From IMG/VR virus record IMGVR_UViG_3300045988_126851, positions 19,646 through 83,645 of that record: a stretch of 64,000 nt of DNA; one strand, 5' to 3'. Below are positions 1-64,000 of this stretch, piece after piece. The notes under the pieces were generated by a model. That model did not search any database. It had not been told where the DNA came from and saw only the letters and a list, made by a program, of their open reading frames with translations. Positions within the stretch are counted from its first letter, which is position 1; the number at the start of each line of letters is the position of its first letter. The position numbers and the translations under genes were made by a program. Source of the DNA: a virus.

Positions 1-143
1 TAATAAATTCTTTTTTCATATCTTTAAGCTTTTAGTGTTATTTAAGGTATAAGAGGAGATCTTGAGACCCCTTCTTATAATCACCTAACCCTGTGTAATA
101 ATGGTGAACTATTCTTATATGTAACTTAAAAATTATTTAGAGT

Positions 144-761
144 ATGGAAAAGAACTTTTTAAACATCACTCCAGAGAGTGGAAATGGAAATCAAGAAGTA
201 ACCGTAAATGCAAAAGCTAACGTCTCTCTAGAAGATCGAGAAGAGACGTTGAGAATCAGATCCTCAACAGGGAAAGAGGCTTCTGTAAGAATAACCCAGG
301 ATGGTGTACCTTTTATGGCTCATATTGGAGTAGTACCTAGAAATATCTTCCCCGCAAGTACTGGACATCCTACAAATATTACCTTTTTAAAAACTACTTG
401 GGATTCCGAAGGTATACCAACTACTGAACTGAAAGTAGCTAATTCAGATGAAAGAGAGCTTGAGTTTATACCATATTTCCAACTCCTAATCAGAAAGGAT
501 ATAGCAGATGAATTATTACCTCCTGGGGAGTATGGAAACCCTGCGATGTATATTCAAGATGCTCTACTAGATCAATCTCTAACTGGTATTGGTATAAGCT
601 TTAATCAAATTACTATAAAGGGGATTGAATATTATACTGCAGCAATAGAGGGATCTTACTATAAAGAAGATTTTCATGCTAGCATAGGATTATGCTATGA
701 ATATGAAGAGGTTGAATTATTCCGATTATGTACACAGAGATTTGATATTCACTGGTTCTAG
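144..761 (+). CDS. hypothetical protein with N-terminal BACON/Ig-like module; paralog of 1126..1758
   Basis: 205-aa ORF. The first ~55 aa (FLNITPESGNGNQEVTVNAKANVSLEDREETLRIRSSTGKEASVRITQDG) align with the N-terminus of the 1126..1758 product. They fit the short beta-sandwich pattern of BACON-type domains. Confidence 0.6.
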   Translation: MEKNFLNITPESGNGNQEVTVNAKANVSLEDREETLRIRSSTGKEASVRITQDGVPFMAHIGVVPRNIFPASTGHPTNITFLKTTWDSEGIPTTELKVANSDERELEFIPYFQLLIRKDIADELLPPGEYGNPAMYIQDALLDQSLTGIGISFNQITIKGIEYYTAAIEGSYYKEDFHASIGLCYEYEEVELFRLCTQRFDIHWF

Positions 762-778
762 AGAAAAATTATATAAAC

Positions 779-1030
779 ATGGTAACAGTAGAAAGAATTA
801 GAGATGATAGTGAAAAGAGAATACTAAGATGTTCTGAGGGTAATAGAGTTTGGTATCAGATGTGGATTGATCCCGAAGATATGCTAAGAATAGAACTACT
901 ATTGGAGGGAGGGAGTAGAACTTGGATGATAGAACTTCAGAAGTATTATGTATTCTTTTATGAGAGAAAGAATGGTAGAAGGATCTTAGGGAAGGATAGG
1001 ATTAAGAAGATATTAGATACCCTTTTATAA
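779..1030 (+). CDS. hypothetical protein
   Basis: 83-aa ORF lying between the two plus-strand paralogs. No recognisable motif. Confidence 0.45.
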   Translation: MVTVERIRDDSEKRILRCSEGNRVWYQMWIDPEDMLRIELLLEGGSRTWMIELQKYYVFFYERKNGRRILGKDRIKKILDTLL

Positions 1031-1038
1031 AGAAGTGA

Positions 1039-1065
1039 AAGCCAGGGATGTTTGGTCTCTGGCTT
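1039..1065 (+). terminator. possible hairpin terminator
   Basis: AAGCCAG (1039-1045) pairs with CTGGCTT (1059-1065) and is followed by CTTTGTGTG. It lies just after the stop at 1030. Confidence 0.35.
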
Positions 1066-1125
1066 CTTTGTGTGAAGTATATGGGGTATACTATAACCCC
1101 ATATAAACCTTTAATATGTAAGTGT

Positions 1126-1758
1126 ATGGATAAAAGTTTTTTAAGTGTATCTCCAAGTGAAGGAGAAGGTAATGCTCAAGTAGTTATTAATGTTAAGGAA
1201 AATATGTCTCTAGATGAAAGGTCTGAGAGCCTTAATATCCGAACGAGTAATGGAGTAGAGAAGCAAGTGAGGATTACTCAGGATCCTGGTATGATCTTCT
1301 TCCCTACTATGCAAGTATCGGGCATCAAGGTAGGACAGGGAGAGCAGAAGTTTGCTTCCTTAAATCATTATCCTGTGATATCTCCCCAGAGTGATAAGAA
1401 TTGGTTGGTAGATAGTATTAATATAGGGAACCTATTATTAAGCTTTACGAACGGTGGGGTAATAGTTTTTCGATTAAGGATTCTTATGAGAAAAAGTTTC
1501 TGGGAGAATTATACTCCTGAGATTAACCAGGGAGGTTCTACCTATTACCTTGAGGATAAGAGTAAAGAGTTATATTCTATTGATGAATTTTGGTACCTTA
1601 AAGATGACTGGGTATATGTGGGATGGAATTGGAATATGGACTCTTCTGAAGGTTCTCATATTCCTTCTGCTACTTTAGATTATGATAATGGGGAAGGAGA
1701 GTATAAGACTTTATTTGAATGGAGATTCTCGGCTGATTCAATGGATTTATTACCTTAG
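1126..1758 (+). CDS. hypothetical protein with N-terminal BACON/Ig-like module; paralog of 144..761
   Basis: The track ORF starts at 1048, but the ATG at 1126 (MDKSFLSVSPSEGEGNAQVVINVKENMSLDERSESLNIRTSNGVEKQVRITQD) aligns with the start of the 144..761 product. Confidence 0.6.
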   Translation: MDKSFLSVSPSEGEGNAQVVINVKENMSLDERSESLNIRTSNGVEKQVRITQDPGMIFFPTMQVSGIKVGQGEQKFASLNHYPVISPQSDKNWLVDSINIGNLLLSFTNGGVIVFRLRILMRKSFWENYTPEINQGGSTYYLEDKSKELYSIDEFWYLKDDWVYVGWNWNMDSSEGSHIPSATLDYDNGEGEYKTLFEWRFSADSMDLLP

Positions 1759-1864
1759 TAAGGATTGGGAAGTTCTGGTATGCCCTTAATACGAAAGCCC
1801 AAAATCATGGCCTACTAAAAAGGGCGGACGGTTACGTTAATTTTAACATTTTAAAAATAAAGAT

Positions 1865-1890
1865 AAGGGACAATGTTTTTATTGTCCCTT
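1865..1890 (+). terminator. rho-independent terminator, probably bidirectional, between convergent genes
   Basis: AAGGGACAAT (1865-1874) pairs with ATTGTCCCTT (1881-1890) across a 6-nt loop. It is followed by TTTATTT and preceded by an A-rich run. Confidence 0.7.
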
Positions 1891-2024
1891 TTTATTTCAG
1901 TCCTTAAAATACTCGTTTTCTTTGTTATTTAAACTTTCTTTTGTGTCTCTATACATTTGCTTAATTAAAAGAAATAATGCAGCAAATAAAGCTATATTTA
2001 GTAATACCATAAAGAAGTTATTTA

Positions 2025-2050
2025 AAGGGAGTATTTTAAAATACTCCCTT
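2025..2050 (-). terminator. hairpin terminator after gene 2062..2478
   Basis: Perfect 26-nt palindrome AAGGGAGTATTTTAAAATACTCCCTT, starting 11 nt past the stop codon (2062-2064). Confidence 0.55.
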
Positions 2051-2061
2051 ATATTAGTGTA

Positions 2062-2478
2062 TTATTTATTAAAATCTTTTACGATTTCAAGACCTTTTTT
2101 CAAAATCTCCTTTTTTTCTTCTTTAGTGTTTTCGCTTGCAATAGAAGCAAATGAAAAATCATTCAAAACGTATGCAGATTTATAAAAATCTAAAAAAGCC
2201 CCGATTAATTTTTCAGATTTATTTTCTACTATTGTAGAGAGCATAGAATAAGTGTAGTTTCTTAGTTTCTTTCTCGCTGCCTTTTTCTTTTTCTCATCCA
2301 TGCCATCAAATAGAGTATTTTTATAAATCTCTGTTTTTTGTCCTAAAGAAGTTTTTAAAAGTCCGTTTGTTTTTTCTTTAGTTGTTTTAAACAACTCATT
2401 AAAAGAAATTGTAGCATTTGCTTTACTTGTTGCAATTGCTTTTTCTGCACTCACTTGATTTACTTTTGTTGTTGACAT
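2062..2478 (-). CDS. hypothetical lysine-rich protein
   Basis: 138-aa ORF on the dominant coding strand, flanked by a hairpin terminator. Contains a KKKKAARKKLRN stretch. Confidence 0.6.
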   Translation of the reverse strand: MSTTKVNQVSAEKAIATSKANATISFNELFKTTKEKTNGLLKTSLGQKTEIYKNTLFDGMDEKKKKAARKKLRNYTYSMLSTIVENKSEKLIGAFLDFYKSAYVLNDFSFASIASENTKEEKKEILKKGLEIVKDFNK

Positions 2479-2584
2479 AATAAAAATACTTTTAGTTTTT
2501 ATGTTTATTTTATTATAACCTTTTCTCTATAAAACTAAAAGATTTTATAAGAAAAAGAGAAAAGGTTTTTGTTTCATTTCTGTA

Positions 2585-2596
2585 TTGCAAATATAA
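2585..2596 (-). promoter_or_regulatory. Bacteroidota-type -7 promoter element (TAnnTTTG)
   Basis: Reverse complement reads TTATATTTGCAA. It sits ~109 nt upstream of the ATG at 2478, a longer leader than at the other copies. Confidence 0.4.
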
Positions 2597-2661
2597 GAAC
2601 TATTTTTTAATCTACAAAATTTTTTGAGATTTTTTTTTGAAAAATTTTTAGAGAGTATTTT

Positions 2662-2853
2662 TCAACTCTCTAAATTAAATCCCGTTAAATCTGTAATATT
2701 CTCTACATTTTTGATTAGCTCAAAAACTTCGTCCAAAGTTACATTATTTTTCTTTAATAAATAAGATGTTAGTTTTTTTGCTGCACTCATTGAAGAAATA
2801 GCTTCAATAAGATAATACTTTTCATCTGTTGTAATAACTAAATACTTTTTCAT
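2662..2853 (-). CDS. hypothetical small protein
   Basis: The track ORF begins at a GTG (2877). The first ATG is at 2853 (MKKYLVITTDEKYY...), 28 nt downstream of the promoter motif. Confidence 0.45.
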   Translation of the reverse strand: MKKYLVITTDEKYYLIEAISSMSAAKKLTSYLLKKNNVTLDEVFELIKNVENITDLTGFNLES

Positions 2854-2877
2854 AACCCTATTATTTTTGTTTTTCAC

Positions 2878-2890
2878 TATGCAAATATAA
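2878..2890 (-). promoter_or_regulatory. Bacteroidota-type -7 promoter element
   Basis: Reverse complement reads TTATATTTGCATA. The ATG at 2853 lies 28 nt after the TTTG. Confidence 0.6.
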
Positions 2891-3329
2891 AAACTTTATT
2901 TAGATTACGCAAATATTTAGAGAAAAATTTTCAAGAAAATGAAGTTTTTAAAAATCAAAAATTTTAAAATTAAAATTTGCAAAAATCTAAAAATTGGAGA
3001 GGTTTTTAGATTGCACCCTAAAAAGTAGTTTAAAATTTGCACTTAAATTTGGGGGTACGTTCAAGCTTAAAATCACGCACGCTTTGTAGCTATATAGATT
3101 ACCTGTATGAATAGAGAGAGTATTGGTTATAGGTATAGAAGTATCCCATAGGCCATTAATGGTACCCAGTAGTAAATTTCTCTAAGGTCCTTCAAATTGC
3201 ATAGGAAGCCATTAAGGGAATATTCTAGAAGGCTTATAGGTATAGAGGTATTAGAGCCTAATTACCTAATCTAATATAAGGCCATAGATAGTGATTTTGA
3301 AAATAGGGTGTAAGGTAAGAACATAAAAA

Positions 3330-3357
3330 GGTCCAGTACCAAAGTTAGGTCTGGACC
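3330..3357 (-). terminator. rho-independent terminator after gene 3381..3761
   Basis: GGTCCAG (3330-3336) pairs with CTGGACC (3351-3357). On the minus strand the hairpin is followed by TTTTTATG. Confidence 0.65.
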
Positions 3358-3380
3358 AAAGTTAGGCTTAGTAGGATTAA

Positions 3381-3761
3381 TTAGCAAGTGAAAGGAACTG
3401 TTACCATGACCAATGTAGACCATATATGTATTAGGGGCATTTCTAGTGAAGCTTCGGGATCGAAAGGAAATACCTGATGTAATTGATTAGAGATTTCTAA
3501 AGATTCTTCTGGGGTAAGTGTATCGGGATCCTTAATGGTAAAGGACCATAGGTGAAAGCCTTGTTCCTCATGGTCGATAGTGTTAATGGATATTAGGGTT
3601 AACCGTTCTGGGATTTGGGTTTCCTGGATTTCAGAAAGGATAGGATAAATGTAATCCTTGATCCCCTGTTCGAAATGAGGATAGGAATCAGGTGCAGCAA
3701 TTAATGAAAGATTAATACTTTTTGCAAAATTAAATTCAGTGTTTAAAATACTTGTTCTCAT
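3381..3761 (-). CDS. hypothetical protein embedded in the repeat-rich non-coding region
   Basis: 126-aa ORF with its own promoter motif (3791-3802) and terminator (3330-3357). Confidence 0.6.
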   Translation of the reverse strand: MRTSILNTEFNFAKSINLSLIAAPDSYPHFEQGIKDYIYPILSEIQETQIPERLTLISINTIDHEEQGFHLWSFTIKDPDTLTPEESLEISNQLHQVFPFDPEASLEMPLIHIWSTLVMVTVPFTC

Positions 3762-3790
3762 AAGTCTATCTTTAATTAGTTATTATTACA

Positions 3791-3802
3791 ATGCAAATAT
3801 AA
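3791..3802 (-). promoter_or_regulatory. Bacteroidota-type -7 promoter element
   Basis: Reverse complement reads TATATTTGCAT. The ATG at 3761 lies 32 nt downstream. Confidence 0.6.
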
Positions 3803-4230
3803 ATATTAAATATTATATATGCAAATCCTCAATTGCTTTATAGGAGTACCTAAGGGCCTTGATTATATTTTTAAATCCTTGAGGCCATGAATGGAGTAAG
3901 GCCATAATCCTAATTTGCCTTATAACCTTTACCCTATATAAACCTATACCTAATAAGGCAATCAAGGTACCCCTAAATCACAAAATGTCCTAGAATTATT
4001 GCATTTATCAATAATATAAATACTAATGCAATAACTTACATAGTTACTAGGATAATTGCCTAATAATCCCCTATGATTACCTATAAAATCCTATTTCTAG
4101 GTACCTTGAAGGCAATTATAATCCCCAAGAGATCCTAATTTACCCCTGAATAAGAGAGATCAGTAAAAGGCAACATCCTACAAACAACCGTACACTGCCT
4201 TTTTAACACGTAGCCTATTTTATCAACTAT

Positions 4231-4244
4231 TATATATATATATA
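4231..4244. repeat. (TA)7 microsatellite
   Basis: tatatatatatata, read directly from the sequence. Confidence 0.9.
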
Positions 4245-4389
4245 CTAATATAAAAGGTAAATTAGGCAAATGGCAAATAGAAGGCCATTAATCGACTACT
4301 GTACTAAAGCTATAGTACACTCCTACAAACGTTTGTAGCTATATGACTATCTGTATTATAATTACCTTTTACCTTCACATGCCTTACCT

Positions 4390-4404
4390 TATATATATAT
4401 ATAT
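4390..4404. repeat. (TA)7 microsatellite
   Basis: tatatatatatatat, read directly. It lies ~160 bp from the first tract, near the point where motif orientation switches. Confidence 0.9.
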
Positions 4405-4572
4405 GTATATAATAAGCGGCCATTAATGGTACTGGGATTATGAGGATTTTATGGAGATTAGGGGCCTTTTTATTGCCTTTTTGTGATTACCTTAAAATGA
4501 GCCAAGTAGCTCTAGAGTATAGTAGCTATATAGTAATGTGGTATGTTTTGTATAGTAAGTAGGGGGATTGCC

Positions 4573-4605
4573 TTGAGGTACCTCAAATTTTCGAAACCCC
4601 CGGGG
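4573..4605. repeat. cluster of three adjacent perfect palindromes
   Basis: TTGAGGTACCTCAA (4573-4586), TTTCGAAA (4589-4596) and CCCCGGGG (4598-4605). Confidence 0.85.
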
Positions 4606-4782
4606 ATACCTTGTATATGTATCTTAGATATGTATTATATGATATGAGTATTAATAGTAATGATGATATATGGTAATAGGTATTAGTGTATTATATGAGG
4701 TATAGGATATGATTATATTGATTAGGTATATAGGTATTATGTATACCTTTAGTGTATAGGTTCTTTATTATTTCTCTTTTGT

Positions 4783-4906
4783 TTTTGTTTGGGGAGGGGG
4801 ATTGGTTATAGGTACCTTTGTATTAGGATCATTAAGGTGGTATATATTATTAGGATTAGGATTTGTGATATTAGGTACCTTATTTTGTTTGTTGGGGGGG
4901 ATTGGT
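4783..4906. repeat. two copies of TTTTGTTT-(G-run)-ATTGGT spaced exactly 100 bp apart
   Basis: 4783-4806 reads ttttgtttggggagggggattggt and 4883-4906 reads ttttgtttgttgggggggattggt. The flanking sequence is loosely similar between the two. Confidence 0.75.
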
Positions 4907-4975
4907 AGGTGTTCTCATTGTGTATGAGGATTAGGATGGTGATTAGGGATAGGATTACCTTTAGGTATGTGATAT

Positions 4976-5224
4976 TCATGGTAGTGGGATTATATCGATT
5001 ATGGTTATATCACTTAGATTTATTTGTAATATCCCTCTTAACCTTAGCCTTATGAATTCTGAGTGAAGGTGGTTGTTGTTTATTTCTTGGTGGGGGTAGC
5101 GAAAGTAAGGATTTAGTTCCTCAGTTCTGTATGGGATTACCATTTCCTCTGTGAAACCCTCTGTGTAGTCTTTAGTGTGACCTGGTACCTCGAAAGATAC
5201 CAGGAATTCCCCTTTTGTTAGCAT
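4976..5224 (-). CDS. hypothetical protein
   Basis: 82-aa ORF on the dominant strand. It overlaps the stop of the upstream gene by 7 nt. Confidence 0.5.
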   Translation of the reverse strand: MLTKGEFLVSFEVPGHTKDYTEGFTEEMVIPYRTEELNPYFRYPHQEINNNHLHSEFIRLRLRGILQINLSDITIIDIIPLP

Positions 5225-5601
5225 GGCTCTAGTTCATTAGTTAGTATTCGGATATCGGTATATTGATTCATGTATTCCTCTTCTGAAGATATGTCTAAGC
5301 ATTTACATGCTATGTAGTGACCGTACATCGATATACCCGATTTATAGCCCTGGTCTTCGTTTAGGAAGTAGGCTAATCCTTTCCTATTGATTTCGATTAC
5401 GGGGTAAGGAGGTTCTCCATTGGTTGCTTCCTTATCGAAGGTAGCAAAGTCATAAGTATCCGTATTATCAGTCATGGTAGCAAATATTTCTATTAGCCAG
5501 GTAAAATCCTCTAGAGGTACTTTATCTAGCCATTCCCATCCGATTGGGTAATCGTTTATGGTTATGGTTAAGTTACTGAGAATAGTTGAATTTAGTTTCA
5601 T
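5218..5601 (-). CDS. hypothetical protein
   Basis: 127-aa ORF at the start of the early-gene block. Confidence 0.6.
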   Translation of the reverse strand: MKLNSTILSNLTITINDYPIGWEWLDKVPLEDFTWLIEIFATMTDNTDTYDFATFDKEATNGEPPYPVIEINRKGLAYFLNEDQGYKSGISMYGHYIACKCLDISSEEEYMNQYTDIRILTNELEPC

Positions 5602-5702
5602 ATTTTGTTAGTTGAGTTGAGGGTTAAAAGCGGATTGGGTTGGTTTAATATTTCTGAGTAGAACACAAGTTAGATTGCGATCTTGATCAGGAACTCCCAC
5701 TA

Positions 5703-5945
5703 TTACGTAGAAATATAAGGGATCTTTTGGTATATCAAATATGAATGCTGATACCTTTCTTTCCCCATTTCTATTCGTTCGATATGGGTATTTTCTAGTT
5801 TTCCGTTTAGTAGTACATGAGATAAATATTCTTTGATAGCTTGGGATTCTCTTTCTGGTTTGAAATCCCAGGTATTTAGCATATCGTTAAACCATTCAGG
5901 ATTATCGCAGAGTTTTATTAATTGGTTTTTGATGTATTCTGTCAT
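5703..5945 (-). CDS. hypothetical protein
   Basis: 80-aa ORF. Its start overlaps the upstream stop (5942-5945). Confidence 0.55.
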   Translation of the reverse strand: MTEYIKNQLIKLCDNPEWFNDMLNTWDFKPERESQAIKEYLSHVLLNGKLENTHIERIEMGKERYQHSYLIYQKIPYIST

Positions 5946-6217
5946 TTTCCGTAATGTTTTAGTTCTTTGTTATATTCGGGGTATTTATTCTCGTAGTAGT
6001 CATAAAGATAAGTGTATTCGTCATCTCCAGACCAGCAATCTATGAAGTATTCATATTGATCCTCTGTTGCTTGTGATGGGTGTATATGCAAAGTGTATTT
6101 GCAGTAATGTTCCCATACCGTTTTTGGTTGAAAGTTATTCTTGGTAGGGAAAAGCATAATAGCTATCACGGTAGCTATCAAGGCAATTAGTATTAATTTG
6201 ATTCTAGTCATGATCAT
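5942..6217 (-). CDS. hypothetical membrane-anchored protein
   Basis: 91-aa ORF with an N-terminal hydrophobic helix (IKLILIALIATVIAIMLF). Confidence 0.6.
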   Translation of the reverse strand: MIMTRIKLILIALIATVIAIMLFPTKNNFQPKTVWEHYCKYTLHIHPSQATEDQYEYFIDCWSGDDEYTYLYDYYENKYPEYNKELKHYGK

Positions 6218-6573
6218 AAGGGTTTAGCGATTACTGATATAAAGCCCTGTGGGTATAGAGTATAAAAGATTTGGTAATCTCCATTTGGTAAGAATACTTC
6301 CAGGATATTTGCTAGCAATGGGTAGATTTTCCATTGGTTATCTTCTAGGAAGGTTACCCAGTCCTTTATTTCATCATCTAAATAGTTCCCAGTGAGTTGA
6401 ATGTGATAGGTTTCTTGATCCGGGACAAATACATTGGTTACTACCTGAATCTCATTGGATTCCTTTTTGTATTGAAGAATGGGATACCAGATGCCTTCGG
6501 TTTTCCATTTATTAAGTTGGAATAGGGACATACCCTGTTCTAGAGTGTTGAGCAGTTTATATAAATTTATCAT
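6214..6573 (-). CDS. hypothetical protein
   Basis: 119-aa ORF. It shares a 4-nt overlap with the downstream gene. Confidence 0.6.
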   Translation of the reverse strand: MINLYKLLNTLEQGMSLFQLNKWKTEGIWYPILQYKKESNEIQVVTNVFVPDQETYHIQLTGNYLDDEIKDWVTFLEDNQWKIYPLLANILEVFLPNGDYQIFYTLYPQGFISVIAKPL

Positions 6574-6578
6574 AGGGA

Positions 6579-7100
6579 TTAGGATTTTAGTGACTGGAAT
6601 AATTTAGAGATATACAAGGACTTTATAAGATCAGGAGTAAGGTGATCTTCTTCCCATTTTACAAGAGCTTTATATAGTTCATCATAGGTATTTACCATAT
6701 CTTCGTCCTGTTCTTCATCTTGGATAAATTCCCAGAGATGTTTTTTAAGTTTGTTGAGGATTTCCTCTTGGTGATCTGGGGATAATTTGGTAATACCAAA
6801 GATGATTGCCTCTACCTGTGAGGGTGAGTAATCACGGTATTGGTCATCGGCACCTTCCGTTAAATTCATACGGGAGATAAGGTTTTCATTTAGGTTTTCG
6901 AATAAGGTTTCTTCTGAAGAATAAATAATAAGGTAGCCAGAAATGGAAGAAGCAAGAGGGTCATTGCCCAAATCGATTGAGTAAACTTGGATACCTCTGT
7001 TATATGGATTAATGTAGAGCCCATCGGTGTAGTCATAAGTATAAATGGGATGGGAAGCAAGCAAGTTGCCGATGTCGATTAAATTTTTTAACTGTTTCAT
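6579..7100 (-). CDS. hypothetical protein
   Basis: 173-aa ORF directly behind promoter/leader cassette copy 1. Confidence 0.65.
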   Translation of the reverse strand: MKQLKNLIDIGNLLASHPIYTYDYTDGLYINPYNRGIQVYSIDLGNDPLASSISGYLIIYSSEETLFENLNENLISRMNLTEGADDQYRDYSPSQVEAIIFGITKLSPDHQEEILNKLKKHLWEFIQDEEQDEDMVNTYDELYKALVKWEEDHLTPDLIKSLYISKLFQSLKS

Positions 7101-7166
7101 AATGTCTATATTTAAATTGTTTTTCTATGCAAATATAATCATTTTTATTTTTATAGAAAAATATAT
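7098..7166 (-). repeat. promoter plus 5' leader cassette, copy 1
   Basis: 69 nt, identical at 68 of 69 positions to 8080-8148. It includes the ATG, a 29-nt leader, TTATATTTGCATA and ~28 nt upstream. Confidence 0.9.
7126..7138 (-). promoter_or_regulatory. Bacteroidota-type -7 promoter element
   Basis: Reverse complement reads TTATATTTGCATA. The ATG at 7100 lies 29 nt after the TTTG. Confidence 0.65.
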
Positions 7167-7288
7167 CAAAAGAATTTTTAATCAAAAGGGAGTTCCCAGT
7201 CCCTGTTAGTGATAGGTTTTATCATAATAATCAGTGATATTGAGAACTCCCATAACGGCAAATGAAAGAAAGTGATTAAGTTTTGGTA

Positions 7289-7705
7289 TTAGTATAGTTC
7301 ATCTGCCAGGCTTGGTTCTGGGTTATCAGATTCTTTTTCTTTAATTACGCATTCGTTACATTTTGTAGAGGATGAGGCTCTAGTGAATTTTTGATATGAG
7401 AATTGTTTGGTGTCCTCATCATAGGCAAATCTAAATATACCTTTACGGGCAATTCTCTTCCCGTAAGTTTTCTTTAGATTGTTATACCAGTCCATATATT
7501 CCTGAGGAGATTTAAAGATTTCTTCTTTGCCCTCTTGATCAGGATCTTTGCTTATGGGTCTTACCCTCCAGTTAACCTTAATCTGATCAGGTAACATAGT
7601 TAGCGATAAAAAATATCGTGTCCAAGTACCTAACATAATGTTTCCAGTTTCCATCTCAATTGTAGAGGGAACCATTAATTGTGGAGTATAACAGTATTTT
7701 CTCAT
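7289..7705 (-). CDS. hypothetical protein
   Basis: 138-aa ORF. Its start overlaps the stop of the upstream gene by 4 nt. Confidence 0.6.
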   Translation of the reverse strand: MRKYCYTPQLMVPSTIEMETGNIMLGTWTRYFLSLTMLPDQIKVNWRVRPISKDPDQEGKEEIFKSPQEYMDWYNNLKKTYGKRIARKGIFRFAYDEDTKQFSYQKFTRASSSTKCNECVIKEKESDNPEPSLADELY

Positions 7706-8082
7706 GATATAGAAAAGTTAAGTTGGAAAATCCAGCTGTTTTTATCGAGTTGATTGAATGATATGAATGTACCGTCGTTATCCGTAAAAGCATTCATAAA
7801 TTCAATAGCAACCTGGGTTAATTGTCCCTTATAGGGATTAGTATCAGCAGTTATGGCAGATTCGAAAATAAATGTATAATATGCCGTATCCTCTATTTGT
7901 ACTTGGTTAATATCCAAGCAATTGAGTTTGTAATCGTCCTCTAATCTGATTAGAAGTTCCATTAAGAGATTACAGAGATTACCCTGTTCATCTGAATCGA
8001 GTTCAAATGTAGATTTCTTGTCTAAGAAATTACGAACTACCTTTAATGTTTGGGAGTCGTTGTAAGTTACTGAATTTTTCAT
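7702..8082 (-). CDS. hypothetical acidic protein
   Basis: 126-aa ORF directly behind promoter/leader cassette copy 2. Confidence 0.65.
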   Translation of the reverse strand: MKNSVTYNDSQTLKVVRNFLDKKSTFELDSDEQGNLCNLLMELLIRLEDDYKLNCLDINQVQIEDTAYYTFIFESAITADTNPYKGQLTQVAIEFMNAFTDNDGTFISFNQLDKNSWIFQLNFSIS

Positions 8083-8148
8083 AATGTCTATATTTAAATT
8101 GTTTCTCTATGCAAATATAATCATTTTTATTTTTATAGAAAAATATAT
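8080..8148 (-). repeat. promoter plus 5' leader cassette, copy 2
   Basis: Matches 7098-7166 at 68 of 69 positions. Confidence 0.9.
8108..8120 (-). promoter_or_regulatory. Bacteroidota-type -7 promoter element
   Basis: Reverse complement reads TTATATTTGCATA. The ATG at 8082 lies 29 nt downstream. Confidence 0.65.
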
Positions 8149-8152
8149 TCTT

Positions 8153-8551
8153 TTATTTTTCTATGGAGCTGAGGATGTAAGAAAGGTTACTTGTCTTCTT
8201 CAGTTCATCAAAAGCAATAGAAAGGCAATCTTCTTTATTGGCAAGAGAAGGAATTTCGAATTTACTAAAGAAATCCCTTATCGAATTCTTTAAGTATTCA
8301 GTAAGAGCTTCCGATATCTCTTTAGAGTCATAGGCTGAAATCAGGTTTTTTCTCAACTCCATAAGATCTTCTTCGGATTTTATTAGTGAATCAGATTCTT
8401 TAATAAGAAAGAAGTTACCCTTATTAGTGATACCTTTTTGATAGCCGAGGTCTATGATTTGATTCACAAATTTCCTATATAGGTCTCTGCTAACCTTGAA
8501 ATAATTATCTCGATCTAAATTGAAGTATAGTGAGATTGAGGGTAATAACAA
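8153..8551 (-). CDS. hypothetical protein
   Basis: 132-aa ORF on the dominant strand. Confidence 0.55.
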   Translation of the reverse strand: MLLPSISLYFNLDRDNYFKVSRDLYRKFVNQIIDLGYQKGITNKGNFFLIKESDSLIKSEEDLMELRKNLISAYDSKEISEALTEYLKNSIRDFFSKFEIPSLANKEDCLSIAFDELKKTSNLSYILSSIEK

Positions 8552-8681
8552 GTTGAATAACTTTAGAGGTTCTTCCCTTATTTAGCTATGTTATTAGTAT
8601 CCTCTACATGGATGCTTCTAATCTCTAAGCATAATCCATTATCTAACTGAACTAGTAAGTTTACTGATTGTAGTTGATTTT

Positions 8682-9356
8682 TCATAATTCTGTATCTTTT
8701 GTTTTATCGTTAATGAATGATTGAACTTCTCGGTGTATGATGTTAGAAACTACTACTTGATCCTTAGCAGTTTCCTCTATCTTAGTTATTTCTTCAGAGA
8801 TAAAAGCAGCAAGAAAATCAGAAGAGTTCTTATAATAAGCTACCCATTCTTTTATCCAGTTAGCCTCTAAGTAATACCTGTAATTACCAAAAAGATCTTC
8901 AATAGCAAGATTAGTATTAGCATAGGGGCTAACAAGATTCCTGATATTGCATAGCAGATCGGCATATTCCTCTGGTATTCTCAAAGACCGAGGAATATCG
9001 TCTAAATTTGATATATCAGGTATGAAATGGGTTTTATAAAGTGATTTTAGGGGCTTTTGATAACCTAAGCTTAGATTAAAAGCTTCTTTAGAATATAAAA
9101 GAGAGAAGAAGTACATGAATCTGTAGTACATTAAGTTTGGTACTATATCATATACTTTGTAATATTTCTGATAGTCGTTATATAGCTTGATGTAGATCTT
9201 ATCGTCAAATATTGCAAAGGTTCTCAACATATAAGGAATGTTGAACTCTAGATCGTTATAGAAATCAGCAAACCTGATATTCTTCTGATCATCCAAATAA
9301 AGTAAGTTCTTGCAGTATTTTAGCTGCTGTTCTGGTTTTTTCTTAAATAAGTTCAT
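8682..9356 (-). CDS. hypothetical protein
   Basis: The track ORF extends to 9443. The ATG at 9356 (MNLFKKKPEQQ...) lies 4 nt after the stop of the upstream gene (9361), which removes the overlap. Confidence 0.6.
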   Translation of the reverse strand: MNLFKKKPEQQLKYCKNLLYLDDQKNIRFADFYNDLEFNIPYMLRTFAIFDDKIYIKLYNDYQKYYKVYDIVPNLMYYRFMYFFSLLYSKEAFNLSLGYQKPLKSLYKTHFIPDISNLDDIPRSLRIPEEYADLLCNIRNLVSPYANTNLAIEDLFGNYRYYLEANWIKEWVAYYKNSSDFLAAFISEEITKIEETAKDQVVVSNIIHREVQSFINDKTKDTEL

Positions 9357-9360
9357 GTGA

Positions 9361-9576
9361 TTAAAATGTAAAGTCAATGTATATCTTTCTTGTTCCCTTG
9401 AGAAATTTTTCGTGATTTGAGTCATCATACTTATGGCAAGCATAAGTCTTAGATGATTTATCGTAATGGTCTCTTACCCATACTGGAGCAGTATCTGTAG
9501 GTTTCAGTTTAAAATATGTACCTTGATTAACTTTGTTAACCGTGGTTTCTTTGTAGGTTGGTTTTAATGTTTCCAT
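9361..9576 (-). CDS. hypothetical small protein
   Basis: The track ORF extends to 9720. The ATG at 9576 (METLKPTYKETTV...) lies 26 nt downstream of the promoter motif at 9599-9611, and the longer form would run through a terminator and a promoter. Confidence 0.55.
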   Translation of the reverse strand: METLKPTYKETTVNKVNQGTYFKLKPTDTAPVWVRDHYDKSSKTYACHKYDDSNHEKFLKGTRKIYIDFTF

Positions 9577-9598
9577 ATTTTGTCTATTTTTAAATTGA

Positions 9599-9611
9599 TA
9601 TGCAAATATAA
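9599..9611 (-). promoter_or_regulatory. Bacteroidota-type -7 promoter element
   Basis: Reverse complement reads TTATATTTGCATA, located between the terminator at 9653-9679 and the ATG at 9576. Confidence 0.6.
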
Positions 9612-9652
9612 TTCTTTTTATTAAATTATGCAATAACCCCATAAACATAGAG

Positions 9653-9679
9653 AAGCCCCGATTATAGATGTCGGGGCTT
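9653..9679 (-). terminator. hairpin terminator after gene 9683..10582
   Basis: AAGCCCCGA (9653-9661) pairs with TCGGGGCTT (9671-9679) across a 9-nt loop. It begins 3 nt past the stop codon. Confidence 0.6.
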
Positions 9680-9682
9680 AGT

Positions 9683-10582
9683 TTATTTAGATAAGAATCG
9701 GGCCGTAAATGGAGTATCATCCTCTTCCTCCTCTATTTCTTCATAGGATATTAGTTCTGGGTCTTCTTCATCTGGATCAATCCTCATCTCTATTTCTCTT
9801 CTCAGTTCATGATGCTCCCTTGAAGAAACTTCTAATGCCCCTTTATAATCATCAGTTATCTGAGTTAACTCTTGTTTATTGATATTAAGACCCTCTTTAC
9901 TAACATCTACTCCCTCTTGCTTAGTAGCAACTACCTCGGGCAATGAACTAAGATCATATTTAGCTTCTAGGAGTTTAGCTTCTTCTGTTTTATCTTGAAT
10001 CTTTTGAGATTCTAAAATAATCTTTCTAGCTTCCTCTATACTAATGCCCTGTTCTTGCTGAATATTGTTCTGTTGATTGAATTGATTGAAGATATTAGTA
10101 GTACCATTCCCAGTGAACCCTCTTATCAATGATTGAAGAGAATTAGTAGAATCCAGCTTCATTTTCAAAGCCTTGTTCAATTCAGCAGAAATAAAGGGCA
10201 TATACTTCCCACCCTGTGAATCTCTTAATAGATTAACCTGATGAGATACTTCCATTCTATCCTCTAATACCCATGCTAATTGTTCTCCAAGTAAGGCTTC
10301 TATAAGTGATTCTTGTTTATCCTTATCCCATATCCTACTTGACAGAAGTCTATCTCTCATGAATACTCTTATCTGATTAACGTCTATCCCTAACTTATTA
10401 GAGAAAGTGTTAATATCATAAGTAACACCACAAAGTACTCCATTACCCAATAACCATTGGTTTATAAGGTAATTTTGTACTTTTAATAAATCCTCAGGCT
10501 TTTGGGTTTTCTGATACTCTAATGCAAGAGCAGTAGTTCCCATTGGTCGAGGAAATCTCTTTATTTTATCTTTTCCTTCCAT
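9683..10582 (-). CDS. hypothetical protein with acidic C-terminus
   Basis: 299-aa ORF with a C-terminal EEIEEEEDD stretch. The function was not recognised. Confidence 0.65.
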   Translation of the reverse strand: MEGKDKIKRFPRPMGTTALALEYQKTQKPEDLLKVQNYLINQWLLGNGVLCGVTYDINTFSNKLGIDVNQIRVFMRDRLLSSRIWDKDKQESLIEALLGEQLAWVLEDRMEVSHQVNLLRDSQGGKYMPFISAELNKALKMKLDSTNSLQSLIRGFTGNGTTNIFNQFNQQNNIQQEQGISIEEARKIILESQKIQDKTEEAKLLEAKYDLSSLPEVVATKQEGVDVSKEGLNINKQELTQITDDYKGALEVSSREHHELRREIEMRIDPDEEDPELISYEEIEEEEDDTPFTARFLSK

Positions 10583-10841
10583 ATAAGTGAGCCTTTCTTA
10601 TATCTTTAGATTCTTCATATCCAATCTTTTCTAAGGTATAACAGATGAAAGCGTTTATACTCTGATTATAGAAATATCCTTTATATCTATCCTTACCATA
10701 GAATAAACTAAAAGCTACACCAGAGAGTAAATCCCTGGTGTAAATTAATCTCTCTTTTCCTAATATGGGGATTTCTAAACAAATCCTATAATCGGATGCC
10801 TTAAATTTATTGCCATGAAGATCGATTATTTCTCTTACCAT
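10566..10841 (-). CDS. hypothetical protein
   Basis: 91-aa ORF in a chain of overlapping genes. Confidence 0.5.
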   Translation of the reverse strand: MVREIIDLHGNKFKASDYRICLEIPILGKERLIYTRDLLSGVAFSLFYGKDRYKGYFYNQSINAFICYTLEKIGYEESKDIRKAHLYGRKR

Positions 10842-11229
10842 AATTTGCCTTTTTAGGGTCCGAGGATTTTTTGTCTTGTTTACTATGGCTATTTAATTGC
10901 CTTTGCTCTTCGATCCTTTTTTGCATTTTCGGATATAACCTTCTCCTTAGGGGAACTACCTGAGTTGCAAAAAAGGCATTCCATAATTTCTGGGATAAAG
11001 GTTCTCCAACTTTGAGTTTGGATATTGCCCAGAATTTAGATTCGAAATTCTTCACTATTTCTCTGAATCGATAATAATAGATAATACCCGATTTATTATC
11101 TCTTCCGATAGTAGTAGTTTGGCAATATTCCAGAAACTCTTTACCTAATTCGGATATGAATTCTTCCCTTTTAAAATCAAAGTTCTCTTGATCTAGTTTG
11201 AATAATTTTACGTAATCGATTGCTTCCAT
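10807..11229 (-). CDS. hypothetical protein
   Basis: 140-aa ORF with a basic C-terminus. Confidence 0.55.
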   Translation of the reverse strand: MEAIDYVKLFKLDQENFDFKREEFISELGKEFLEYCQTTTIGRDNKSGIIYYYRFREIVKNFESKFWAISKLKVGEPLSQKLWNAFFATQVVPLRRRLYPKMQKRIEEQRQLNSHSKQDKKSSDPKKANYGKRNNRSSWQ

Positions 11230-11235
11230 ATAAGT

Positions 11236-11595
11236 TTAGTGATTAATTAACATTATAGGTCTGGGGATTTCCTCATCTGTGATTTGGAATAAATATCCCC
11301 TTATATCATCCTCATAGTATGAAGACCAATAAGTTCTCCGGATTCTAAAATTATCTAAGATTGCCCCTTTGGGGATTCCAGTAACGAATAATCGATGTTT
11401 GGGCATTACGGGAGTGATTTCGAATTTACCCTCTTTAAAGTTACCAAAAGTACAATAATCTGGCATATTACCAGTGAATCCGGTAGGTTGTAATACATCT
11501 TGGATTAAAGCAGTTTGAGGTATTTCTCTTTGATTGCATTCGATGGTCAATTTCGATTTGCCTATATATAGGTCTTTAACTATTTCTCTAAACAT
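11236..11595 (-). CDS. hypothetical protein
   Basis: 119-aa ORF. Confidence 0.6.
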   Translation of the reverse strand: MFREIVKDLYIGKSKLTIECNQREIPQTALIQDVLQPTGFTGNMPDYCTFGNFKEGKFEITPVMPKHRLFVTGIPKGAILDNFRIRRTYWSSYYEDDIRGYLFQITDEEIPRPIMLINH

Positions 11596-11876
11596 CTGTA
11601 TATAATTATGTGAGTGATACCATTCTTTTTAAAGTAAGAGCCATCTTTAGAATGTTCCTCTAACTTTTTCAATTCTCTTCGAGATTCAGTACAAACCCTA
11701 TCCGATTTCCTTAATATACCAAAAGCGTTATCCCATATAGGGGTCATAGGATCAACTGGCCCTGCATATATTACCTGATGCCTTGCCATAATTTGAGGAT
11801 ATTTGGATTTGTACTGGTATTTACCCTTGAGGTAAAGTACATTATACTTTTCTAGATTTTCTTTTTCGTTTAACAT
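11580..11876 (-). CDS. hypothetical protein
   Basis: 98-aa ORF. Confidence 0.55.
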   Translation of the reverse strand: MLNEKENLEKYNVLYLKGKYQYKSKYPQIMARHQVIYAGPVDPMTPIWDNAFGILRKSDRVCTESRRELKKLEEHSKDGSYFKKNGITHIIIYRCLEK

Positions 11877-12141
11877 TGGCTTTGTTGTTATTGATATAAT
11901 CTGATATCTGATCTAATTGATTTAAAACTAAGGCTTGTACAAATATTGATATAGGCCTGAAAAAGTAATTCCTTACGTTCTTTGGATTGATATACCAATC
12001 GTAGATTATAAAGAACTTCTTAATCTTAGAATGCTTAAGTGATCTCTGAACTAAATAAGTCTTACAACATCTTTTATGTAATTCTAGCAGTTCTTTATCT
12101 TGCTTAAGCATCTCCTTTTCTGAGAAGATGATATAGTCCAT
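11842..12141 (-). CDS. hypothetical protein
   Basis: 99-aa ORF downstream of the hairpin at 12160-12185. Confidence 0.5.
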   Translation of the reverse strand: MDYIIFSEKEMLKQDKELLELHKRCCKTYLVQRSLKHSKIKKFFIIYDWYINPKNVRNYFFRPISIFVQALVLNQLDQISDYINNNKANVKRKRKSRKV

Positions 12142-12159
12142 TAATTTAAGAAGAGATAT

Positions 12160-12185
12160 AAGTCCCAGGTGAGTTCCCGGGACTT
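12160..12185 (-). terminator. possible hairpin terminator
   Basis: AAGTCCC (12160-12166) pairs with GGGACTT (12179-12185), with two further G:C pairs. It lies after the stop at 12203. Confidence 0.45.
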
Positions 12186-12202
12186 AGGTTAATGGTTTGT
12201 AA

Positions 12203-12679
12203 TTATGCAACCTGCTCTGGTTTGAGAACCTTTTTCTTGAAGTCCTCATATTTCTTAGCAGCATCCTTGAACTCTTTAGAATTTTGATCCTTGATACGGA
12301 ACATTTCCCGTTCAAGTCTATGTAATTCGTTTCGAGTTTGTTGTCTCCATTTCTTACGGGCAAGTGTATCAGTTATATCCTCAGGGTATACGTATTTCAC
12401 TTCCCGATTGGAAATCACTTGTTCAATGATTGAGGGTTTTTGTTGTTGTTTTACTTCCTTGATGGTTTCTTCCTTCTTGAATTTCTTTCCCTTTGGTTTG
12501 AGTTCTACCAATTTAGCCTTAGAGAATTCTTTGGCAGCTTCTTTAGATTCTTCTACCAATTGTTTCTTGGTCTTTTGGCCTTTGGCTTTAGTAGTTTTTG
12601 ACTTGGAAACTTGTTCCTTAACTTCGTTCAACTGATTAGCAACTAAGGTTGCAATAGTGTTTTCTAAATTCTTTTTCAT
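12203..12679 (-). CDS. lysine-rich protein with KY-YP...KKWR..QTR motif
   Basis: 158-aa ORF behind cassette copy 3. It has a Lys-rich low-complexity N-half and shares a C-terminal motif with the 14946..15500 product. Confidence 0.65.
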   Translation of the reverse strand: MKKNLENTIATLVANQLNEVKEQVSKSKTTKAKGQKTKKQLVEESKEAAKEFSKAKLVELKPKGKKFKKEETIKEVKQQQKPSIIEQVISNREVKYVYPEDITDTLARKKWRQQTRNELHRLEREMFRIKDQNSKEFKDAAKKYEDFKKKVLKPEQVA

Positions 12680-12717
12680 AATGTCTATATTTAAATTGTT
12701 TCTCTATGCAAATATAA
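12677..12717 (-). repeat. promoter plus 5' leader cassette, copy 3 (shorter)
   Basis: The 41 nt cataatgtctatatttaaattgtttctctatgcaaatataa are identical to 8080-8120. Confidence 0.9.
12705..12717 (-). promoter_or_regulatory. Bacteroidota-type -7 promoter element
   Basis: Reverse complement reads TTATATTTGCATA. The ATG at 12679 lies 29 nt downstream. Confidence 0.65.
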
Positions 12718-12771
12718 GAATAATATATTATTCTACAAAAGAAAAATAAATTTATTTTCTAAATTCTAAGG

Positions 12772-13296
12772 TTAATCCTCAAGGAAATCGAAGATGTCAT
12801 CAGAGTAGGTAATATTATCTTCGGGATCTGATAAGTAATCTTCCCGATGTTCTTCATAGTAATCAAAGATATTATCTACCTGTTGTTCTTTAGTGTAAAA
12901 CTTACAATTTACTAGCTTACATTTACCTGGATTGTTTTTTAGGTATGTATAAGCTTCCTCTAAGGTTAAAGGCTTATCTGATAATACTTCAAAGGTTTCC
13001 TTTTTAGGTCCATTAAAGTGTATGTTTAGTTTATTACCAGATCTTTCTACTTGGGCATTTGGTGAAGTTTCTACTTCTACTAAATATCTATATTTCCGAG
13101 TTCCCTTTGGTTGAGAAATGATTACCTGTTTCTCTTCTACCCTGGGTGTATCAGAAATAAAAGCAGGAATTGCCTTAACCATATTGCATTGGTGAGATCC
13201 CTTATCTAAGGTCCCAATGAGAATAGAGAAAGCAATTCCTGCTCCGATAATGGGCAATATGAGATTATTTTTGGAGTTCATATCCAGTTTCTTCAA
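12772..13296 (-). CDS. hypothetical membrane-anchored protein
   Basis: 174-aa ORF with an N-terminal hydrophobic segment (LILPIIGAGIAFSILIG). Confidence 0.6.
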   Translation of the reverse strand: MKKLDMNSKNNLILPIIGAGIAFSILIGTLDKGSHQCNMVKAIPAFISDTPRVEEKQVIISQPKGTRKYRYLVEVETSPNAQVERSGNKLNIHFNGPKKETFEVLSDKPLTLEEAYTYLKNNPGKCKLVNCKFYTKEQQVDNIFDYYEEHREDYLSDPEDNITYSDDIFDFLED

Positions 13297-13531
13297 ATTT
13301 GCCCTTGATATATTGGTTTAAGTATTTGCCCTTAGAGGATGCCTCATGTAAGCCATTTGCTATATCATGAGGAACCTTATCATATCGATAAACTCTGTTG
13401 TTTTTAAAAGCTACCCATAATTCCTTTTGGGATGAGCTATAACCATATCCTTCTAAGTTAGAGGATTCACAAGGTATCATCTCTATTCCCAAAATTGATT
13501 CAACCTGTTTTAAGTAATCGTTCTTTTCCAT
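13265..13531 (-). CDS. KTSC-domain protein
   Basis: SSNLEGYGYSSSQKELWVAFKNNRVYRYDKVPHDIANGLHEASSKGKYLNQYIKGKF matches the KTSC domain pattern (SSNI..vGYD...L.V.F.nG.vY.Y..VP..v...L..A.SKG.Y.N..Ik). Confidence 0.7.
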   Translation of the reverse strand: MEKNDYLKQVESILGIEMIPCESSNLEGYGYSSSQKELWVAFKNNRVYRYDKVPHDIANGLHEASSKGKYLNQYIKGKFEETGYELQK

Positions 13532-13536
13532 GGTGT

Positions 13537-13908
13537 CTATATTTTAAGTAATGTAATCTCTGGGTGATAATTGATTTGAATCTCATGAAGGAGTTCCCAT
13601 GCTCCGCATACTCCCTGAGAATTGTCGATCAGCCATTCATCTTCCATTTTGAATAAGATATGTGAACATATCATTAGCTGATATTCATTGAGCATTTTTA
13701 TGAAAGTAGGGTACCTTTCTATAGTAACATATCTTTCTATCTCTTGATCTAAGGCAAATTGAATCTCCTCATCCTCAATCTGAAGAAGGCTTCTGAGTAG
13801 TCCTTTATCGAAAGGTTTATTAGCTTTCAGATCTTCTTTGAGAGAAGATAGTGATTCAATTTGAATATCAGCTATTAGCTTAATGATGTCCTTTGTTTCC
13901 TTGTCCAT
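13537..13908 (-). CDS. hypothetical protein
   Basis: 123-aa ORF 20 nt downstream of a promoter motif. Confidence 0.6.
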   Translation of the reverse strand: MDKETKDIIKLIADIQIESLSSLKEDLKANKPFDKGLLRSLLQIEDEEIQFALDQEIERYVTIERYPTFIKMLNEYQLMICSHILFKMEDEWLIDNSQGVCGAWELLHEIQINYHPEITLLKI

Positions 13909-13924
13909 AATTAAAATTTTTCTT

Positions 13925-13936
13925 TATGCAAATATA
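13925..13936 (-). promoter_or_regulatory. Bacteroidota-type -7 promoter element
   Basis: Reverse complement reads TATATTTGCATA. The ATG is at 13908. Confidence 0.6.
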
Positions 13937-13993
13937 CTAAATTTATTTCTATATAAAATATCTTTTTATTAAAAACTGTGGTTAAGGAGGGTG

Positions 13994-14842
13994 TTACTTT
14001 CTCTGAATGACTTCTTCCATCTTTTCTTTGATTGAATCAGGGAATACAGCATCGCCTACCCATCTTAAGAAGAATTTAGAAGGTTTCTTATCTGGATTGA
14101 GCAATAGTTGTCTTTGTTCCGTAGAGAACTTAATACGTTCTGATTCAAGCATCCATTTGGGTAATTTAGTGAACTCAGCTTGAGAGAAAGAAATAGTTTT
14201 CTTACCAATTTGGGCCTTTAATGGTTTCTTTCTTTCCTTATACAAATAGGGAATAACCTTTTTCGAAGGCCCCTTGAGGATACTGAAACCAAAGATAATC
14301 ATTGGATCAAATTTATCTGCTTTTGGATCCTTAGCACGTTTAATACACCTTGCCATCCAAGAGAACGAATTAGGATATTGATTATTATCTGTAGCTTCTC
14401 CCACATCCTTTTTATTGAACTCAAACCCAGGGAAATGATAAAGGAAATCCTCTGTAAGGATAAATACAAATCCCAATCCTCTAAGGTATTTGATAATCTC
14501 TTGTTGGGTTTTACCCTCTTCAACCATTTTCTCTACATCTAAGAGAATATCCTCTCTTGGAGATTCTATTTCTTGAGTAGTAGAGTTAGCAGGTCTTCCT
14601 CTTCCTGCAGACGGTGCCTTTATTGGGAGATTACCAGATAATCTATCTAGATAATCTTTAAAATTATTTATTTCGGATTGATTAGTAAGAGTTACTTCTA
14701 CTCTTATAGGTCCATTATGTTGTACCTTTGGACCGGAATTCATTTCTGTATAAGCATCTACCAATCTATCGGATAATGGAGTACCATTTTCTGACAGAGT
14801 AGTGATTCTGAGTTTCGATTTAAATATTTCTTCTTTTTCCAT
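13994..14842 (-). CDS. hypothetical protein
   Basis: 282-aa ORF following the terminator at 14863-14898. Confidence 0.65.
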   Translation of the reverse strand: MEKEEIFKSKLRITTLSENGTPLSDRLVDAYTEMNSGPKVQHNGPIRVEVTLTNQSEINNFKDYLDRLSGNLPIKAPSAGRGRPANSTTQEIESPREDILLDVEKMVEEGKTQQEIIKYLRGLGFVFILTEDFLYHFPGFEFNKKDVGEATDNNQYPNSFSWMARCIKRAKDPKADKFDPMIIFGFSILKGPSKKVIPYLYKERKKPLKAQIGKKTISFSQAEFTKLPKWMLESERIKFSTEQRQLLLNPDKKPSKFFLRWVGDAVFPDSIKEKMEEVIQRK

Positions 14843-14862
14843 AATGCTTTAATGATAAAAAG

Positions 14863-14898
14863 AAAGGCCTGAACAAAAGTGTTATTTGTCAGGCCTTT
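14863..14898 (-). terminator. rho-independent terminator
   Basis: AAAGGCCTGA (14863-14872) pairs with TCAGGCCTTT (14889-14898), with extra ACAAA/TTTGT pairing. On the minus strand it is followed by CTTTTTATC. Confidence 0.7.
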
Positions 14899-14945
14899 AC
14901 TGTTATTAACGAATACTTAAAAGTATGGGAATAGAAAGGTTTTTA

Positions 14946-15500
14946 TTAATCTTCTTCTTTAGAGGCCTTCTTTTTCTTTTTGTCTTTGGCCTTTTTGTCT
15001 TCCTTCTTGGTAGAAGGTTTTTCTTTAACCTTTGCCTTAGATTCCTTTTTGGAAGTTTCTTTCTTCTCTTTTGGAGCATCTCCCTGAGCAAGTTTTCTTT
15101 GCTCCATACGATATTTCTTCTTTTCGGCAGAAGTCATTTCTCTACCATCGATAAGAGGATAATCGTATTTAGTAGCTACTCTACCTGAACCCTTAGGTTC
15201 CTTTTTGTCTTCTTTGGCTTTTGCCTTAGATTTAGAGTTTTTCTCTTTGAGTTTAACGAGTTTAGCCTCATTAGCCTCATCACCTTCGGGATATTTAGCA
15301 GCAACTTTATCCCGTTCTTTGTTGAGCTTATTTACAAGTTCGGTAACCTTTTTACCGTGTTTCTTGTCCTTAGTCCAATCCTTAGTGGGATCCAGGTTGT
15401 TCTCTTTAAGATAAGCTTCAAGAGCTGCCTTTGCCTTAGAAAGTTCCGGAGTTTTATTAACCGGTTTGTCTTTCTTCTTTTTCTTTTTGTCCTTAGTCAT
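14946..15500 (-). CDS. lysine-rich protein with KY-YP...KKYR..QRK motif
   Basis: 184-aa ORF with MTKDKKKKKKDK at the N-terminus and KKAKDKKKKKASKEED at the C-terminus. A central motif is shared with the 12203..12679 product. Confidence 0.65.
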   Translation of the reverse strand: MTKDKKKKKKDKPVNKTPELSKAKAALEAYLKENNLDPTKDWTKDKKHGKKVTELVNKLNKERDKVAAKYPEGDEANEAKLVKLKEKNSKSKAKAKEDKKEPKGSGRVATKYDYPLIDGREMTSAEKKKYRMEQRKLAQGDAPKEKKETSKKESKAKVKEKPSTKKEDKKAKDKKKKKASKEED

Positions 15501-15547
15501 TGTAGTTAATCTATTGGTTAATTATTTCCCTATGTATAATCCCATAG

Positions 15548-15907
15548 TTATAATTTCCGAATATAAGTTTGGTTTTCCTTAATTTCTAGGATTTTAAGCT
15601 CTTCCTGATTTGACAGTGATATTACTTCTAAAACATCTCGAATATCTTGTTCAGATAGATTATTGAAAGATGCTTCATATAAATCGGATCCCAGTTGAAA
15701 TTTTACCTCAGTTCTGGTACCTTGTATTAGACTTTTTAACGAATTGGAAATACTTGAAAGTTTTCTTTTAAGATACTTAATATGAAGAGAAATGGATTGG
15801 TATTTACCCTTATTACCTTTCCTGAGAGCAAGGTTCATTTGGTATTTAGAGTATTCTAAGTCTTTTAGAATTACTGAATACTTTCTTATGAGTTCTTTGA
15901 GTTCCAT
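15548..15907 (-). CDS. hypothetical protein
   Basis: 119-aa ORF. Confidence 0.55.
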   Translation of the reverse strand: MELKELIRKYSVILKDLEYSKYQMNLALRKGNKGKYQSISLHIKYLKRKLSSISNSLKSLIQGTRTEVKFQLGSDLYEASFNNLSEQDIRDVLEVISLSNQEELKILEIKENQTYIRKL

Positions 15908-16089
15908 TTGGGTCTTGGTATTGGATTGGGTATTTCTTGATCTGATAACATTTCTTTTGCTTCTTCAATAATTAGAGAAGCAAGTTCTTTCTCCTCCTCA
16001 TTTAGATTTTCTAGTACTTCCGTATAAGTATTTATAAGATTATCCAAAGCAATGATAATAATATTCTTTCTGATTTCGTATTTATCCAT
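15886..16089 (-). CDS. hypothetical protein
   Basis: 67-aa ORF. Confidence 0.5.
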   Translation of the reverse strand: MDKYEIRKNIIIIALDNLINTYTEVLENLNEEEKELASLIIEEAKEMLSDQEIPNPIPRPKWNSKNS

Positions 16090-16213
16090 AGGAAGCAGTA
16101 TTTAGATAAAATAAAAGCCAACTACCTATCCCAGGCAATTGGCTTAAAAGTGAAAACAAAATGTAAAATAATTAGTGTTATGAACTAAACTCTTTATGCA
16201 GACATATCAATTA

Positions 16214-16600
16214 TTAATCTTCTGATTCTTCTTCGGAGTCTTCCTCTTTCTCCTTCTTTGATTTGGGAGAAGTGATAACTCCGTGGCCTTTCTTTGATTT
16301 AACCGTGAAATTGCCCGGAACAAAAGCCACTGAAGTAGAGATTGCTTTACCATCCGTAACCAAAACGGAAGTAACTACTACTCCCTGATAGCCTTCTTTA
16401 TTCTTTACTGCATAGCCGTAATTCATTACCTTGCTATTGTCATTGATAGCAATAACATCGATCTGTTTGCTATTCGGACGTTGCTCAGCCGGACGGTTTT
16501 TCAAAGCTTCCATTCTTGCCTTACGTTTTGCTTCTTTTTCTGGATCTTTCTCTTTAGAACCCTTTTTCTTCGGATCTTCTTTCTTTGATTTTGTTGCCAT
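16214..16600 (-). CDS. hypothetical protein with Lys-rich N- and C-terminal tails
   Basis: 128-aa ORF with MATKSKKEDPKKKGSKEK at the N-terminus, a globular-looking core, and KSKKEKEEDSEEESED at the C-terminus. Confidence 0.6.
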   Translation of the reverse strand: MATKSKKEDPKKKGSKEKDPEKEAKRKARMEALKNRPAEQRPNSKQIDVIAINDNSKVMNYGYAVKNKEGYQGVVVTSVLVTDGKAISTSVAFVPGNFTVKSKKGHGVITSPKSKKEKEEDSEEESED

Positions 16601-16662
16601 AATAGGTTTGAAATTATTAGTTAATAATGATAAGTAAAACTTCTACGAAATGTAATAATTAA

Positions 16663-16691
16663 AGAGGTAGCAGAAAATACCCACTACCTCT
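16663..16691 (-). terminator. possible hairpin terminator
   Basis: AGAGGTAG (16663-16670) pairs with CTACCTCT (16684-16691), located after the stop at 16718. Confidence 0.45.
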
Positions 16692-16717
16692 AAATTTTCT
16701 TTTTTCTTTTTTAAGGT

Positions 16718-17200
16718 TTATTTTTTACCTTTCTTACCTTTACCCTTTGCTTCTTTCTTTGCAGGGAGTTTGAGGCCCAATTCTTTGGCAATTGCCTTAC
16801 GAAGCTTTTCAATTTCGTCTTCGTCGAAATCATCAGGATCAGTGTCAAGATCTTTGTCGTCGCAAACTTCTTCCAATTCTTCGAAGTCCATTTCAGCAAG
16901 AGCCTCACCGGTCAAATCTTCGTCTTCTTCCTCCTCTTCCTCTTCTTCGTCTTCTTCGTCTTCTTCCTCCTCTTCGTCTTCTTCCTCCTCTTCGTCTTCT
17001 TCGTCTTCTTCCTCTTCTTCGTCTTCTTCGTCTTCTTCCTCTTCCTCAGAACCGAAAAGGTCTTCTGCTTCCTCGGCAGTCAAGGCAATCGGAGCCGGAG
17101 TGATTTTGATTGAGCCATCTTCGTACTTGATAATAATTGTACCATTTACTTCTGTTCTAGAAACTTCTTTCAGTTCTACTTCTTTTTTCTTCTTAGCCAT
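16718..17200 (-). CDS. poly-Glu/Asp acidic protein
   Basis: 160-aa ORF. Residues 52-94 are exclusively E or D. The N-terminus (MAKKKKEVELKE) and C-terminus (KKEAKGKGKKGKK) are basic. Confidence 0.65.
   Translation of the reverse strand: MAKKKKEVELKEVSRTEVNGTIIIKYEDGSIKITPAPIALTAEEAEDLFGSEEEEEDEEDEEEEEDEEDEEEEEDEEEEEDEEDEEEEEEEEDEDLTGEALAEMDFEELEEVCDDKDLDTDPDDFDEDEIEKLRKAIAKELGLKLPAKKEAKGKGKKGKK
16919..17047. repeat. imperfect tandem GAAGA(N)-type repeat encoding the E/D run
   Basis: The plus strand is made of tcttcgtct and tcttcctcc 9-mer units repeated about 14 times. Confidence 0.85.
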
Positions 17201-17236
17201 TTTCGTAATGTTTAAGTTGGTTAATAATATAATTAA

Positions 17237-17476
17237 TTAAACTGTGATTAATCGTTTCCGTTTTATAAGCTTAACATACCCAGAGTTTAATAATTCCTCC
17301 TGAGCAGTATTAAATTGTGTTATATCTTCAAGAACTGTATTTAACTGTTCTTTAGAAGTGATATTTACTTCTTGACTACTAAGAATTTTATCTCCTTGAT
17401 AAGTAGCTATCTTAAAGACTTTTCCTTGATAAGGGTCAAAATCCTTTCTCTTAAAAATTTGAGGTATATCATTCAT
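17237..17476 (-). CDS. hypothetical protein
   Basis: 79-aa ORF. Confidence 0.5.
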   Translation of the reverse strand: MNDIPQIFKRKDFDPYQGKVFKIATYQGDKILSSQEVNITSKEQLNTVLEDITQFNTAQEELLNSGYVKLIKRKRLITV

Positions 17477-18011
17477 AGCTATATTTAATTTTAGTTATTC
17501 CGGGAATACCAACCTTTCCGAAGCATTCGGTATAAAATTTGTATTTCCCTTTTTTCATTGTTTTATAGTTATCAGCTAATCGAATTGGGTAGACCCATAT
17601 TTGATTTTCTATCATCCGATTGGTCATTATATAAGCATAAGCCTTTCGAATTTTAACTTTTTCTAAAGATACAAAGCCTTGAAATAAAAGAGCTTTCTTA
17701 AGAAACCTTTCTTTTGGAAGATACCCCACAAATTTAGTATTTGCCTTATCGAATAAATCTAATAGATCCCTCTGGGCTTTTATGAAAAGTATCTTTTGCA
17801 TCTTTACCCTCCCTTGGTAGTATTTCCATAAGAAAAGGGCTAATGACCCAATTAAGGGAGGGTAATTAAGAAAGTTCCGATCAAATTCTACTTTCTCATT
17901 TTGAGGTAATCTATTGTAGATTCTGTAAGATAGAATTACGGACCTGTATTCTCTTTCGTTTAATTGCTTGGGCAGAGATCCCTTGCCGTTGTCCATATAA
18001 TTTTCTCGCAT
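17469..18011 (-). CDS. hypothetical protein
   Basis: The track ORF begins at a TTG (18023). The first ATG is at 18011. It overlaps the 3' end of 17911..18450 by ~100 nt. Confidence 0.5.
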   Translation of the reverse strand: MRENYMDNGKGSLPKQLNEREYRSVILSYRIYNRLPQNEKVEFDRNFLNYPPLIGSLALFLWKYYQGRVKMQKILFIKAQRDLLDLFDKANTKFVGYLPKERFLKKALLFQGFVSLEKVKIRKAYAYIMTNRMIENQIWVYPIRLADNYKTMKKGKYKFYTECFGKVGIPGITKIKYSYE

Positions 18012-18450
18012 ACCTTTTATCAAATTCTTGTTTACCCTTAGAATGAAAAACTCTGTGCATCTGTATCATGAATCGTCTTCTTCTATGTTTATCAACCCTA
18101 TATTCGTCTGGTATAATAAACTTCCTAGCTTTTACTAATTTACCCTTAAAGTAAAATTTTGTAGTTCCTTTAAAGTGATTCTTCCCATTCATATCTTGGG
18201 CTTTCTTAATGCCTTGCCTTAGGAGTTTCCTACCTGAGATAATATGAATATATTGAAGAACATCTACTCCATAAAGGTAAATCAGAGTTCTCTTTATATG
18301 GGATCTAGTAAAATAGGGGATAGAAGTAAGATGCTTCCGATATAATTTCTTTTCGGTTATATATTTATTGGTAGTATCTGGTCTCCAAGTCCAAAAATAA
18401 TACCGATCGGGTTTTATCTCTTCCCTACTACTTTCCTTTATCTTTACCAT
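17911..18450 (-). CDS. hypothetical basic protein
   Basis: 179-aa ORF rich in K, R and Y. Confidence 0.55.
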   Translation of the reverse strand: MVKIKESSREEIKPDRYYFWTWRPDTTNKYITEKKLYRKHLTSIPYFTRSHIKRTLIYLYGVDVLQYIHIISGRKLLRQGIKKAQDMNGKNHFKGTTKFYFKGKLVKARKFIIPDEYRVDKHRRRRFMIQMHRVFHSKGKQEFDKRYARKLYGQRQGISAQAIKRKRIQVRNSILQNLQ

Positions 18451-19003
18451 TCAATTTCCTTTTTGCAGTACGGTACCAAAGATTTATGGATTTCTCGTTT
18501 GCTTCTGGGAATTTCTTTTTCATTCTTCGAATTATTCTCTCTAATTCGTACCCCTTTGAAGTTAATTCCCATACGTAGGATTTTTTAGTACCCTTTATGA
18601 GGTTAAATTCATCCCTTTCTCTGGGGGGTTTCTTTTCTCTGGGTTTCTTTATTCCAGATACTCTTCTTGTTTTTCTTTTTCCATCTTCTCCTTCTTCTCC
18701 CAAAAAGCCAAGTCTTAATTTTGAACTTCTTAAGGGATCATCTTTTGCTAATCCTGCAGTTTCTAGTTGCCTATCCATCCAATCATCGTATTCATTAATA
18801 AGATGTTTGTTTGGTTTCTCTTCTGAAGTATTTATCCAATTGATCAATTGGAATACTGAAGCAGAACAAGCATCCGGGAAGGGCATTCCCAATATAACTG
18901 CCTTTCTTTTTAAGTCCCGATAGGTTTGATTCCTACCTGCAGCTCCGAGAAAATTAGATTTCTCTTTAGAGGGAACAAGTTTATCTTTTTTCTTCTTTAC
19001 CAT
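18428..19003 (-). CDS. hypothetical protein
   Basis: 191-aa ORF 32 nt downstream of a promoter motif. The N-terminus reads MVKKKKDKL. Confidence 0.6.
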   Translation of the reverse strand: MVKKKKDKLVPSKEKSNFLGAAGRNQTYRDLKRKAVILGMPFPDACSASVFQLINWINTSEEKPNKHLINEYDDWMDRQLETAGLAKDDPLRSSKLRLGFLGEEGEDGKRKTRRVSGIKKPREKKPPRERDEFNLIKGTKKSYVWELTSKGYELERIIRRMKKKFPEANEKSINLWYRTAKRKLNGKDKGK

Positions 19004-19031
19004 ACTTTAAAAGTGTTTTAAATTTTTTCGA

Positions 19032-19043
19032 TATGCAAATATA
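19032..19043 (-). promoter_or_regulatory. Bacteroidota-type -7 promoter element
   Basis: Reverse complement reads TATATTTGCATA. The ATG is at 19003. Confidence 0.6.
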
Positions 19044-19075
19044 TAAAGACTAATTCAAATATAAAATTAATATCA

Positions 19076-20053
19076 TTATTTTTTATATAATAGCTGGGGA
19101 TTCACTCGTTCGGTACCAGTTGATTTGGGTTTTCGTGGTTTTCTGGTTTTATGAACATTATAGGCAACATCCATTACCTTTACGTTAAAGTCAATATTAT
19201 TTACCTGGTTATAATTAACTGCCTTTTGAACACAGTAACGATATTCTGGCCAAAACTTTTGCCCTAATTTCACATCTCCAGTTTTATCCATGAATTTAGA
19301 TACCATAAAACCAAAAGTATCCGCATCATCTTTTTCTTCAAATACATACATGTAAAATCTACTAAACTCTTTTACTACTTCCTCTAAAGGCCTTACTGGG
19401 AGTAAGAGATAACCATCCGTATATAATTCCTGAGATATTAAGCATACCCAGTATTTCTTCTTTCCAGGTTTTACTTTATATCGGAATCTTTCTTTTACTT
19501 TAGTGTGCATCCATTCTGGTACTCTATTTAAAAGGTATCTGATATAGATCTTATCCTTTTTATTCAATCTCCTTTTGAATGCAGATGGCTGTTGTAGCAT
19601 TCTTGGAAGAATACGAGAATTATTCCATCTATCATATTCAAAGATTAACTTAACAGTATCCTGATCCCAGGGGTCTTCTGATTCTCTTAACCTTTTCATA
19701 TTCCTCATTATATTATGAGCATTCACCTTGGGCAATATCTGAGCAGCATCACCAGAATATAAAGCCGCTTCTCTTCTCTTTAATCTCTTTTCTAGGCATC
19801 CCTCTATATAATCTTGAAAATTCCTTTCACATGGGCAATCTGGTCTGAATATAGAAGTCCTTTTCTCAAAAAAATCCGAGAAAAGCCTAAAGAACTTCTC
19901 AGACCTTTCTCGGATTTCAAGATACTTATAATGAGACAACTTTAAAATCTCACCCGCTTCCCAAGATGACTTATTTTCGGATAATTGAAGGAACAGAGAT
20001 TGTTGTTCTTTTTGGGTTAAACAGTCCCATGCTTTCTTTTGAAATTCATTCAT
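19076..20053 (-). CDS. hypothetical protein with possible N-terminal HTH (sigma region-4/LuxR-like)
   Basis: 325-aa ORF. LTQKEQQSLFLQLSENKSSWEAGEILKLSHYKYLEIRERS resembles an LT.rE..v..l...g.s..EIa..L.iS..tv helix-turn-helix. Confidence 0.45.
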   Translation of the reverse strand: MNEFQKKAWDCLTQKEQQSLFLQLSENKSSWEAGEILKLSHYKYLEIRERSEKFFRLFSDFFEKRTSIFRPDCPCERNFQDYIEGCLEKRLKRREAALYSGDAAQILPKVNAHNIMRNMKRLRESEDPWDQDTVKLIFEYDRWNNSRILPRMLQQPSAFKRRLNKKDKIYIRYLLNRVPEWMHTKVKERFRYKVKPGKKKYWVCLISQELYTDGYLLLPVRPLEEVVKEFSRFYMYVFEEKDDADTFGFMVSKFMDKTGDVKLGQKFWPEYRYCVQKAVNYNQVNNIDFNVKVMDVAYNVHKTRKPRKPKSTGTERVNPQLLYKK

Positions 20054-20054
20054 A

Positions 20055-20771
20055 TCAATTTCTCCTATATGCCATTATGTTATCAATTGCTTCTGAGGTA
20101 ATTTTATTAGGATCAAATTCTTGCTGATTAGCATAGAGTTTATCTGGATCACAGTTTTGATATACTGAGTACAGAACATTATCAAAGGGTAATTTCAATT
20201 CCATCTTACCACATTCGGGATATAACAATAGCTTCACTAACTTATTATTATAATCTACATCTACCACAGTAGCATCCACTCCCTCATAGGGGTATCCCTT
20301 TAATACTAAGTAATCTCCAGGATGAATATTCATCATATCCTCAACGGAGTATTTCTTATTCTCTCTTGCTAATTTCTTAAATCTTCTAACATCCTTTCTT
20401 GAACAAGTAGCTACTAAAGAGAAATCATCGAAATCCTCTGAGTTATCTATCCTAACTTTTTTCTTTCTTGGATGTAAAGTCTCTGTAGCTTTTAACCAAG
20501 TCCTTATACCAGAAATATTTCTCTTTAGTTTATTAAGAAAGGGTCTAGAATAAGCAAACTCACTGGGCATTTTAATGAAGCCATAGTTGAATAAAATAGG
20601 TATTTCTTCGAATTGCATCTTGCCTTTGTGAGTTTTCTTTAATACATTTACCATTGGAATAATGGCTTTTATATTTTTATACCCCTTCTCTTTCAATTCT
20701 TCATTGATCCGAGAGCAGTATTTCTTCTCAATATAAAATATACAGTATACATAAGGGGTATGTTTTTTCAT
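20055..20771 (-). CDS. NusG/UpxY-like transcription antitermination factor (tentative)
   Basis: An NGN-like N-terminus (YVYCIFYIEKKYCSRINEELKEKGYKNIKAIIPMV...IPILFNYGFIKM) is followed by a KOW-like segment (PGDYLVLKGYPYEGVDATVVDVDYNNKLVKLLL). Confidence 0.55.
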   Translation of the reverse strand: MKKHTPYVYCIFYIEKKYCSRINEELKEKGYKNIKAIIPMVNVLKKTHKGKMQFEEIPILFNYGFIKMPSEFAYSRPFLNKLKRNISGIRTWLKATETLHPRKKKVRIDNSEDFDDFSLVATCSRKDVRRFKKLARENKKYSVEDMMNIHPGDYLVLKGYPYEGVDATVVDVDYNNKLVKLLLYPECGKMELKLPFDNVLYSVYQNCDPDKLYANQQEFDPNKITSEAIDNIMAYRRN

Positions 20772-20773
20772 AT

Positions 20774-21307
20774 TTAAGAGTTTTTAAGGATTAACTTAGC
20801 TTGTTTATGTACTAACTTATAGTTTACATTCTTCAATATATCACTAGCCATGAATACATAAAGAATTTCACCTATCTTTGGTACATCAATCACCATAATG
20901 GAGGCCTTATCGAATAGAGGTTTATAAAATACGGATGATAAATTCTTTCCCACTACAAAGAAAAATTCTTCTGAAGGCATTGAGTTATATCTCATACATA
21001 ATATAGGAACTTTATTTGCCCTTTTAGCATCTTTAGAAGCTTGTTCCCAAAATTTCAATATATCGCATCCCTTATTACCTAAGAGAATATGTTCGAATTT
21101 AATCTCTTTGTAGTTTTTACATTCTACGGATATTTTACATCTGTGGGCATGTCTCTCATCCTGACACATAATATCCGAAGACAAATCCCTACTCTGATGA
21201 TTTGCACCAGAGTAAGGTGTTCTGCCGAATTTGAAAGAAGTCCATTGAGTAAACCATTTTGAGACCCTGAGTTCAAACCTAGACCCCTTTTTCTTACTAT
21301 TTGCCAT
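20774..21307 (-). CDS. PD-(D/E)xK nuclease, Hjc-like Holliday-junction resolvase candidate
   Basis: KKGSRFELRVSKWF...SGA...DI...VECK matches the kG..fE..v...  ...SG...D....  .E.K order of archaeal-type resolvases. It lies next to the SbcCD genes. Confidence 0.55.
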   Translation of the reverse strand: MANSKKKGSRFELRVSKWFTQWTSFKFGRTPYSGANHQSRDLSSDIMCQDERHAHRCKISVECKNYKEIKFEHILLGNKGCDILKFWEQASKDAKRANKVPILCMRYNSMPSEEFFFVVGKNLSSVFYKPLFDKASIMVIDVPKIGEILYVFMASDILKNVNYKLVHKQAKLILKNS

Positions 21308-21346
21308 AAGTCATTGTCTTGTTTTAAAGATTATAATTATATATCC

Positions 21347-23059
21347 TTATAGTAATTGATACCTACTTAGGCCATTGACTTTTTCAACTTGCAGAATTTT
21401 AGTATTACTCAAAGGCAATGAATCATGGTGTGTGATTAAGAAAAGGGTTTTATCTGAAAAGGCATGTCGTATAAGAGAAATTACTACTTCTATATTATCC
21501 GAGCTGAGTGATTCGAATACTTCATCAAGGAAAGCAAGGTTAATACCCTTAGAGGCAGTAAGAGCTTCATTCATAGCAAAAGCCATTGCTATATTACAAA
21601 TTTGTTTTTCTCCGCCTGATAGTTCATCATAATCGATTATTTGCCCATCTCTTTCTATTAAAGTAACAAAATCTTTTCTAGCAGTACCCAGATCAATAGT
21701 AAACTCTATCCTAAATCCTAATACCTGAGTATATTTCTCTAAAGTAGAATTTAACCTATCCAACGAAGAATCAAATAGATAAGCTTTTATACCATTATTA
21801 CCAAGAGGGTCATCTATCAACCAATTATAATTCTCTAACTCTAATTCTTTGTTGTGAAAATCCTCATCAACTTTACGTAGTTTTTTCCTAATCTCTTTAA
21901 GCTTTTGTTTATATTTGGGGGACATGACCTTAAGCTTTTCCCGTTTGAGCTTATCCAAATCTTCATCAATAGAAGCGATGTCAGAAGCAATATCATCACA
22001 ATCTGATTTTAATTTCTTATACTTATCATTTACATTACTAAGTTTTTCTAATCTTCCTAAAGCCTCTTGATATTCTTTATCATATTTATCCAGATCAGAG
22101 AATGCCTTATATATTGATTTAGCATCTCGTAATGCACGTTTGTAGTGACCAGATTCTAACTGTATTACTAACTCTTTGATTACCTTTTTGAGTGGTACAT
22201 TAGATAAATTCTTGGCCTCTTTTATTTTACCTCTCAGATCAAGGATCAGATTGTTTTGCCTTTTAATTTTAACTTGAAGAGAAGTATCTACCTCATCCTT
22301 AATCTGTTTCTTTTTTTCGATTAAGAGTTTAGTTAACTTCTCTCTATCTTGCTTAAGTTCCCTTTTCTCTTCTTTTATTTTTTGCTTGAAGGATTTCTCT
22401 CTATCTCTTAAATCGAAGTAAGCTTCCCTATTAGTGTCTAGTTCTCTCTTAAGTAACTCGGATTGATGCTTTACTTCATTTACCTTTGCTATTAAGTTAT
22501 TTTTATCTTGCTGGGCAATTCCTTTTGCAAGGTTTAAGAACTCTAAATCGAATACTTCCTCGAATATCTTTTTCTTATCAGAATTCGACTCTTGTATTAA
22601 TCGTTTAATACCCTGACCAAACATTATAGAGTTCATGAATAGAGTGTAAGATAATCCTACTTCTTTACAAATTTCATCCTGGATTTGATTCTTGCCCTTT
22701 ACACTTACTAACTCATTATCTTTTAGGAATATAAGCCTATCGTTCCCCTTTGCTCCATCATCAAGGATTCCCTTATATTTCTGACATCGAATTATTTTGA
22801 ATAAATGGGAATCTTTCTGAAAATAGAGTTCTACCAGGGTTCCCAGATAACCTTTAGGTCTAACTGATTCCCAAGTATTCACATTGGACACTCCCTTTAG
22901 GTTTTTACCATATAATGCCCATACTAATGAGGATAAGATAGAACTTTTCCCTTTGCCATTAGTTGCTTTAATTAATACTGTACAGTTAGTATTCAGCTGT
23001 AAGTGTAAATTTTCAATTGAACAAAACCCTATGGCATTTAATGTAGTGAATGTTAACAT
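21347..23059 (-). CDS. sbcC: SbcC/Rad50-like recombination ATPase (T4 gp46 analogue)
   Basis: Walker A NGKGKSS at the N-terminus, a long Lys/Glu coiled-coil middle, the LSGGEKQ signature and Walker B LAFLDEVF at the C-terminus. Confidence 0.85.
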   Translation of the reverse strand: MLTFTTLNAIGFCSIENLHLQLNTNCTVLIKATNGKGKSSILSSLVWALYGKNLKGVSNVNTWESVRPKGYLGTLVELYFQKDSHLFKIIRCQKYKGILDDGAKGNDRLIFLKDNELVSVKGKNQIQDEICKEVGLSYTLFMNSIMFGQGIKRLIQESNSDKKKIFEEVFDLEFLNLAKGIAQQDKNNLIAKVNEVKHQSELLKRELDTNREAYFDLRDREKSFKQKIKEEKRELKQDREKLTKLLIEKKKQIKDEVDTSLQVKIKRQNNLILDLRGKIKEAKNLSNVPLKKVIKELVIQLESGHYKRALRDAKSIYKAFSDLDKYDKEYQEALGRLEKLSNVNDKYKKLKSDCDDIASDIASIDEDLDKLKREKLKVMSPKYKQKLKEIRKKLRKVDEDFHNKELELENYNWLIDDPLGNNGIKAYLFDSSLDRLNSTLEKYTQVLGFRIEFTIDLGTARKDFVTLIERDGQIIDYDELSGGEKQICNIAMAFAMNEALTASKGINLAFLDEVFESLSSDNIEVVISLIRHAFSDKTLFLITHHDSLPLSNTKILQVEKVNGLSRYQLL

Positions 23060-24024
23060 GATTCGGCCTTTTTTAATGTTTCAATTAGTAGCTTAGTTTT
23101 AACCTCATCCTTAATACCTTTTTCTTTTAGGTACCTTTTTGCTAGTACTTTTTTAGATAATTGCTTAGTTATTTGATGGTTAGTATTTACGGGTATACTA
23201 GATTTTTTAGGTAATACCATATAATAATTGCCATCATCTTTAATCTCATCTTCAGATCCTACATCAACAAATTTCGGAAACCCCTTTAATTCTACAAACT
23301 TCATAGAAAGATCAGAATAAAGTTTCCAGTATCCAAGTTTACAATCTTTATCAGTTCTCCTTTGTTGTAAAGGAGCCCCAATCATATAAACCTTCTTTGA
23401 TAACCTTTGGGGTTTATGTATATGGCCACATAATACTAAATCAAATTTATTCAGGATATTCACATTCAGATTTTCTACTGAATTTATTTCTCTCCCATCC
23501 GTATCCTTAGCACCAGGATAATCAGTGTGTAGTAAAAGAATATTCTTTTTATGTTTATCTAATTCAATCTTCTTTAGATGATCACTTAAACCGATATTAT
23601 TATCTATATAGGGTAAACCATATACCATAATATCCCTATGAGTTAGAGATAAGGGTGTTTTCCCATAATCTAGTATCTTTAACCCATACCTTTCTACTAA
23701 ATAAAGCCAACTAAAAGGTGGCATACCAATCTTACTTACTTTCTTGATATCATGATTCCCGGAGATAGCTAAAATATTCAGATTACCCAGTTTATTAAAT
23801 TCCCTGTAACATATCTCATATAATTCTTGATCCATAGATTCTGCCCTATGAAATAGATCTCCACAAAATAAAGCTGGGCAATTATACTTCTTACATAAAC
23901 CCTGTATAGTCGACAAAACCCTGAAATGATTCAGGGTTCTTTCATTATCCTCATTAAATTTAGCATAGATATTCAAATGCAAATCTGAGAATACTATTGC
24001 TATTACTTGTTTCTGTTTCTCCAT
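23053..24024 (-). CDS. sbcD: SbcD/Mre11-like nuclease (T4 gp47 analogue)
   Basis: Calcineurin-type phosphoesterase motifs are present in order: FSDLHLN, CGDLFH, SGNHD, LLHTD and CGHIHKPQ. Confidence 0.85.
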   Translation of the reverse strand: MEKQKQVIAIVFSDLHLNIYAKFNEDNERTLNHFRVLSTIQGLCKKYNCPALFCGDLFHRAESMDQELYEICYREFNKLGNLNILAISGNHDIKKVSKIGMPPFSWLYLVERYGLKILDYGKTPLSLTHRDIMVYGLPYIDNNIGLSDHLKKIELDKHKKNILLLHTDYPGAKDTDGREINSVENLNVNILNKFDLVLCGHIHKPQRLSKKVYMIGAPLQQRRTDKDCKLGYWKLYSDLSMKFVELKGFPKFVDVGSEDEIKDDGNYYMVLPKKSSIPVNTNHQITKQLSKKVLAKRYLKEKGIKDEVKTKLLIETLKKAESC

Positions 24025-24596
24025 ACCATATTAATATGATAATCGATTTGTTCTTTTCTTTCTTCCAAATCCAAACTTGATAGACATACAGTAGGTACTT
24101 CCCAATTTGCAAGCAATTCACTCATAAGGGAAGATATTTGAATCTGGAAGTACCTGTTGAGTATTCTTTTACCATTCTCTTCTATATTCCAACCTCTATA
24201 GTTCTCTAGATTCAAAGGGAGAAATATAGCTAGATCACATTGCATTTCCATTAATGTTTGACATTGACAGAAAAAGTGTTCCATCTCACATTCGGGGAGA
24301 GATTTCGATTGTTTATACCAAAAATAGGCAGCTAAATCGATATAACTTCTATCAGTAACAAATTCCTCTTTATCCTTGAATAATTTGTTCCTCAAATTCA
24401 ATAATTGAAAATCAGATTTATACAGAGCTTCTGATCCCAAAGATAATATCTCTATATGGGATAAATCTCTAGTAGCAGGTAATAGATCTGTCATACTACC
24501 AGAAATAAAGGGTAATCCATATTTCTCAGATATATACTTTGCTAAAGTTGTTTTGCCAATTCCTGATGGGCCTACAAACATAATTCTTTTACTCAT
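24003..24596 (-). CDS. P-loop nucleotide/nucleoside-monophosphate kinase-like protein
   Basis: N-terminal Walker A FVGPSGIGKTTLAKYI. The 197-aa size fits small kinases. The substrate is unknown. Confidence 0.55.
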   Translation of the reverse strand: MSKRIMFVGPSGIGKTTLAKYISEKYGLPFISGSMTDLLPATRDLSHIEILSLGSEALYKSDFQLLNLRNKLFKDKEEFVTDRSYIDLAAYFWYKQSKSLPECEMEHFFCQCQTLMEMQCDLAIFLPLNLENYRGWNIEENGKRILNRYFQIQISSLMSELLANWEVPTVCLSSLDLEERKEQIDYHINMVWRNRNK

Positions 24597-25458
24597 GGTG
24601 TAATTCTTTAAAAGGTTGAATAAATTGGTCAGTTAAGAATGAAGATAAAGAGTATTCTATACATACCTTTTTAAACTTATCATACTTAAACTTCTTCTTT
24701 GATTTAAGAGGTAATTTCTCTAAGGGATTATGTCTTACAAACCAGAATAGATCAATCAATTGTTCATTCCTTTTCCATATTTGAAGATATTCTTTGTTCT
24801 TACTCTGGGCAATAAACTTCTCAATTCTACCCTCATCAAGGATTTTCCTTGCTTTTACTGGGCCTATACCCGGGAACCCTGGTATATCATCGGAAGTATC
24901 TCCAACCATTGCAAGGTACTCTACCGTTTCATGAGAATGATAACCGAATAATTCTTTGCAGTTATCCATTCTTATCATCTCATCTTTTCTGGGATTATAT
25001 ATCCTCAGGTTATTTGATAGCAACTGGTTAAAGTCTTTATCCGATGATATAAGTATCATTTTCTCAAATTGGAATTTTTTAATTGCAAGGTATGCTAAGA
25101 AGTCATCCCCTTCATATACTGTAGATTTCTTTTTATCGAAGATATAATTAATTCTTAGCATACCCAGCATTTTCATTATAATTGCCTTTTGCTTTTGCAA
25201 TGATTCGTAATCTACAGATATATTTTTTCTATGTCCCTTGTAATTGGGCAATAACTTCGTCCTTACTGGTGAATGACCATTATCGAATGAAATATAAACC
25301 TCATCTGGTTCGAACCTTGTAAGATACATATGTAGAGATTTGAAAAATCCGAATATTGCCCCACTCGGTTTGCCATCGGTAGATTTAAGTTTTTCGAACT
25401 TATGGAAACTAGCGTGTAGTAGATTTTCCCCATCCACTAAAAGTATTAGTTTTTTCAT
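24589..25458 (-). CDS. 5'-3' exonuclease / flap endonuclease (T4 RNase H-like)
   Basis: A PIN-like N-terminus (LLVDGENLLHASFH) is followed by the H3TH motif GDTSDDIPGFPGIGPVKARKIL. Confidence 0.85.
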   Translation of the reverse strand: MKKLILLVDGENLLHASFHKFEKLKSTDGKPSGAIFGFFKSLHMYLTRFEPDEVYISFDNGHSPVRTKLLPNYKGHRKNISVDYESLQKQKAIIMKMLGMLRINYIFDKKKSTVYEGDDFLAYLAIKKFQFEKMILISSDKDFNQLLSNNLRIYNPRKDEMIRMDNCKELFGYHSHETVEYLAMVGDTSDDIPGFPGIGPVKARKILDEGRIEKFIAQSKNKEYLQIWKRNEQLIDLFWFVRHNPLEKLPLKSKKKFKYDKFKKVCIEYSLSSFLTDQFIQPFKELHHE

Positions 25459-26120
25459 GATTTATTCTTTCTTTTAGAATGAATATAGTAATGGGTTCCT
25501 TGAGTTAAGTTACGATAATTATTATAATAATCCCTAACTAAACAAATCCCAAACCCCATCATTTCGGCAATTTCTTTAACTGTAAATCCAACTTCTAGAA
25601 GTCTTGGAATATATGACCTTTGGATTTCTGTACTTTTATAATGTACACTATCGGCCCCTTTAGCTTGAATCATCCTCCCATCCCTAGAAGCTTGAGACAT
25701 ATTATCTTTTTGTGTACCCCAATAAAGATTCTCTACTCTATTATTAGTAGGTACATTATCTTTATGACATACATAAGGTAACCTTTCCGGATTTGGGATA
25801 TAGACTAAAGCCACTAATCTGTGTAATAACCAATTCTTCTTCCCTATACCTGGTTGGGATAATCCCACTATATACCTTCCATTCTTATTCAGATGGGGTT
25901 GTTTTAAGTGATACCTTTTGTTTAATATACCCTTACCATTAACATCCCACCTTGAATATATTTTACCTCTCTTAGAGATGTGGTATCCTGGATATCCTGG
26001 GATATTATCATGAAGTATTTTATTCTGATACTTACCTTCTCCATGAGTATAGATTGGAGAAGTCCAAGACAGACTACCTATCTTATTCTTGGACCTTGTA
26101 AATTGTGTTTTCTTGCTCAT
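25455..26120 (-). mobile_element. free-standing HNH homing endonuclease gene, copy 1
   Basis: HRLVALVYIPNPERLPYVCHKDNVPTNNRVENLYWGTQKDN is an HNH_3-type motif, followed by a C-terminal HTH. It is a paralog of 29902..30432, and both ends overlap neighbouring genes as ATGA. Confidence 0.85.
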
Positions 26121-26302
26121 CGTCCAAAATCTAATTCATAAAGTGAAACTTCTTGAATCTTTTCCTCTCCAAGATATACATCTAAATAATTCTCTGGTGG
26201 GCTATAAGCATCTAGATACCTAACCCTAGATTCCATTCTCAAATTTTTCTTAAGGTACTCCTTAATTACTTTCTCTATACCTTCTACCTCTTTCTTATTC
26301 AT
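26117..26302 (-). CDS. hypothetical small protein
   Basis: The internal ATG at 26302 (MNKKEVEGIEKV...) minimises overlap with the recA-like gene. Confidence 0.4.
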   Translation of the reverse strand: MNKKEVEGIEKVIKEYLKKNLRMESRVRYLDAYSPPENYLDVYLGEEKIQEVSLYELDFGR

Positions 26303-27443
26303 CGTCTTCCTCCTCCTCTTCTGAATCTGAATAGTTTTCATATTCTACACCATCGACTGGGAATAGATTTGTTTCTATTTTCTCCAGTTGTTTTTTAGTA
26401 GTACCTATTGTATTAATTTCAGCTTTACGAAGTAATTTACGACGAAGTTCATCATCTTCTTCCAATAGTTTTTGAAATTTCTCTTCTCCTCTTGCAAGGG
26501 TTTTCCCTTTAAACTTATATACTCCACCTGAGGATTTTTCGATAATGTCATTTTCTACCAATACATCCTCAAGGGCATAACATCTATCAAATCCTACTTC
26601 ATGGAACTTAGGATTAAAATAAACTGGGCATTTACTGATAGTGGGTCTTGGAGGAGCAACTTTATTTTTAATAAGCCGAATAGTAACTAACTTCCCAGCT
26701 TTCCTTTCCTTCCCCTTTTGTTTTACTGTAATGCTTCTACCTGAATAAAAAGCAGCTCTAATTGAAGCATAGAATTTAAGAGCAGCCCCACCGGTAGTGG
26801 TTGTATTATCTTTTCCAAACCCTACATTTAGAGCAGTTCTTAATTGGTTGATATAAATCTGTGTAACTCCCAGTGTATAGAATAACTCGCTTCTGATACG
26901 GAAGTATTTATATAATGCCTTAGCTCTACCCCCCATTTCTGCTTTACCCTCTACCATTTTAGAATCTATGTTATCTGCACAGTCCATAGCAGCAATAGAA
27001 TCTATCACTAAGAGAATCGGCTCATTATGAGTTAATTGTGAACGCAAATAAATTGCTAAGTCTGCTACAGCATCAGATATATATTCTATACGAGTATCAT
27101 TCAATACTGTAACTTTTTCTGGATCTACTCCATTAGTTTCTGCCCAAGAGTTCATCCAAGATTGTTCAGCATCTACCCATATTACATGACCGCCCAGTTG
27201 TTGACAAGCATAGGCAAAATTATAAGCTATTAGGGATTTTCCAGAGGATTCTTCTCCGGCTACCTCCAGGATTTTACCAAATGGGATACCTCCACCAAAA
27301 GTATAATTCAGAGAGAAGAAAGTAGAAGGCAACCAAAGATTAGATTCTACAGTTTCTGAAGCTAATCTCATCATCCCACCATATTTTTTTAATATCTCAT
27401 TTTTTGTAGGTACCTTTAAGCCTACCTTAGATTTCTTAACCAT
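26295..27443 (-). CDS. recA: RecA/UvsX-family recombinase
   Basis: Walker A GEESSGKS, Walker B LLVIDSIAA, a RecA-like core and an acidic C-terminal tail (SDSEEEEEDDE). Confidence 0.9.
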   Translation of the reverse strand: MVKKSKVGLKVPTKNEILKKYGGMMRLASETVESNLWLPSTFFSLNYTFGGGIPFGKILEVAGEESSGKSLIAYNFAYACQQLGGHVIWVDAEQSWMNSWAETNGVDPEKVTVLNDTRIEYISDAVADLAIYLRSQLTHNEPILLVIDSIAAMDCADNIDSKMVEGKAEMGGRAKALYKYFRIRSELFYTLGVTQIYINQLRTALNVGFGKDNTTTTGGAALKFYASIRAAFYSGRSITVKQKGKERKAGKLVTIRLIKNKVAPPRPTISKCPVYFNPKFHEVGFDRCYALEDVLVENDIIEKSSGGVYKFKGKTLARGEEKFQKLLEEDDELRRKLLRKAEINTIGTTKKQLEKIETNLFPVDGVEYENYSDSEEEEEDDE

Positions 27444-27533
27444 AATGTAAAGTATTTAAATGAAAAGAGAGGATAACCGAACGAATCTAATTACCCTCTC
27501 TACCCAACAACAAACATAAATTACTAACACCAA

Positions 27534-28337
27534 TTAGATATCTGAACGATATTTTCTTTTCTTTTTCTTTGGTTCATCGTCTTCCATATAGTGATCTTTA
27601 TGGATCCCCTTTTTCTTCTTTTTCTTTGGTTCTTCGTCCTCATCATCACCATGATCTTCTTTTAAGAATTTTGCCAAAATCTCTTCTAGTTCTTCATAGG
27701 ACTTAATTTGAGAACGAACTATGGATTCCAAATCCAATTGACCCTGATACTTCTTGTCCAATTTAGTAGGTTTGCACTGAGTAGCAGAATAAGTGGTATC
27801 AAATTTACCAGAACCAGATCTCTTGATCTTAATATCATATCCAGTTTTATAATCAGTCATATCACCGGCCTCGTCTTCATCGAGGTAAAGGTCAATAATA
27901 TCCTGATATACAGATGATGGCACTAATACTCCCTTATCCTTACCTTCATATCCAACTTTAGTACCTTTCTCATCGTCATAAACGATTCCGCCAATAACAT
28001 ATCTTCTACGAGGTACTATCAATTTAGCAAGGTTCTTATCATCGTCATCCTTAGAACTTTTCAATTCCTGGTATTTTTCCATGAAAGGGCATGGTTCATC
28101 AAAAGTAGCTGGAGATATTACTCCTCCAAGATCTCCTCCCAAATAGAATTGAACAATTTCTATACCCAATTCTTGGTCATCACCTGGAGATTTAATTCTC
28201 ATTCTAAGTGTTCCCTCTTTGGGATATACTAATCCCCCTCCGTTTCCTCTGGATTCTAATTTCTTCTTTCTTGCAAGCATCTTATCTCGAGTAGAACTAC
28301 CCTCTGAAGAAAGCTTTTTCTTTTTGTCTTTTACCAT
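27534..28337 (-). CDS. putative ssDNA-binding protein (gp32-like architecture)
   Basis: Inferred from position next to the recombinase, a basic N-terminus (MVKDKKKKLSS) and acidic and basic C-terminal tails. No definitive motif was recognised. Confidence 0.4.
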   Translation of the reverse strand: MVKDKKKKLSSEGSSTRDKMLARKKKLESRGNGGGLVYPKEGTLRMRIKSPGDDQELGIEIVQFYLGGDLGGVISPATFDEPCPFMEKYQELKSSKDDDDKNLAKLIVPRRRYVIGGIVYDDEKGTKVGYEGKDKGVLVPSSVYQDIIDLYLDEDEAGDMTDYKTGYDIKIKRSGSGKFDTTYSATQCKPTKLDKKYQGQLDLESIVRSQIKSYEELEEILAKFLKEDHGDDEDEEPKKKKKKGIHKDHYMEDDEPKKKKRKYRSDI

Positions 28338-28349
28338 AATATTTAAAAT

Positions 28350-28742
28350 TTAATTGTTGTTAGCCTCTGAATAGATGATCTCATTCAAACTTAACACTGT
28401 AACGATATTCTTTTCTAGAATATTCTTTACGGATTCTGGCCAATCCGGTCTGATCTCAAATTCCAATTCTTTACCAGCATACATACCGTAAGTAACTACT
28501 CTACCAATCTCCGTAAGATCGGTATAAGTTTTATATTCTTCAGTTATAGTACCTCTTTTAACTACTACTCCCTTTCTGGGAACTCCCTCAGAAACAGTCC
28601 CGGGTATAATGATACCGGACTTGGTTGTGTTAATATCTTTCGGAGATACTATCAAAACCCGATTTTCTGTTGGTAAACCAGGTAGAGTTTTATTAAAAAG
28701 CTCTGCTACCATAGTTGAAATGAAGTTTAGTGAGTAAATCAT
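28350..28742 (-). CDS. GroES-like co-chaperonin
   Basis: NRVLIVSPKDINTTKSGIIIPGTVSEGVPRKGVVVKRG...G..V.Y follows the GroES pattern (drvlv......t.gGi.lp......k...g.VvavG). Confidence 0.55.
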   Translation of the reverse strand: MIYSLNFISTMVAELFNKTLPGLPTENRVLIVSPKDINTTKSGIIIPGTVSEGVPRKGVVVKRGTITEEYKTYTDLTEIGRVVTYGMYAGKELEFEIRPDWPESVKNILEKNIVTVLSLNEIIYSEANNN

Positions 28743-28787
28743 AATTGTATGTTAATTAATTAGTTATGTAATTGAATATAGTTATCT

Positions 28788-29276
28788 CTATCCTTTTCGA
28801 AGATTGGCATTAATAGTACGAAGTATATTTTCTCGTGACTCATAAGCTCTACATATAGCTATGAACTTATTTGATTTCTCTACAGCTTTCAAATACCTTT
28901 GATATAGTGATTTATATTTCGGATTTATATTTGCCTTATGAGATACATAATCATTGTTAAATCTCTCATTCGAATCCTTTATATAAATCCAAGCAGCAGA
29001 ATAGGCTTCATCTTTTTCTCTTGCTAGAGCATCTCTTTCTTTTATATATTTATCTCTTAGAGAAGCTAATACATAATAACTAGAAGGAGATTCTCGTAGC
29101 TGAGAATTGATAATATTCTCATTGATAGATAACTCTTTTTGAATATCTATTTCGATGGTTTTACCCTCGAATTTAACCTTGAGTTTTTTCAGTTCTGTCT
29201 TCATAAACTTCCAATAGGTCTTTAAAGTCTTCTTTACTAAATTTACCTTTACTGATTGCTTTAGTAACTTGAGCAA
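28788..29276 (-). CDS. hypothetical protein
   Basis: 162-aa ORF. An alternative ATG at 29204 would reduce the overlap with the upstream gene. Confidence 0.5.
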   Translation of the reverse strand: MLKLLKQSVKVNLVKKTLKTYWKFMKTELKKLKVKFEGKTIEIDIQKELSINENIINSQLRESPSSYYVLASLRDKYIKERDALAREKDEAYSAAWIYIKDSNERFNNDYVSHKANINPKYKSLYQRYLKAVEKSNKFIAICRAYESRENILRTINANLRKG

Positions 29277-29703
29277 AAGCAGTTTGATAAGCTAATTTCA
29301 TACCGGGTAACTTAAGAAGAGACTTGTATACACTTAACTTATCTACTAAAGCCATTAATCTCAAATCGCATAAAGAATCGGTTCCTCCTCTATCTAATAA
29401 CAATAGGAAAGCTGTCCAATAAATATGAGTAGCGTCCTCATAAGCTAATTTACCCTCTTCGTCTTTTGCCATTACCTTAAAAGCCATACCCTCTAAGGTA
29501 TAAAGGTTTGATTGAAGTTGAGATATTTGGGATTTTATACGATTGAATAACATCTTCTCTGGTCCACTTATATGTAAATTCTTGGCATCTAGATATTTAT
29601 TCAAGTTCTCTATGGAATAATTTAAGCATCCTGCTACCATATAAGTAAGTGCAGTTAATTGGCTTGCTTTTTTAAACTCTTCTGTTGTTGCCATGGGATT
29701 CAT
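29173..29703 (-). CDS. hypothetical protein
   Basis: 176-aa ORF. Confidence 0.55.
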   Translation of the reverse strand: MNPMATTEEFKKASQLTALTYMVAGCLNYSIENLNKYLDAKNLHISGPEKMLFNRIKSQISQLQSNLYTLEGMAFKVMAKDEEGKLAYEDATHIYWTAFLLLLDRGGTDSLCDLRLMALVDKLSVYKSLLKLPGMKLAYQTAFAQVTKAISKGKFSKEDFKDLLEVYEDRTEKTQG

Positions 29704-29720
29704 AAATTTAATTTATTTAT

Positions 29721-29942
29721 TTATGTAGACATAGTATCTTCTCTTTTCGCTTCTGTAATGGTAGATACTGAATCTAAATGATTTATATAGGTTTTACAAT
29801 TTGGGCATTGTATTACCTTAAAAATACAACTATTTAATTTATCGTAAACTCTAAAAGTTTCACTGGTATCATATTCAAATTCGCAATCACATACTGGGCA
29901 TTTAGCCCTCCATACCGTGGGCCCGTTTAAAATCTTCTTCAT
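29721..29942 (-). CDS. small zinc-ribbon protein
   Basis: 73 aa with CPVCDC and CPNC pairs. Its first 7 codons are duplicated at the start of the HNH gene. Confidence 0.55.
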   Translation of the reverse strand: MKKILNGPTVWRAKCPVCDCEFEYDTSETFRVYDKLNSCIFKVIQCPNCKTYINHLDSVSTITEAKREDTMST

Positions 29943-30432
29943 AACGTTTTCTTTTCTTAATATATTTATATACTAACATTGGTGATATCCCATACTTCCT
30001 AGCAAGTTTTGCTTTTATCATACCAGTATCATACTCATAAAGTAATTGAAGTATATCGGGTCTACTTAACTTTGTATCTGAAAATTTAAACCTACCATCT
30101 CTAATACATTGTTGAGTATTTTCCTTAGCAGTACCCCAATATAAGTTCTTATAATGATTATGAGTTCTTATATTATCCTTATGACATACATACTTATGAT
30201 TATTTGGGTTTGGTACATATACTAATGCTACTAATTGATGAATGTTATAAGTATACCTATATCCATTCGTATCCCTAATAGAAACTATAACGTATCCGTT
30301 ATTTTTAATTCGATTAAGGGATAATTTTACCCAACCTTTACCCTTATAATTAGAATATACCTTACCATTCTTGGTAACATGGTAATTAGGGCAACCAATG
30401 CAATCTAAGTTTCCCTTTAAAATCTTCCTCAT
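29902..30432 (-). mobile_element. free-standing HNH homing endonuclease gene, copy 2
   Basis: HQLVALVYVPNPNNHKYVCHKDNIRTHNHYKNLYWGTAKEN plus a C-terminal HTH. It is flanked by 21-nt near-identical direct repeats (29923-29943 and 30413-30433). Confidence 0.85.
29923..29943. repeat. direct repeat flanking the HNH gene (downstream copy)
   Basis: ccgtttaaaatcttcttcata matches ccctttaaaatcttcctcata at 30413-30433 at 19 of 21 positions. Confidence 0.9.
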
Positions 30433-33400
30433 ACTGCTTTATCTCTTTACTAAACAATTTAGGATAATCCTTAATGATTACATTCTTATACTTCTTATGT
30501 TCTTCCATATACTCCTCTACTGAGAAATCTGGTTGAAGCATCTTTCTATAATCATACCCAGGAATAAAAGGTAATTCTTCTGCCATTGACCTACCAATAG
30601 AGAAGTCCATTGACATATCTACATCATCCACTTGAAAACCAAAATATTTCTTAGTACTGGGGTTTCTCAATATATCCCATATTTTAAAAACAGTCCAAGT
30701 ATTAATATATTCAGGCTTTGAGTAAAAATAGGCTGCATCATGAACAGTTGCTACTTCAAGCATACGTGGTAATTTACCTTGCCTCATTAACCAATAAACG
30801 AGAATAGCTCCGAAGTTGGTCATATTTGCTGCAGCACCCTGGCAATTACCAGTGATTAAAGTTCTATATCGTTTATCTTCACCAATTACCCTTGTAAAGA
30901 AAGCCCCAGATTTTACAGTAGGACACCATACTTTACCTACATACTTCTCTTTCGTTAAATTATTCTCTAAATTGTAAGTATTCTTGGTGTTTACTGATTT
31001 CCTAAAATTAGAGAATTTTACTCCATAACTAGTTTTAGTGGCCCGTACAAACTCTTGACCATATTTACTTGGTTTCTTATCTTTAAAATGAGATATGTCA
31101 CCTTCATGTGATAATTCATACATACTTGAGGTGTTGTTACAAAGTACTACCAAAGCCTGAAGTAATTCTCCTTGAGTTTTATCTCCGGTTGCCCATACCG
31201 ACCAACCATCCCCTAACCTCATATTCTCTAATAAGATACTTAATTGAGGGTTAGTTAATCGAGTTAATAACTTCATATTTAACTTACGTTCAGGAACTAA
31301 CCTATTAAGTTTATAAACAAATCCTGGGTCTCTTATTTCCCATATCACTTGATTCTTTTCTCTACGGGAGAATTCTACATCTAATTCTTCCATGATAGAA
31401 TCAATGGTATCTACCTTGTGGGGATTTGCAGTATTACTCTGACATATTCTTACTATGTTACCATTCTTCAGATGACCATCAGTAAGATACCAACCTAAAA
31501 AAGCTACATAAGCATCCGAATATCTAGCTTTCACTTGATTGTTATGAGGAGCTCTTATTGGGATAGCATAAGGTTTATCTGAATTGTATAATTCTTCAGA
31601 AGTTAATACTTCGGTATTATCTAATTTAGATATTTTATTTGGTTTAGTAACTACCCATCTATGGTCTGGAGTTGATAATACGTCTAGATGTTTTGTCTTT
31701 AACCGAATCATATCTCCATCATAATCAAATACATTTACCCTTTCAACCTTTTGCCATTCTGATTCTCCTATGTCCCGATTAAAAGCTAATATCTCATCAC
31801 CAACCTTTAAATCTTCATAATTTACCCATCCCTTAGTTTTACTAAGAGCCTGAGATGAGGGTAATAAGCAAGGAAAATTAAGACCTAAACGAATTGCATA
31901 AGCAACTTCTTGCTTATCATTTGAATATATTTGTGGGAGTCTTCGCTTAGTACCAAATAACTGTGTATAATACCCATGCTTACGCAGGAATTTCTCTTGT
32001 TTCTCTTTGAACTTAAGTATTTTAGGATGTTTCTTAAAGAACTCATCCATCTCTTTACGAGCTTCCTCCTTGGTAACTATAATACCAGCTTTTGGGTCTG
32101 ATAATTTTACTGCTAGCAAAGCATCTCCAATCCCATAAATAAGGCCAAATGCAATTTGCTTTGCTTGCTTTCTCCTTACCTTCCAAATCTTATGGTCAGG
32201 ATGACTTTCGTCTTCGTATATTTTACTTGCTTCCTCAATTGGAACCCCATATTTTGCTGCTGCTATACCAAGGTGAGGGTCTACTCCCTTAGCAAATGCT
32301 TCTAGATAGGTTTCATCCCCAGATAGATGAGCCATCATTCTTAACTCTGCCTGTGAGTAGTCGAATGCCATATATAGATAACCTGGAGGAGCAACCAATT
32401 GTTTCTTAATATTTGGGTCTACTGATGTCTTGGGTATTTGCTGCATATTTGGGTCAGCAGAACTAAAACGATTAGAGTCCGTACCATGTATATTATACCT
32501 ACCATGTAATCGGGAATCATCTTGTACCTTTTCCCACCATCCATAAATATAGGTCTTATACATTTTCTCTAACCCTCGTAATTCAAGAAGTTTATCAAGA
32601 AATATGGCCTTTGGTGAATCTGGCTTTTTAATGGTTAGCCTAAGATTAGTAAGGGTTTCTTCATCTGTACTTGGTTTACCAGATTCATTCTCTTTAATTA
32701 CATCGAAATGAAAACCATCCTCTGAATACATCAATGCAGGTAAATCAACTGGACTACCCAAATTAATGGGTCTTATTAATTCTTGTTCCTTTTTAGTTGT
32801 GAATATACCTGCTTTGATATTTGAGATTTTCTGTTCCCTTGATGCAATCTTTCGTTTGTCTTTTGGGTCATTATAATCTAACTCCTCAAGTTCAGCTTCT
32901 ATAAATTGGATATACTTGTCAATCTTTTCTTGGTTATACTTCTTTTCGAATTTCTTTACTCTGGGTAAGTCATATATTGCTTGTCTAGCAGCATCTATTT
33001 TTGGTTTATACTCTTCCAAAAGCTTTTTATTGAACTCAGTATCTAGATATAATCCCTCTTTCTCTACTGAAGTAAGTACTCGTGAATTACACATAAATAA
33101 ATTACGGAATACCGAATACATACCCAAGTCAATCAACTTCTTTTCAAAGAATATCATTAACCTAAGAGTATAATCCGTATCTTGACACCCATAATGGCAA
33201 AGTGGATCTAATTCTTTTTCATCCCAAGGTATTTTATCAAAGGCATCTTGTTTTTCATAATTACCATACTCAGGTAAATACCTTCTTACCATTGACTTTA
33301 GGTCATGAGGTTTTTCTTCATTGAGAACATATTTTGCAAGCATACCATCTAAACATGTACCCCTATAAAATATTTGATACTTTTGGTTTATCTGGTCATC

Positions 33401-33709
33401 AAACTTCCAGTTCCATGCAACCTTTACAATATCATAATTCTCAATTACCTCTTCCCCAAATTTCCTTAGCATCTTTTTCCAATTCCAACCTGGTGAAGTA
33501 TAATCTTTTGTTTCGAAATGGTCTAAAGGAATGGAAGCACCAAACCCTGGCATCCAGGATACTGAGAGTATAGTTGGCTTAAAATCCCTATTATATAGGG
33601 GTTTTGCATTCGATTCGTAGTCACAGCAAGCATAACCTGTAGCTTTACAACAAGCAATAAGTTTCTTAAGCTCTCTCTTATTTTTTATTATTGTATACCG
33701 TGTCTCCAT
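30386..33709 (-). CDS. polA: family-A DNA polymerase with 3'-5' exonuclease domain, interrupted by an intein
   Basis: Exo motifs are CDYESN, NWKFDDQ and YGCQDTDY. Pol motif A is AFDYSQAELRMMAH, motif B is RRKQAKQIAFGLIYG and motif C is TVHDAAY. The conserved N.P.QG.AA segment is split as NFP / intein / CQGAAAN. Confidence 0.95.
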   Translation of the reverse strand: METRYTIIKNKRELKKLIACCKATGYACCDYESNAKPLYNRDFKPTILSVSWMPGFGASIPLDHFETKDYTSPGWNWKKMLRKFGEEVIENYDIVKVAWNWKFDDQINQKYQIFYRGTCLDGMLAKYVLNEEKPHDLKSMVRRYLPEYGNYEKQDAFDKIPWDEKELDPLCHYGCQDTDYTLRLMIFFEKKLIDLGMYSVFRNLFMCNSRVLTSVEKEGLYLDTEFNKKLLEEYKPKIDAARQAIYDLPRVKKFEKKYNQEKIDKYIQFIEAELEELDYNDPKDKRKIASREQKISNIKAGIFTTKKEQELIRPINLGSPVDLPALMYSEDGFHFDVIKENESGKPSTDEETLTNLRLTIKKPDSPKAIFLDKLLELRGLEKMYKTYIYGWWEKVQDDSRLHGRYNIHGTDSNRFSSADPNMQQIPKTSVDPNIKKQLVAPPGYLYMAFDYSQAELRMMAHLSGDETYLEAFAKGVDPHLGIAAAKYGVPIEEASKIYEDESHPDHKIWKVRRKQAKQIAFGLIYGIGDALLAVKLSDPKAGIIVTKEEARKEMDEFFKKHPKILKFKEKQEKFLRKHGYYTQLFGTKRRLPQIYSNDKQEVAYAIRLGLNFPCLLPSSQALSKTKGWVNYEDLKVGDEILAFNRDIGESEWQKVERVNVFDYDGDMIRLKTKHLDVLSTPDHRWVVTKPNKISKLDNTEVLTSEELYNSDKPYAIPIRAPHNNQVKARYSDAYVAFLGWYLTDGHLKNGNIVRICQSNTANPHKVDTIDSIMEELDVEFSRREKNQVIWEIRDPGFVYKLNRLVPERKLNMKLLTRLTNPQLSILLENMRLGDGWSVWATGDKTQGELLQALVVLCNNTSSMYELSHEGDISHFKDKKPSKYGQEFVRATKTSYGVKFSNFRKSVNTKNTYNLENNLTKEKYVGKVWCPTVKSGAFFTRVIGEDKRYRTLITGNCQGAAANMTNFGAILVYWLMRQGKLPRMLEVATVHDAAYFYSKPEYINTWTVFKIWDILRNPSTKKYFGFQVDDVDMSMDFSIGRSMAEELPFIPGYDYRKMLQPDFSVEEYMEEHKKYKNVIIKDYPKLFSKEIKQYEEDFKGKLRLHWLP
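30413..30433. repeat. direct repeat flanking the HNH gene (upstream copy)
   Basis: See 29923-29943. This copy contains the HNH start codon and the YEEDFK codons of the polymerase. Confidence 0.9.
30845..31870 (-). mobile_element. intein (342 aa) with LAGLIDADG homing-endonuclease domain inside polA
   Basis: Starts CLLPSSQ... (aa 614). Block B is STPDHRW. The LAGLIDADG motifs are FLGWYLTDGH and LLENMRLGDGW. It ends ...RTLITGN (aa 955) followed by the +1 Cys of CQGAAAN. It is in frame with the host ORF. Confidence 0.85.
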
Positions 33710-33764
33710 GTTTTAAAATAGAAAGAGGGACATACCCACCAGTAGTAGATACATCCCTCGTATA

Positions 33765-34502
33765 TTAGTATTTCTCTTGTAAGTCTTCCAAATTAGAAGC
33801 TAATGCTGTCCAATCTTTCTTATAAGCATGAAGAGAATCAATAGTGTGATACAAGTAGCCAGGTTTTACTCCCACCTCTTTAGCTACATATTTCATTAAT
33901 CTCCATGCAAGGTATACGTCGTTACCGAAATGAATTATAAAATCTGAGCTTCTTTGGTGATAGCAAATGTGTAATACCTTCTCTCCCTTACTATTCTCTC
34001 GGATAAGGAAATCATAGTACATAGAGCAGGGTATACGTTTATTACCATGGTAATAAAGAGTATCATCTTCACCATTACCATTAAATATAGGTAATACCGC
34101 TTTACGAGTATCAGAATCTGATCTTAGTAATTGTATGGTATATGGAAGAATTGCCATCCTTTCGTTATAGGTATAATCAAATTTACCATCTACCAAAAAC
34201 TGTTCCCATAAGTCTTTTCTTAATTCCCAAGCTTTGCCCGGGTTAATTACCTTAGAAGTATTAATCCTTTCTTGGAACTCAGCATCTGCCCACTCCTTTG
34301 AATGAGAGAATACGAATAACCATACTGGGTCTCCAAGTGAAGTTAAGCAATATTGTTGGCAAATGAGTTCTTTTGTAATAAAATCCTCATTACCTTCAAT
34401 CCTCTTATTCTGATAGGTCTTTGGTTTTACAGTTTGACCATAACTGTTGAGTTCTCTGCCCATTTCAGACATTAACTCAAACGAATTACTGTATATCCGC
34501 AT
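33765..34502 (-). CDS. thymidylate-synthase-family pyrimidine (hydroxy)methyltransferase
   Basis: TRKAVLPIFN, the catalytic-Cys segment RIPCSMYYDF, and LHICYHQRSSDFIIHFGNDVYLAWRLMKYVAKEVGVKPGYLYHTIDSLHAY all parallel ThyA motifs (sRR.i.s.WN, PCH..fQF, lyQRS.D..lG.PFNi.sY.lL, G...h..Gd.HiY). It is clearly divergent from canonical ThyA. Confidence 0.75.
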   Translation of the reverse strand: MRIYSNSFELMSEMGRELNSYGQTVKPKTYQNKRIEGNEDFITKELICQQYCLTSLGDPVWLFVFSHSKEWADAEFQERINTSKVINPGKAWELRKDLWEQFLVDGKFDYTYNERMAILPYTIQLLRSDSDTRKAVLPIFNGNGEDDTLYYHGNKRIPCSMYYDFLIRENSKGEKVLHICYHQRSSDFIIHFGNDVYLAWRLMKYVAKEVGVKPGYLYHTIDSLHAYKKDWTALASNLEDLQEKY

Positions 34503-35415
34503 TTTTCTTTTGTTTTAATAAAAGTTTCTTTTTATAGGCTTTACGTTGAGAGTAAGATATTACATTCTCGGGATATTCTATATCTTCATATTCAAGAAGT
34601 AATTCTTTTGCTTTCATTGATTTATATGTTTCCTCATATAAATCTGGTCGAAGCACTTTAAAACTTCTAAAGAATACCTTGAATGAAGAGAATTCTTTCT
34701 CTGTACCTTTTTGGAATTTTTTCCATATCTCTTTTATCCTCTTATTCCAAGAATTCTCTTCAGCCCCTTTAAGTACCTTCTTTAAAGGTTTATGAGTATG
34801 ATACATTAGGAGTGTCTCAACGTTTCCATACATTTGAGTTGCGAATAGGTTGATTTGTACTGACTGATCCGGTCCGTATACGTATTCTGACATACGCTGG
34901 ATTAAGAGGAAATCGAAGATTAGTCTCTTCGTAATCTCGGAAGCTCGTATTACCATAGTTATTACCGGTATATCTTCCCCAAACCGTTTTGAGAATGTAG
35001 CAGCTATCAGACATTGTTTGCCATTATCATGATGATTGTTAAATATATAGGTTATATTGTAATTCTGATTGTACTTGTTTTTCAGTACTCTCAGCTTACT
35101 ACGCAATAAGTCAAGCTTATTAAAATCTATGTAATTATTCAATAAGCTAGTCCACTTAGTTTCTTTGTAATTGAAACATCTACCATAATCAAATTCTGGG
35201 TCTACCCAGGCTTTTCGTATTTTTATAAATACATTATACACTACTGCTACTCCACTGTTAGCCATAGCCCCTTTTTCAAATAAAGCAGGATCTAATCTTA
35301 GGAATCCCTCATTGAGTTTTTCCCATGCCTCTTGTGAAGTAGCAAATTCTAACGAATGGAGGGACTCCTCCGGATTAAGCTGAAGTCCCTCTAGCTTACG
35401 GTTCCAACCTGACAT
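34486..35415 (-). CDS. second, highly divergent TS-fold-like protein (tentative)
   Basis: The ATG at 35415 follows the upstream stop (35417). GKQCLIAATF...VITMVIRASEITKRLIFDFLLIQRMSEYVYG...INLFATQMYGN has the same element order as the TS core (Cys, then strand, then RS.D-like, then helix, then G...h..Y.N). Confidence 0.45.
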   Translation of the reverse strand: MSGWNRKLEGLQLNPEESLHSLEFATSQEAWEKLNEGFLRLDPALFEKGAMANSGVAVVYNVFIKIRKAWVDPEFDYGRCFNYKETKWTSLLNNYIDFNKLDLLRSKLRVLKNKYNQNYNITYIFNNHHDNGKQCLIAATFSKRFGEDIPVITMVIRASEITKRLIFDFLLIQRMSEYVYGPDQSVQINLFATQMYGNVETLLMYHTHKPLKKVLKGAEENSWNKRIKEIWKKFQKGTEKEFSSFKVFFRSFKVLRPDLYEETYKSMKAKELLLEYEDIEYPENVISYSQRKAYKKKLLLKQKKNADIQ

Positions 35416-35416
35416 G

Positions 35417-36256
35417 CTAATAGTTTGATTTTTGACGCCATAAATTAAGGCGTTGTTTTTTAAAGAATAAACTAAATAATCCGTAAGGAGTAAACCCATT
35501 CATAGCCAAGAATCCCATATAGAGATAGAATGACTTTACCAAAGATTCCTGAAAGTCGATTTCTTTAGTCATCACTTGAGTTTGTTTCCAAGGTCTACAC
35601 TTAAGGAAATTCCTTGCTTTATTTAGTTCATAGATCACTTCCCATAAATATAACTTCTCGTTTTCATGAGATATTTCGCTCATTTCATGAAAACCGGGAG
35701 TATATGAAACTACTTTGTCCCATTCTGATCTATCTATATCCATAGGAGTTATTATAGGATATTTCCTTACACTTCGATGATCGGGATACTTGATAAGTAG
35801 TTCTTTAACCCCAATTGCCATTACCTCAAATAAACTCTTTGCATCTTTATATTTTAATATATCTTCGGGCAATATATTAGAATACAGAAGCAAAGTAAAG
35901 AAGAATCCCAAAGCATCTGCTTGTTCTTCATTTGCATTTGCTAGATGATTTAATACCTGAGTATATTCTTCTGGGGTTAAGCAATCATTATTCCATCCAT
36001 AATCACGATATATAGATACTACTTCATCGGTAGATTCGAATCCTTCGGTTAATTCCTCGATAACCCTACCAATAAAATCCTTTAGGATAACTTGGCTCTT
36101 TGGGTGATTTATATCTAAAGGATAATCAGGTAACCTTTCTATCTCTTTATACCCAAAGAATTGTTCTACCCCAAGATCATACATTTCTTGTAGTATCTGT
36201 GCCTCAGTTTCTTCTACCTGAGGCACTTGTTCATTTATATTCCTTATGTCCACCAT
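35417..36256 (-). CDS. MazG-like all-alpha NTP pyrophosphohydrolase (tentative)
   Basis: IGRVIEELTEGFES and ANEEQADALGFFFTLL resemble the paired E..E / EE..D metal-binding helices of MazG and dCTPase-type enzymes. Confidence 0.5.
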   Translation of the reverse strand: MVDIRNINEQVPQVEETEAQILQEMYDLGVEQFFGYKEIERLPDYPLDINHPKSQVILKDFIGRVIEELTEGFESTDEVVSIYRDYGWNNDCLTPEEYTQVLNHLANANEEQADALGFFFTLLLYSNILPEDILKYKDAKSLFEVMAIGVKELLIKYPDHRSVRKYPIITPMDIDRSEWDKVVSYTPGFHEMSEISHENEKLYLWEVIYELNKARNFLKCRPWKQTQVMTKEIDFQESLVKSFYLYMGFLAMNGFTPYGLFSLFFKKQRLNLWRQKSNY

Positions 36257-36807
36257 TCTATGTTTTGAGATGAACCAAATCCTTTATCTCCTCTACTTCC
36301 CCACATTTGAGATTCTGAATAGAATTCTTCTTCCAGAATTTCTTCGGGTTCCGTAATATAGACTGGTACATGAATAAACTGTACTAGCTTTTGACCAGCC
36401 TCTATAATCTGGGGTTCTTGAGAAGCATTGTATACTCCGATATGTATTTCTCCAACATAGGGAGAATCTACTATCTCAGCAGTAAAGATTAATCCTTTCT
36501 TAGTAGCTATACCAGATTTGTTTGCTGCCATTAACATAGATGCAGGAGGTTCTAGTAATACCTTGATACCTGATGAGATGAGTATCCTATGCCCCGGTTG
36601 TAAAGCTATATGCCTTACAAAGACTTCACCAAAAGGAACATCTAAATCATAACCTTCGGAGTCGAATTCATTTTTAGAATGAATATCCTCTGAAGTTAGG
36701 TTGGTTGGTACATAAAAATCTAACCCAGCATCATTTGGGTTTGCTCTGTTGGGAGATACTACCTCCCTTACTTTGATAAATCTAAATCTGTTCATAATAT
36801 ATTGCAT
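36244..36807 (-). CDS. dut: trimeric dUTPase
   Basis: All five dUTPase motifs are present in order: DAGLDFY, NKSGIATKKG, EIVDSPYVGEI, GQKLVQF and SRGDKGFGSS. An alternative ATG at 36795 forms an ATGA overlap with the upstream stop. Confidence 0.85.
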   Translation of the reverse strand: MQYIMNRFRFIKVREVVSPNRANPNDAGLDFYVPTNLTSEDIHSKNEFDSEGYDLDVPFGEVFVRHIALQPGHRILISSGIKVLLEPPASMLMAANKSGIATKKGLIFTAEIVDSPYVGEIHIGVYNASQEPQIIEAGQKLVQFIHVPVYITEPEEILEEEFYSESQMWGSRGDKGFGSSQNIEWWT

Positions 36808-36998
36808 TTACGTAAGAGTTGTCCAAAGGTTAATTTCTCGGGTCTAGAAACATGTACTCCCAATGAGTTACACATCTTTAATACATCCACTGAGCCTTCC
36901 ATACAAAGGTTAGCAAGTACATCACTTTGCTTTACAAAATAGTTTGGGTTGTTAAAGTATACTTTAAACATAGCCCATATCATGTCTATTGGTTTCAT
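36792..36998 (-). CDS. hypothetical protein
   Basis: 68-aa ORF coupled to its neighbours. Confidence 0.5.
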   Translation of the reverse strand: MKPIDMIWAMFKVYFNNPNYFVKQSDVLANLCMEGSVDVLKMCNSLGVHVSRPEKLTFGQLLRKCNIL

Positions 36999-37381
36999 TA
37001 TTTAATACACTCCTTATAAAGTTCTCTAATACGTTTTCTGGGTACTTCGAATTTCTTAACGGTTTTGGTAATAACCTCTTTTCTGTCTTCCCCTTTCCGA
37101 ATCAAGCCTCGGATGTATTTCTTGATACCAACCGTGTCTTCTAATACATCCAAATCTTTGTATTGATTCTTCTGTTCTAATTCTTTCCTTGTAATGTTCA
37201 AGTTCTGGGACATCTTGAATGCACATAGTTCTGAGTCTCCGCATAGCTTACATTCTTTAGTTGATAAATCATACCCAATACCAAAGCAAACATCACCATT
37301 AGTTCCCAACTGAGTTAAATCTAGGGGAGTAAGAATGTCTTGTTTGGAAAGATCGGGTAGCTTTTGTTTCTTCTTTACCAT
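36998..37381 (-). CDS. hypothetical protein
   Basis: 127-aa ORF with the N-terminus MVKKKQKL and cysteines in C..........C..C....C spacing. Confidence 0.55.
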   Translation of the reverse strand: MVKKKQKLPDLSKQDILTPLDLTQLGTNGDVCFGIGYDLSTKECKLCGDSELCAFKMSQNLNITRKELEQKNQYKDLDVLEDTVGIKKYIRGLIRKGEDRKEVITKTVKKFEVPRKRIRELYKECIK

Positions 37382-37392
37382 TCTCTGAAAAT

Positions 37393-37716
37393 TTATAAAG
37401 TTCGAATAATTATATCTTTGGTATCTCCCTTTGTAAGAGAGAGATAACTATGTCCGATTGTATTTATAAATAGTTGACGGAGATTTATTAACTGTACAGG
37501 ATCTTTCTTAGTAGAACCTTCTTGAATAAACTTGAAAGAGAGGCCATTAGAGTACTTGATTATAAAATAATAATCGCAAGAATCGGGACTGTCCCGATTT
37601 CGTCTGATATCAGATATCCAAATCAGATCTTTATTATTGAATACCTGATCAATAGTGTTCTTCTCATCCATAATAGAAACCTTAAATAATTGTTTAATAC
37701 TCTTCATCATTCTCAT
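37393..37716 (-). CDS. hypothetical protein
   Basis: 107-aa ORF. Confidence 0.5.
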   Translation of the reverse strand: MRMMKSIKQLFKVSIMDEKNTIDQVFNNKDLIWISDIRRNRDSPDSCDYYFIIKYSNGLSFKFIQEGSTKKDPVQLINLRQLFINTIGHSYLSLTKGDTKDIIIRTL

Positions 37717-37791
37717 CGTATTTGTTGCTGAATAATAAAATATTTAGGATTGGAGCTAGTATAACTAAAATTATTATTGTGATAATCATGG

Positions 37792-37932
37792 CTATAGATT
37801 TGATAGATTTCTTAATAATACCCAGCAATAAATGCCAGCAGCAGAGATTTGAATTATCTTCCACCCCTCTGAAAGGAGATCAATTAATTTGGGATCATCT
37901 CCATCCCTGATACATATAAGTTTATCGTTCAT
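37792..37932 (-). CDS. possible 46-aa ORF below the track cutoff
   Basis: ATG at 37932 forms an ATGA overlap with the stop of 37929..38153. It reads MNDKLICIRDGDDPKLIDLLSEGWKIIQISAAGIYCWVLLRNLSNL and fills an otherwise empty minus-strand gap. Confidence 0.35.
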   Translation of the reverse strand: MNDKLICIRDGDDPKLIDLLSEGWKIIQISAAGIYCWVLLRNLSNL

Positions 37933-38153
37933 GGCTTATAGCTGGTTATTACTGTTATATTTTGATATTTGCAATGAGGACAAGTCCAATCTTTCAAATG
38001 CCAAGATCCTCTGAGATCTAAAAGATCTTTCTTTCGGAATCTCTTACTGCAATTGTGACATGTATAATCGTAAGGTTCTTTATTCATAAACTTGAGAATA
38101 AATATTAGGATTATGAATAAAGCAATTGTTATTAGTGTTATTGTAATCTTCAT
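37929..38153 (-). CDS. small membrane-anchored zinc-ribbon protein
   Basis: 74 aa with an N-terminal TM helix (ITLITIALFIILIFILKF) followed by CHNC...CPHC. Confidence 0.55.
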   Translation of the reverse strand: MKITITLITIALFIILIFILKFMNKEPYDYTCHNCSKRFRKKDLLDLRGSWHLKDWTCPHCKYQNITVITSYKP

Positions 38154-38246
38154 AATGTATTACTTATAGGTATATGCCTCTATGCTTTTAATTGTAATCT
38201 TCTTTTCCTCCTTCGGAGAAAAAGTAAATACTCATAGTACTTCTAG

Positions 38247-39734
38247 TTAATTTTGACTAAGGCTATGGTTAGGATGATTCCTCCAAAGCTTATCTAACAA
38301 TATTACTTTCAATTCTTGTCTCTGATAATATTGTTTCCTATGCTTACCATGCCTATCTAAATAAGGGCCAGGATAATGAAGGTCATCCAGGTATACTTTC
38401 TTTTTCGATTTATCGGTTCTTACCAAACGACCAAGAAACTGAATGGATTTTTCCTGACTATCCATGCTTGCTGCATTAAGTAAATACCTAAGCTTAGGAA
38501 AGTTTTTACCTCGAGCAATGATTGTAGTTGATACCAAGATATCTATTTTGCCTTCCCTAAAATCCATCATTATTTGTTGTCTTAACTTAGAGGGAGTATT
38601 AACATGCACATAGGCAATATTATAGGCATCGCCCAGTTTCTTTTTAAAGAACTTATATAGATTTTCACAATGTGCAATATGCTTGCATACTACAAGAGCA
38701 GGATATCTACCTTGATTAATATTCCATCGTAATCGATTATAAGCCATGGTCCACGCGGTATTATTTTCGGTAATAGAATCATCATATATCTCCTTATAGG
38801 ATATACAATCAGATTCCCAATTACCATACCAAGGTTTACCGGGTACCATCTTTACGATAGTTTTAGTTGAGTAACCCTTCTTGATGGAATCCTTAAGTTT
38901 AAACTCAGCAATCACTTTACCAAAGAAACATTCTAGGTTCATATTCTTAACCTTATCCTTAGCAAGCTTACTCATATAAATGGTACCGGATAATCCTATA
39001 CGAATTCGGGTATTAAACAGTCGGGTGATTACATTCTGATATTGTTTACTACCTCCCTGGTCAGCCTCATCCACAAGTACCATGTCTATCTGAGATAGTT
39101 CTTTTTGATAGAATCTCAGGTTCCTCGAAATAGACTGAACCATACCTATAGTAAAATTACTCCAGTTTAAAACTTTGCCTTGAACAAAAGTGATATCTTC
39201 TCCGGGAAGATATTGCTTAAATTCTTCTCTAGCTTGATTTAACCAATCGGAGTCATTAGTTATTAGCAAAGTCTTTAACTGCTTCTTATAAGACAAGTAA
39301 AGAGAAGTCATGATAAGGGTTTTCCCAAAATTTACAGTCAAATCCAATACTCCAATTTGAAAGGGTATATCTCCTACTCGATTACTAATAACAGATCTAA
39401 CAGCTTTCTCTTGTTCTGGTCTCAATTGATATTTACCTATTTTGGTAACTACTTTACTAACTTTTGGTAAGGGTTGACGCATATCTACAACTTTAGGTTT
39501 AATCCCCATCTCTATACATCTATCATATACCCTGGGAAGTAAACCTATTTTAAATTGCCCGGTCTTGGTGATGTAATGGATCTTACCATCCCAATTCTGC
39601 ATACCTCTTTGCCTTGTACGTAAATAGAAGGCATTCGGATGTCGAATGGCAAACTCATTATAGAGTTTCTGCGCATACTTGAGAGGTATATCAAGTTCAC
39701 ACATATTACCATTCTGAATAATTATCTTACTCAT
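38247..39734 (-). CDS. SF2 DEAD-box-type DNA helicase (UvsW/RecG-like role possible)
   Basis: Motif I is VNFGKT, motif II is LVDEADQG, motif III is SGT and motif VI is QFLGRLVR. Confidence 0.8.
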   Translation of the reverse strand: MSKIIIQNGNMCELDIPLKYAQKLYNEFAIRHPNAFYLRTRQRGMQNWDGKIHYITKTGQFKIGLLPRVYDRCIEMGIKPKVVDMRQPLPKVSKVVTKIGKYQLRPEQEKAVRSVISNRVGDIPFQIGVLDLTVNFGKTLIMTSLYLSYKKQLKTLLITNDSDWLNQAREEFKQYLPGEDITFVQGKVLNWSNFTIGMVQSISRNLRFYQKELSQIDMVLVDEADQGGSKQYQNVITRLFNTRIRIGLSGTIYMSKLAKDKVKNMNLECFFGKVIAEFKLKDSIKKGYSTKTIVKMVPGKPWYGNWESDCISYKEIYDDSITENNTAWTMAYNRLRWNINQGRYPALVVCKHIAHCENLYKFFKKKLGDAYNIAYVHVNTPSKLRQQIMMDFREGKIDILVSTTIIARGKNFPKLRYLLNAASMDSQEKSIQFLGRLVRTDKSKKKVYLDDLHYPGPYLDRHGKHRKQYYQRQELKVILLDKLWRNHPNHSLSQN

Positions 39735-39735
39735 A

Positions 39736-40572
39736 CTAATCTTTTATTTTATCCCAGAGACTCCCCTCTACTTGAGGTTCATTATCCAGAAGTTGTTTAC
39801 TCTTATTTTTATATAGGTATTTATTATACCTTTCGATAGCTTTATCATTATACATCTGACTTGGTTCTGGTAAACCATTACACCATGCAAGAGATTCGAA
39901 TTGGGCATCTATAAATTTCATAGGATCCCAGCCCCTCTCATCTAAGAAAGTCTTTAACCTTAAAAAATGGATTAATTTTTCAGGATTATCTACACCATCA
40001 TAAATGCCAGTAGCTGAAGCCACTTTTTTAAAGTAATAATCCTTGATCCTTATCACTTCTTCAAATTCGGATTTATCTAATGAGGATAATTCGATCTCGG
40101 CATCTACCTGATTGGTAATATTCTCTTGCATGGATAATAACCTTTGCATAATATTCCGATAATCGGTCATCCTCTTTATCCCGGTCTCTATGTATTTGAT
40201 AAAACCTTCCCGGGTATCAAATTTAAAATCTTCACAGAAGGTATTACATATCTCTGCAAGCTTTTTACAATTTGCCCATTCTCGAGAATTACTTTCGTTT
40301 ATTTTACGAACTCCTCTATGCTTTAACTTTATACGGATTGCATATAAAATATCGGCAACAAGGGCAGCATCACCTTTAGATGCTAGTAAAATGTTATTAA
40401 CTTGCTTAGTATTCTTATTATTAGAAACTAAGACTGCTCTATGATTTATTGCCCCCTTTCGAGCAATAACAAAAAAAGCCTCAACTGGGAAATTATCTAC
40501 CTCTAAGATATTTAATATTTCCTCAAACTGAGACTTAGTTATATGGATAGATGGGGAACGTTTAGTATTCAT
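39736..40572 (-). CDS. hypothetical protein
   Basis: 278-aa ORF in the replication module. Confidence 0.6.
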   Translation of the reverse strand: MNTKRSPSIHITKSQFEEILNILEVDNFPVEAFFVIARKGAINHRAVLVSNNKNTKQVNNILLASKGDAALVADILYAIRIKLKHRGVRKINESNSREWANCKKLAEICNTFCEDFKFDTREGFIKYIETGIKRMTDYRNIMQRLLSMQENITNQVDAEIELSSLDKSEFEEVIRIKDYYFKKVASATGIYDGVDNPEKLIHFLRLKTFLDERGWDPMKFIDAQFESLAWCNGLPEPSQMYNDKAIERYNKYLYKNKSKQLLDNEPQVEGSLWDKIKD

Positions 40573-40798
40573 AATCCTGAGGTTTATTAAGTACTCTATT
40601 AATGGTATTTGGGTGTAATAACAAGATACGACTTAACCTACCTTTATTAATCTTAGGTATTATTTCATACCAAACACCCCGTTCTTTCAAAAATACTCTA
40701 CCAGAACGAGTAATTAAAGAATCTTGAATACCCGGAATGGGTTTGACAGCTTTAGGTATATTTGATATGGATACCTTAATTCGATTTTTTATATTCAT
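40562..40798 (-). CDS. hypothetical protein
   Basis: 78-aa ORF. Confidence 0.5.
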   Translation of the reverse strand: MNIKNRIKVSISNIPKAVKPIPGIQDSLITRSGRVFLKERGVWYEIIPKINKGRLSRILLLHPNTINRVLNKPQDYEY

Positions 40799-40836
40799 GT
40801 TATTAATATATTATTTTATAATATAATAGGAACTCC

Positions 40837-41790
40837 CTATTTCAATGAGTTTCGGATAGCAACTAATTCTTGATAACTTTGGTACCGAGTATTATATACT
40901 AATCTCATAACAGAAGTTTTCCCCAAGTCATTGCAATCGTTTCCCTCTGGCAAAAATATAACCTTTACTTTTTTATAATTTACTAATTTGAAAGCCAGGT
41001 TAATGGCATACTTTTTTGCATCTGGATCTAATAATATAACATATCTTTCACATGGGGCTTTAAGTAATTCATTTATCTGATACTTAGATATAGCTTTACC
41101 CATTGTGGCAATTGCTCTATCTCCCATAGTGAGAGCATTAAGTGCTCCTTCACAAATGAATACCGACCGATACATCTCCAACGCATCATGATTAAAGATG
41201 AGAAATTGTTTTCCAAGTCCAGTGATATCCTTGTCTGGGTTATTATATCTTGGTCCTTTGCCGATAACATTTCGGGCATTGTAGTATCTAAGTTGGCCTT
41301 GGTAATAAAAGGGTATAATGAGATACCCATAGGTTGAGCCCTTTGTACCATAGCCAATGCCATATCTTGAAAAATCTTCGATACTGAACCCACGTTTCTT
41401 GACATATCCTCGAATACTCTTTGCAAGTTGGCTATTTCCGAGCGAAATATTTCTAAATCCCTCGGGGAGATATATCGGCTTGCTTTCGGCAAGTTCGATT
41501 TTCTCTTCTTTAAATTGAAGTTCATCAAATTGTCCCTTGTTCAAAAAGCTTATTAATTCAGGATACTCTGTAAATCCTTCTATATCCATTATTAACTGAG
41601 CAGGAGAGGGGTGGGCATTACATCGAAAACAATTAGTTCGATACATAGATAGATTAACTCCCAACTTCTCTTCCCTCCCACAGTATGGGCAAGTTGGTAT
41701 ACGCATCCAGCCATGCCTATAATCTCTTCCTCCTAATCGTTTAATGAAGTATGTCCTTAATCTAGATTTAAACTGATTGGTTATTTTCAT
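40837..41790 (-). CDS. DNA primase (zinc finger plus TOPRIM)
   Basis: Zinc-binding CPYCGR-x17-CFRC, a TOPRIM Glu in FICEGALNALT, and LLDPD. Confidence 0.8.
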   Translation of the reverse strand: MKITNQFKSRLRTYFIKRLGGRDYRHGWMRIPTCPYCGREEKLGVNLSMYRTNCFRCNAHPSPAQLIMDIEGFTEYPELISFLNKGQFDELQFKEEKIELAESKPIYLPEGFRNISLGNSQLAKSIRGYVKKRGFSIEDFSRYGIGYGTKGSTYGYLIIPFYYQGQLRYYNARNVIGKGPRYNNPDKDITGLGKQFLIFNHDALEMYRSVFICEGALNALTMGDRAIATMGKAISKYQINELLKAPCERYVILLDPDAKKYAINLAFKLVNYKKVKVIFLPEGNDCNDLGKTSVMRLVYNTRYQSYQELVAIRNSLK

Positions 41791-41947
41791 GTTCCCTTAT
41801 AGCTTTACGAATTACTTTTCGGATTCTCTTTAAATCCTCTAAATCTAAATTACCAATAGAGGTAGTTTGCCAACCATTATGAGATATTTCTAAAGCTAAT
41901 TCATCGCTCCATCTATCTTTTACTATTTTTACCGTCTTTGTTTTCAT
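41768..41947 (-). CDS. possible 59-aa ORF between helicase and primase
   Basis: ATG at 41947, just below the track cutoff. It reads MKTKTVKIVKDRWSDELALEISHNGWQTTSIGNLDLEDLKRIRKVIRKAIREHENNQSV, overlaps the primase start by 23 nt and fills the gap. Confidence 0.35.
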   Translation of the reverse strand: MKTKTVKIVKDRWSDELALEISHNGWQTTSIGNLDLEDLKRIRKVIRKAIREHENNQSV

Positions 41948-41949
41948 AT

Positions 41950-43389
41950 CTAAATATCTCCACTATTATTAGCCCTCTTTTTAGGATCGGCATCTGGATT
42001 AGTACTCTTCTTAAATTGTTCATCTAACTTGGCTCCATAGATTTTATCATAATTCTCTCTTTCATCTCGAGTGAATTCCTTACATCTTTGGCGTTCAACA
42101 TCGCATTTGAACAAAGCTCTACCTGAAGGTAAACCATCCCTCTGTACAACTAATTCGGCTCTTAATATATCATCTTGTTCTTCTTGAGCAGTAGAATTAA
42201 GACCAAAAATAGTTTGGGCATTACGAATGATTGCAATGGAACCAGATATATCATTTTCGTCATATCTAGTAGCCCTATGTTTCTTACCTTCTCTGGTAAT
42301 GTGGTGAGCAGTCCATACCACGTCTAAATTGAGTTCTTCTGCAAGATTTTGTAAATCGATATACACGTTGGATATACGATCGAAATCTTCTTTATCTCTG
42401 GCAATAGAAGCTAGCTTACCTGCATAATCAACAAATAAAACCTTAATATCTATCCCTTGATTCCTAAACTTAATTATTTTATCCCTTATATAATTACAAT
42501 CAGTAATCATAGCAGGTACTCTTTCAACCACTAATTCAACGCCAAATCTTGCAAGTTTTCTAAGGTGTTTAGACTCAAGTTTATCATACTCTCCAGAATA
42601 TAATTCTTTCTTAGTTTTATTGATAGATGATTGAATGAATCTATCGAGAATCTGATCTTTCCCATTTTCAGTATCTACATAATAAACCGATTTTCCCATT
42701 CTTAGATAACCTCTTGCAAGGTTTACCATAAAGAAGGTTTTCTTTGCCTTAGGTTTATCTAAGATCACATTAACCGAATGTTCAGGATATCCTCCAGCAT
42801 TAGTTAAAGCATTCATTTGCCTAAATGGGCAAGGTATTACAGAGGGCTCTGATTGTCTTTTAAATTGTCTCTCTACTATGTCCCGAATCATGTATGCAGG
42901 TTCATCTTCTTTCTTAGGCTTACTTTTCTGAAGAATCTTTTCAATCTTACGGGAATATTCTTCATATTGTTCGAAGTTATCCAGATCGAAAGACTCATTT
43001 AAGTTCTTCATTTCAACATAAGTTGAAAACTGATAGATCTTTTCTTTTATATAATCGGCATCAGATAGAGGTAAATGATAAAGATTACTGATTACCTTAT
43101 CGATATTTGGGATATCATCTTTAGTTACTAAATCGGCATACTGTTTATCTTCTAGCAATTCTTTAATAACTTCCTTTAGAACATTCTCAGAAGGTATTCT
43201 GTTTTGCTTTTTATAATACTTAATGATGCCCTCACAGATAATAGAATGCTCTATAAGTACCAGATAATTTGGTTTAATCCTTTTGAGGATTAGCCCTCCT
43301 TCTTTATCTTTAATAATATACCTTAGAATCTCTAATTGAAACTCTGGGCTAAATGTAAATTTGGTTTTACTCTTGTTTCTCATAATCAT
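41950..43389 (-). CDS. DnaB/gp41-like replicative helicase with atypical P-loop
   Basis: RecA-fold C-terminal half. The Walker-A position reads DKPKAKKT, Walker B is LFVDYAG, and the gene is adjacent to the primase. Confidence 0.65.
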   Translation of the reverse strand: MIMRNKSKTKFTFSPEFQLEILRYIIKDKEGGLILKRIKPNYLVLIEHSIICEGIIKYYKKQNRIPSENVLKEVIKELLEDKQYADLVTKDDIPNIDKVISNLYHLPLSDADYIKEKIYQFSTYVEMKNLNESFDLDNFEQYEEYSRKIEKILQKSKPKKEDEPAYMIRDIVERQFKRQSEPSVIPCPFRQMNALTNAGGYPEHSVNVILDKPKAKKTFFMVNLARGYLRMGKSVYYVDTENGKDQILDRFIQSSINKTKKELYSGEYDKLESKHLRKLARFGVELVVERVPAMITDCNYIRDKIIKFRNQGIDIKVLFVDYAGKLASIARDKEDFDRISNVYIDLQNLAEELNLDVVWTAHHITREGKKHRATRYDENDISGSIAIIRNAQTIFGLNSTAQEEQDDILRAELVVQRDGLPSGRALFKCDVERQRCKEFTRDERENYDKIYGAKLDEQFKKSTNPDADPKKRANNSGDI

Positions 43390-43524
43390 ATTGCAATATT
43401 TATAAGCTAATAGATATTCGTAGTCTCATGTTTGTACTGAATGTATCAGTTATCAAGAACTATACCATCCTCTACCATGACGTCAGAAAATATAAGTATT
43501 ATTATTTTATATAAAATATTATTC

Positions 43525-43537
43525 TTATATTTGCATA
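43525..43537 (+). promoter_or_regulatory. Bacteroidota-type -7 promoter element (plus strand)
   Basis: TTATATTTGCATA read directly on the plus strand. The ATG at 43557 lies 23 nt after the TTTG. Confidence 0.6.
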
Positions 43538-43556
43538 AACGAAAACTTAAAATCAC

Positions 43557-44210
43557 ATGAGAAGTAGAGGTAACAATGGATCGGAATTGCATAGGTTGAA
43601 AACCATGCAAGAGAATTATGATCAACAGATGTTTCTAAGGTTATATAAGGTGTGCAAGCCAGTAATTAGAAATCTCACTAAGCAAATTGATTACAAAAGA
43701 TATAATCTTACTCCAGATATTATATCTTCTTATTTCTGGGATAAGATGTTATATGTATTCAATAAATACTATGGTACTTGTTCGGAAGAACATTTAAAAG
43801 CAAGAATCCTTGCTTCACTCAGTACATTTAAGAATAAATTACTCCGTTCTGCCTATGGAGAACAAGCAGAATATAATCAATCCTTATTTAAGTTAGATGA
43901 TTTATTCGATAATGATAAAGAGTTAGAAGATGACAGTGAAGAAGAGAAAGCTAAATCTGAAATGCTTGAGATGATGTATTCATATATGAAAGATCATTTA
44001 TCTATTGATGCTTACATGGTATTCGAGGTATTACTTACTCCTCCTCCATATATTAAAGAAAGGATTAAAGATAGTGGAAGGATTACTAACTTATTATTGG
44101 TAGAATTCTTTGATATGCCTAAAACTAACTCTTCAGTTAAATACATATCGGAATTAAGATCAGATATTCAATATTGGGAAGACAGAGCTAAAGAAGAACT
44201 TAAGTATTAA
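43557..44210 (+). CDS. possible sigma-factor-like or transcription regulator; lone plus-strand gene
   Basis: 217-aa ORF. The N-terminal half has a weak sigma region-2-like pattern (LTPDIISSYFWDKMLYVFNKY...). It sits at the replication/structural boundary and is transcribed divergently. Confidence 0.35.
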   Translation: MRSRGNNGSELHRLKTMQENYDQQMFLRLYKVCKPVIRNLTKQIDYKRYNLTPDIISSYFWDKMLYVFNKYYGTCSEEHLKARILASLSTFKNKLLRSAYGEQAEYNQSLFKLDDLFDNDKELEDDSEEEKAKSEMLEMMYSYMKDHLSIDAYMVFEVLLTPPPYIKERIKDSGRITNLLLVEFFDMPKTNSSVKYISELRSDIQYWEDRAKEELKY

Positions 44211-44307
44211 CACAAAAAGAAGGGGGATATTTCCCAACATCCCCTCTCCCTAACACATGAGTTTTAAGCTAATAAAATGCGCAACATCAAAAAGTTTTTC
44301 AATTTTA

Positions 44308-45591
44308 TTATAGTTTTATGATATAAGCTAGTATGTAATATCCTGGTTCTATATTTATAGAATTCTGAGCCGAATTATTGACTTCTGAAGTAGATTCGAG
44401 ATATCTTGCCCAAACTGGATTATCCATGGATCTATTTTTGGGATTTACAGCTTGACCTATATTTTCATATTTAACCTTACCCGGACCACCACCATCAGGA
44501 GCATGATCAAGAAAGAAATAATCTCGGTATGGGTGAGTATGTTTAGGTAATTGATTAGAGTTAAGAGTAATCTTACCCTCAGAGTTACCTCCAGTTTCCC
44601 CAATAGTACCCTTACCAGGTCCCCATCCTTTAACGAATCTTCCGATAAGGTTAGGTCTACCGTCTATACCATCACATAAAGCCCAACCATCGGGAGGAGT
44701 AGTACCTGACCAAAGCATAATGGCTCCTTGAGGTATAATCTTAGCAGATTGATCTATACTTCCCTTATAAGATTCGAATAAGTAATCGATGTACTGTTTA
44801 ATGTTTTCATAATCATTGGGGATACCAGACAATAAATTCTCTAATCTTTTTACTGATTTATTAACCAATCCCCTGTAAGCTGAAGTAAAAGGTAAAGGTT
44901 GTGGGAATATTCCACCATAGGGAACTATAGAATAATCCTCTACAGTATTAGTGTTAGTATCGGTACCTGAGCCATAGATTCCAATAAGTACCATAGAATC
45001 TTTAGAGTTCTTATATCTGGTACAGTTTGCCTCTACTTGCTTAAGCAAGTAAGTAAAATTCATTTGAGAATTTATATAGGGGTCTCTCCCATTAATATCC
45101 CATTCATGGGCATTATCGGCTATTGGGTAATATGGGTTAAGTGACTTCTTGTATAAGGTATACAGAGATTCATTACCTTCTGACCAATATGCTACAAAGT
45201 TAACTGGGTTTTCAATTGGCTCAGTAACTTCATCATGTACTGCAAAGAGAAATACATCATCAGTTACACCCCTATTCCCCTCAATGGGTATATTACCAAT
45301 TTCTTTTTCGTCTGAGATAAAGATATATCCATCTCTTGAAATACATCCGAACCATATATCAGGTAATTCTCCATCATTCACATTTTTCTTAATATACCGA
45401 GCATTAATACGATCGAGTATATCATTCTTGAAAAAAGAATCATCATTACCTTGTGATTGTACCTTGAGAGTATTACCGTCTACAGTAACAGAACCAAATC
45501 CACAGAAAGGGCCTGCCCCAATTGGGCAAGCTATACCTTCTGCTACATCCTTAGATTTAATAAGGCTTTCGAATTGAAAATAGGTTTTCAT
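44308..45591 (-). CDS. tail fibre / receptor-binding protein with phage tail-collar domain
   Basis: GAIMLWSGTTPPDGWALCDGIDGRPNLIGRFVKGWG...GETGGNSEGKITLNSNQLPKHTH matches the tail-collar pattern (G.i......PpGW..CdG......l.GRf..g......G..gG.....L...q.P.H.H). Confidence 0.75.
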   Translation of the reverse strand: MKTYFQFESLIKSKDVAEGIACPIGAGPFCGFGSVTVDGNTLKVQSQGNDDSFFKNDILDRINARYIKKNVNDGELPDIWFGCISRDGYIFISDEKEIGNIPIEGNRGVTDDVFLFAVHDEVTEPIENPVNFVAYWSEGNESLYTLYKKSLNPYYPIADNAHEWDINGRDPYINSQMNFTYLLKQVEANCTRYKNSKDSMVLIGIYGSGTDTNTNTVEDYSIVPYGGIFPQPLPFTSAYRGLVNKSVKRLENLLSGIPNDYENIKQYIDYLFESYKGSIDQSAKIIPQGAIMLWSGTTPPDGWALCDGIDGRPNLIGRFVKGWGPGKGTIGETGGNSEGKITLNSNQLPKHTHPYRDYFFLDHAPDGGGPGKVKYENIGQAVNPKNRSMDNPVWARYLESTSEVNNSAQNSINIEPGYYILAYIIKL

Positions 45592-46103
45592 ATACTTTTG
45601 TTTTCTTTGTGAATTTTAACTTGATTTCTGATATCGGAAAAGGCTTCCCCGAGGTCTTTGAATTTAAAGGTTATAAGTAACCATAGTAATTTCCAAATAC
45701 TATACTTCTTATCGATCCCATGTAAGGTACAGATATGACCATAAATAGAATCCAATTCAAAGCAATAACAAAGTATCATTACTGATATGGCTACAATTAT
45801 AGGATCCAAGCCATAGGGTTCTCCTATGGCTTTTCCCAGTACTGCTCCCAGAGATATATAACAGATATAATCTATTATCTTATTGAGAGTTCTTCTACCA
45901 GCTCTGGACTTCCTTACATTTACATTCAAATACTTAGAAGCTCTTATCCCAAACCATAAATCCGAAACTATTAACATGAACCCTAATAGGATCATCCATC
46001 TTAAATCGAAAACGATCTGGGTACATTCTACGAGAATTGTAGTAAATAAAGTTTTTGCAAGTGAATTCATAGCGTGAGAGGTTATTACTGTATTATATTC
46101 CAT
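45588..46103 (-). CDS. multi-pass membrane protein, holin-like (tentative)
   Basis: 171 aa with about 4 predicted TM helices. DLWFGIRASKY...RKSRAGRRTLNKIIDYICYISLG resembles the loop region of 4-TM phage holins. Confidence 0.4.
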   Translation of the reverse strand: MEYNTVITSHAMNSLAKTLFTTILVECTQIVFDLRWMILLGFMLIVSDLWFGIRASKYLNVNVRKSRAGRRTLNKIIDYICYISLGAVLGKAIGEPYGLDPIIVAISVMILCYCFELDSIYGHICTLHGIDKKYSIWKLLWLLITFKFKDLGEAFSDIRNQVKIHKENKSI

Positions 46104-48622
46104 TGTTGACTTTCTCCTGTATTAATGTTAACCTGTTTATTTTCCAAATCTGAAGCTTCCCAGATAATTTCTATAGGAGTTATCTGGAATTCTATACCTA
46201 CCTGATAAGTAACTTTTACATCCTTCTTATTAGCTGCCATAAAGGTATATTCTCCGGCTTTTGAAGTTTCAAAAGTATACGGAGAAGGATGTAATTCCTC
46301 TGATCCCTCTAATTGTATACTGGTATCAAAGTTATCATGATTAGAAGTACAGGTTATTATGGTACTTACAGAATCTACCTCTGGAGTAAGAGTATCCATT
46401 TCTTTAGAAGCTTTAATCTCTACAGTCAATGGGAAATCTTTTACAGTCAACTTAGCTGATATTAAGAAGTATTCCGAGAAGAAAATATACTTACCAGCTT
46501 CTTTTAATTCGATTATATCTCCAGTGTTTACTTTATAGGTTTCTCCTGTTTGATCACAGGTTACTGTATTATTCTCCCCCATATCGAAGTTTGCCCTTAG
46601 TTCAAACCTTGCTACTGATTTATTATCGATTAACTGATAACTAGCTTCGGATTTATCAACGGGATCCAATCCCAAATCATTGTTAAAATAATCGGGTGTC
46701 CAAGGAGAAGTACCATCGGGATTAGTTTCCTTTACATTCTCTGGTTCAATGTATAGGTTATACTTAAGAGGCCTTACATAGGGGTTAACTTCCCATATTA
46801 CAAATACTTCAGGATCCTCTTTACATACTGCCTTATATTCTCCAGTATTTATACAAGTGAAAGTATAAGTGAATTTAGTATACTGATCATCTTCAGCTTT
46901 TTCCATTGTAATAGTATCAATTAGCATACCATTCCAGTATATATCTAATTGATTGTTTATATACTTACTATCATCTTCTTTTGGAGAAACTAGAAGAGTT
47001 AAATCGGCATAAGCTTCTTCCTTGGCATTCAGTTCCAAAGTACCCGGGCCTTGCAAAGTATACTGATAGTAAGTGGATATTTGAGTTACCAAGAATTTAC
47101 CGAGATTACCGCTTTGAGTTGTATCCAGAGTACAGATGAAAGTAAATAACCTAAAGGAATCGGCTGTAAAAATATCTCCATTATTATACAACCTACCAGG
47201 ATTACCCTGCTCATAACATTGGAGATCTGGAGTACCATATAGATCGGAAATAGTTAACTTAGTCTGGGCTTTAGCCAAATCCTGTATATCTACTCTAGCT
47301 GCTTCTGGATTACATACTACAGTATATAAGTTCTCTTGTCTTGAAACAATAACTGTAACCATGGAATTCGGATAATCTACTATTTCGAAAGTATAGGATC
47401 CAGGCTCTGAGAATGACCAAGATTGTCCAGAGGGTTTAGTTTCTTCTGTACCTTTTCTTCTTACTACTAATTCAGTTTCTGTACCACCTTGGACTACAGA
47501 GGCCTTTATTACAGTAGAAGGATTTAAGTTTTCTGGAGTAATCCTAAGAGTTTTAGGATCAGCAGAAATTCTATAAGTAGGTAAATTACTACCAGAACCC
47601 ACTATGATAGAAGTAATTATCTCAGGATTAGCTACACTTCTAAAATAATAGATACCGGGAACTGTAGCAGTATAGATACTCTCATTATCATGCCTTTTAT
47701 ATCCCCATAAGTTATCGGGATCAGATTCTTCTTTTTTATACATTACCTGATACCTTAAATCAGCTTCAGGCCAATCGGAAGTTACTGTAATTCTAATAGG
47801 TACTTTATTATTAGATCCCAGTATAATGGAATTAATCTTGGGATTTACGAATTCAGCAAATATAGTATACTCATCGATAAATCTAAATCCATAATCTACA
47901 ATAGTAACAGATACATTGAAAGGTTTAAACCTATTGATGATATTCTCTACGCCCTTTCTAAAAGAGAAAAATCCACTTTGGTATTTATCAGTATATGGAT
48001 GACCAGTAACTTTAAACTTTACTGGTATACATTGGGTACACTGAAAAGAATTATCAAAAGTACCTTTATCAAAATACACAGCTTGATCGAACCTTGGTTT
48101 AGATTCTTCTGGATTAATCCAACCATTGTAATCCTCTTCTTTAGTAGGGTCATACATTTCGCATCGAATACCATACATTCGGAAGATTATTTCGAAAAAG
48201 CTTTGGCTACCTCGGATTTTTAAAAGGGATATAGAATACCCTAATAATCTTCTTACTTGTTCTGAGGTTAATGAGAAAGGTCCAGACTTCGGTATAATCC
48301 AAGTTCTGGATAACATCTCTAATTCTGAATCACCCAAGAGACCATTGAAGTTAGTTCTCCAAGCCTCTTCATCTATATGATTGCCTATGGCAAAAGGCAT
48401 TTGTCCCAATAATTCCCAGAAATATACTAGATACATGTCTGGAGTTTTATCGAGATCTTGGATTTCTAGTAACTTAGTAGTATCGGAATATATTTCATTT
48501 CCAAAATAATCTCCACAGATATCTAGAAACCTTTGTAAAATGCCCTTTCCATCTACCTTATACGTATCAGAATCTTTGAAGTAATAAGGTAGCATGTCTA
48601 TGAGATTCTTGAAATCGATCAT
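46085..48622 (-). CDS. baseplate wedge / tail-fibre-associated protein (P2 gpI / Mu gp48-like N-terminus plus long beta-rich C-terminus)
   Basis: 845 aa immediately downstream of the gpJ-like gene. The N-terminus (LPYYFKDSDTYKVDGKGILQRFLDICGDYF) fits the gp48/DUF2313-type start. Confidence 0.55.
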   Translation of the reverse strand: MIDFKNLIDMLPYYFKDSDTYKVDGKGILQRFLDICGDYFGNEIYSDTTKLLEIQDLDKTPDMYLVYFWELLGQMPFAIGNHIDEEAWRTNFNGLLGDSELEMLSRTWIIPKSGPFSLTSEQVRRLLGYSISLLKIRGSQSFFEIIFRMYGIRCEMYDPTKEEDYNGWINPEESKPRFDQAVYFDKGTFDNSFQCTQCIPVKFKVTGHPYTDKYQSGFFSFRKGVENIINRFKPFNVSVTIVDYGFRFIDEYTIFAEFVNPKINSIILGSNNKVPIRITVTSDWPEADLRYQVMYKKEESDPDNLWGYKRHDNESIYTATVPGIYYFRSVANPEIITSIIVGSGSNLPTYRISADPKTLRITPENLNPSTVIKASVVQGGTETELVVRRKGTEETKPSGQSWSFSEPGSYTFEIVDYPNSMVTVIVSRQENLYTVVCNPEAARVDIQDLAKAQTKLTISDLYGTPDLQCYEQGNPGRLYNNGDIFTADSFRLFTFICTLDTTQSGNLGKFLVTQISTYYQYTLQGPGTLELNAKEEAYADLTLLVSPKEDDSKYINNQLDIYWNGMLIDTITMEKAEDDQYTKFTYTFTCINTGEYKAVCKEDPEVFVIWEVNPYVRPLKYNLYIEPENVKETNPDGTSPWTPDYFNNDLGLDPVDKSEASYQLIDNKSVARFELRANFDMGENNTVTCDQTGETYKVNTGDIIELKEAGKYIFFSEYFLISAKLTVKDFPLTVEIKASKEMDTLTPEVDSVSTIITCTSNHDNFDTSIQLEGSEELHPSPYTFETSKAGEYTFMAANKKDVKVTYQVGIEFQITPIEIIWEASDLENKQVNINTGESQQWNIIQ

Positions 48623-48623
48623 A

Positions 48624-50345
48624 TTAGATAGTTTCTTTTACGGTTAATGTAAGCTGTGAATTACTACTGAATACTGGGATGTTAAACCCTGGATCTTCAT
48701 AATCCATGTTGGGCTCTGAGATAGTTATAGAATATCTAAATCCATTTTGATAACCATTATCGGCTACACCAAATGAGAAAGTTACATCATTGTCGGCATC
48801 TTGGTAAGTAGAAGAATTTCCTACTCTACCAGTACTATCGAAGCTTCCTTTTGCAGCCCGAATCCTAAACTCGTTGTTATTAGAGAAAGTAATAAAATAG
48901 GTATTAGAATCAGTTGCTTTATCCAACTTAAAGTTATTAATAAGTAACTCTCTGTTACCATAAATGGTATTAGGCCAAGGTTTAGTATAGAACTTCTTAA
49001 TGTGAAGGTAATCTACCATTGAGCAATTATCTATGAGAGCATAGATATCCGAAATTCTAACGCTTCCTCCGATAGTAGATTTCTCTGGAGAATAAGCATT
49101 ATACAAGGCAGTAAGTATCTGCTGTTGAATCTCTGCAGTCTTATAAGACTTCCTGCCAGTCACTTCAATATCCAAGATAATCTGAACGGTACCTGCAGTC
49201 TTAACTTGAAGCCAAGTAGATAAAGGAGATCGTTGAGATAATAAATTGTATACTTTATCGATTCTGGCATCTCCTGCAGAACTACCATTATCGGGGTTTA
49301 TGTATACTGTAAGTTTTCTACTACATTCATAATCTACAGCAGCTTTGTTAACTCCCTCTACAGTCATTGCTAAATCCGCAAAATCCTGAGCAGTGATTGC
49401 TACCCCCAAAGTCTTAACACTAAGAGGAATGTGTTCTTTGATCATCTGGAAATTCTCATAGTTTGAACCACCTGCTGCAGCATAAGTATTACTTACTGTA
49501 GCATCAGAAATTACTCCAGAAATAACTGCTGGTACTGTAGTAATAGAACCAGAGCCGATGTTACCATTGTACCCCTTAGTAAGATAGAAGATTACCTCTG
49601 TAATCCTATCTCCAGCATTAGGTTTAGCTCCATATAAACCATCCCCAAAATGTAGATAGGGGTTAAGGGCAGAATCTACAGATACCATAAAATGCTTATC
49701 TTTGGGTTTTGAATAAGCAAAGGTATCTACTAATACCCAAGTTTCCCCACCTATTTTTAAACTCATGGTACCATGTTCATAGTATTTACCATTAGGCAAA
49801 GTACCCAGAGTAATTATTACTCGGCCATCTGTAGGTATAATAATGCCATTCAATCGAGAATTACTGTATATTTCATGTTGAACAAGGGGAACTTTACAAG
49901 TAGTAGTATTAGGCCACCAAGTTACATCTCGAGAAGACATCCAAACATTTCCAGAGTTATCTGTAAATACAGTACCTGCAGGTATAAGGATATTAGCACC
50001 AATATTTTCACTCGTAATAGATCTAGTTAGAGTTACATCTACTGAAGCTGCAATGGCAGACTTAGTGTTATAATCTACTAACTTACCCTGCTTTACCACC
50101 GAATCATACTTTCTAGCAGTAGGTAAAAAAGTTTCCCTTGCTACATTATCAATGTAGTAATGTAACACCTCTGCGATGGCTGCAAACAACGAAAGGATAA
50201 TAATGAGGATATTCCCCTCTGAATAATCAGTAATGAGGATATCTCCATTCTTATCCCGGATGTTTGTTAGCCCCTCTATCAACTTAGCCTTAATTTGTTG
50301 ATAGGACCTTTGATAAGGATTTAGCCATTTGTTAGTGATTCCCAT
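48624..50345 (-). CDS. baseplate J-like protein (P2 gpJ / Mu gp47 / T4 gp6 family)
   Basis: 573 aa between the gp25-like and gpI-like genes, in conserved W-J-I synteny. Confidence 0.75.
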   Translation of the reverse strand: MGITNKWLNPYQRSYQQIKAKLIEGLTNIRDKNGDILITDYSEGNILIIILSLFAAIAEVLHYYIDNVARETFLPTARKYDSVVKQGKLVDYNTKSAIAASVDVTLTRSITSENIGANILIPAGTVFTDNSGNVWMSSRDVTWWPNTTTCKVPLVQHEIYSNSRLNGIIIPTDGRVIITLGTLPNGKYYEHGTMSLKIGGETWVLVDTFAYSKPKDKHFMVSVDSALNPYLHFGDGLYGAKPNAGDRITEVIFYLTKGYNGNIGSGSITTVPAVISGVISDATVSNTYAAAGGSNYENFQMIKEHIPLSVKTLGVAITAQDFADLAMTVEGVNKAAVDYECSRKLTVYINPDNGSSAGDARIDKVYNLLSQRSPLSTWLQVKTAGTVQIILDIEVTGRKSYKTAEIQQQILTALYNAYSPEKSTIGGSVRISDIYALIDNCSMVDYLHIKKFYTKPWPNTIYGNRELLINNFKLDKATDSNTYFITFSNNNEFRIRAAKGSFDSTGRVGNSSTYQDADNDVTFSFGVADNGYQNGFRYSITISEPNMDYEDPGFNIPVFSSNSQLTLTVKETI

Positions 50346-50346
50346 A

Positions 50347-50772
50347 TCAATAATTATTAAGTGAATTATTTAATCGATCGTAGGCAATGCCCAGGTACTG
50401 GCTAGTGTTAGAACCATTAATCACATAGGCAACATCAATATTTACTTTTGATCCAACTCTTGTTACGGTTATTTTTTCAAAGGTAATCCTCTGTTCCCAA
50501 GTACCTATGGCATCCTTAATGAACTCTTTAATTATGAAGGAAAGGGCTTGTGAATTTGGCTCTTCGATACATTCCCATAGTCGGTTACCGAAGTTTTCTT
50601 GTCTGAATCTTTGCCCTATTAAATAATATAGGATAGAGGAAATGTTATTTCTAACCAAATCGAAATCCCCATTAACTGGATAAATCCCAGTAAGACCTGA
50701 TTCGTTTTTGGTTATGGTAAAAGGAAATAGAATACCCTTACCAACTATACCGGTGTAATAATTATTTTCCAT
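50347..50772 (-). CDS. baseplate wedge protein gp25/GPW family
   Basis: GKGILFPFTITKNESGLTGIY...VRNNISSILYYLIGQRFRQENFGNRLWECIEEPN matches the GPW_gp25 pattern (G.G..FP......G......i.qsi..iL.T..GeR...p.fG..l). Confidence 0.85.
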   Translation of the reverse strand: MENNYYTGIVGKGILFPFTITKNESGLTGIYPVNGDFDLVRNNISSILYYLIGQRFRQENFGNRLWECIEEPNSQALSFIIKEFIKDAIGTWEQRITFEKITVTRVGSKVNIDVAYVINGSNTSQYLGIAYDRLNNSLNNY

Positions 50773-51494
50773 TAGTGTATGAATTTAGGGTTTTCATAAT
50801 CTTCTTGTTTATACTGGGTAAAAGGCTGAGAAGCTTGAGTAGGTGTAGGCCCAGTACTAGCCGGACCAGAAGTAACTCCAGTATGAACATGAGTATTGAA
50901 CAAGTTTCTCAAGTTCTCGAGTTCTTTAACAGTTTGGTTTAGTTTCTCTGTTAACTTAGCAATAATTACCATACCCTCATTAGTACCCTGGTTCATAATG
51001 ATAGAATCTCCAGCTACTATATTAACATCCCTTTCAGAATGAACTATAGAGTTACCCTTATTAGATACTATCACATCACCATTAAAGTACAAATTCAGAG
51101 TTCCAGAATCATCATCTATTACTATAACATTACCTTCTGGAGTAACTATACCACATTTGTTGGGTCCATCTAAGGGTGAAGGTATTTGTTCTATTCCCCA
51201 ACCATGGTATTCCCATAGGGGTTTAGTAGGATCTCCAAATTCGAAAGTAACAAATACTATATCACCTATTTTTGGGGCTAAGTATTTAAACCCAGTCTGA
51301 GTAGACCCATGCTGACCTTTTGGTAAAGCCCAAGTCATAATTCCACTCATCACTTCTGGGACCATTACTTTAAGCCGATTCATATGTTTTTCTTCATCAA
51401 TATTATTAACTACGATAGCTCTATAAGTACCATAATATCTTTGAAGACCCTCTAAACCTTGTTCGGTTATTACCTTTGCAGTTTCAAATCCCAT
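50772..51494 (-). CDS. baseplate central spike / assembly protein V-like
   Basis: YGTYRAIVVNNIDEEKHMNRLKVMVPEV...WALPK...PKIGDIVFVTFEFGDPTKPLW matches the gpV/VgrG OB-fold N-terminus (G.v.....d...rvkV..p......Wa....  P..Gd.V.v.Fe.Gd...P). Confidence 0.75.
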   Translation of the reverse strand: MGFETAKVITEQGLEGLQRYYGTYRAIVVNNIDEEKHMNRLKVMVPEVMSGIMTWALPKGQHGSTQTGFKYLAPKIGDIVFVTFEFGDPTKPLWEYHGWGIEQIPSPLDGPNKCGIVTPEGNVIVIDDDSGTLNLYFNGDVIVSNKGNSIVHSERDVNIVAGDSIIMNQGTNEGMVIIAKLTEKLNQTVKELENLRNLFNTHVHTGVTSGPASTGPTPTQASQPFTQYKQEDYENPKFIH

Positions 51495-51496
51495 AG

Positions 51497-53395
51497 CTAT
51501 TTCTTATTTTCTTGGTTCTTTTGAAGAAGTTTTCGAGCAGCATCTAGATAGTTATATCGATCTTTATACTTATCCACATATTTTTTAGGAGCTTCTCTAA
51601 CTTGAACTTTCTGGTCTAGAACTACTCCATTACTAGTAACAGTTTCAGTAGTTACTACTGTACCCATAGTACTTTTTACAGGATCATCTGCATAAGCTTC
51701 ATTCCAAGCTCTAACATTAGATACCTGATCACCGACAGTTTTAGCTCCTGCAAATTTATTTCCTTTACTTTTATCTGCAAGCTGAGTAGAGTAGTAGGTT
51801 ACTTCTTGTTCGGTAAAATTAACCTGAACCCCAGTTTCACCGTTGTTGTTATCTAGATCTTTACCGAGAGAAGTAGTGGCATTCTTCTTTTGGCCATTAG
51901 CCATCATATCCTTAGTATTAAGAGTTGCCTTAGTAGTAGAACTACCACTCTTAGCACCATTCTTAATAAGTTCTAATTGGCAAGTATAACCCATACCCGC
52001 ATCCATCATATGAGTACACTTTTTGATATACCAAGCTCCTGACCACTTTCTACCAATATTATCGATTACCAATATCTGAGAGGATTCTAAGGAAGGTCTA
52101 CCCACTACTACCATCTGACATTCTTGTTTCCTCTCAGTATATTTCAAACCGTTATTAGCAGCAGATTGCATTGCTTTAGCCCAATTCTTAGCTCCTCCAA
52201 ACCTGTTGAATAAGTTGTGATAAAGTTTATAGATTGGTACATTATAAGCCACTTTCTTAAGCCTTCGGATTTTTACTTTTGCTTGAACAATTTTTCTTTC
52301 AAATTTTGAACCTTGTTCAATTTCACCTGCAGCATTTGTAGTAGTTTCTATACTAAGAGAATTGGGAACCACCTTGATCATTGGGTCCTTCTCTAAAGCA
52401 GCCATACCTCTTTGAACACTGGGGTTTTTACTACCATCGGTTCCAAAAGCCACTTCATCAGAAGAATCTCCAGTAGGATCAAATTCTCGAGGATCTACCT
52501 CTTCTTCAGCCATGTATTCCATTTTCTGATCACCTACAAAGAGGTATTTACTACCATTCAAGGCCTCTTTAATATCGGATTCTGGATCTTTACCAGATTT
52601 TTTAGCTCTATCCAAAGCCTGAGTAACGGCCTTTTGTTTATTGCTGGGTAATTGCTTAACAGCAGTAGAAATAGCTTTATCCAGATCTTGATTACTGAGA
52701 TTATTTATTGCAGCTTCTTTACCAGATTTGTAAGCTGCTGCAGGACCCTCGGATTCGAATTCTCTTAGAGAACTATTGAACTTCATTTGCTTTTCCTTAG
52801 CTGCCCAGTGATCTGTATTCTTGCCTTTGTATTCAAAATATGGAGCATCAGTAGGAGCACTTCTATAATCCTCAAATTCATTACTGGCATAGTTAGATAC
52901 CTGAGTATTATCTACTGATTGAATATAAGGATTCTCTTGTTTTGGGTCAGGCTCCTTTATTTCAGAAGTACCTACTACTAAGTCTTTACCCTCTGGGTCT
53001 ATAGTTTGGGTTAATTGAAACTTTACCCTTTTGGTAACTTCCCGAGTAGTAAAGGATATACTTAATACCTCGCCATTCTCTTGTTGATAGGCATAATGAT
53101 GATAGGGTTCTTCGTTAAATTTACGATTGTGTATGTATATAACCCCATCCCTTGAATCTACATACCAAGGCCCATTGGGATATGATGAAAACTTTTGCTC
53201 CAATTGGATTAACACATTGTTACCAGCTAATCCGAAATCATCATCCAAAAGTTCCTTTATATCATCGGGCATAGCTACTTGAGCTACTCCACTAAAAGAG
53301 TTAGCATAGAGTATCTTTCCGGATGATTTTTGATTATCATAAGTAGGCACCTGTAGTGACTCGTATACTTTATTACTTATAATTTGTTTAGCCAT
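51497..53395 (-). CDS. baseplate hub protein, gpD/Mu gp44-like (tentative)
   Basis: 632 aa upstream of the V-like gene. The C-terminal WSGAWYIKKCTHMMDAGMGYTCQLELI resembles the gpD C-terminus. Confidence 0.45.
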   Translation of the reverse strand: MAKQIISNKVYESLQVPTYDNQKSSGKILYANSFSGVAQVAMPDDIKELLDDDFGLAGNNVLIQLEQKFSSYPNGPWYVDSRDGVIYIHNRKFNEEPYHHYAYQQENGEVLSISFTTREVTKRVKFQLTQTIDPEGKDLVVGTSEIKEPDPKQENPYIQSVDNTQVSNYASNEFEDYRSAPTDAPYFEYKGKNTDHWAAKEKQMKFNSSLREFESEGPAAAYKSGKEAAINNLSNQDLDKAISTAVKQLPSNKQKAVTQALDRAKKSGKDPESDIKEALNGSKYLFVGDQKMEYMAEEEVDPREFDPTGDSSDEVAFGTDGSKNPSVQRGMAALEKDPMIKVVPNSLSIETTTNAAGEIEQGSKFERKIVQAKVKIRRLKKVAYNVPIYKLYHNLFNRFGGAKNWAKAMQSAANNGLKYTERKQECQMVVVGRPSLESSQILVIDNIGRKWSGAWYIKKCTHMMDAGMGYTCQLELIKNGAKSGSSTTKATLNTKDMMANGQKKNATTSLGKDLDNNNGETGVQVNFTEQEVTYYSTQLADKSKGNKFAGAKTVGDQVSNVRAWNEAYADDPVKSTMGTVVTTETVTSNGVVLDQKVQVREAPKKYVDKYKDRYNYLDAARKLLQKNQENKK

Positions 53396-53889
53396 TACTG
53401 AAATAACTCTATGATTATACCCGTATTATTGTTACATCCCTCTTCTATAAACTTAGAGAATTTATATTGAGGCAAATCAGAGTAAGTGTAAGGCGGTTGG
53501 AATCTTAAATCTCCAACTGAATCTATACACTTTATAGTTACATGAGTACCAGTAGAATCAAAAATACAATCGAAATCTCTAATCTTAATGGTCTTAATAG
53601 GCCCAGAAATAAATTGCCCATCTGGGTATACGTATCCCCATTGAAGAAAGATAACAGATCCCTCTTGTAATTCTGGTATATCTACGGTATCTGGATCTCC
53701 AGTATCAAATACTAAAGTAGCCAGATTCTCTTTTTCTTCATCATACATATAAGTAAATTTACTTATATACGCTCCAAGAGGTATACCAGTAATGGTATTC
53801 ATTACCGGCATACCCAGGGAATCGAACAAAGCCAAGTAAGGCATGGCTGTTCCATTATATAATATAGGCTGGTTTACTTTAGTTGCCAT
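53395..53889 (-). CDS. tail/baseplate-associated protein
   Basis: 164-aa ORF translationally coupled within the baseplate operon. Confidence 0.45.
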   Translation of the reverse strand: MATKVNQPILYNGTAMPYLALFDSLGMPVMNTITGIPLGAYISKFTYMYDEEKENLATLVFDTGDPDTVDIPELQEGSVIFLQWGYVYPDGQFISGPIKTIKIRDFDCIFDSTGTHVTIKCIDSVGDLRFQPPYTYSDLPQYKFSKFIEEGCNNNTGIIIELFQ

Positions 53890-54169
53890 ACATTGGAATC
53901 CTTAAAAGTTTACCTGGAACTACTTCGGTAAATGGGTCGATAATCTGATTAGCTTCAGCTATTAAATACCACTTACCTGAATCTCCATAAGCAGCAAAGG
54001 CAATGTTCTGAAGAGTTTCTCCTTCTTTGATTGTATGCTGTTTATCCTTTGAAGTATAGGGAACTAATGGAAGATCAGTCTCTAAAGAGTATTCTCCATC
54101 CCTATATTTCAATACATAGGACGAATCATAAGGGCTAGCTCCAGTTAAGTACTGATTTAAATTTATCAT
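53879..54169 (-). CDS. LysM-domain tail protein (P2 gpX-like)
   Basis: HTIKEGETLQNIAFAAYGDSGKWYLIAEANQIIDPFTEVVPGKLLRIP is a LysM motif. The gene is small and sits in the tail module. Confidence 0.75.
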   Translation of the reverse strand: MINLNQYLTGASPYDSSYVLKYRDGEYSLETDLPLVPYTSKDKQHTIKEGETLQNIAFAAYGDSGKWYLIAEANQIIDPFTEVVPGKLLRIPMYGN

Positions 54170-55101
54170 ATCTGAATACCTTTCGTTTTCTTTAAGTCCC
54201 CATCAGTAACAAAATCCCGATAGGATAAGTTGTATGAACTAACTCTCTTAAATATCAACTCTTGAGTAGCAGTACTGGGAGTTAATCCCAAACTTACTAT
54301 CTCTTGAGAAGGTTTACCATTAGAGTCTCTCTTTCGATAAGCATTCCTAAAATTCGATAGAGAATAGGTTGCCGAAGTGAGTATGTACTTATGGTTAATG
54401 AAGATACCTGAATTACCCCATTGAATCATTAAGATTGGGGGGCCTGCTTGATAACCATTAGACTTAGTCCAGGATTCTAATAACCTACATTTGAATAATA
54501 CCTCATTAGGATTTTCTGGATCATTACAGAACCAAGAGATATTGAATTGAATTATATCCTCGGATCCAGTAAAGTGATACATAGGAGTATTTCTCCCCAT
54601 AGACTTAATTGTAGCTAAGGTAGATTCTCCTCGGAAATCCAAAGAAGAAGGTCTGTTCTGTAATATAATATATTGATAAGGTGATTTGGATAAGTTATAG
54701 ATGATCACTTGATTATCTCCAGGATTCCTATCTACTTCATTTACAAAGAAAGCAGTTTTCTTTTCTGAAGCAGATTGACCCTTTGCTGGATCTGGGCCAT
54801 CCTCTACTTTTACCAAGCTAGTCAATTCATGTTTTAAGATTAACCTATATTGACCCTGTAGCTGTTCGTTTATCTTAGGTTGTTTAGAAGAAACTTGAGC
54901 TTCTCCAAATACCCCATTGGGTATATATAATTTACCCTTATCAGCTTTATCTTTTGGTAAAAGAGAAGTAGCTCGGTTTAGTAATATCCGAGCTCTCCAT
55001 AATTTATTAAGGGGCCCAGTAAGAACTCCAGCAGTATCTTGGGTAAGATCATTATATTTTTTAACAATCTTACCGGCTGCTTGGTTTAATATTCTTGCCA
55101 T
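54166..55101 (-). CDS. tail protein downstream of the tape measure (distal-tail / DNA-circulation-type position)
   Basis: 311-aa ORF. The assignment rests on synteny only. Confidence 0.45.
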   Translation of the reverse strand: MARILNQAAGKIVKKYNDLTQDTAGVLTGPLNKLWRARILLNRATSLLPKDKADKGKLYIPNGVFGEAQVSSKQPKINEQLQGQYRLILKHELTSLVKVEDGPDPAKGQSASEKKTAFFVNEVDRNPGDNQVIIYNLSKSPYQYIILQNRPSSLDFRGESTLATIKSMGRNTPMYHFTGSEDIIQFNISWFCNDPENPNEVLFKCRLLESWTKSNGYQAGPPILMIQWGNSGIFINHKYILTSATYSLSNFRNAYRKRDSNGKPSQEIVSLGLTPSTATQELIFKRVSSYNLSYRDFVTDGDLKKTKGIQI

Positions 55102-55114
55102 AATTGAATGTATT

Positions 55115-57130
55115 TTAATTTATGCCCAATAATGTACCACCAGTATAATCATTAGAAGTTCCAGGAGTCCAAGTACCTACTGACTCACCATCTACTGTAA
55201 TGCCAATATTAGATTCTTTGAAACCATCCCTGATTGCTACCTTAACTGCATCAATAAAAGCCTGTTGATTACGAGCCTGAATAGCAGCTTCAGGGAGTCT
55301 CCGGGATTCCTCAAGAGCTCTAGTATTACTATCCAAAGAATCTGAGTTTTTATCTAATAGGCTAGTTAATAAAGGAACTCCAATGGTAAATGCCCATCCC
55401 CATCCAGGAAGTATTTTACCCAATGTACTCACAGCAGTTAAAGCTGTACCTACACCCTTAATAACTCCCTTACTTAAGCCTTTACTAAGAGCCCATCGAG
55501 CAAATTTAGAAGTACCTCCTGCAAGTAAACTACCGCCTCCTACCATTCTAGATCCAGCTCCTGAACCATTGCCTCCACTAATATTACCCGCCATAGGATC
55601 AAAGGGATCGAAAATAGTTTTAGGAACCTTAGCATATCTACCAGTTTTTGTCCAGATCCATTGACCTGCACTATTCCGTGATAAACCTGCCATCTGCATT
55701 TGTAAGATAAGTATATCCCTCATGATATTACCTATCCTTACTAAGTGCATTTCCATAATGGCAAACTGTTGGTTAGTTCTAGAAGTAGCTCCAGTCATAC
55801 CATTGGCTACGGTATTAGCTGCTGCATGGAAAGTTCTGATCATCCTGAGAGTCATAGCTATAGTACGATAGCCATTAACTATAACAGTAACAGCAGCTCC
55901 TACAGCCATAGTCTGAATAAGGAATTTGCCCATACCTCCTAAGCTAGCTAATTTATCTGCTAGTTTAGTTAGGAATCTCAAGCTATCAACAATGGGATTA
56001 AATAGAGGAGCTAACTTATTACCTACCGTAACTACTAAGTTTTCAAAAGCAGAATTCATCTGGTCTAGCTTACCAGCCATGGTATTAAGCCTTTCTTCAT
56101 TCTTCTGATCTACGATGCCCTGATTCTTATCGTAGAGCCCCATGATAAGATTCATCTTATCTCTACCAGAAGCCATATCGTTAAGAATGGGTATAATACC
56201 TCGCATACCTCGAACTCCGAAGATATTATAGAAAGCCTGGGTTCTACCCATTGCAGTCATCTGCTTATAAGAATCAAGGAACTGTTGGAAAGCATTATAC
56301 AAACCCTTAAAACCACCCTGAGCATCATAGAAATCCTCAGAAGTTAATCCCAGTTCTTTTAACCAAGAGGAACCCAATTTTTTCTGTTCTGATAATGATA
56401 ACTGTAGGTTACGAACCATGTTACCTAATGAAGTACCAGCCATGGATCCTTGAATACCCATATCACCAAGTACACCAGTAGCAGCAGCTAATTCTCTCAG
56501 GCTAACACCAGCAGCTTTCATATCTGCTCCTGAATATCGGATAGTAGCTGCTAAGTCTTCCAAGCTTATATTAGCATTCGTAGTAGCTGTATACAAATCG
56601 TCGGATACTTTAGCAGCATCTCCCATTGGGATTTGGAACATAGACAGGATATTAGTCATCATATCAGCTACTCCACCTTTCCCACCTGGATCTATATTTA
56701 GGATGGAGGCTAGTTTAGCTACTGGAGGTATCATCTTCTCTATCGCATCAGCCTTATTACCAGCCATAGCTAAATAACGAGCAGCTGAAGAAACCTGCAT
56801 AGCCGTCAAAGGAGTTTCTTCATTCACCTGCTTGGCTACTTGCAATAACCTATTCTGTTCAGCTTGAGTAGCTCCAGCAATTTTAGAAGCCATCCAAATC
56901 TCATTCTGAACTCCAGCAGAATATTCATAGGCTCTATACATGCTCTTGAGCACCTGAGCTCCGTAATCTGCTAAGGATGAACCCGACATCTGAATACCTC
57001 TAGACCAGGTACTCATATCGTTCATCATCGTCTTAAACGAATTAGAGATCCTTCCCGACTCTTTAGAGAATTGGTCCCTTAGCACCATTGCTATACCAAC
57101 CTCAACTATATTTTTACCTGAATTGAACAT
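55115..57130 (-). CDS. tail tape-measure protein
   Basis: 671 aa, rich in Ala, Gly and Met, with helical and hydrophobic glycine-rich segments. It lies between the chaperone genes and the baseplate genes. Confidence 0.85.
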   Translation of the reverse strand: MFNSGKNIVEVGIAMVLRDQFSKESGRISNSFKTMMNDMSTWSRGIQMSGSSLADYGAQVLKSMYRAYEYSAGVQNEIWMASKIAGATQAEQNRLLQVAKQVNEETPLTAMQVSSAARYLAMAGNKADAIEKMIPPVAKLASILNIDPGGKGGVADMMTNILSMFQIPMGDAAKVSDDLYTATTNANISLEDLAATIRYSGADMKAAGVSLRELAAATGVLGDMGIQGSMAGTSLGNMVRNLQLSLSEQKKLGSSWLKELGLTSEDFYDAQGGFKGLYNAFQQFLDSYKQMTAMGRTQAFYNIFGVRGMRGIIPILNDMASGRDKMNLIMGLYDKNQGIVDQKNEERLNTMAGKLDQMNSAFENLVVTVGNKLAPLFNPIVDSLRFLTKLADKLASLGGMGKFLIQTMAVGAAVTVIVNGYRTIAMTLRMIRTFHAAANTVANGMTGATSRTNQQFAIMEMHLVRIGNIMRDILILQMQMAGLSRNSAGQWIWTKTGRYAKVPKTIFDPFDPMAGNISGGNGSGAGSRMVGGGSLLAGGTSKFARWALSKGLSKGVIKGVGTALTAVSTLGKILPGWGWAFTIGVPLLTSLLDKNSDSLDSNTRALEESRRLPEAAIQARNQQAFIDAVKVAIRDGFKESNIGITVDGESVGTWTPGTSNDYTGGTLLGIN

Positions 57131-57131
57131 A

Positions 57132-58039
57132 TTATTTGCCTTTGGATTTTTTCTCTATAAGTTTAAAATAAGCTTCGGCATTCTCTAAGAATCTTTTCCT
57201 TACCCTATACGGGAGAACTAAAAAGCTGAGATAATCCATTCTTATCTCAGCTCTACTTATATAAGCAAAATCGCCCTCTAAGTCTATTCTCCCGTCAGGA
57301 AGAAAAAATCTGGAGCTCCGAATATAAAGTATTTCGCAGTTTGACCGGTTTTCGGATTTTCGATTTCGGTATTACCCTGGAAGATTGGGTCTATAGCAAA
57401 TACCTCTCTTCTAATTTCCTGCATATCCCTTGGAGAGAACAAAGAGAAATTGAGTACCTTCTCATATTTATCATCTACTTTCAATCGAAGATTTCGATGA
57501 ATAAGAGGAGTATTTCTAGTTTGTTCTACTTGAATAGATTCTTTTTCACTTTCTCCAGTCATACAATCGAATAATAACTCTTTGCCTGAAGAAGTAAAGA
57601 TCTGGTGATCTCTTAATTTCTTACCCATCGGATAATAGGGGATAGCTTCGGGTTTTTTCTCAACTTCTTCTTCAGAAGGGGATACTGAGTAATCATCGAA
57701 CAGAAGTTCATGAAGATCTTGGCCATACATTACTTTACCCCCAAATTCTTTACCCCAATCGAATTCGAAGGATACTTCTTCTCCCAAAGAGAATATACGG
57801 GATTGAATAATAATGGCATACCTATCATTAACAGGAAGAGCAAGTGCATCTTCAACGCTTAGTTTTCCCTTAGCAGTAAAGTCAGTTTTTACTACGATTG
57901 CTGAAATAAACTTGGTAAGGTTCATCAGAGTTCTTGCATCTACCGGATTACTAAGGATGTCTTCATCTGCTCCATTTTGTTCCCGGATTTCATAGAAATA
58001 ACCAGAAGGAGCTACAAATCGAAAGGTTCTAAATTCCAT
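57132..58039 (-). CDS. predicted -1 frameshift-extended isoform of the tail assembly chaperone (~302 aa)
   Basis: The -1 frame is open from the slippery site (57302-57308) to a TAA at 57132-57134, immediately before the tape-measure ATG at 57130. Confidence 0.5.
57224..57252 (-). terminator. strong hairpin plus T-run inside the frameshift extension (attenuator or terminator?)
   Basis: AGCTGAGATAA (57224-57234) pairs with TTATCTCAGCT (57242-57252). On the minus strand it is followed by TTTTTAG. Confidence 0.4.
57284..58039 (-). CDS. tail assembly chaperone (gpG/gpE-like position)
   Basis: 251-aa ORF between the tube and the tape measure, carrying a slippery heptamer 4 codons before its stop. 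Confidence 0.6.
   Translation of the reverse strand: MEFRTFRFVAPSGYFYEIREQNGADEDILSNPVDARTLMNLTKFISAIVVKTDFTAKGKLSVEDALALPVNDRYAIIIQSRIFSLGEEVSFEFDWGKEFGGKVMYGQDLHELLFDDYSVSPSEEEVEKKPEAIPYYPMGKKLRDHQIFTSSGKELLFDCMTGESEKESIQVEQTRNTPLIHRNLRLKVDDKYEKVLNFSLFSPRDMQEIRREVFAIDPIFQGNTEIENPKTGQTAKYFIFGAPDFFFLTGE
57302..57308 (-). promoter_or_regulatory. -1 programmed ribosomal frameshift slippery heptamer T_TTT_TTC
   Basis: The minus strand reads GAT TTT TTC in the zero frame, giving the correct X_XXY_YYZ phasing. Confidence 0.6.
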
Positions 58040-58172
58040 AATGTTTTTGTTTATTTGGTTATACTTAAAATTATAGTTATGTTAAGGTTTAACAACAAGA
58101 AAGGGGTGAAGATACCCATAAGGAATCCCACCCCTCCCACCTAAAATCTTAGCAAAGAAAAATGACTAAAGA

Positions 58173-58637
58173 TTAGTACTTATCAGCTGTACCAACAGAG
58201 AATTCGATTGATTCAATTGAGTTTTCTGAAGCCATCCTATCGAGTTCTTGACCATTTACTTTGCATGGCCAAACCTCTTCGAAAAGGTGAGTGTTAAGTA
58301 CTGATACTCCATCTTCAGCAAGTTCATTTACTATTACGGTTTCCCAATATTGACTGGGTACCAAGCCTCCACCAACAATATGATCTTGGCAAGAATAAAG
58401 CCAATCATGAAGCCAAGTATCTGAACCAGAAGTGGTCATCAGTTTCTCTACTATCAGATTACCGATAGTAACTCTACCAGCAGTTTTAACATCTCTGTTA
58501 ATATCACCATGAGCTACCTGTTCTATCTCGATATCTGGCAAAGTACAAGTTTGAAACAGATATGTATTGATAGGGTGCTTAGGGAAGGTTATGCTCCATA
58601 AGAATTTCTTCCGAGGATTTTTTACTTTTGCTCCCAT
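58173..58637 (-). CDS. tail tube protein
   Basis: 154-aa ORF directly downstream of the sheath gene. Size and synteny are typical of contractile tails. Confidence 0.7.
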   Translation of the reverse strand: MGAKVKNPRKKFLWSITFPKHPINTYLFQTCTLPDIEIEQVAHGDINRDVKTAGRVTIGNLIVEKLMTTSGSDTWLHDWLYSCQDHIVGGGLVPSQYWETVIVNELAEDGVSVLNTHLFEEVWPCKVNGQELDRMASENSIESIEFSVGTADKY

Positions 58638-58649
58638 ATATCTTAGAGT

Positions 58650-60437
58650 TTATTGATTAGACGAATCTTCTGAAATAGAAACTGATTTAGATGCAGAATC
58701 GATTACTATGTTAATTGTAACTTCTTGCATAGGAACGATATCCTTATATTTAAGGATCACTTTATATTTACCCTGACGAACATCAGCTTCATTATTTACT
58801 GAAAGCTGATCATAAGAGGAAGCATCCTGGTCACCCATATAGGTATATTCTGACATGGCATCTTCATCTACCAAGTTATCCAAGATAGGTTTAATTTCCA
58901 GCCAGATCTTATTCCAAGTGTTCCAAATATTGGGTTCTTCAAGATACTTTTGGAAAATGGGTCTTAAGCTCTTCTTAAGGTAAAGATTCAACCGAACGAT
59001 AGAAAGGAATCTCTCTGAATCTTGTTTTACCTGTGAGGTAAATAAGTGCCAAAGCATAGTCTGTTTACCAGCATCTGGAGTATCCTTAATTACCATCATA
59101 TTAACATAGGATTGAGCCAATTCGTTCAGATCTGCATATCGAGAAGGAGAACCATAGTTCGGGCATACTGGACCTACAGCATCATAGATTACTCCACGGT
59201 TCATACCCGCAAAGGATTTCCAAGGACCATATTGAGAAGCAGAAGCATCTCCCAATCCCACTACAGTTCCTACTACATCTGAATCTTGGAGATTACCGTT
59301 TTCATTGTAGTATTTAAGACCACCTCCAAAATAGGCAATATACTTAGAGTTACCGATTGTACCCAAACAGGTTTCAACCCAGGAGATTATATTCTTCTTA
59401 TCTCTTGGCTGATCGCCTTGAGTATAGTGAGTAAGGTGTTTGGGAACTTCGATGTAATAAGTATACTCTTCGAGTTCCTTAACCATATCTGCAGCAGCCT
59501 TATGTACCTTAAGTACTTCAGCATCCTGTTCCAAATGTTGAGAGATATGGGAACAGAAAAGTTGGTATACATCGGTATAATCCTTTACGAATTCCAATGA
59601 AGCAATCCATTCGTCGGCAGTCGGTGTAGTACCGGCATTACCAATGGTACCATCGAAAGATACTTCTTCGTTAGTTACCTCTTTTTCTCCGATAGTAATA
59701 ATTATCTTATCTTTACTACCATCTACAGAATTAGTTAACCACTGAATCAGATTCTCCCATGATTTAATACCTTCTACGGTTTCAGTCATCTTCGGTTCGA
59801 TATACTGGGAATTCTTAGCAAATGCCGAGAGAGCCAAGTAATCGAAAGAAGTATTATTGAGAGAGTCTGCAGTTTTATAAGTGAGTACTGGACCTTGTTC
59901 GAGGATCTCACCAGTAGCTCCATAGATCACATAGTAAATGGTATTAAATTGTTTATAGAAACCCACTCTAAAAGTTTCTCCAGTACCAATGGGATCTCCA
60001 TAGCCTTTAGTTACTAATCCAAATCCTACGGTAGTAGAACCTGAGGTAATCTTTACCAAGGTTTGAGGAGTAACTGGGTCTGGGGTAGATGAAGCTACTA
60101 CTGGAGATTCTTCTTTATCTGAAGCAGGCTTCAATCTTCTGGCAGATTCACGAGTAGCTTTTACTACACCCTTAGTGGCACCTTTACCAAGTACTCGAAT
60201 AATACGCAGCTTTGAACCACCTACAAGTGCCTTTTCGATATTTGATACAGAACCATCAGGTACTATCTCTTTTCCAAATTGTCTTTGGAATTGAGGATAG
60301 GAAGAGATGATTTCTGAGGGGTCATCGTATACACCTTTAGTAGTTCTAGCCAATACACAAGAAACTCCTAACATAGGAGTAGTCTGCAGAACATTATTGT
60401 TCTGAAAGACAAAATCAACATGAGGTGAAGTTGGCAT
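58650..60437 (-). CDS. contractile tail sheath protein
   Basis: 595-aa ORF upstream of the tube, in the order sheath, tube, chaperone, tape measure. Confidence 0.75.
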   Translation of the reverse strand: MPTSPHVDFVFQNNNVLQTTPMLGVSCVLARTTKGVYDDPSEIISSYPQFQRQFGKEIVPDGSVSNIEKALVGGSKLRIIRVLGKGATKGVVKATRESARRLKPASDKEESPVVASSTPDPVTPQTLVKITSGSTTVGFGLVTKGYGDPIGTGETFRVGFYKQFNTIYYVIYGATGEILEQGPVLTYKTADSLNNTSFDYLALSAFAKNSQYIEPKMTETVEGIKSWENLIQWLTNSVDGSKDKIIITIGEKEVTNEEVSFDGTIGNAGTTPTADEWIASLEFVKDYTDVYQLFCSHISQHLEQDAEVLKVHKAAADMVKELEEYTYYIEVPKHLTHYTQGDQPRDKKNIISWVETCLGTIGNSKYIAYFGGGLKYYNENGNLQDSDVVGTVVGLGDASASQYGPWKSFAGMNRGVIYDAVGPVCPNYGSPSRYADLNELAQSYVNMMVIKDTPDAGKQTMLWHLFTSQVKQDSERFLSIVRLNLYLKKSLRPIFQKYLEEPNIWNTWNKIWLEIKPILDNLVDEDAMSEYTYMGDQDASSYDQLSVNNEADVRQGKYKVILKYKDIVPMQEVTINIVIDSASKSVSISEDSSNQ

Positions 60438-60474
60438 ATTACTTGTTTTTAAAAGTTAGTTACTTGTTTATTTA

Positions 60475-60498
60475 AAACCGATAAGTATCGCTCGGTTT
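60475..60498 (-). terminator. possible hairpin overlapping the stop of 60497..61198
   Basis: AAACCGA (60475-60481) pairs with TCGGTTT (60492-60498). Confidence 0.3.
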
Positions 60499-61198
60499 AG
60501 CTTACTAGATGTAAGTTGAGCATTCCTTCTTCTTTTTCTTCGATTGTGCCAATTAGAACCGATATATCTGTAATAGGTACAAGTTCTCCATCTCCAGGAA
60601 TCTTTTCCTCAAGAAGACCATCTACGCAAGTGTATTGATATACCTTCTCTAATATACCATGTTCTACATCTTGGTGATCATAATAGTTACCTATCTCTAT
60701 ATACAGATTACCAGTAGGACCTACTCGCCCTGAAGACCATTCTTCTAGATCATTATAATAGGGTTTTAAGTAACCTCTTGAAGGTAAAGCTTGGTACATG
60801 AGGCTATGGAGTAACCTCATATCTGGCTGGGTATTTGCTACCAAGTGAACATCAATAGTTATATCTTTAGTTTCGAAAGGAAACTCTGATGCTTGGTAGT
60901 TACCATTCTCTAACTTATCTCCTATTATAAATTTCTCTACTCCAATATTACCAGGATAATATCCCTGTAACTCTAAAGTGATTCTTGGGCAAGTTTTTAT
61001 ACCTCGTACTTGATTATTACCTATTCCGAAAATTGGGATGAATTTCTTTAAACCCCTTATATCGGCCTCAAACTTTTTCTCATTTTCGGGAGATACAGGT
61101 AAATAATCTTGGGGATTAACAGTTAATCCTTTTTCTAAAGCAGTATGTAGTAAACTTATATAGAAAGTTCTTTCTACGATTTCTTCTGTATTTACCAT
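60497..61198 (-). CDS. virion (neck or tail-terminator region) protein, function unknown
   Basis: The track ORF extends to 61300. The ATG at 61198 (MVNTEEIVERTFY...) follows the upstream stop at 61207 without overlap. Confidence 0.5.
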   Translation of the reverse strand: MVNTEEIVERTFYISLLHTALEKGLTVNPQDYLPVSPENEKKFEADIRGLKKFIPIFGIGNNQVRGIKTCPRITLELQGYYPGNIGVEKFIIGDKLENGNYQASEFPFETKDITIDVHLVANTQPDMRLLHSLMYQALPSRGYLKPYYNDLEEWSSGRVGPTGNLYIEIGNYYDHQDVEHGILEKVYQYTCVDGLLEEKIPGDGELVPITDISVLIGTIEEKEEGMLNLHLVS

Positions 61199-61206
61199 AG
61201 AAATCT

Positions 61207-62430
61207 TTATTGAAGGTGATTGGATATTGAAAACCGATATTGGCCAATTATACCCGCCGAAGCATAGAAACCTCCTGATAACCTTCCACCGAAATTCCAT
61301 ACTCTTTCTGATTCGGGTTTGTCTAAGTTATTGAAATCATAAAGACTATCTGAAGATAATCCAGGATCTCTTAGATTCTCTATGGCACTAAATTCCCCAT
61401 TACTATCAAATTCGCCTAAAATTATGTTACTCACTCCTTTAGGTTCTAATCTAAGGGTCTGACCAGTTCTAGTCATTCTACCTGAAACCCGAATAACTCT
61501 AAAGGCTTTAGACCAATTGTTATTTTCACCACTGGCTTTTAAAGTCATAGCCATACTATTACCTTTAGATACTTCAAAATCTATAGTATAGAAATCATCA
61601 TATCTACTAGTTATAATAACTCGATGTTCTTTATTAATGGATTCATTAGAAGAATAGTAATCCTTAAAATGAACACCCCTGAAAACCCACATAGGTAACA
61701 TTTTCTGTGTAACTTGTAAATTTATAACTTGATTAGTATCATTCTGTACTGCTCTACCCCTCATAGTTCTATCTTCATTGTTAGGATTCTTAGAGAATGA
61801 GAAACTAGTACTACCAGCATTCATATCAGAACTGTCAGAATATAGAGTATATCCAACTTCTTCTCTTCTATTACCTACCATCCTGTAAGATTCTATTTTA
61901 GGGTCATAAGAGGTATCATCATATTCTACTGTAGTAGAAGGAACTCCTGCAGAGAAGTAGTAATGAACATTAGCCGCTTGTTCTATTACTATATCCTGAA
62001 CTTGTCCAGATTCAGCTTGAGTAAACCGAATAGTCTCTATTCTACTATCTGTATTATCATTAACCTCTGCCCTCAATGTAGTACCATCTATAGTTACAAA
62101 GGAATTACCAGAGTAATGAATAGCGGTGTAATTTAGAGGTATCTCTTCTCCTACTAGATTTCCATTTACTAGCTGTTGCTTAGTAGATTTAACGGTTAAG
62201 CTTACAGATCCACCACCTGGTTCAATGCTAGTAGAAGTTGGTTCTACGGTAAAGGTATATTTCCAACTTAATGCAGCAGGTCTCTGGATAAGGTTAATTG
62301 GTTGCCTTTTTCCACCGATCTCTACATATATAGTTTGGTTAATATCTTTACCAGTGGTGTTATATTCTGAGGGTTGAATGTTAATGGTGGCAGGTCCAAC
62401 CCCAGAAGTCTTATCGATATTAAAAGCCAT
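61207..62430 (-). CDS. structural protein with BACON/Ig-like repeats
   Basis: 407 aa. GVGPATINIQPSEYNTTGKDINQTIYVEIGGKRQPINLIQRP and FTVEPTSTSIEPGGGSVSLTVKST are Ig/BACON-like segments. Confidence 0.55.
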   Translation of the reverse strand: MAFNIDKTSGVGPATINIQPSEYNTTGKDINQTIYVEIGGKRQPINLIQRPAALSWKYTFTVEPTSTSIEPGGGSVSLTVKSTKQQLVNGNLVGEEIPLNYTAIHYSGNSFVTIDGTTLRAEVNDNTDSRIETIRFTQAESGQVQDIVIEQAANVHYYFSAGVPSTTVEYDDTSYDPKIESYRMVGNRREEVGYTLYSDSSDMNAGSTSFSFSKNPNNEDRTMRGRAVQNDTNQVINLQVTQKMLPMWVFRGVHFKDYYSSNESINKEHRVIITSRYDDFYTIDFEVSKGNSMAMTLKASGENNNWSKAFRVIRVSGRMTRTGQTLRLEPKGVSNIILGEFDSNGEFSAIENLRDPGLSSDSLYDFNNLDKPESERVWNFGGRLSGGFYASAGIIGQYRFSISNHLQ

Positions 62431-62980
62431 GATTCCTTAATTGTTTTCTAATTTCATTCCTTAGTATTTTCTGTAATACCTTAGTTCCACCTGCAGCTTT
62501 ATAGGCAGGAGCCCAAAGAGGACGAGGGGGAAGGTTAGAATCTTTACTACCGTATTCTAATAGAATGGCAATTTGATTTAAGGTTTTTCCAGATTCTTTA
62601 CCTTTCTTTCGTATTTTCCTTACCTTATTAGGTAAACCTACATAGGTTCTATTACGTTGATGGTAGATATTTACCGATCTTTTATATTGACCAGTCCAAT
62701 TCAAAAGAGTATGTTCTCCCAAAGCTTTTACAGTACTTGCAGCATGAGGTGGCCATGATACTCCTGAACCAGATGGGGGCATACCAGTTGATAAGCATTT
62801 TTTCACTATCCTAAGAAGTTTTTCTCCAAACTTTCTGGTACCTTCTGCATAGGATTTAGTAAGGATACTTGGTACACTTCGTATAAGCTTCTCTGCTCTA
62901 GCTTGTTGGGCTTTATCAACGTAAATCTCAAATCTTCCAGAAGGAATACCTAAAGTACGATTTACTGATTTAGTTGCCAT
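62420..62980 (-). CDS. HK97 gp10-like head-tail joining / tail-completion protein
   Basis: IAILLEYGSKDSNLPPRPLWAPAYKA matches the gp10-family signature (a...EfGt.....a.PFl.PA). Confidence 0.55.
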   Translation of the reverse strand: MATKSVNRTLGIPSGRFEIYVDKAQQARAEKLIRSVPSILTKSYAEGTRKFGEKLLRIVKKCLSTGMPPSGSGVSWPPHAASTVKALGEHTLLNWTGQYKRSVNIYHQRNRTYVGLPNKVRKIRKKGKESGKTLNQIAILLEYGSKDSNLPPRPLWAPAYKAAGGTKVLQKILRNEIRKQLRNHGF

Positions 62981-63202
62981 ATAGTATATAATTCTAAACT
63001 AAAAGAGGGATACACATAACTTTAATTATATGCACCCCTCTAAACTTCTATTCCAACCCAAAATATCTTTAAACTACGGCTTCAAGTATATATTCATAGG
63101 TAATTTCAGCAGCAGCTTGACTTATCTGTATCTCTCTTACTACACCTCCAGCTGAAGCTACCATTATAATCTTATCCTTTTTTATAACCTACAAAATTAA
63201 AA

Positions 63203-63228
63203 GAGGAGCCTCAAGATTGAGGCTCCTC
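63203..63228 (-). terminator. rho-independent terminator after gene 63250..63879
   Basis: GAGGAGCCTCAA (63203-63214) pairs with TTGAGGCTCCTC (63217-63228). On the minus strand it is followed by TTTTAATTTTG. Confidence 0.75.
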
Positions 63229-63249
63229 GGATTTTTAACTTGATTACTT

Positions 63250-63879
63250 TTAAGAGATAGTCCAGCTATCGTTAGAAGTAATGGTGATAGTATTAGCACC
63301 ACCAGTAGCTTCGAAGGTAAGCTGTTCAGGACTAACGGTCAAGTTAGAATCAGCAGCAGATTGGGTAATCGTAGCAGTAGCACTTACTTCTGCATTTACA
63401 GAATCACTTGCCTTAACTGTGTACTGTTTGTTCTGAATAGAATCGTTGGCAGCAAAGTTCACAACTACAGTTACTACATATTCACCGCTAGCTCCCGGGT
63501 CACCAGCCGGAACATAAATACCGCCAACTTCTGGAACATCTACGTTGTTTACTTTTACAGAACCTACTGTACCACTGTTGCCGATCTCGAGTTTGAATTT
63601 CTCTACATTGGTTTTGAATTCTACAGTAGCAGTAGTAGCAGCAGCTCCCACATTAGGATCTGATTCCTTGGTGATGTAAATTGCTTTACCGTTCTGTAGT
63701 ACAGAAACGTCTTTGCTTACACCACCGTTGGTAGCAACCTGAACACTAGTGCTACGAGCATTACGACCGAGATAAGCATCTACTGTTACCTGTACTGTAC
63801 TATTACCAGTACCACTTTTCTTGTCAAGGTGAGCCCATCCTGCAATGGCTCTAGCCTCTCTCAAATTTTCTCTGTCCAT
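63250..63879 (-). CDS. BACON/Ig-like domain virion protein (decoration-type candidate)
   Basis: 209 aa. STVQVTVDAYLGRNARSTSVQVATNGG...VSVLQNG and LTVSPEQLTFEATGGANTITITSNDSWTIS fit the BACON-type pattern (L.vsp..l.f.a.gg...v.v.sn..W). The gene is followed by a strong terminator. Confidence 0.65.
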   Translation of the reverse strand: MDRENLREARAIAGWAHLDKKSGTGNSTVQVTVDAYLGRNARSTSVQVATNGGVSKDVSVLQNGKAIYITKESDPNVGAAATTATVEFKTNVEKFKLEIGNSGTVGSVKVNNVDVPEVGGIYVPAGDPGASGEYVVTVVVNFAANDSIQNKQYTVKASDSVNAEVSATATITQSAADSNLTVSPEQLTFEATGGANTITITSNDSWTIS

Positions 63880-63907
63880 CTGTTTTTTTTTTGAAAGTTA
63901 TATAAAA

Positions 63908-64000
63908 TTATTTAGCAGTCCATTTGGCATTAGAATATACCTCGAAAGGTATATCTCCACCATCTGAACTGAATGTGATTTGGTTTACAGAAGTTACCAA
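63908..64000 (-). CDS. 3' end of a further BACON/Ig-like protein gene, truncated by the window edge
   Basis: The open frame reads ...LVTSVNQITFSSDGGDIPFEVYSNAKWTAK and ends at a stop at 63908-63910. Confidence 0.5.
   Translation of the reverse strand: MVTSVNQITFSSDGGDIPFEVYSNAKWTAK

Follow-up and report, generated by a model that had tools for sequence, protein, structure and literature searches.

A conserved multi-part control region in the early-gene block of a Bacteroidota phage of the Flandersviridae/Gubaphage group

Phage replication origins such as oriλ, the T7 primary origin, and T4 oriF and oriG combine a promoter or protein-binding sites with an AT-rich unwinding element. Rho-dependent terminators such as λ tR1 consist of a rut site followed by release sites, and promoters read by the primary sigma factor of Bacteroides have the consensus TTTG-N19-21-TAnnTTTG. 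Short-repeat arrays lie beside the terminal repeat at the T7 concatemer junction, and the first-step-transfer DNA of T5 includes a repeat-rich non-coding region. Members of the Ackermannviridae package their DNA by the headful mechanism. Few human gut phages are as prevalent as the Flandersviridae/Gubaphages; in the literature on this group, we found no isolate or cultured relative and no account of an origin, termini, or early regulation.

The DNA analyzed here is a 64-kb window (the whole stretch of 64,000 nucleotides) from a contractile-tailed, ~85-kb phage of Bacteroidota, a member of the "Flandersviridae"/Gubaphage group. Genes for PolA, DnaB, a sheath protein, baseplate J, and BACON-domain proteins are found in the window; the genomes of relatives measure 83 to 88 kb, and their assemblies close as circles or dimers. 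This gene content and size agree with the published description in the family paper, which also reports even read coverage and a TerL that joins the Ackermannviridae. The assignment is a match of features to that description (~85 kb; sheath and baseplate; BACON; DnaB/primase/PolA followed by ~20 kb of unknown small ORFs; gut Bacteroidales host), together with Bacteroides-type promoters. Positions 2800 to 5400 had no megablast or blastn match among 50,697 phage records. MT121964.1 is syntenic over 9.7 to 64 kb and was rejected as a comparator because the equivalent region is absent from it; this record, which ends in a duplicated promoter, is probably incomplete.

Positions 3762 to 4975 of the window constitute a conserved multi-part control region within the early-gene block (Table 1). 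Nucleotide diversity is 0.006 to 0.09 across 3900 to 5300, compared with 0.13 to 0.27 in the flanking genes, and because the region is more conserved than its neighbors, we conclude that it is a selected cis-acting region rather than filler. Its layout recurs in three clades and a second genus: nearly all relatives carry an ORF-free gap in which the skew flips from minus to plus and which ends in a TTTG-N-TAnnTTTG promoter, and the same gap is found in the second genus, whose marker protein is ~44% identical. The composition flip, the AT-only palindromes, and a repeated motif are kept across clades and genera beyond the distance at which the sequences can be aligned. The region is the clearest conserved cis-acting landmark in Flandersviridae/Gubaphage genomes, and its coordinates can be used for testing where replication starts and early transcription stops, for building Bacteroides replicons and reporters, and for correcting annotations. 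Stop-codon recoding was rejected as the cause of the ORF-free stretch, as all three stops are present in all six frames. Searches of the region found no tRNA or Rfam element, and a 10- to 11-bp periodicity of GG/CC, AA/TT, or AGG words, which would be a sign of curvature or wrapping, was not significant.

Table 1 Features of the control region and the neighboring intergenic gap, in window coordinates, ordered along the minus strand
Feature	Positions	Strand	Basis or remark
57-aa gene (two hydrophobic helices and PTNK loop)	4806-4979	-	ORF listing; intact in 20/20 near relatives
C-run plus A-run motif, CCCCCTCCCCAAACAAAAACAAAA on the minus strand	4783-4806	-	direct repeat D11
Untranslated G-depleted, C-rich stretch; candidate Rho loading zone	4610-4805	-	3.6% G, 23% C; genome-wide ranking of G-poor windows
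Invariant box 1, CCGGGGGT	4596-4603	-	single exact match in the window; invariant in 19-representative alignment
Hypervariable fixed-length spacer between boxes 1 and 2	4557-4595	-	38-42 nt, mostly 39-40
Invariant box 2, ACTATACAA	4548-4556	-	only exact match in the window; ACTATAC invariant in 19-representative alignment
Motif A, GGCCATTAATGG, beside TA tract 1	4418-4429	+	motif search
TA tract 1 (AT-only palindromic element, 199 nt downstream of box 1)	4390-4404		repeat calls
Second core-module copy: GTAGCTATA (motif B, 4335-4343), CTACAAACGTTTGTAG (4323-4338), motif A (4283-4294)	4245-4389	-	repeats D3, D8, and D12; word positions
TA tract 2 (second AT-only element, 359 nt from box 1)	4231-4244		repeat, stability, and spacing data
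Conserved block in G-rich half, contains TTAGGCAATTATCCTAGTAACTATGTAAGTTATTGCATTAGTATTTATATTA	3957-4094	-	70-80% identity to intermediate clade
Motif A variant GGCCATGAATGG, ~60 nt upstream of the promoter's -33 element	3883-3894	+	motif search; alignment
Strong Bacteroides-type promoter, TTTG-N20-TATATTTG, driving the 126-aa early gene (3761->3381)	3794-3825	-	pattern scan; conserved in relatives
Intrinsic terminator of the 126-aa gene, GGTCCAG…CTGGACC then TTTTT	3322-3374	-	-15.6 kcal/mol
Second intergenic gap with the same motifs: motif A at 3151-3162 and 3207-3218, motif B at 3086-3094	2914-3340	-	ends in promoter 2913-2882

An initial annotation had described this region as ORF-free and built from short words whose orientation flips in mid-region, and its observations of composition hold. 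The region is one of only two stretches of more than 400 nt in the window without an ORF of at least 60 aa (the other is 2878 to 3380), but it is not free of genes: the minus-strand 57-aa gene is open, with a kept amino acid pattern, in more than 60 distinct relatives. Plus-strand GC skew is -0.46 at 3901 to 4100 and then +0.68 at 4601 to 5000. These values are extreme for the 64 kb: ranked by skew, its top six 500-nt windows have starts between 4401 and 4651, and the one starting at 3901 is the fourth most negative. Both (TA)7 tracts are where they had been placed (4231 to 4244 and 4390 to 4403/4), as are six copies of GGTACC (3161, 3966, 4100, 4577, 4811, and 4874), and the words are enriched over the rest of the window (ATTAGG/CCTAAT, 13 versus 0.8 expected; TAGG/CCTA, 36 versus 7.7).

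The proposed arrangement of these words, mirror-oriented arrays of exact complements around the TA tracts, fared less well. In the single sequence, the 6-mer similarity between the left half and the reverse complement of the right half is weak, at 0.384 compared with 0.331 ± 0.033 for dinucleotide shuffles. The right array is a by-product of the small gene and the G-depleted untranslated stretch, and the sole clearly repeated site, motif A, is not mirrored; its five copies (3151, 3207, 3883, 4283, and 4418) are in direct orientation, 56 to 676 bp apart, and extend into the next intergenic gap. On the minus strand, the right-half words CCTAAT, TAATCC, and ATCCTA occur only in clades that have the small gene and are absent from the second genus, which is without it; the left-half words ATTAGG, GGATT, AGGCAAT, and GGTACC exceed dinucleotide expectation in all clades. 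The orientation flip is the junction of a G-avoiding stop half and a G-rich start half, not a mirrored array.

The comparisons establish 4979->4806 as a gene for a tiny membrane protein with two predicted helices, which ends the early gene array. Its ATG overlaps the stop of an 82-aa gene (ATGA), and the protein is recognizable across three clades at 35 to 95% amino acid identity. The frame stays open, between-clade indels are multiples of three, and a residue pattern is conserved in divergent relatives. At the short range of near-identical genomes, variable sites are distributed 10/9/10 over the codon positions; with no third-position excess, they give no sign of purifying selection on the protein. 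Codon usage favors C and disfavors G and T: CTA is used for 9 of the 11 Leu codons, and ATT is never used for Ile. The CCTAAT and TAATCC words arise because of these C-rich, G-poor Leu and Ile codons, so that striking strand-mirrored word patterns can come from the codon choice of a tiny hydrophobic gene rather than from binding-site arrays. The gene is uncalled in nearly all of the relatives' loci examined.

Downstream of the gene, transcripts would enter the G-depleted stretch. The most G-depleted 150-nt windows of the transcribed strand sit here (2 to 5% G, 20 to 34% C). No intrinsic terminator was found on the minus strand from 4975 to 3826 (none from 4975 to 4133 in a relaxed hairpin-plus-T-run scan); the first on this strand is at 3374, and the strong ones are at 3374 to 3322 and 2689 to 2637. 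Because of this G depletion and the lack of an intrinsic terminator, 4805->4610 likely resembles a Rho loading site, with termination suggested by composition. Well over the at least 80 nt of untranslated C-rich, G-poor RNA that marks Rho-dependent terminators follows the stop codon: as at rut and release sites such as those of λ tR1, more than 150 nt of such RNA are without a predicted terminator hairpin, although here the last gene is already G-depleted, which shapes its codon usage. The positions 4805 to 4610 also include a second, decayed copy of the 57-aa gene; at this position, the relative L058 carries an intact second paralogue.

Next in the direction of transcription is a core (4603->4228) that contains the two boxes and the AT-only elements. 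In 88 loci, representing 80 distinct sequences, box 1 was found with ACTATA within 110 nt; in the second genus, CAGGGGGT takes the place of box 1. The spacer that separates the boxes exists in 51 distinct versions of at least 10 unrelated sequence types, and unrelated versions occur even among genomes with flanks more than 95% identical. A hairpin or cruciform in the box-spacer-box segment was rejected, since G5/C5 pairing is possible in some variants only and most folding z-scores of 19 variants fall within ±2 of shuffles, with no consistent signal. A scan of bacterial genomes for integrated or plasmid-like copies, with the pattern CCGGGGGTN{28,52}ACTATACAA, proved too unspecific over 596 Gb; all five matches inspected were chance matches in unrelated genes.

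Conservation peaks beside TA tract 1, where 4400 to 4499 are the most conserved 100 nt of the neighborhood (nucleotide diversity, 0.006) and 4389 to 4439 are the only part of the gap matched by distant clades in BLAST. No other 20-bp duplexes of the 64 kb are as unstable as those at 4232 to 4251 and 4391 to 4410, which overlap the TA tracts. An AT-only run of 14 nt or more, where the listed loci of three clades and the second genus have one, lies 188 to 199 nt from box 1; several near relatives are without one because a C interrupts it. The AT elements of relatives differ in sequence yet stay palindromic. Lineages differ in having one or two core modules: L027 and L049 have the block at 4245 to 4389, and L056, L058, and L059 lack it. 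Only this window has the 16-bp palindrome of the second module in perfect form; its near relatives read CGTATG.

The G-rich half leads to the promoter of the 126-aa gene, whose product has no detectable family in PHROGs or Pfam. An almost invariant run of ~60 nt lies in the conserved block at 3957 to 4094. On the minus strand, the motif A variant is followed by the decayed promoter-like sequence GGATTTAAAAATATAAT; in a distant clade, the equivalent motif A site stands 8 nt upstream of GGATTTGCAT. A decayed promoter is visible near 3860 to 3880, and promoter duplication and decay can be traced upstream of 3825. The promoter itself matches the Bacteroides primary-sigma consensus exactly but covers only 32 nt of the region, and motif A upstream of it is without a described counterpart. 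Further exact-consensus promoters are found at 2913 to 2882, 2618 to 2588, and 12739 to 12709. A conserved RNA leader element lies in the neighboring DNA (2500 to 2565).

The best explanation of the whole, to which we give a probability of roughly 0.38, is a control region composed of a small gene, a stop zone, an origin core, and a promoter run-up. The early gene array ends in the two-helix membrane-protein gene, and transcripts would then run into ~200 nt of untranslated C-rich RNA, on which host Rho may load and end them. In the core, proteins are proposed to assemble on the boxes and on the oriented 12-nt motif CCATTAATGGCC and to open one to three AT-only palindromes, which would make this the phage replication origin; the Rho stop zone would shield it from incoming transcription. 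The G-rich ~400 nt (4228->3826) are the upstream region of the promoter at 3825 to 3794, which restarts early transcription; the G-rich words may contribute.

That the core is a replication origin is plausible, if tentative. Plus-strand skew changes locally from minus to plus, as it does at origins. As at oriλ, the T7 primary origin, and T4 oriF/oriG, AT-only melting elements lie beside repeated motifs that resemble protein-binding sites, in an early block, with a DnaB/primase/PolA module and with transcription entering from one side. In contrast to those origins, this locus has no tandem phased iterons, no initiator among the proteins scanned, and no host-consensus promoter immediately preceding its AT elements; its size is about ten times theirs, and there is no sequence similarity. 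Of the initial annotation's comparison to an iteron-type origin, the easily melted TA tracts hold up, such origins having an adjacent AT-rich unwinding element. No tandem array of at least three helically phased repeats of ~17 to 22 bp was found, and no DnaA box (TTATCCACA at up to one mismatch) occurs in 2878 to 4975, the count in the 64-kb window being that expected by chance. Neither 10 replication-module proteins nor 10 early or flanking proteins contain a Rep-, O-, or DnaA-like Pfam domain, PHROGs returned no match for 10 flanking proteins, and most small early proteins are without a detectable family. Cumulative GC skew, a check the annotation had proposed for the complete genome, turns at ~9 kb of the 64-kb window and not at 4.4 kb, in a signal confounded by one-directional transcription. 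Promoter spacers are nearly as unstable as the TA tracts, so AT-rich DNA is not origin-specific in this phage. Two other candidate origins were rejected: near 43.5 kb, the AT-rich DNA is that of an ordinary promoter spacer, and near 40.8 kb, it directly follows the primase gene and has nothing distinctive about it.

Nearly as likely as an origin, though doubtful in its own right, is a purely transcriptional control region with no replication role. Here the G-depleted stretch would end the upstream early operon; the boxes, motifs A and B, and the G-rich words would be sites for host RNA polymerase or a phage regulator, and the modules of motif A plus AT tract would be alternative or decayed promoters. 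Motifs A and B do occur in both intergenic gaps, each time upstream of a consensus early promoter, and motif A invariably points the way of transcription (163 occurrences on that strand against 0 on the other in 2.7 Mb of related loci), although this ratio largely reflects a few inherited sites. Motif A is often followed by GGATT, as in the -33 region GGATTTGCAT (41 of 115 contexts), or by an AT run (46 of 115). Its position 8 nt upstream of the -33 element in the distant clade and the promoter duplication and decay upstream of 3825 point the same way, as does module 2, which scores 10/12 as a sigma-70-like promoter at 4276 to 4247. Against this, the TA modules are without the TAnnTTTG present in every confident promoter of the phage, and a strong promoter already stands directly upstream of the 126-aa gene. 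Single-copy boxes at a fixed 39 to 40 bp and AT palindromy kept through sequence change are also untypical of promoters.

A packaging or genome-end region is quite improbable. In it, the boxes would serve the terminase for recognition and cleavage, as a pac site or as a concatemer junction of the T7 kind with short terminal repeats, and arrays of short words would flank them. Two invariant boxes at a fixed distance, in a site that occurs once, would suit it. So would the location: monocistronic early genes with strong host-type promoters follow directly, and genomes of the T7, T5, or SPO1 type have their ends in such places. The T7 junction and the T5 region are likewise ~1 kb of non-coding DNA with short words and palindromes just upstream of strongly promoted early genes, and the T7 arrays sit beside the terminal repeats; the locus has no sequence similarity to either. 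In 40 truncated relatives, the contigs end at evenly spread positions without a cluster here, although such ends stand in poorly for those of virion DNA; the assemblies close as circles or dimers, and the terminase gene of relatives lies ~9 kb beyond the 126-aa gene. The region is also inside the early block rather than at its edge, with early-type promoters upstream as well (12739), and the even read coverage and the Ackermannviridae affinity of TerL described in the family paper weigh on the same side. We consider one or more non-coding RNA genes, at the core or at 3957 to 4094, very unlikely. High conservation without an ORF is what such a gene would give, and the leader at 2500 to 2565 shows that conserved RNA elements exist in this phage, but no Rfam match appeared even at an E value of ≤5, and the box region gave no fold z-score signal in 19 variants. 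A structured RNA at 3957 to 4094 was rejected for lack of a covariation-supported fold (the consensus fold reaches no more than -6.5 kcal/mol, carries a covariation penalty, and has a single compensatory pair), and neither element is bracketed by a promoter-plus-terminator pair. It would be more surprising still if the region were non-functional debris, relics of duplicated small genes and promoters in DNA of skewed composition. The decayed gene copy at 4805 to 4610, the decayed promoter near 3860 to 3880, and the variable number of modules are such relics or look like them; yet the region is more conserved than the neighboring genes, across genera it keeps its invariant boxes, its fixed spacings, and its flip in skew, and deletions of 3826 to 4805 are absent among hundreds of genomes.

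Two further possibilities, which we regard as unlikely, concern the spacer and the small gene. Diversifying selection may act on the spacer between CCGGGGGT and ACTATACAA as a determinant of specificity, such as the sequence recognized by an initiator, packaging, or exclusion protein that differs between lineages. Separately, the 57-aa gene may be shaped by, or overprinted on, a nucleic-acid signal. Either, if true, would be an unusual mutual constraint between a cis element and a gene in a very common human gut phage. A sister copy of the CCCCCTCCCCAAACAAAAACAAAA motif at 4883 to 4906, inside the 57-aa gene, encodes the PPTNK loop. Two copies are also present in L036, in L059, and in L108, the gene-less representative of the second genus; the motif and the G-free composition persist in a genus without the gene. 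The allele of the first downstream early gene, which encodes the 126-aa protein, tracks spacer type, with an identity difference of 0.24 to 0.29 that is inseparable from linkage.

The minus strand carries nearly all genes of positions 4976 to 64000 in the gene map of the window. The encoded proteins include a family-A DNA polymerase with a 3'-5' exonuclease, a DnaB-like helicase, an SF2 helicase, an SbcC-like ATPase, a Toprim primase, thymidylate-synthase-like and dUTPase enzymes, a tail sheath, baseplate J, a tape-measure-like protein, and BACON-domain proteins. According to exact-protein look-ups, hundreds of assemblies from the human gut contain this phage, as contigs of 82 to 85 kb or dimers of about 170 kb. 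Relatives of 84 to 88 kb in IMG/VR form three clades, and a second genus has genomes of about 78 kb and a marker protein about 44% identical. The phage matches the published description of the "Flandersviridae," also called Gubaphages (median length, 85.2 kb; sheath; BACON domains; DnaB/DnaG/PolA followed by about 20 kb of unknown ORFs; Bacteroides or Parabacteroides hosts). The published papers on this group mention neither the region at 3762 to 4975 nor an origin or genome ends; literature and database searches found no cultured isolate of the family, and a search of a phage collection found no sequence similarity of the region to known phages.

Several observations indicate that this region is genuine: a conserved control region, not described before, in a family of gut phages that is very common. 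Only 3762-4975 and 2878-3380 are gaps of more than 400 nt without an ORF of at least 60 aa in the window, and nearly every relative examined has an ORF-free gap of 400 to 900 nt at this place. Along transcription, the skew of these gaps passes from about −0.5 to −0.8 to about +0.2 to +0.4, and most of them close with a consensus promoter. The second genus has an equivalent gap of 0.7 to 1.4 kb with a skew flip, CAGGGGGT and ACTATAC boxes, two AT palindromes, and a promoter. Among 20 genomes of 91 to 97% overall identity, diversity is 0.006 to 0.09 over 3900-5300, compared with 0.13 to 0.27 in the genes on both sides.

The anatomy proposed in the initial annotation is right in part. Strand asymmetry with a flip is confirmed: plus-strand GC skew starts at −0.46 and reaches +0.68 over the region, whose right half contains the top six 500-nt windows of the 64 kb for positive skew; both (TA)7 tracts and all six GGTACC sites are where they had been placed, and the motif words are strongly enriched relative to the rest of the window. 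The halves had also been called exact complements, but in this single sequence their reverse-complement similarity (0.384) is barely above the 0.331 ± 0.033 expected from dinucleotide content, and half of this "mirror" is a very small gene whose codon usage is peculiar.

Features of the region and of the adjoining early genes (window coordinates)
Feature	Coordinates	Strand	Remarks
57-aa ORF	4979→4806	minus	ATG overlaps stop of 82-aa gene
G-depleted untranslated stretch	4805→4610	minus	3.6% G, 23% C, 46% A
Box 1, CCGGGGGT	4603-4596	minus	One exact copy in window
Box 2, ACTATACAA	4556-4548	minus	One exact copy in window
G-rich half	4228→3826	minus	ATTAGG, GGATT(A/T), AGGCAAT, GGTACC, ATGGCC words
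Motif A variant	3883-3894		Followed by decayed promoter-like sequence, then consensus promoter 3825-3794
Clear promoters	12739-12709, 3825-3794, 2913-2882, 2618-2588	minus	Pattern scan; four clear matches in window
Next gap	2914-3340		Two copies of motif A, one of motif B (a short word); terminates in promoter 2913-2882

Described as free of ORFs, the region indeed has none of 60 aa or more but holds a real gene of 57 aa. Its product has two hydrophobic segments joined by the loop …YQSPPTNKIRY…. The ORF is intact in 20 of 20 near-identical genomes (one with a 12-nt in-frame insertion). By tblastn, over 60 distinct sequences from three clades, at 35 to 95% identity, keep it open and retain the PTNK loop and both hydrophobic arms; all indels inside it in a six-sequence alignment are multiples of three. 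Gene callers leave it uncalled in nearly all loci of relatives. Leucine is encoded by CTA at 9 of 11 positions (13% in long genes) and isoleucine never by ATT (40% in long genes); the Leu-Ile runs therefore read CTAATCCTAATC. This codon choice explains the CCTAAT, TAATCC, and ATCCTA words (plus-strand ATTAGG and GGATTA), which are present in the 12 of 15 representatives whose clades have the gene and absent from the three of the second genus, which lacks it. One relative (locus L058) carries an intact second paralogue of 48 aa at about 16930-17080, at the position of a decayed copy in the window (4805-4610).

That decayed copy lies inside the G-depleted stretch. On the transcribed strand, the 150-nt windows poorest in G anywhere in the 64 kb all fall within 4990-4601. 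Each clade has two copies of a C-run/A-run motif (CCCCC…AACAAA), and so does the genus that lacks the small gene. A relaxed hairpin-plus-T-run scan found no intrinsic terminator on the minus strand of this stretch; the same scan found clear ones for the next two genes (3374-3322 and 2689-2637). From its composition, we infer that the stretch is a candidate Rho loading site, where Rho-type termination would take place.

The core that follows, from 4603 to 4228, is single-copy and conserved, with fixed geometry. CCGGGGGT and ACTATAC are unchanged throughout a 19-representative alignment, and both boxes occur in 80 distinct sequences from 88 loci. The spacer between them is held at 38 to 42 nt, mostly 39 to 40, in 51 distinct versions of at least 10 unrelated sequence types; differing types occur inside one clade amid otherwise conserved sequence, and the spacer folds no better than shuffles. 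Past these two lie more conserved boxes (AGCTATCT-like, AAAGGCAATCAC, and TAAATCC), then the oriented 12-nt motif A (CCATTAATGGCC), and then an AT-only, largely palindromic element. In those listed loci where an AT-only run reaches 14 nt or more, the first such run lies 188 to 199 nt past box 1 in three clades and the second genus, and the second, where present, about 350 to 378 nt past it. The AT elements of relatives differ in sequence and are palindromic all the same (ATATGTATTATATAATACATAT in L059, CTATTATATAATAG in L056, and TATATTATATAATATA in L108, of the second genus). The (TA)7 tracts are the two such elements in the window, and of all 20-bp duplexes in the 64 kb they are the least stable. 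Between the tracts lies a second module copy, with GTAGCTATA and GGCCATTAATCG, that is missing in L056, L058, and L059. Diversity at 4400-4499 is 0.006 among close relatives, almost invariant, and 4389-4439 is the sole BLAST match of a distant clade within the gap. Proteins would assemble on this core, and the DNA would open there. Between the TA tracts, a 16-bp perfect palindrome (CTACAAACGTTTGTAG, 4323-4338) is found in this genome only, with CTACAAACGTATGTAG in close relatives. In the distant clade, the allele of the first early gene (126 to 128 aa) tracks the core spacer type, with an identity difference of 0.24 to 0.29.

In 10 representatives, which cover all clades, the words of the G-rich half are more frequent than dinucleotide content predicts, with z-scores inflated by shared ancestry, and a block of about 60 nt in 3957-4094 is nearly invariant. 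Bacteroides promoters have the form TTTG-N19-21-TAnnTTTG, as do the recognizable phage promoters. The promoter at 3825-3794 is of this consensus type and drives the 126-aa gene; three further pattern matches lie in the G-rich stretch or within genes. In some otherwise near-identical genomes, the first early gene (3381-3761) is swapped for two unrelated genes of 90 and 85 aa (L014, 11847-12401; L021, 3371-3925). Between promoter 2618-2588 and a 138-aa gene (2062-2478), the 5' leader at 2500-2565 on the minus strand is 94 to 97% identical across clades; for a 299-aa protein encoded nearby, identity across the same clades is only about 74%. The leader, which may be a regulatory RNA, includes an upstream ORF of 10 codons and a perfect stem of 12 bp (AACCTTTTCTCT…AGAGAAAAGGTT).

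Origin function of the core is the single most likely role (probability, roughly 0.35 to 0.4), plausible though unproven, because the core is single-copy, has constrained geometry, and includes the DNA that melts most easily and is most constrained in symmetry, and because module number varies, a transcription stop zone precedes the core, and the skew polarity is origin-like. The iteron type proposed in the initial annotation is not supported: the region has no tandem phased repeats and no DnaA boxes, and it is not classed as an iteron origin because these tests are the defining ones. Also counting against an iteron origin, Pfam searches of 10 replication-module proteins found no initiator, and the cumulative GC skew, a measure confounded by one-directional genes, turns globally at about 9 kb, away from the region. 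In its working, the region would most closely resemble the λ, T7, and T4 origins (promoter or site plus AT element), to which an early promoter region and a terminator of the Rho type would be joined. In layout only, it resembles the repeat-rich non-coding DNA beside the early regions of T7 and T5. For this uncultured, ubiquitous phage group, the region is a concrete candidate for both the origin and the boundary of early transcription, with two oddities of note, a fixed-length hypervariable cassette and a G-free membrane-protein gene.

A purely transcriptional control region is nearly as good a reading, if a tentative one. Motifs A and B lie upstream of two successive early promoters, a −33-like GGATT often follows motif A, and motif A always points along transcription (163 versus 0 in 2.7 Mb, the sites being a few inherited ones). 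That the region serves packaging or marks genome ends is unlikely, given evenly spread contig ends, circular or dimeric assemblies, and the even coverage and TerL placement reported for "Flandersviridae." Still less probable is a non-coding RNA, as we found no Rfam match, no fold signal over shuffles, and no RNA-type covariation in the 3957-4094 block. Debris is the least credible account; the region is less diverse than its flanks, and AT-run distance and spacer length are held fixed.

The closest deposited relative, MT121964.1 (L002), is without the non-coding region present in other members of its genus. Its GenBank record terminates in a copy of its own promoter and gene start (35413-35500 versus 34066-34150 in L002; 75413-75500 versus 74066-74150 in MT121964.1) and is probably incomplete or collapsed at the repeat. 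The window DNA polymerase (30386-33709, minus strand; 1107 aa) has its Pfam polymerase domain at residues 293-613 only (model positions 13-300 of 381), and relatives match it in two to three pieces, which suggests an insertion or intein; relatives also have intein and HNH domains in their large terminase. These observations concern 30386-33709 of the window and L003 from 19365 onward. A cluster at 33765-36807 (minus strand) groups a dUTPase gene with thymidylate-synthase-like and dCTP-deaminase-like ones, a hint that the phage DNA may contain a modified pyrimidine. Inside the long minus-strand block, a single gene (43557-44210) is on the plus strand, divergent from that of the DnaB-like helicase; its own TAnnTTTG promoter lies in a spacer of 167 nt that is very rich in AT.

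What the first reader, a model, noticed from the sequence alone, without database searches (positions are those of the whole stretch)
33765..36807. Gene cluster suggesting non-canonical pyrimidine synthesis: dUTPase, MazG-like NTPase and two tandem divergent TS-fold genes next to the polymerase
Directly upstream of polA, in one co-directional run, lie four genes.
- A bona fide trimeric dUTPase with all five motifs.
- A 279-aa protein with MazG-like paired acidic helices.
- A 309-aa protein whose core (QC...VITMVIRASEITKRLIFDFLLIQRM...INLFATQMYGN) mirrors the thymidylate-synthase core order.
- A 245-aa clear TS-family enzyme (RIPCSMYYDF, HQRSSDF, SLHAY) that is far from canonical, highly conserved ThyA.

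In T4, dCTPase (gp56) plus a TS-homologous dCMP hydroxymethylase (gp42) plus a dNMP kinase (gp1) replace C with 5-hmC. In SPO1-type and other phages, TS homologues make 5-hmdUMP, which can be further hypermodified after a P-loop kinase step.

This window also encodes a small P-loop kinase (24003..24596). Two different TS-fold paralogs together with a MazG-type NTPase go beyond what simple dTMP supply needs. This raises the possibility of a modified base in virion DNA.
Basis: inference. Interest (0 to 1): 0.75.

Follow-up and report, generated by a model that had tools for sequence, protein, structure and literature searches.

The report
Phage cytosine-modification module with extra TS-fold enzyme
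A common human-gut phage carries, next to its DNA polymerase, a T4-like gene set that probably replaces cytosine with a modified cytosine, and this set always includes a second, uncharacterised enzyme with the thymidylate-synthase fold whose role is unknown.

Summary
All four genes are real and lie on the minus strand.

- **36244-36807:** a trimeric dUTPase.
- **35417-36256:** a 279-aa all-alpha NTP pyrophosphatase of the T4 gp56 / dimeric-dUTPase family.
- **34486-35415:** a 309-aa protein, called ORF2 here.
- **33765-34502:** a 245-aa thymidylate-synthase (TS) homologue.

The 245-aa enzyme keeps the folate-type catalytic residues. It has Asp where ThyA has Asn177 and Ser where ThyA has His147, which is the signature of dCMP-specific enzymes. 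It keeps Asp169, so it is not a 5-hydroxy-dCMP synthase.

ORF2 has no Pfam match. Its AlphaFold model (pLDDT 92.5) hits only TS-fold structures, and the best hits are cytosine-specific ones. It keeps the Cys, Arg and Asp of the nucleotide site.

ORF2 sat beside this TS type in 175 of 177 surveyed loci. The pair also occurs in cultured phages of Clostridium, Pseudomonas, Serratia and Yersinia, and more weakly in Gordonia.

My best reading is a gp56/gp42/gp1-like route to a C5-modified dCTP, most likely hydroxymethyl, with ORF2 as a new coupled TS-fold component. No chemistry was measured, and the actual base and ORF2's function remain inferred.

The parts
36244..36807 (-). Trimeric dUTPase-like protein (187 aa from the first ATG; relatives are called at 179-180 aa)
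   Evidence: Pfam PF00692 at 8.2e-15 and PHROG 135 dUTPase at 1e-25. Five dUTPase motifs are readable in the translation. It is conserved at this position in relatives.
35417..36256 (-). 279-aa all-alpha NTP pyrophosphatase of the T4 gp56 / dimeric-dUTPase (PF08761) family; predicted dCTPase
   Evidence: Pfam dUTPase_2 scores 19.9 bits, below the 22.9 cutoff; PHROG 12184 scores 1.9e-17. T4 gp56 and Clostridium phage CPD4_73 both hit PF08761 above cutoff. phmmer to CPD4_73 gives 6e-15. A family HMM built without gp56 hits gp56 at 26.6 bits. A profile hits C. jejuni dimeric dUTPase 1w2y at 0.0074. The AF2 model is all-helical with pLDDT 81, but Foldseek found no PDB match.
34486..35415 (-). ORF2: 309-aa uncharacterised TS-fold protein (the ORF is open up to 35499; the likely start is Met29 at 35415)
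   Evidence: No Pfam hit; PHROG 34294 'unknown function'. The AF2 model has pLDDT 92.5 and pTM 0.88. The 12 Foldseek PDB matches at E <= 0.001, and nearly all weaker ones, are TS-fold: MilA 2.5e-5, T4 dCMP hydroxymethylase 1.4e-4, phage HY126 dCMP hydroxylase 1.4e-4. hhalign against the TS family gives E 8.8e-4 and pairs C135/R157/E160/D168/Y205 with C146/R166/D169/N177/Y209 of E. coli ThyA. Invariant residues are Y83 K87 L91 Y95 C135 R157 D168.
33765..34502 (-). 245-aa TS-family enzyme with the dCMP signature (Arg143, Ser147, Asp169, Asp177 in E. coli ThyA numbering); predicted 5-substituted-dCMP synthase
   Evidence: Pfam PF00303 at 2.7e-11. Alignment with T4 gp42 and E. coli ThyA gives E75=E58, W99=W80, Y112=Y94, R133=R126, C159=C146, RSSD=R166/S167/D169, 'GND' with D=N177, and H225=H207. 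The signature is constant in 175 homologues.
24003..24596 (-). 197-aa P-loop dNMP / thymidylate-kinase-like protein; candidate kinase for the modified dCMP
   Evidence: Pfam AAA_28 at 2e-7 and PHROG 2107 thymidylate kinase at 4e-9. In Clostridium phage CPD4, Pseudomonas phage PMBT14 and Gordonia phage Gibbous a kinase gene sits directly upstream of the module.
30386..33709 (-). Family A DNA polymerase immediately downstream; it would have to accept the modified dNTP. It contains a 342-aa intein at 30845-31870.
   Evidence: Pfam DNA_pol_A at 3.8e-59 plus the 3'-5' exonuclease domain. Intein boundaries are NFP|C...GN|C, with a LAGLIDADG-like motif.

Best explanation
The cluster is a pre-replicative cytosine-replacement pathway of the T4 type. 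It is carried by an abundant gut phage of about 85 kb that fits the 'Flandersviridae' of Bacteroidota.

**Proposed steps.**
1. The 279-aa gp56-like pyrophosphatase hydrolyses dCTP (and perhaps dCDP) to dCMP. This lowers the canonical dCTP pool and supplies substrate. The neighbouring trimeric dUTPase removes dUTP.
2. The 245-aa TS homologue attacks C6 of dCMP with Cys159 and transfers one carbon from methylene-tetrahydrofolate to C5. The product is most likely 5-hydroxymethyl-dCMP, and less likely 5-methyl-dCMP.
3. The P-loop kinase and host NDP kinase raise the product to the triphosphate.
4. The phage PolA incorporates it.

ORF2 is a second, catalytically equipped TS-fold protein that is genetically locked to this TS type. 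It keeps the Cys nucleophile, one phosphate-binding Arg and the cytosine-reading Asp. It has lost most of the folate-side segment and the Arg pair contributed by the partner subunit. I therefore take it to act on the same cytosine nucleotide in a folate-independent step coupled to the TS reaction, such as chemistry on the 5-substituent through a Cys-C6 adduct.

**What is shown:** gene identities, folds, active-site residues and the conservation of the module.

**What is inferred:** the substrates, the product, the order of steps and any role of ORF2.
For: **Family assignments:**

**dCMP signature of the 245-aa enzyme:**
- Asp at the N177 position, with the same 'ND' as T4 gp42, and Ser at the H147 position.
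- N177D and loss of H147 are the two positions most associated with cytosine-modified viral contigs (PMC8670742). N177D is the accepted dCMP determinant (PMC13326640).
- Asp169 is kept, so the enzyme is not the flavin/O2 5-hydroxy-dCMP type. The hosts are also anaerobes (my knowledge).

**Reasons to favour hydroxymethyl over methyl:**
- The protein ends about 20 residues after the H-x-Y motif, like T4 gp42. E. coli ThyA and the Xp12 5-methyl-dCMP synthase continue for 55-58 residues.
- It is established TS enzymology (my knowledge) that the ThyA C-terminus closes the site for hydride transfer.
- The residue at position 143 is polar (Arg).
- No DHFR was found among the window ORFs scanned, whereas Xp12 has one next to its TS.
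- In 12 sister loci, IspD and LicD genes sit immediately after this TS gene, as beta-glucosyltransferase sits beside gene 42 in T4.

**ORF2:**
- TS fold with conserved C/R/D.
- Adjacent to an R143/D177 TS in 175 of 177 loci, in several architectures.
- The pair also occurs in Clostridium perfringens phages, Pseudomonas PMBT14, Serratia, Yersinia and Brevundimonas phages, a Desulfofustis phage and, weakly, Gordonia phage Gibbous.
- Only 3 hits in 185,579 species genomes, all on contigs that look like phage.
Against: - No base composition, enzyme activity or complex was measured.
- The rule that position 143 separates methyl from hydroxymethyl is not decisive. The residue here is Arg, neither Leu nor Asp/Glu, and the Xp12 methylase has Asn there.
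- GATC (O/E 0.70), ATGCAT (0 observed against 10.6 expected) and CATATG (3 observed against 15.6 expected) are depleted. That is unexpected if every cytosine carried a bulky protective group.
- The 279-aa protein is below the Pfam cutoff, and its model found no structural match.
- ORF2's role is a guess. It could be non-catalytic, or it could act on another substrate.
- No tailoring enzyme was found among the window ORFs scanned. About 21 kb of the genome lies outside the window and was not examined.
Confidence: 0.55

Rival explanations
1. The module makes 5-methyl-dC, as in Xanthomonas phage Xp12. The 245-aa enzyme would be a dCMP methyltransferase, and the phage DNA would carry 5mC in place of C.
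For: N177D alone turns ThyA into a dCMP methylase (PMC8670742). Five of seven metavirome TS homologues with N177D, found in similar PPase-TS-deaminase-PolA clusters, made 5-methyl-dCMP (bioRxiv 10.1101/2024.12.05.627091). Residual avoidance of some palindromes fits a small modification better than a bulky one.
Against: The enzyme lacks the long ThyA/Xp12-type C-terminus. It belongs to a different clade from Xp12/PaMx28. No DHFR or deaminase lies beside it in the window. An IspD/LicD pair downstream in sister phages would have no acceptor hydroxyl on 5mC.
Confidence: 0.2
2. The module is a nucleotide-salvage route and the DNA stays canonical. The route would be dCTP to dCMP to 5-methyl-dCMP, followed by deamination to dTMP. 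ORF2 would act as a Cys-dependent deaminase, because a C6 adduct labilises the 4-amino group. The result would be extra thymidylate for a 66% A+T genome.
For: Xp12-type phages do make part of their dTTP by deaminating 5-methyl-dCTP. In the window ORF2 occupies the slot that a dCMP deaminase occupies in other PPase-TS-deaminase-PolA clusters. The window has no ThyA or ThyX. The kinase resembles thymidylate kinase. Cys-adduct-driven deamination of cytosine is known chemistry for C5-methyltransferases (my knowledge).
Against: ORF2 coexists with a dCMP deaminase in PMBT14, Gibbous and the Desulfofustis phage. It also coexists with ThyX or canonical ThyA in sister loci, so it replaces neither. The route is more roundabout than deaminase plus ThyA.
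Confidence: 0.1
3. ORF2 is not an independent enzyme. It would be an obligate partner of the 245-aa TS, for example one half of a TS-fold heterodimer, and would tune its specificity or stability.
For: TS-family enzymes are obligate dimers with shared active sites (my knowledge). ORF2 and this TS type were found together in 175 of the 177 loci surveyed. The genes overlap or abut in many genomes: 17 nt in the window, 4 nt in L004 and PMBT14, 1 nt in Gibbous. ORF2 has lost the Arg pair that a TS subunit donates to its partner.
Against: Cys, Arg and Asp of ORF2's own site are invariant across very distant members, which argues for catalysis. Gene order and spacing vary: reversed in L092, and a 69-aa ORF lies between them in L094. 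Many genomes have two ORF2 paralogs for one TS.
Confidence: 0.2
4. ORF2 works on a polynucleotide. It would be a TS-fold enzyme that flips out and modifies cytosine, or 5-substituted cytosine, in DNA after replication.
For: Three of the four Arg that hold the mononucleotide phosphate in ThyA are missing. Long forms end in strongly basic Lys/Arg tails: RKAYKKKLLLKQKKNADIQ in the window, and longer in P0247, P0260 and P0301. Conserved Lys/Arg (TKRL) lie in the former folate pocket.
Against: No TS-fold enzyme is known to act on DNA (my knowledge). Short paralogs and the PMBT14 member lack the tail. R157, the phosphate-binding Arg166 equivalent, is kept.
Confidence: 0.1

Closest known systems
Phage T4 hydroxymethylcytosine pathway: gp56 dCTPase/dUTPase, gp42 dCMP hydroxymethylase, gp1 dNMP kinase
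   Same: The same three functions are encoded. The 279-aa protein shares PF08761 and the acidic-helix and C-terminal motifs with gp56. The 245-aa protein shares the fold, the catalytic set, the 'ND' motif with Asp179 and the short C-terminus with gp42. A P-loop kinase is present.
   Different: Identity to gp42 is only 19-24%. Position 143 is Arg rather than Asp. A separate trimeric dUTPase is present. The polymerase is family A rather than family B. No glucosyltransferase is present. T4 has no counterpart of the extra TS-fold gene, ORF2.
Xanthomonas phage Xp12-type 5-methylcytosine pathway: TS homologue making 5-methyl-dCMP, 5mC-selective deaminase, DHFR
   Same: An N177D TS homologue sits in a nucleotide-metabolism cluster next to replication genes.
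   Different: The Xp12 enzyme has Asn143, Pro147 and a long ThyA-like C-terminus, and it sits beside a deaminase and DHFR. It has no ORF2 homologue: the ORF2 HMM scores its neighbouring 'HAD' gene at E 1.5. It forms a different TS clade.
Flavin-dependent 5-hydroxy-dCMP synthases: RB69 gp48, DLP3 gp80, phage HY126 AfhB (PDB 9iqu, 9iqc)
   Same: These are the best PDB sequence matches of the 245-aa protein (7e-8) and among the best structural matches of ORF2. They are short TS-fold enzymes acting on dCMP.
   Different: They carry Asn at position 169 and use O2. The window enzyme has Asp169, ORF2 has Glu, and the hosts are strict anaerobes.
MilA, the CMP hydroxymethylase of mildiomycin biosynthesis
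   Same: It is the top structural match of ORF2 (2.5e-5). It is cytosine-specific, with Asp at the 177 position.
   Different: MilA is a full-size folate-dependent enzyme acting on a ribonucleotide in an antibiotic pathway. Identity to ORF2 is 12%, with a TM-score of about 0.36.

Membership tests
Thymidylate synthase / dCMP hydroxymethylase superfamily (PF00303): 245-aa protein | Significant match to the family profile | tested here: met
   43.6 bits against a cutoff of 24.3; PHROG 160 at 6e-25.
Thymidylate synthase / dCMP hydroxymethylase superfamily (PF00303): 245-aa protein | Catalytic Cys146 plus E58, W80, Y94, R166, S167, D169, H207 and Y209 | tested here: met
   All align in A4: E75, W99, Y112, C159, R184, S185, D187, H225, Y227.
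ThyA proper (dUMP to dTMP): 245-aa protein | Asn177 and His147, which read uracil, plus a long C-terminal lid | tested here: not met
   Asp and Ser are found at these positions, and the chain ends about 20 residues after H-x-Y. True ThyA genes (LPACH..RSCD..N) occur as extra genes in some sister loci.
T4-type dCMP hydroxymethylase: 245-aa protein | Asp at position 177 (T4 Asp179) | tested here: met
   'HFGND' aligns with T4 'GFRND'.
T4-type dCMP hydroxymethylase: 245-aa protein | Acidic residue at position 143 (T4 Asp145), as proposed in PMC13326640 | tested here: not met
   Arg156 is found, and it is constant in 175 homologues.
T4-type dCMP hydroxymethylase: 245-aa protein | Makes 5-hydroxymethyl-dCMP from dCMP and methylene-THF | not testable with these tools
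   Needs an enzyme assay or LC-MS.
Flavin-dependent 5-hydroxy-dCMP synthase: 245-aa protein | Asn at position 169 (D169N diagnostic, PMC13326640) | tested here: not met
   The motif is RSSD, so Asp187 is kept.
TS fold: ORF2 (309 aa) | Three-dimensional fold matches TS-family structures | tested here: met
   The model has pLDDT 92.5. The 12 Foldseek PDB matches at E <= 0.001, and nearly all weaker ones, are TS-family, with probability 1.00 and E down to 2.5e-5, although TM-scores are only 0.35-0.54. BFVD gives the same picture.
TS fold: ORF2 (309 aa) | Sequence match to PF00303 | tested here: not met
   No Pfam hit at E<0.1. Profile-profile comparison gives E 8.8e-4 and probability 23%.
TS fold: ORF2 (309 aa) | Nucleophilic Cys and the R166 / D169 / 177-position triad | tested here: met
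   C135, R157, E160 and D168, with the same spacing of R and D (+11) as in ThyA.
TS fold: ORF2 (309 aa) | Folate-side residues (E58, W80, W83, Y94) and the phosphate-binding R21, R126' and R127' | tested here: inconclusive
   No aligned counterparts. The region is shortened to a conserved (K/R)W..L..NY helix, and 'DSRR' is replaced by 'NQNY'.
All-alpha NTP pyrophosphatase / dimeric dUTPase (PF08761; T4 gp56): 279-aa protein | Match to the family profile | tested here: inconclusive
   The direct hit is 19.9 bits against a cutoff of 22.9. The link holds transitively: phmmer gives 6e-15 to CPD4_73, which scores 44.6 bits. A family HMM hits gp56 at 26.6 bits and PDB 1w2y at 0.0074.
All-alpha NTP pyrophosphatase / dimeric dUTPase (PF08761; T4 gp56): 279-aa protein | Paired acidic metal-binding helices and the C-terminal K..N..R....Y motif | tested here: met
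   K59, R64, E67, E111, D114, K267, N271, R274 and Y279 are invariant, including in gp56.
All-alpha NTP pyrophosphatase / dimeric dUTPase (PF08761; T4 gp56): 279-aa protein | Structural match to a solved member | tested here: not met
   The model is all-helical (pLDDT 81), but Foldseek found no PDB match at E<0.4.
Trimeric dUTPase (PF00692): 187-aa protein | Profile match and five conserved motifs | tested here: met
   55 bits against a cutoff of 22. The motifs were read directly from the translation.

The most novel reading that the evidence does not exclude
ORF2 would found a new, phage-restricted class of TS-fold enzymes. These would perform a folate-independent second reaction on C5-substituted cytosine nucleotides, or on cytosine in DNA, through a Cys-C6 adduct. 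Together with the R143/D177 TS, they would generate a cytosine hypermodification not yet described.

In sister gut phages the IspD-LicD pair, placed directly after the TS gene, would then attach a CDP-activated phospho-alcohol to the hydroxymethyl group. That would be a teichoic-acid-like decoration of DNA. Some of the most abundant human-gut phages would then carry an unknown DNA base.
Probability: 0.25. Interest if true: 0.85.

Novelty: new variant of a known kind. Interest (0 to 1): 0.66.

Why it matters
These phages are among the most frequently assembled in human gut metagenomes: single 90% clusters of ORF2 hold thousands of sequences.

If their cytosines are replaced, several things are affected:
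- restriction and CRISPR escape in Bacteroidota;
- library and nanopore bias in virome studies;
- host-range prediction.

The ORF2 family is the more general point. It is a conserved, unannotated partner of one particular TS clade in phages of at least five bacterial phyla. It has been missed by domain-based surveys of DNA-modification genes because it has no Pfam model.

It may explain why some N177D TS homologues fail when they are expressed alone. It may also add a new reaction type to a very well-studied enzyme fold.

Cultured carriers exist (Clostridium phage CPD4, Pseudomonas phage PMBT14, Serratia phage Serbin, Yersinia phage P744, Gordonia phage Gibbous), so the question can be tested directly.

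Tried and rejected
**Searches that gave little.**
- A megablast of the region against GenBank phages found nothing.
- The two large homologue searches returned only close relatives of at least 75% identity. The representative-library search was needed to get diversity.
- No fusion partners were informative. The longer ORF2 relatives P0292, P0296, P0290 and P0311 have no Pfam domain.
- Literature searches for the PDB codes, Flandersviridae DNA modification, the cultured carrier phages and 'pyrimidine hmase' gave no experimental data on this module.

- The search for related loci with the full alignment failed for lack of a conserved stretch. It worked with subsets.
- I guessed accession MG596799 for PMBT14; it turned out to be PMBT3.

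**Ideas considered and dropped or downgraded.**
- 5-hmdU or thymine hypermodification: rejected because both proteins have Asp at position 177.
- 5-hydroxycytosine: rejected because Asp169 is kept and the hosts are anaerobic.
- ORF2 as a substitute for ThyA or for dCMP deaminase: weakened because ORF2 coexists with both in related phages.
- The residue-143 rule as a discriminator of methyl from hydroxymethyl: the Xp12 methylase has Asn there, so I do not rely on it.
- Foldseek on the 279-aa model found no match.
- The palindrome analysis gives only weak, ambiguous evidence.

Full report
**1. What is there**

The window's genes from about 5 kb onward run on the minus strand. Between a DnaB/primase/SF2-helicase block and polA lie four tightly packed ORFs:
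- 36244-36807 (187 aa)
- 35417-36256 (279 aa)
- 34486-35499 (337 aa from the first ATG)
- 33765-34502 (245 aa)

polA (30386-33709) follows 55 nt later. Homologues of the third protein are about 305 aa and cover 87% of the ORF.

The surrounding genes are a T4-like replication and recombination set:
- gp32-like SSB
- UvsX/RecA
- 5'-3' exonuclease
- Mre11/Rad50
- a GroES-like protein
- a P-loop kinase at 24003-24596, which matches PHROG 'thymidylate kinase' at 4e-9

Several features fit the 'Flandersviridae' described by Benler et al. (PMC8008677):
- BACON-domain proteins
- relatives of about 85 kb
- a contractile-tail baseplate
- a DnaB-primase-PolA module followed by about 20 kb of unknown ORFs

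The IspD-LicD insertion that paper reports is present in sister loci I retrieved. The window matches IMG/VR contig UViG_3300045988_061587 at 100% identity across ORF2.

**2. The four proteins**

*dUTPase (187 aa).* Pfam dUTPase scores 8.2e-15, and all five motifs are recognisable in the sequence.

*279-aa protein.* The evidence for the gp56 / dimeric-dUTPase family is as follows.
- It scores just below the Pfam cutoff for dUTPase_2 (19.9 bits against 22.9) but 1.9e-17 to a PHROG of nucleotide pyrophosphohydrolases.
- T4 gp56, the dCTPase/dUTPase of the hydroxymethylcytosine pathway, belongs to the same Pfam family. So does the homologue in Clostridium phage CPD4, at 44.6 bits.
- The window protein matches that CPD4 protein at 6e-15.
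- An HMM of the family built without gp56 finds gp56 at 26.6 bits.
- A profile finds the Campylobacter dimeric dUTPase 1w2y at 0.0074.
- The alignment shows the two acidic helices and the C-terminal K..N..R....Y motif invariant, including in gp56.
- Its AlphaFold model is all-helical (pLDDT 81), but Foldseek retrieved no solved relative. The assignment therefore rests on sequence.

*245-aa protein.* This is a clear TS-family member (43.6 bits). Aligned with E. coli ThyA, T4 gp42 and relatives down to 37% identity, it keeps Glu58, Trp80, Tyr94, Arg126, Cys146, Arg166, Ser167, Asp169, His207 and Tyr209.

It differs at the diagnostic positions.
- Asn177 is Asp, within the same 'ND' as T4 Asp179.
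- His147 is Ser.
- Leu143 is Arg.

According to PMC13326640 and PMC8670742, N177D defines dCMP as the substrate, and positions 177 and 147 are the two most associated with cytosine-modified viral DNA.

D169N marks the flavin-dependent 5-hydroxy-dCMP synthases. Asp169 is kept here, so that chemistry is excluded by the published criterion, even though those enzymes (PDB 9iqu, 9iqc) are the best PDB sequence matches. It would also need O2 in strictly anaerobic hosts.

*ORF2 (309 aa).* It has no Pfam hit and only a PHROG of unknown function. I collected 139 cluster representatives from the 1.84-billion-protein library. An alignment of 59 full-length members gave an AlphaFold model with pLDDT 92.5 and pTM 0.88.

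The 12 Foldseek matches at E <= 0.001, and nearly all weaker ones, are thymidylate-synthase-fold proteins. The top ones are the cytosine-specific members:
- MilA CMP hydroxymethylase, 2.5e-5
- T4 dCMP hydroxymethylase, 1.4e-4
- phage HY126 dCMP hydroxylase, 1.4e-4

TM-scores are modest (0.35-0.54), so this is a divergent, trimmed version of the fold.

Profile-profile alignment with the TS family (E 8.8e-4) pairs residues as follows.

| ORF2 | E. coli ThyA |
|---|---|
| Cys135 | Cys146 |
| Arg157 | Arg166 |
| Glu160 | Asp169 |
| Asp168 | Asn177 position |
| Tyr205 | Tyr209 |

Cys135, Arg157 and Asp168 are invariant in the family.

ORF2 lacks counterparts of Arg21 and of the Arg126/127 pair. The stretch that carries Trp80, Trp83 and Tyr94 is replaced by a short conserved (K/R)W..L..NY helix. 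Conserved Lys/Arg (TKRL or TRL) lie where ThyA lines its folate pocket. Long forms end in very basic tails.

**3. The module elsewhere**

I surveyed 177 related loci from IMG/VR, ENA, JGI and Logan. ORF2 sat beside a TS with the signature Arg143 / Ser-or-Thr147 / Asp169 / Asp177 in 175 of them.

| Architecture | Loci |
|---|---|
| dUTPase, gp56-like, ORF2, TS (9 also with the kinase inside the fetched flank) | 91 |
| dUTPase, gp56-like, long ORF2, short ORF2, TS (two ORF2 paralogs) | 72 |
| Variants with a canonical ThyA (LPACH..RSCD..N) inserted | 5 |
| Variants with ThyX inserted between the two ORF2 paralogs | 8 |

The ThyX loci belong to the two-paralog group, so they are not an additional set.

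In 12 loci, IspD (1e-26) and LicD (1.5e-37) genes lie immediately after the TS gene and before polA. Other lineages have unknown 111-aa and 202-aa ORFs in that slot.

The triad of gp56-like NTPase, ORF2 and TS also occurs in the following:
- Clostridium perfringens siphophages, where it is preceded by a thymidylate-kinase-like gene
- an unrelated 38-kb phage, with the gene order reversed
- Gordonia phage Gibbous (ORF2 HMM weak at 3e-4; gp56-like protein 1.3e-19)

In other phages ORF2 and this TS type occur together, but the pyrophosphatase is of another type or was not identified:
- Pseudomonas phage PMBT14, as kinase, MazG-type PPase, ORF2 homologue (HMM 4.7e-13), TS (RKPCT..RSCD..D), dCMP deaminase, PolA. 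This PPase does not match the gp56-like family HMM.
- Serratia, Yersinia, Stutzerimonas and Brevundimonas phages
- a Desulfofustis phage (ORF2 HMM 2.9e-6)

A scan of one genome from each of 185,579 bacterial and archaeal species found only three hits, all on contigs that look like phage (two of about 80 kb, one a 5.7-kb fragment). The family therefore appears phage-restricted.

Two GenBank records label the ORF2 homologue 'pyrimidine hmase synthase'. I found no experimental work on it.

**4. How it most likely works**

The parts map onto the T4 scheme.
- The gp56-like enzyme makes dCMP from dCTP and depletes the canonical pool.
- The TS homologue adds a one-carbon unit at C5 of dCMP.
- A phage dNMP kinase and host NDP kinase produce the triphosphate.
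- PolA incorporates it.

I favour hydroxymethyl over methyl for four reasons, none of them decisive.
1. The enzyme ends about 20 residues after the H-x-Y motif, like T4 gp42. ThyA and the Xp12 5-methyl-dCMP synthase have a lid of 55-58 residues, which ThyA needs for hydride transfer (the enzymology is from my own knowledge).
2. Position 143 is polar.
3. There is no DHFR, whereas Xp12 has one beside its TS.
4. Sister phages place transferase-type genes (IspD, LicD) directly after the TS gene, much as T4 places beta-glucosyltransferase beside gene 42. That makes sense only if a hydroxyl acceptor exists.

The residue-143 rule itself is unreliable, because the Xp12 methylase has Asn there.

ORF2 keeps what is needed for Michael addition of Cys to C6 of a cytosine ring that is read and protonated by Asp. 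It has lost most of the folate side. It coexists with dCMP deaminase and with ThyA or ThyX in relatives, so it replaces neither.

I rank the possibilities for ORF2 as follows:
- (a) a folate-independent step on the 5-substituted cytosine nucleotide
- (b) an obligate partner of the TS
- (c) a polynucleotide-level enzyme
- (d) a deaminase-like route to dTMP

These are inferences.

**5. Evidence that cuts the other way**

GATC (O/E 0.70, z -6.4), ATGCAT (0 observed against 10.6 expected) and CATATG (3 against 15.6) are depleted in the window. Some C-containing restriction targets are therefore still under selection. This argues against a bulky modification on every cytosine, although 5mC or 5hmC would not block all enzymes.

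No tailoring enzyme was found in the window. About 21 kb of the genome lies outside it. No chemical or biochemical datum exists for any carrier of the module in the literature I could search.

**6. Verdict**

The pathway type is known. The constant extra TS-fold protein, its paralog expansion and the variable slot after the TS gene are not. I rate the finding as a new variant of a known kind, with interest about 0.66.

My confidence that the module makes a C5-modified dCMP for incorporation into DNA is about 0.55 to 0.6. My confidence in any specific role for ORF2 is low.

Noticed in passing
window 30845-31870 (minus), inside polA 30386-33709: PolA carries a 342-aa intein (aa 614-955). It starts with Cys after 'NFP', ends '...ITGN' before 'CQGAAANM', and has a LAGLIDADG-like LGWYLTDGH motif. 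In relatives the same polA is instead split by HNH or DUF559-type endonuclease ORFs, or carries Intein_splicing hits. The gene is therefore a hotspot for mobile elements.
   Followed up: partly
loci L114, L116, L117, L119, L121, L123-L129 (e.g. L116:10014-11577): In 12 sister phages an IspD-family cytidylyltransferase (232 aa) and a LicD-family phosphotransferase (290 aa) sit directly after the TS(D) gene and before polA. Benler et al. read these genes as cell-wall or isoprenoid functions. Their position beside the cytosine-modifying module suggests they might instead decorate DNA.
   Followed up: partly
loci L161-L170 (ThyX, e.g. L170:7062-7739) and L102, L132, L164, L166, L173 (ThyA, e.g. 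L173:6753-7730): Some relatives carry a ThyX or a canonical ThyA inserted inside the module. The window has neither, so it must rely on the host for dTMP or on an unknown route.
   Followed up: partly
72 IMG/VR loci, e.g. L104:6989-8759 and L090:7031-8798: Many relatives have two tandem ORF2 paralogs: a long form of about 330 aa (motif VVTRLP.D) and a short form of about 255 aa (motif TKRL..D). Both keep the Cys, Arg and Asp.
   Followed up: partly
window 144-761, 1048-1758 (+) and 63250-63879 (-): Three proteins carry BACON domains. This is typical of Bacteroidota-associated phages and is consistent with the Flandersviridae description.
   Followed up: no
window 29902-30432 and 25455-26120 (minus): HNH homing-endonuclease-like genes flank polA and lie beside the recA/uvsX-like gene. 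Relatives show presence/absence variation of such genes between the TS gene and polA.
   Followed up: no
whole window: ATGCAT is absent (10.6 expected), CATATG occurs 3 times (15.6 expected) and GATC is at 0.70 of expectation. This suggests specific restriction pressure from the host.
   Followed up: partly
window 28350-28742 (minus): A GroES/Cpn10-like co-chaperonin gene sits in the replication module, next to the gp32-like SSB.
   Followed up: no
L048:3026-3646 and 55 other relatives: A ferritin-like protein (206 aa) lies about 5 kb upstream of the module in many relatives. It had no BLASTP match (E <= 1e-3) among the window's ORFs.
   Followed up: no
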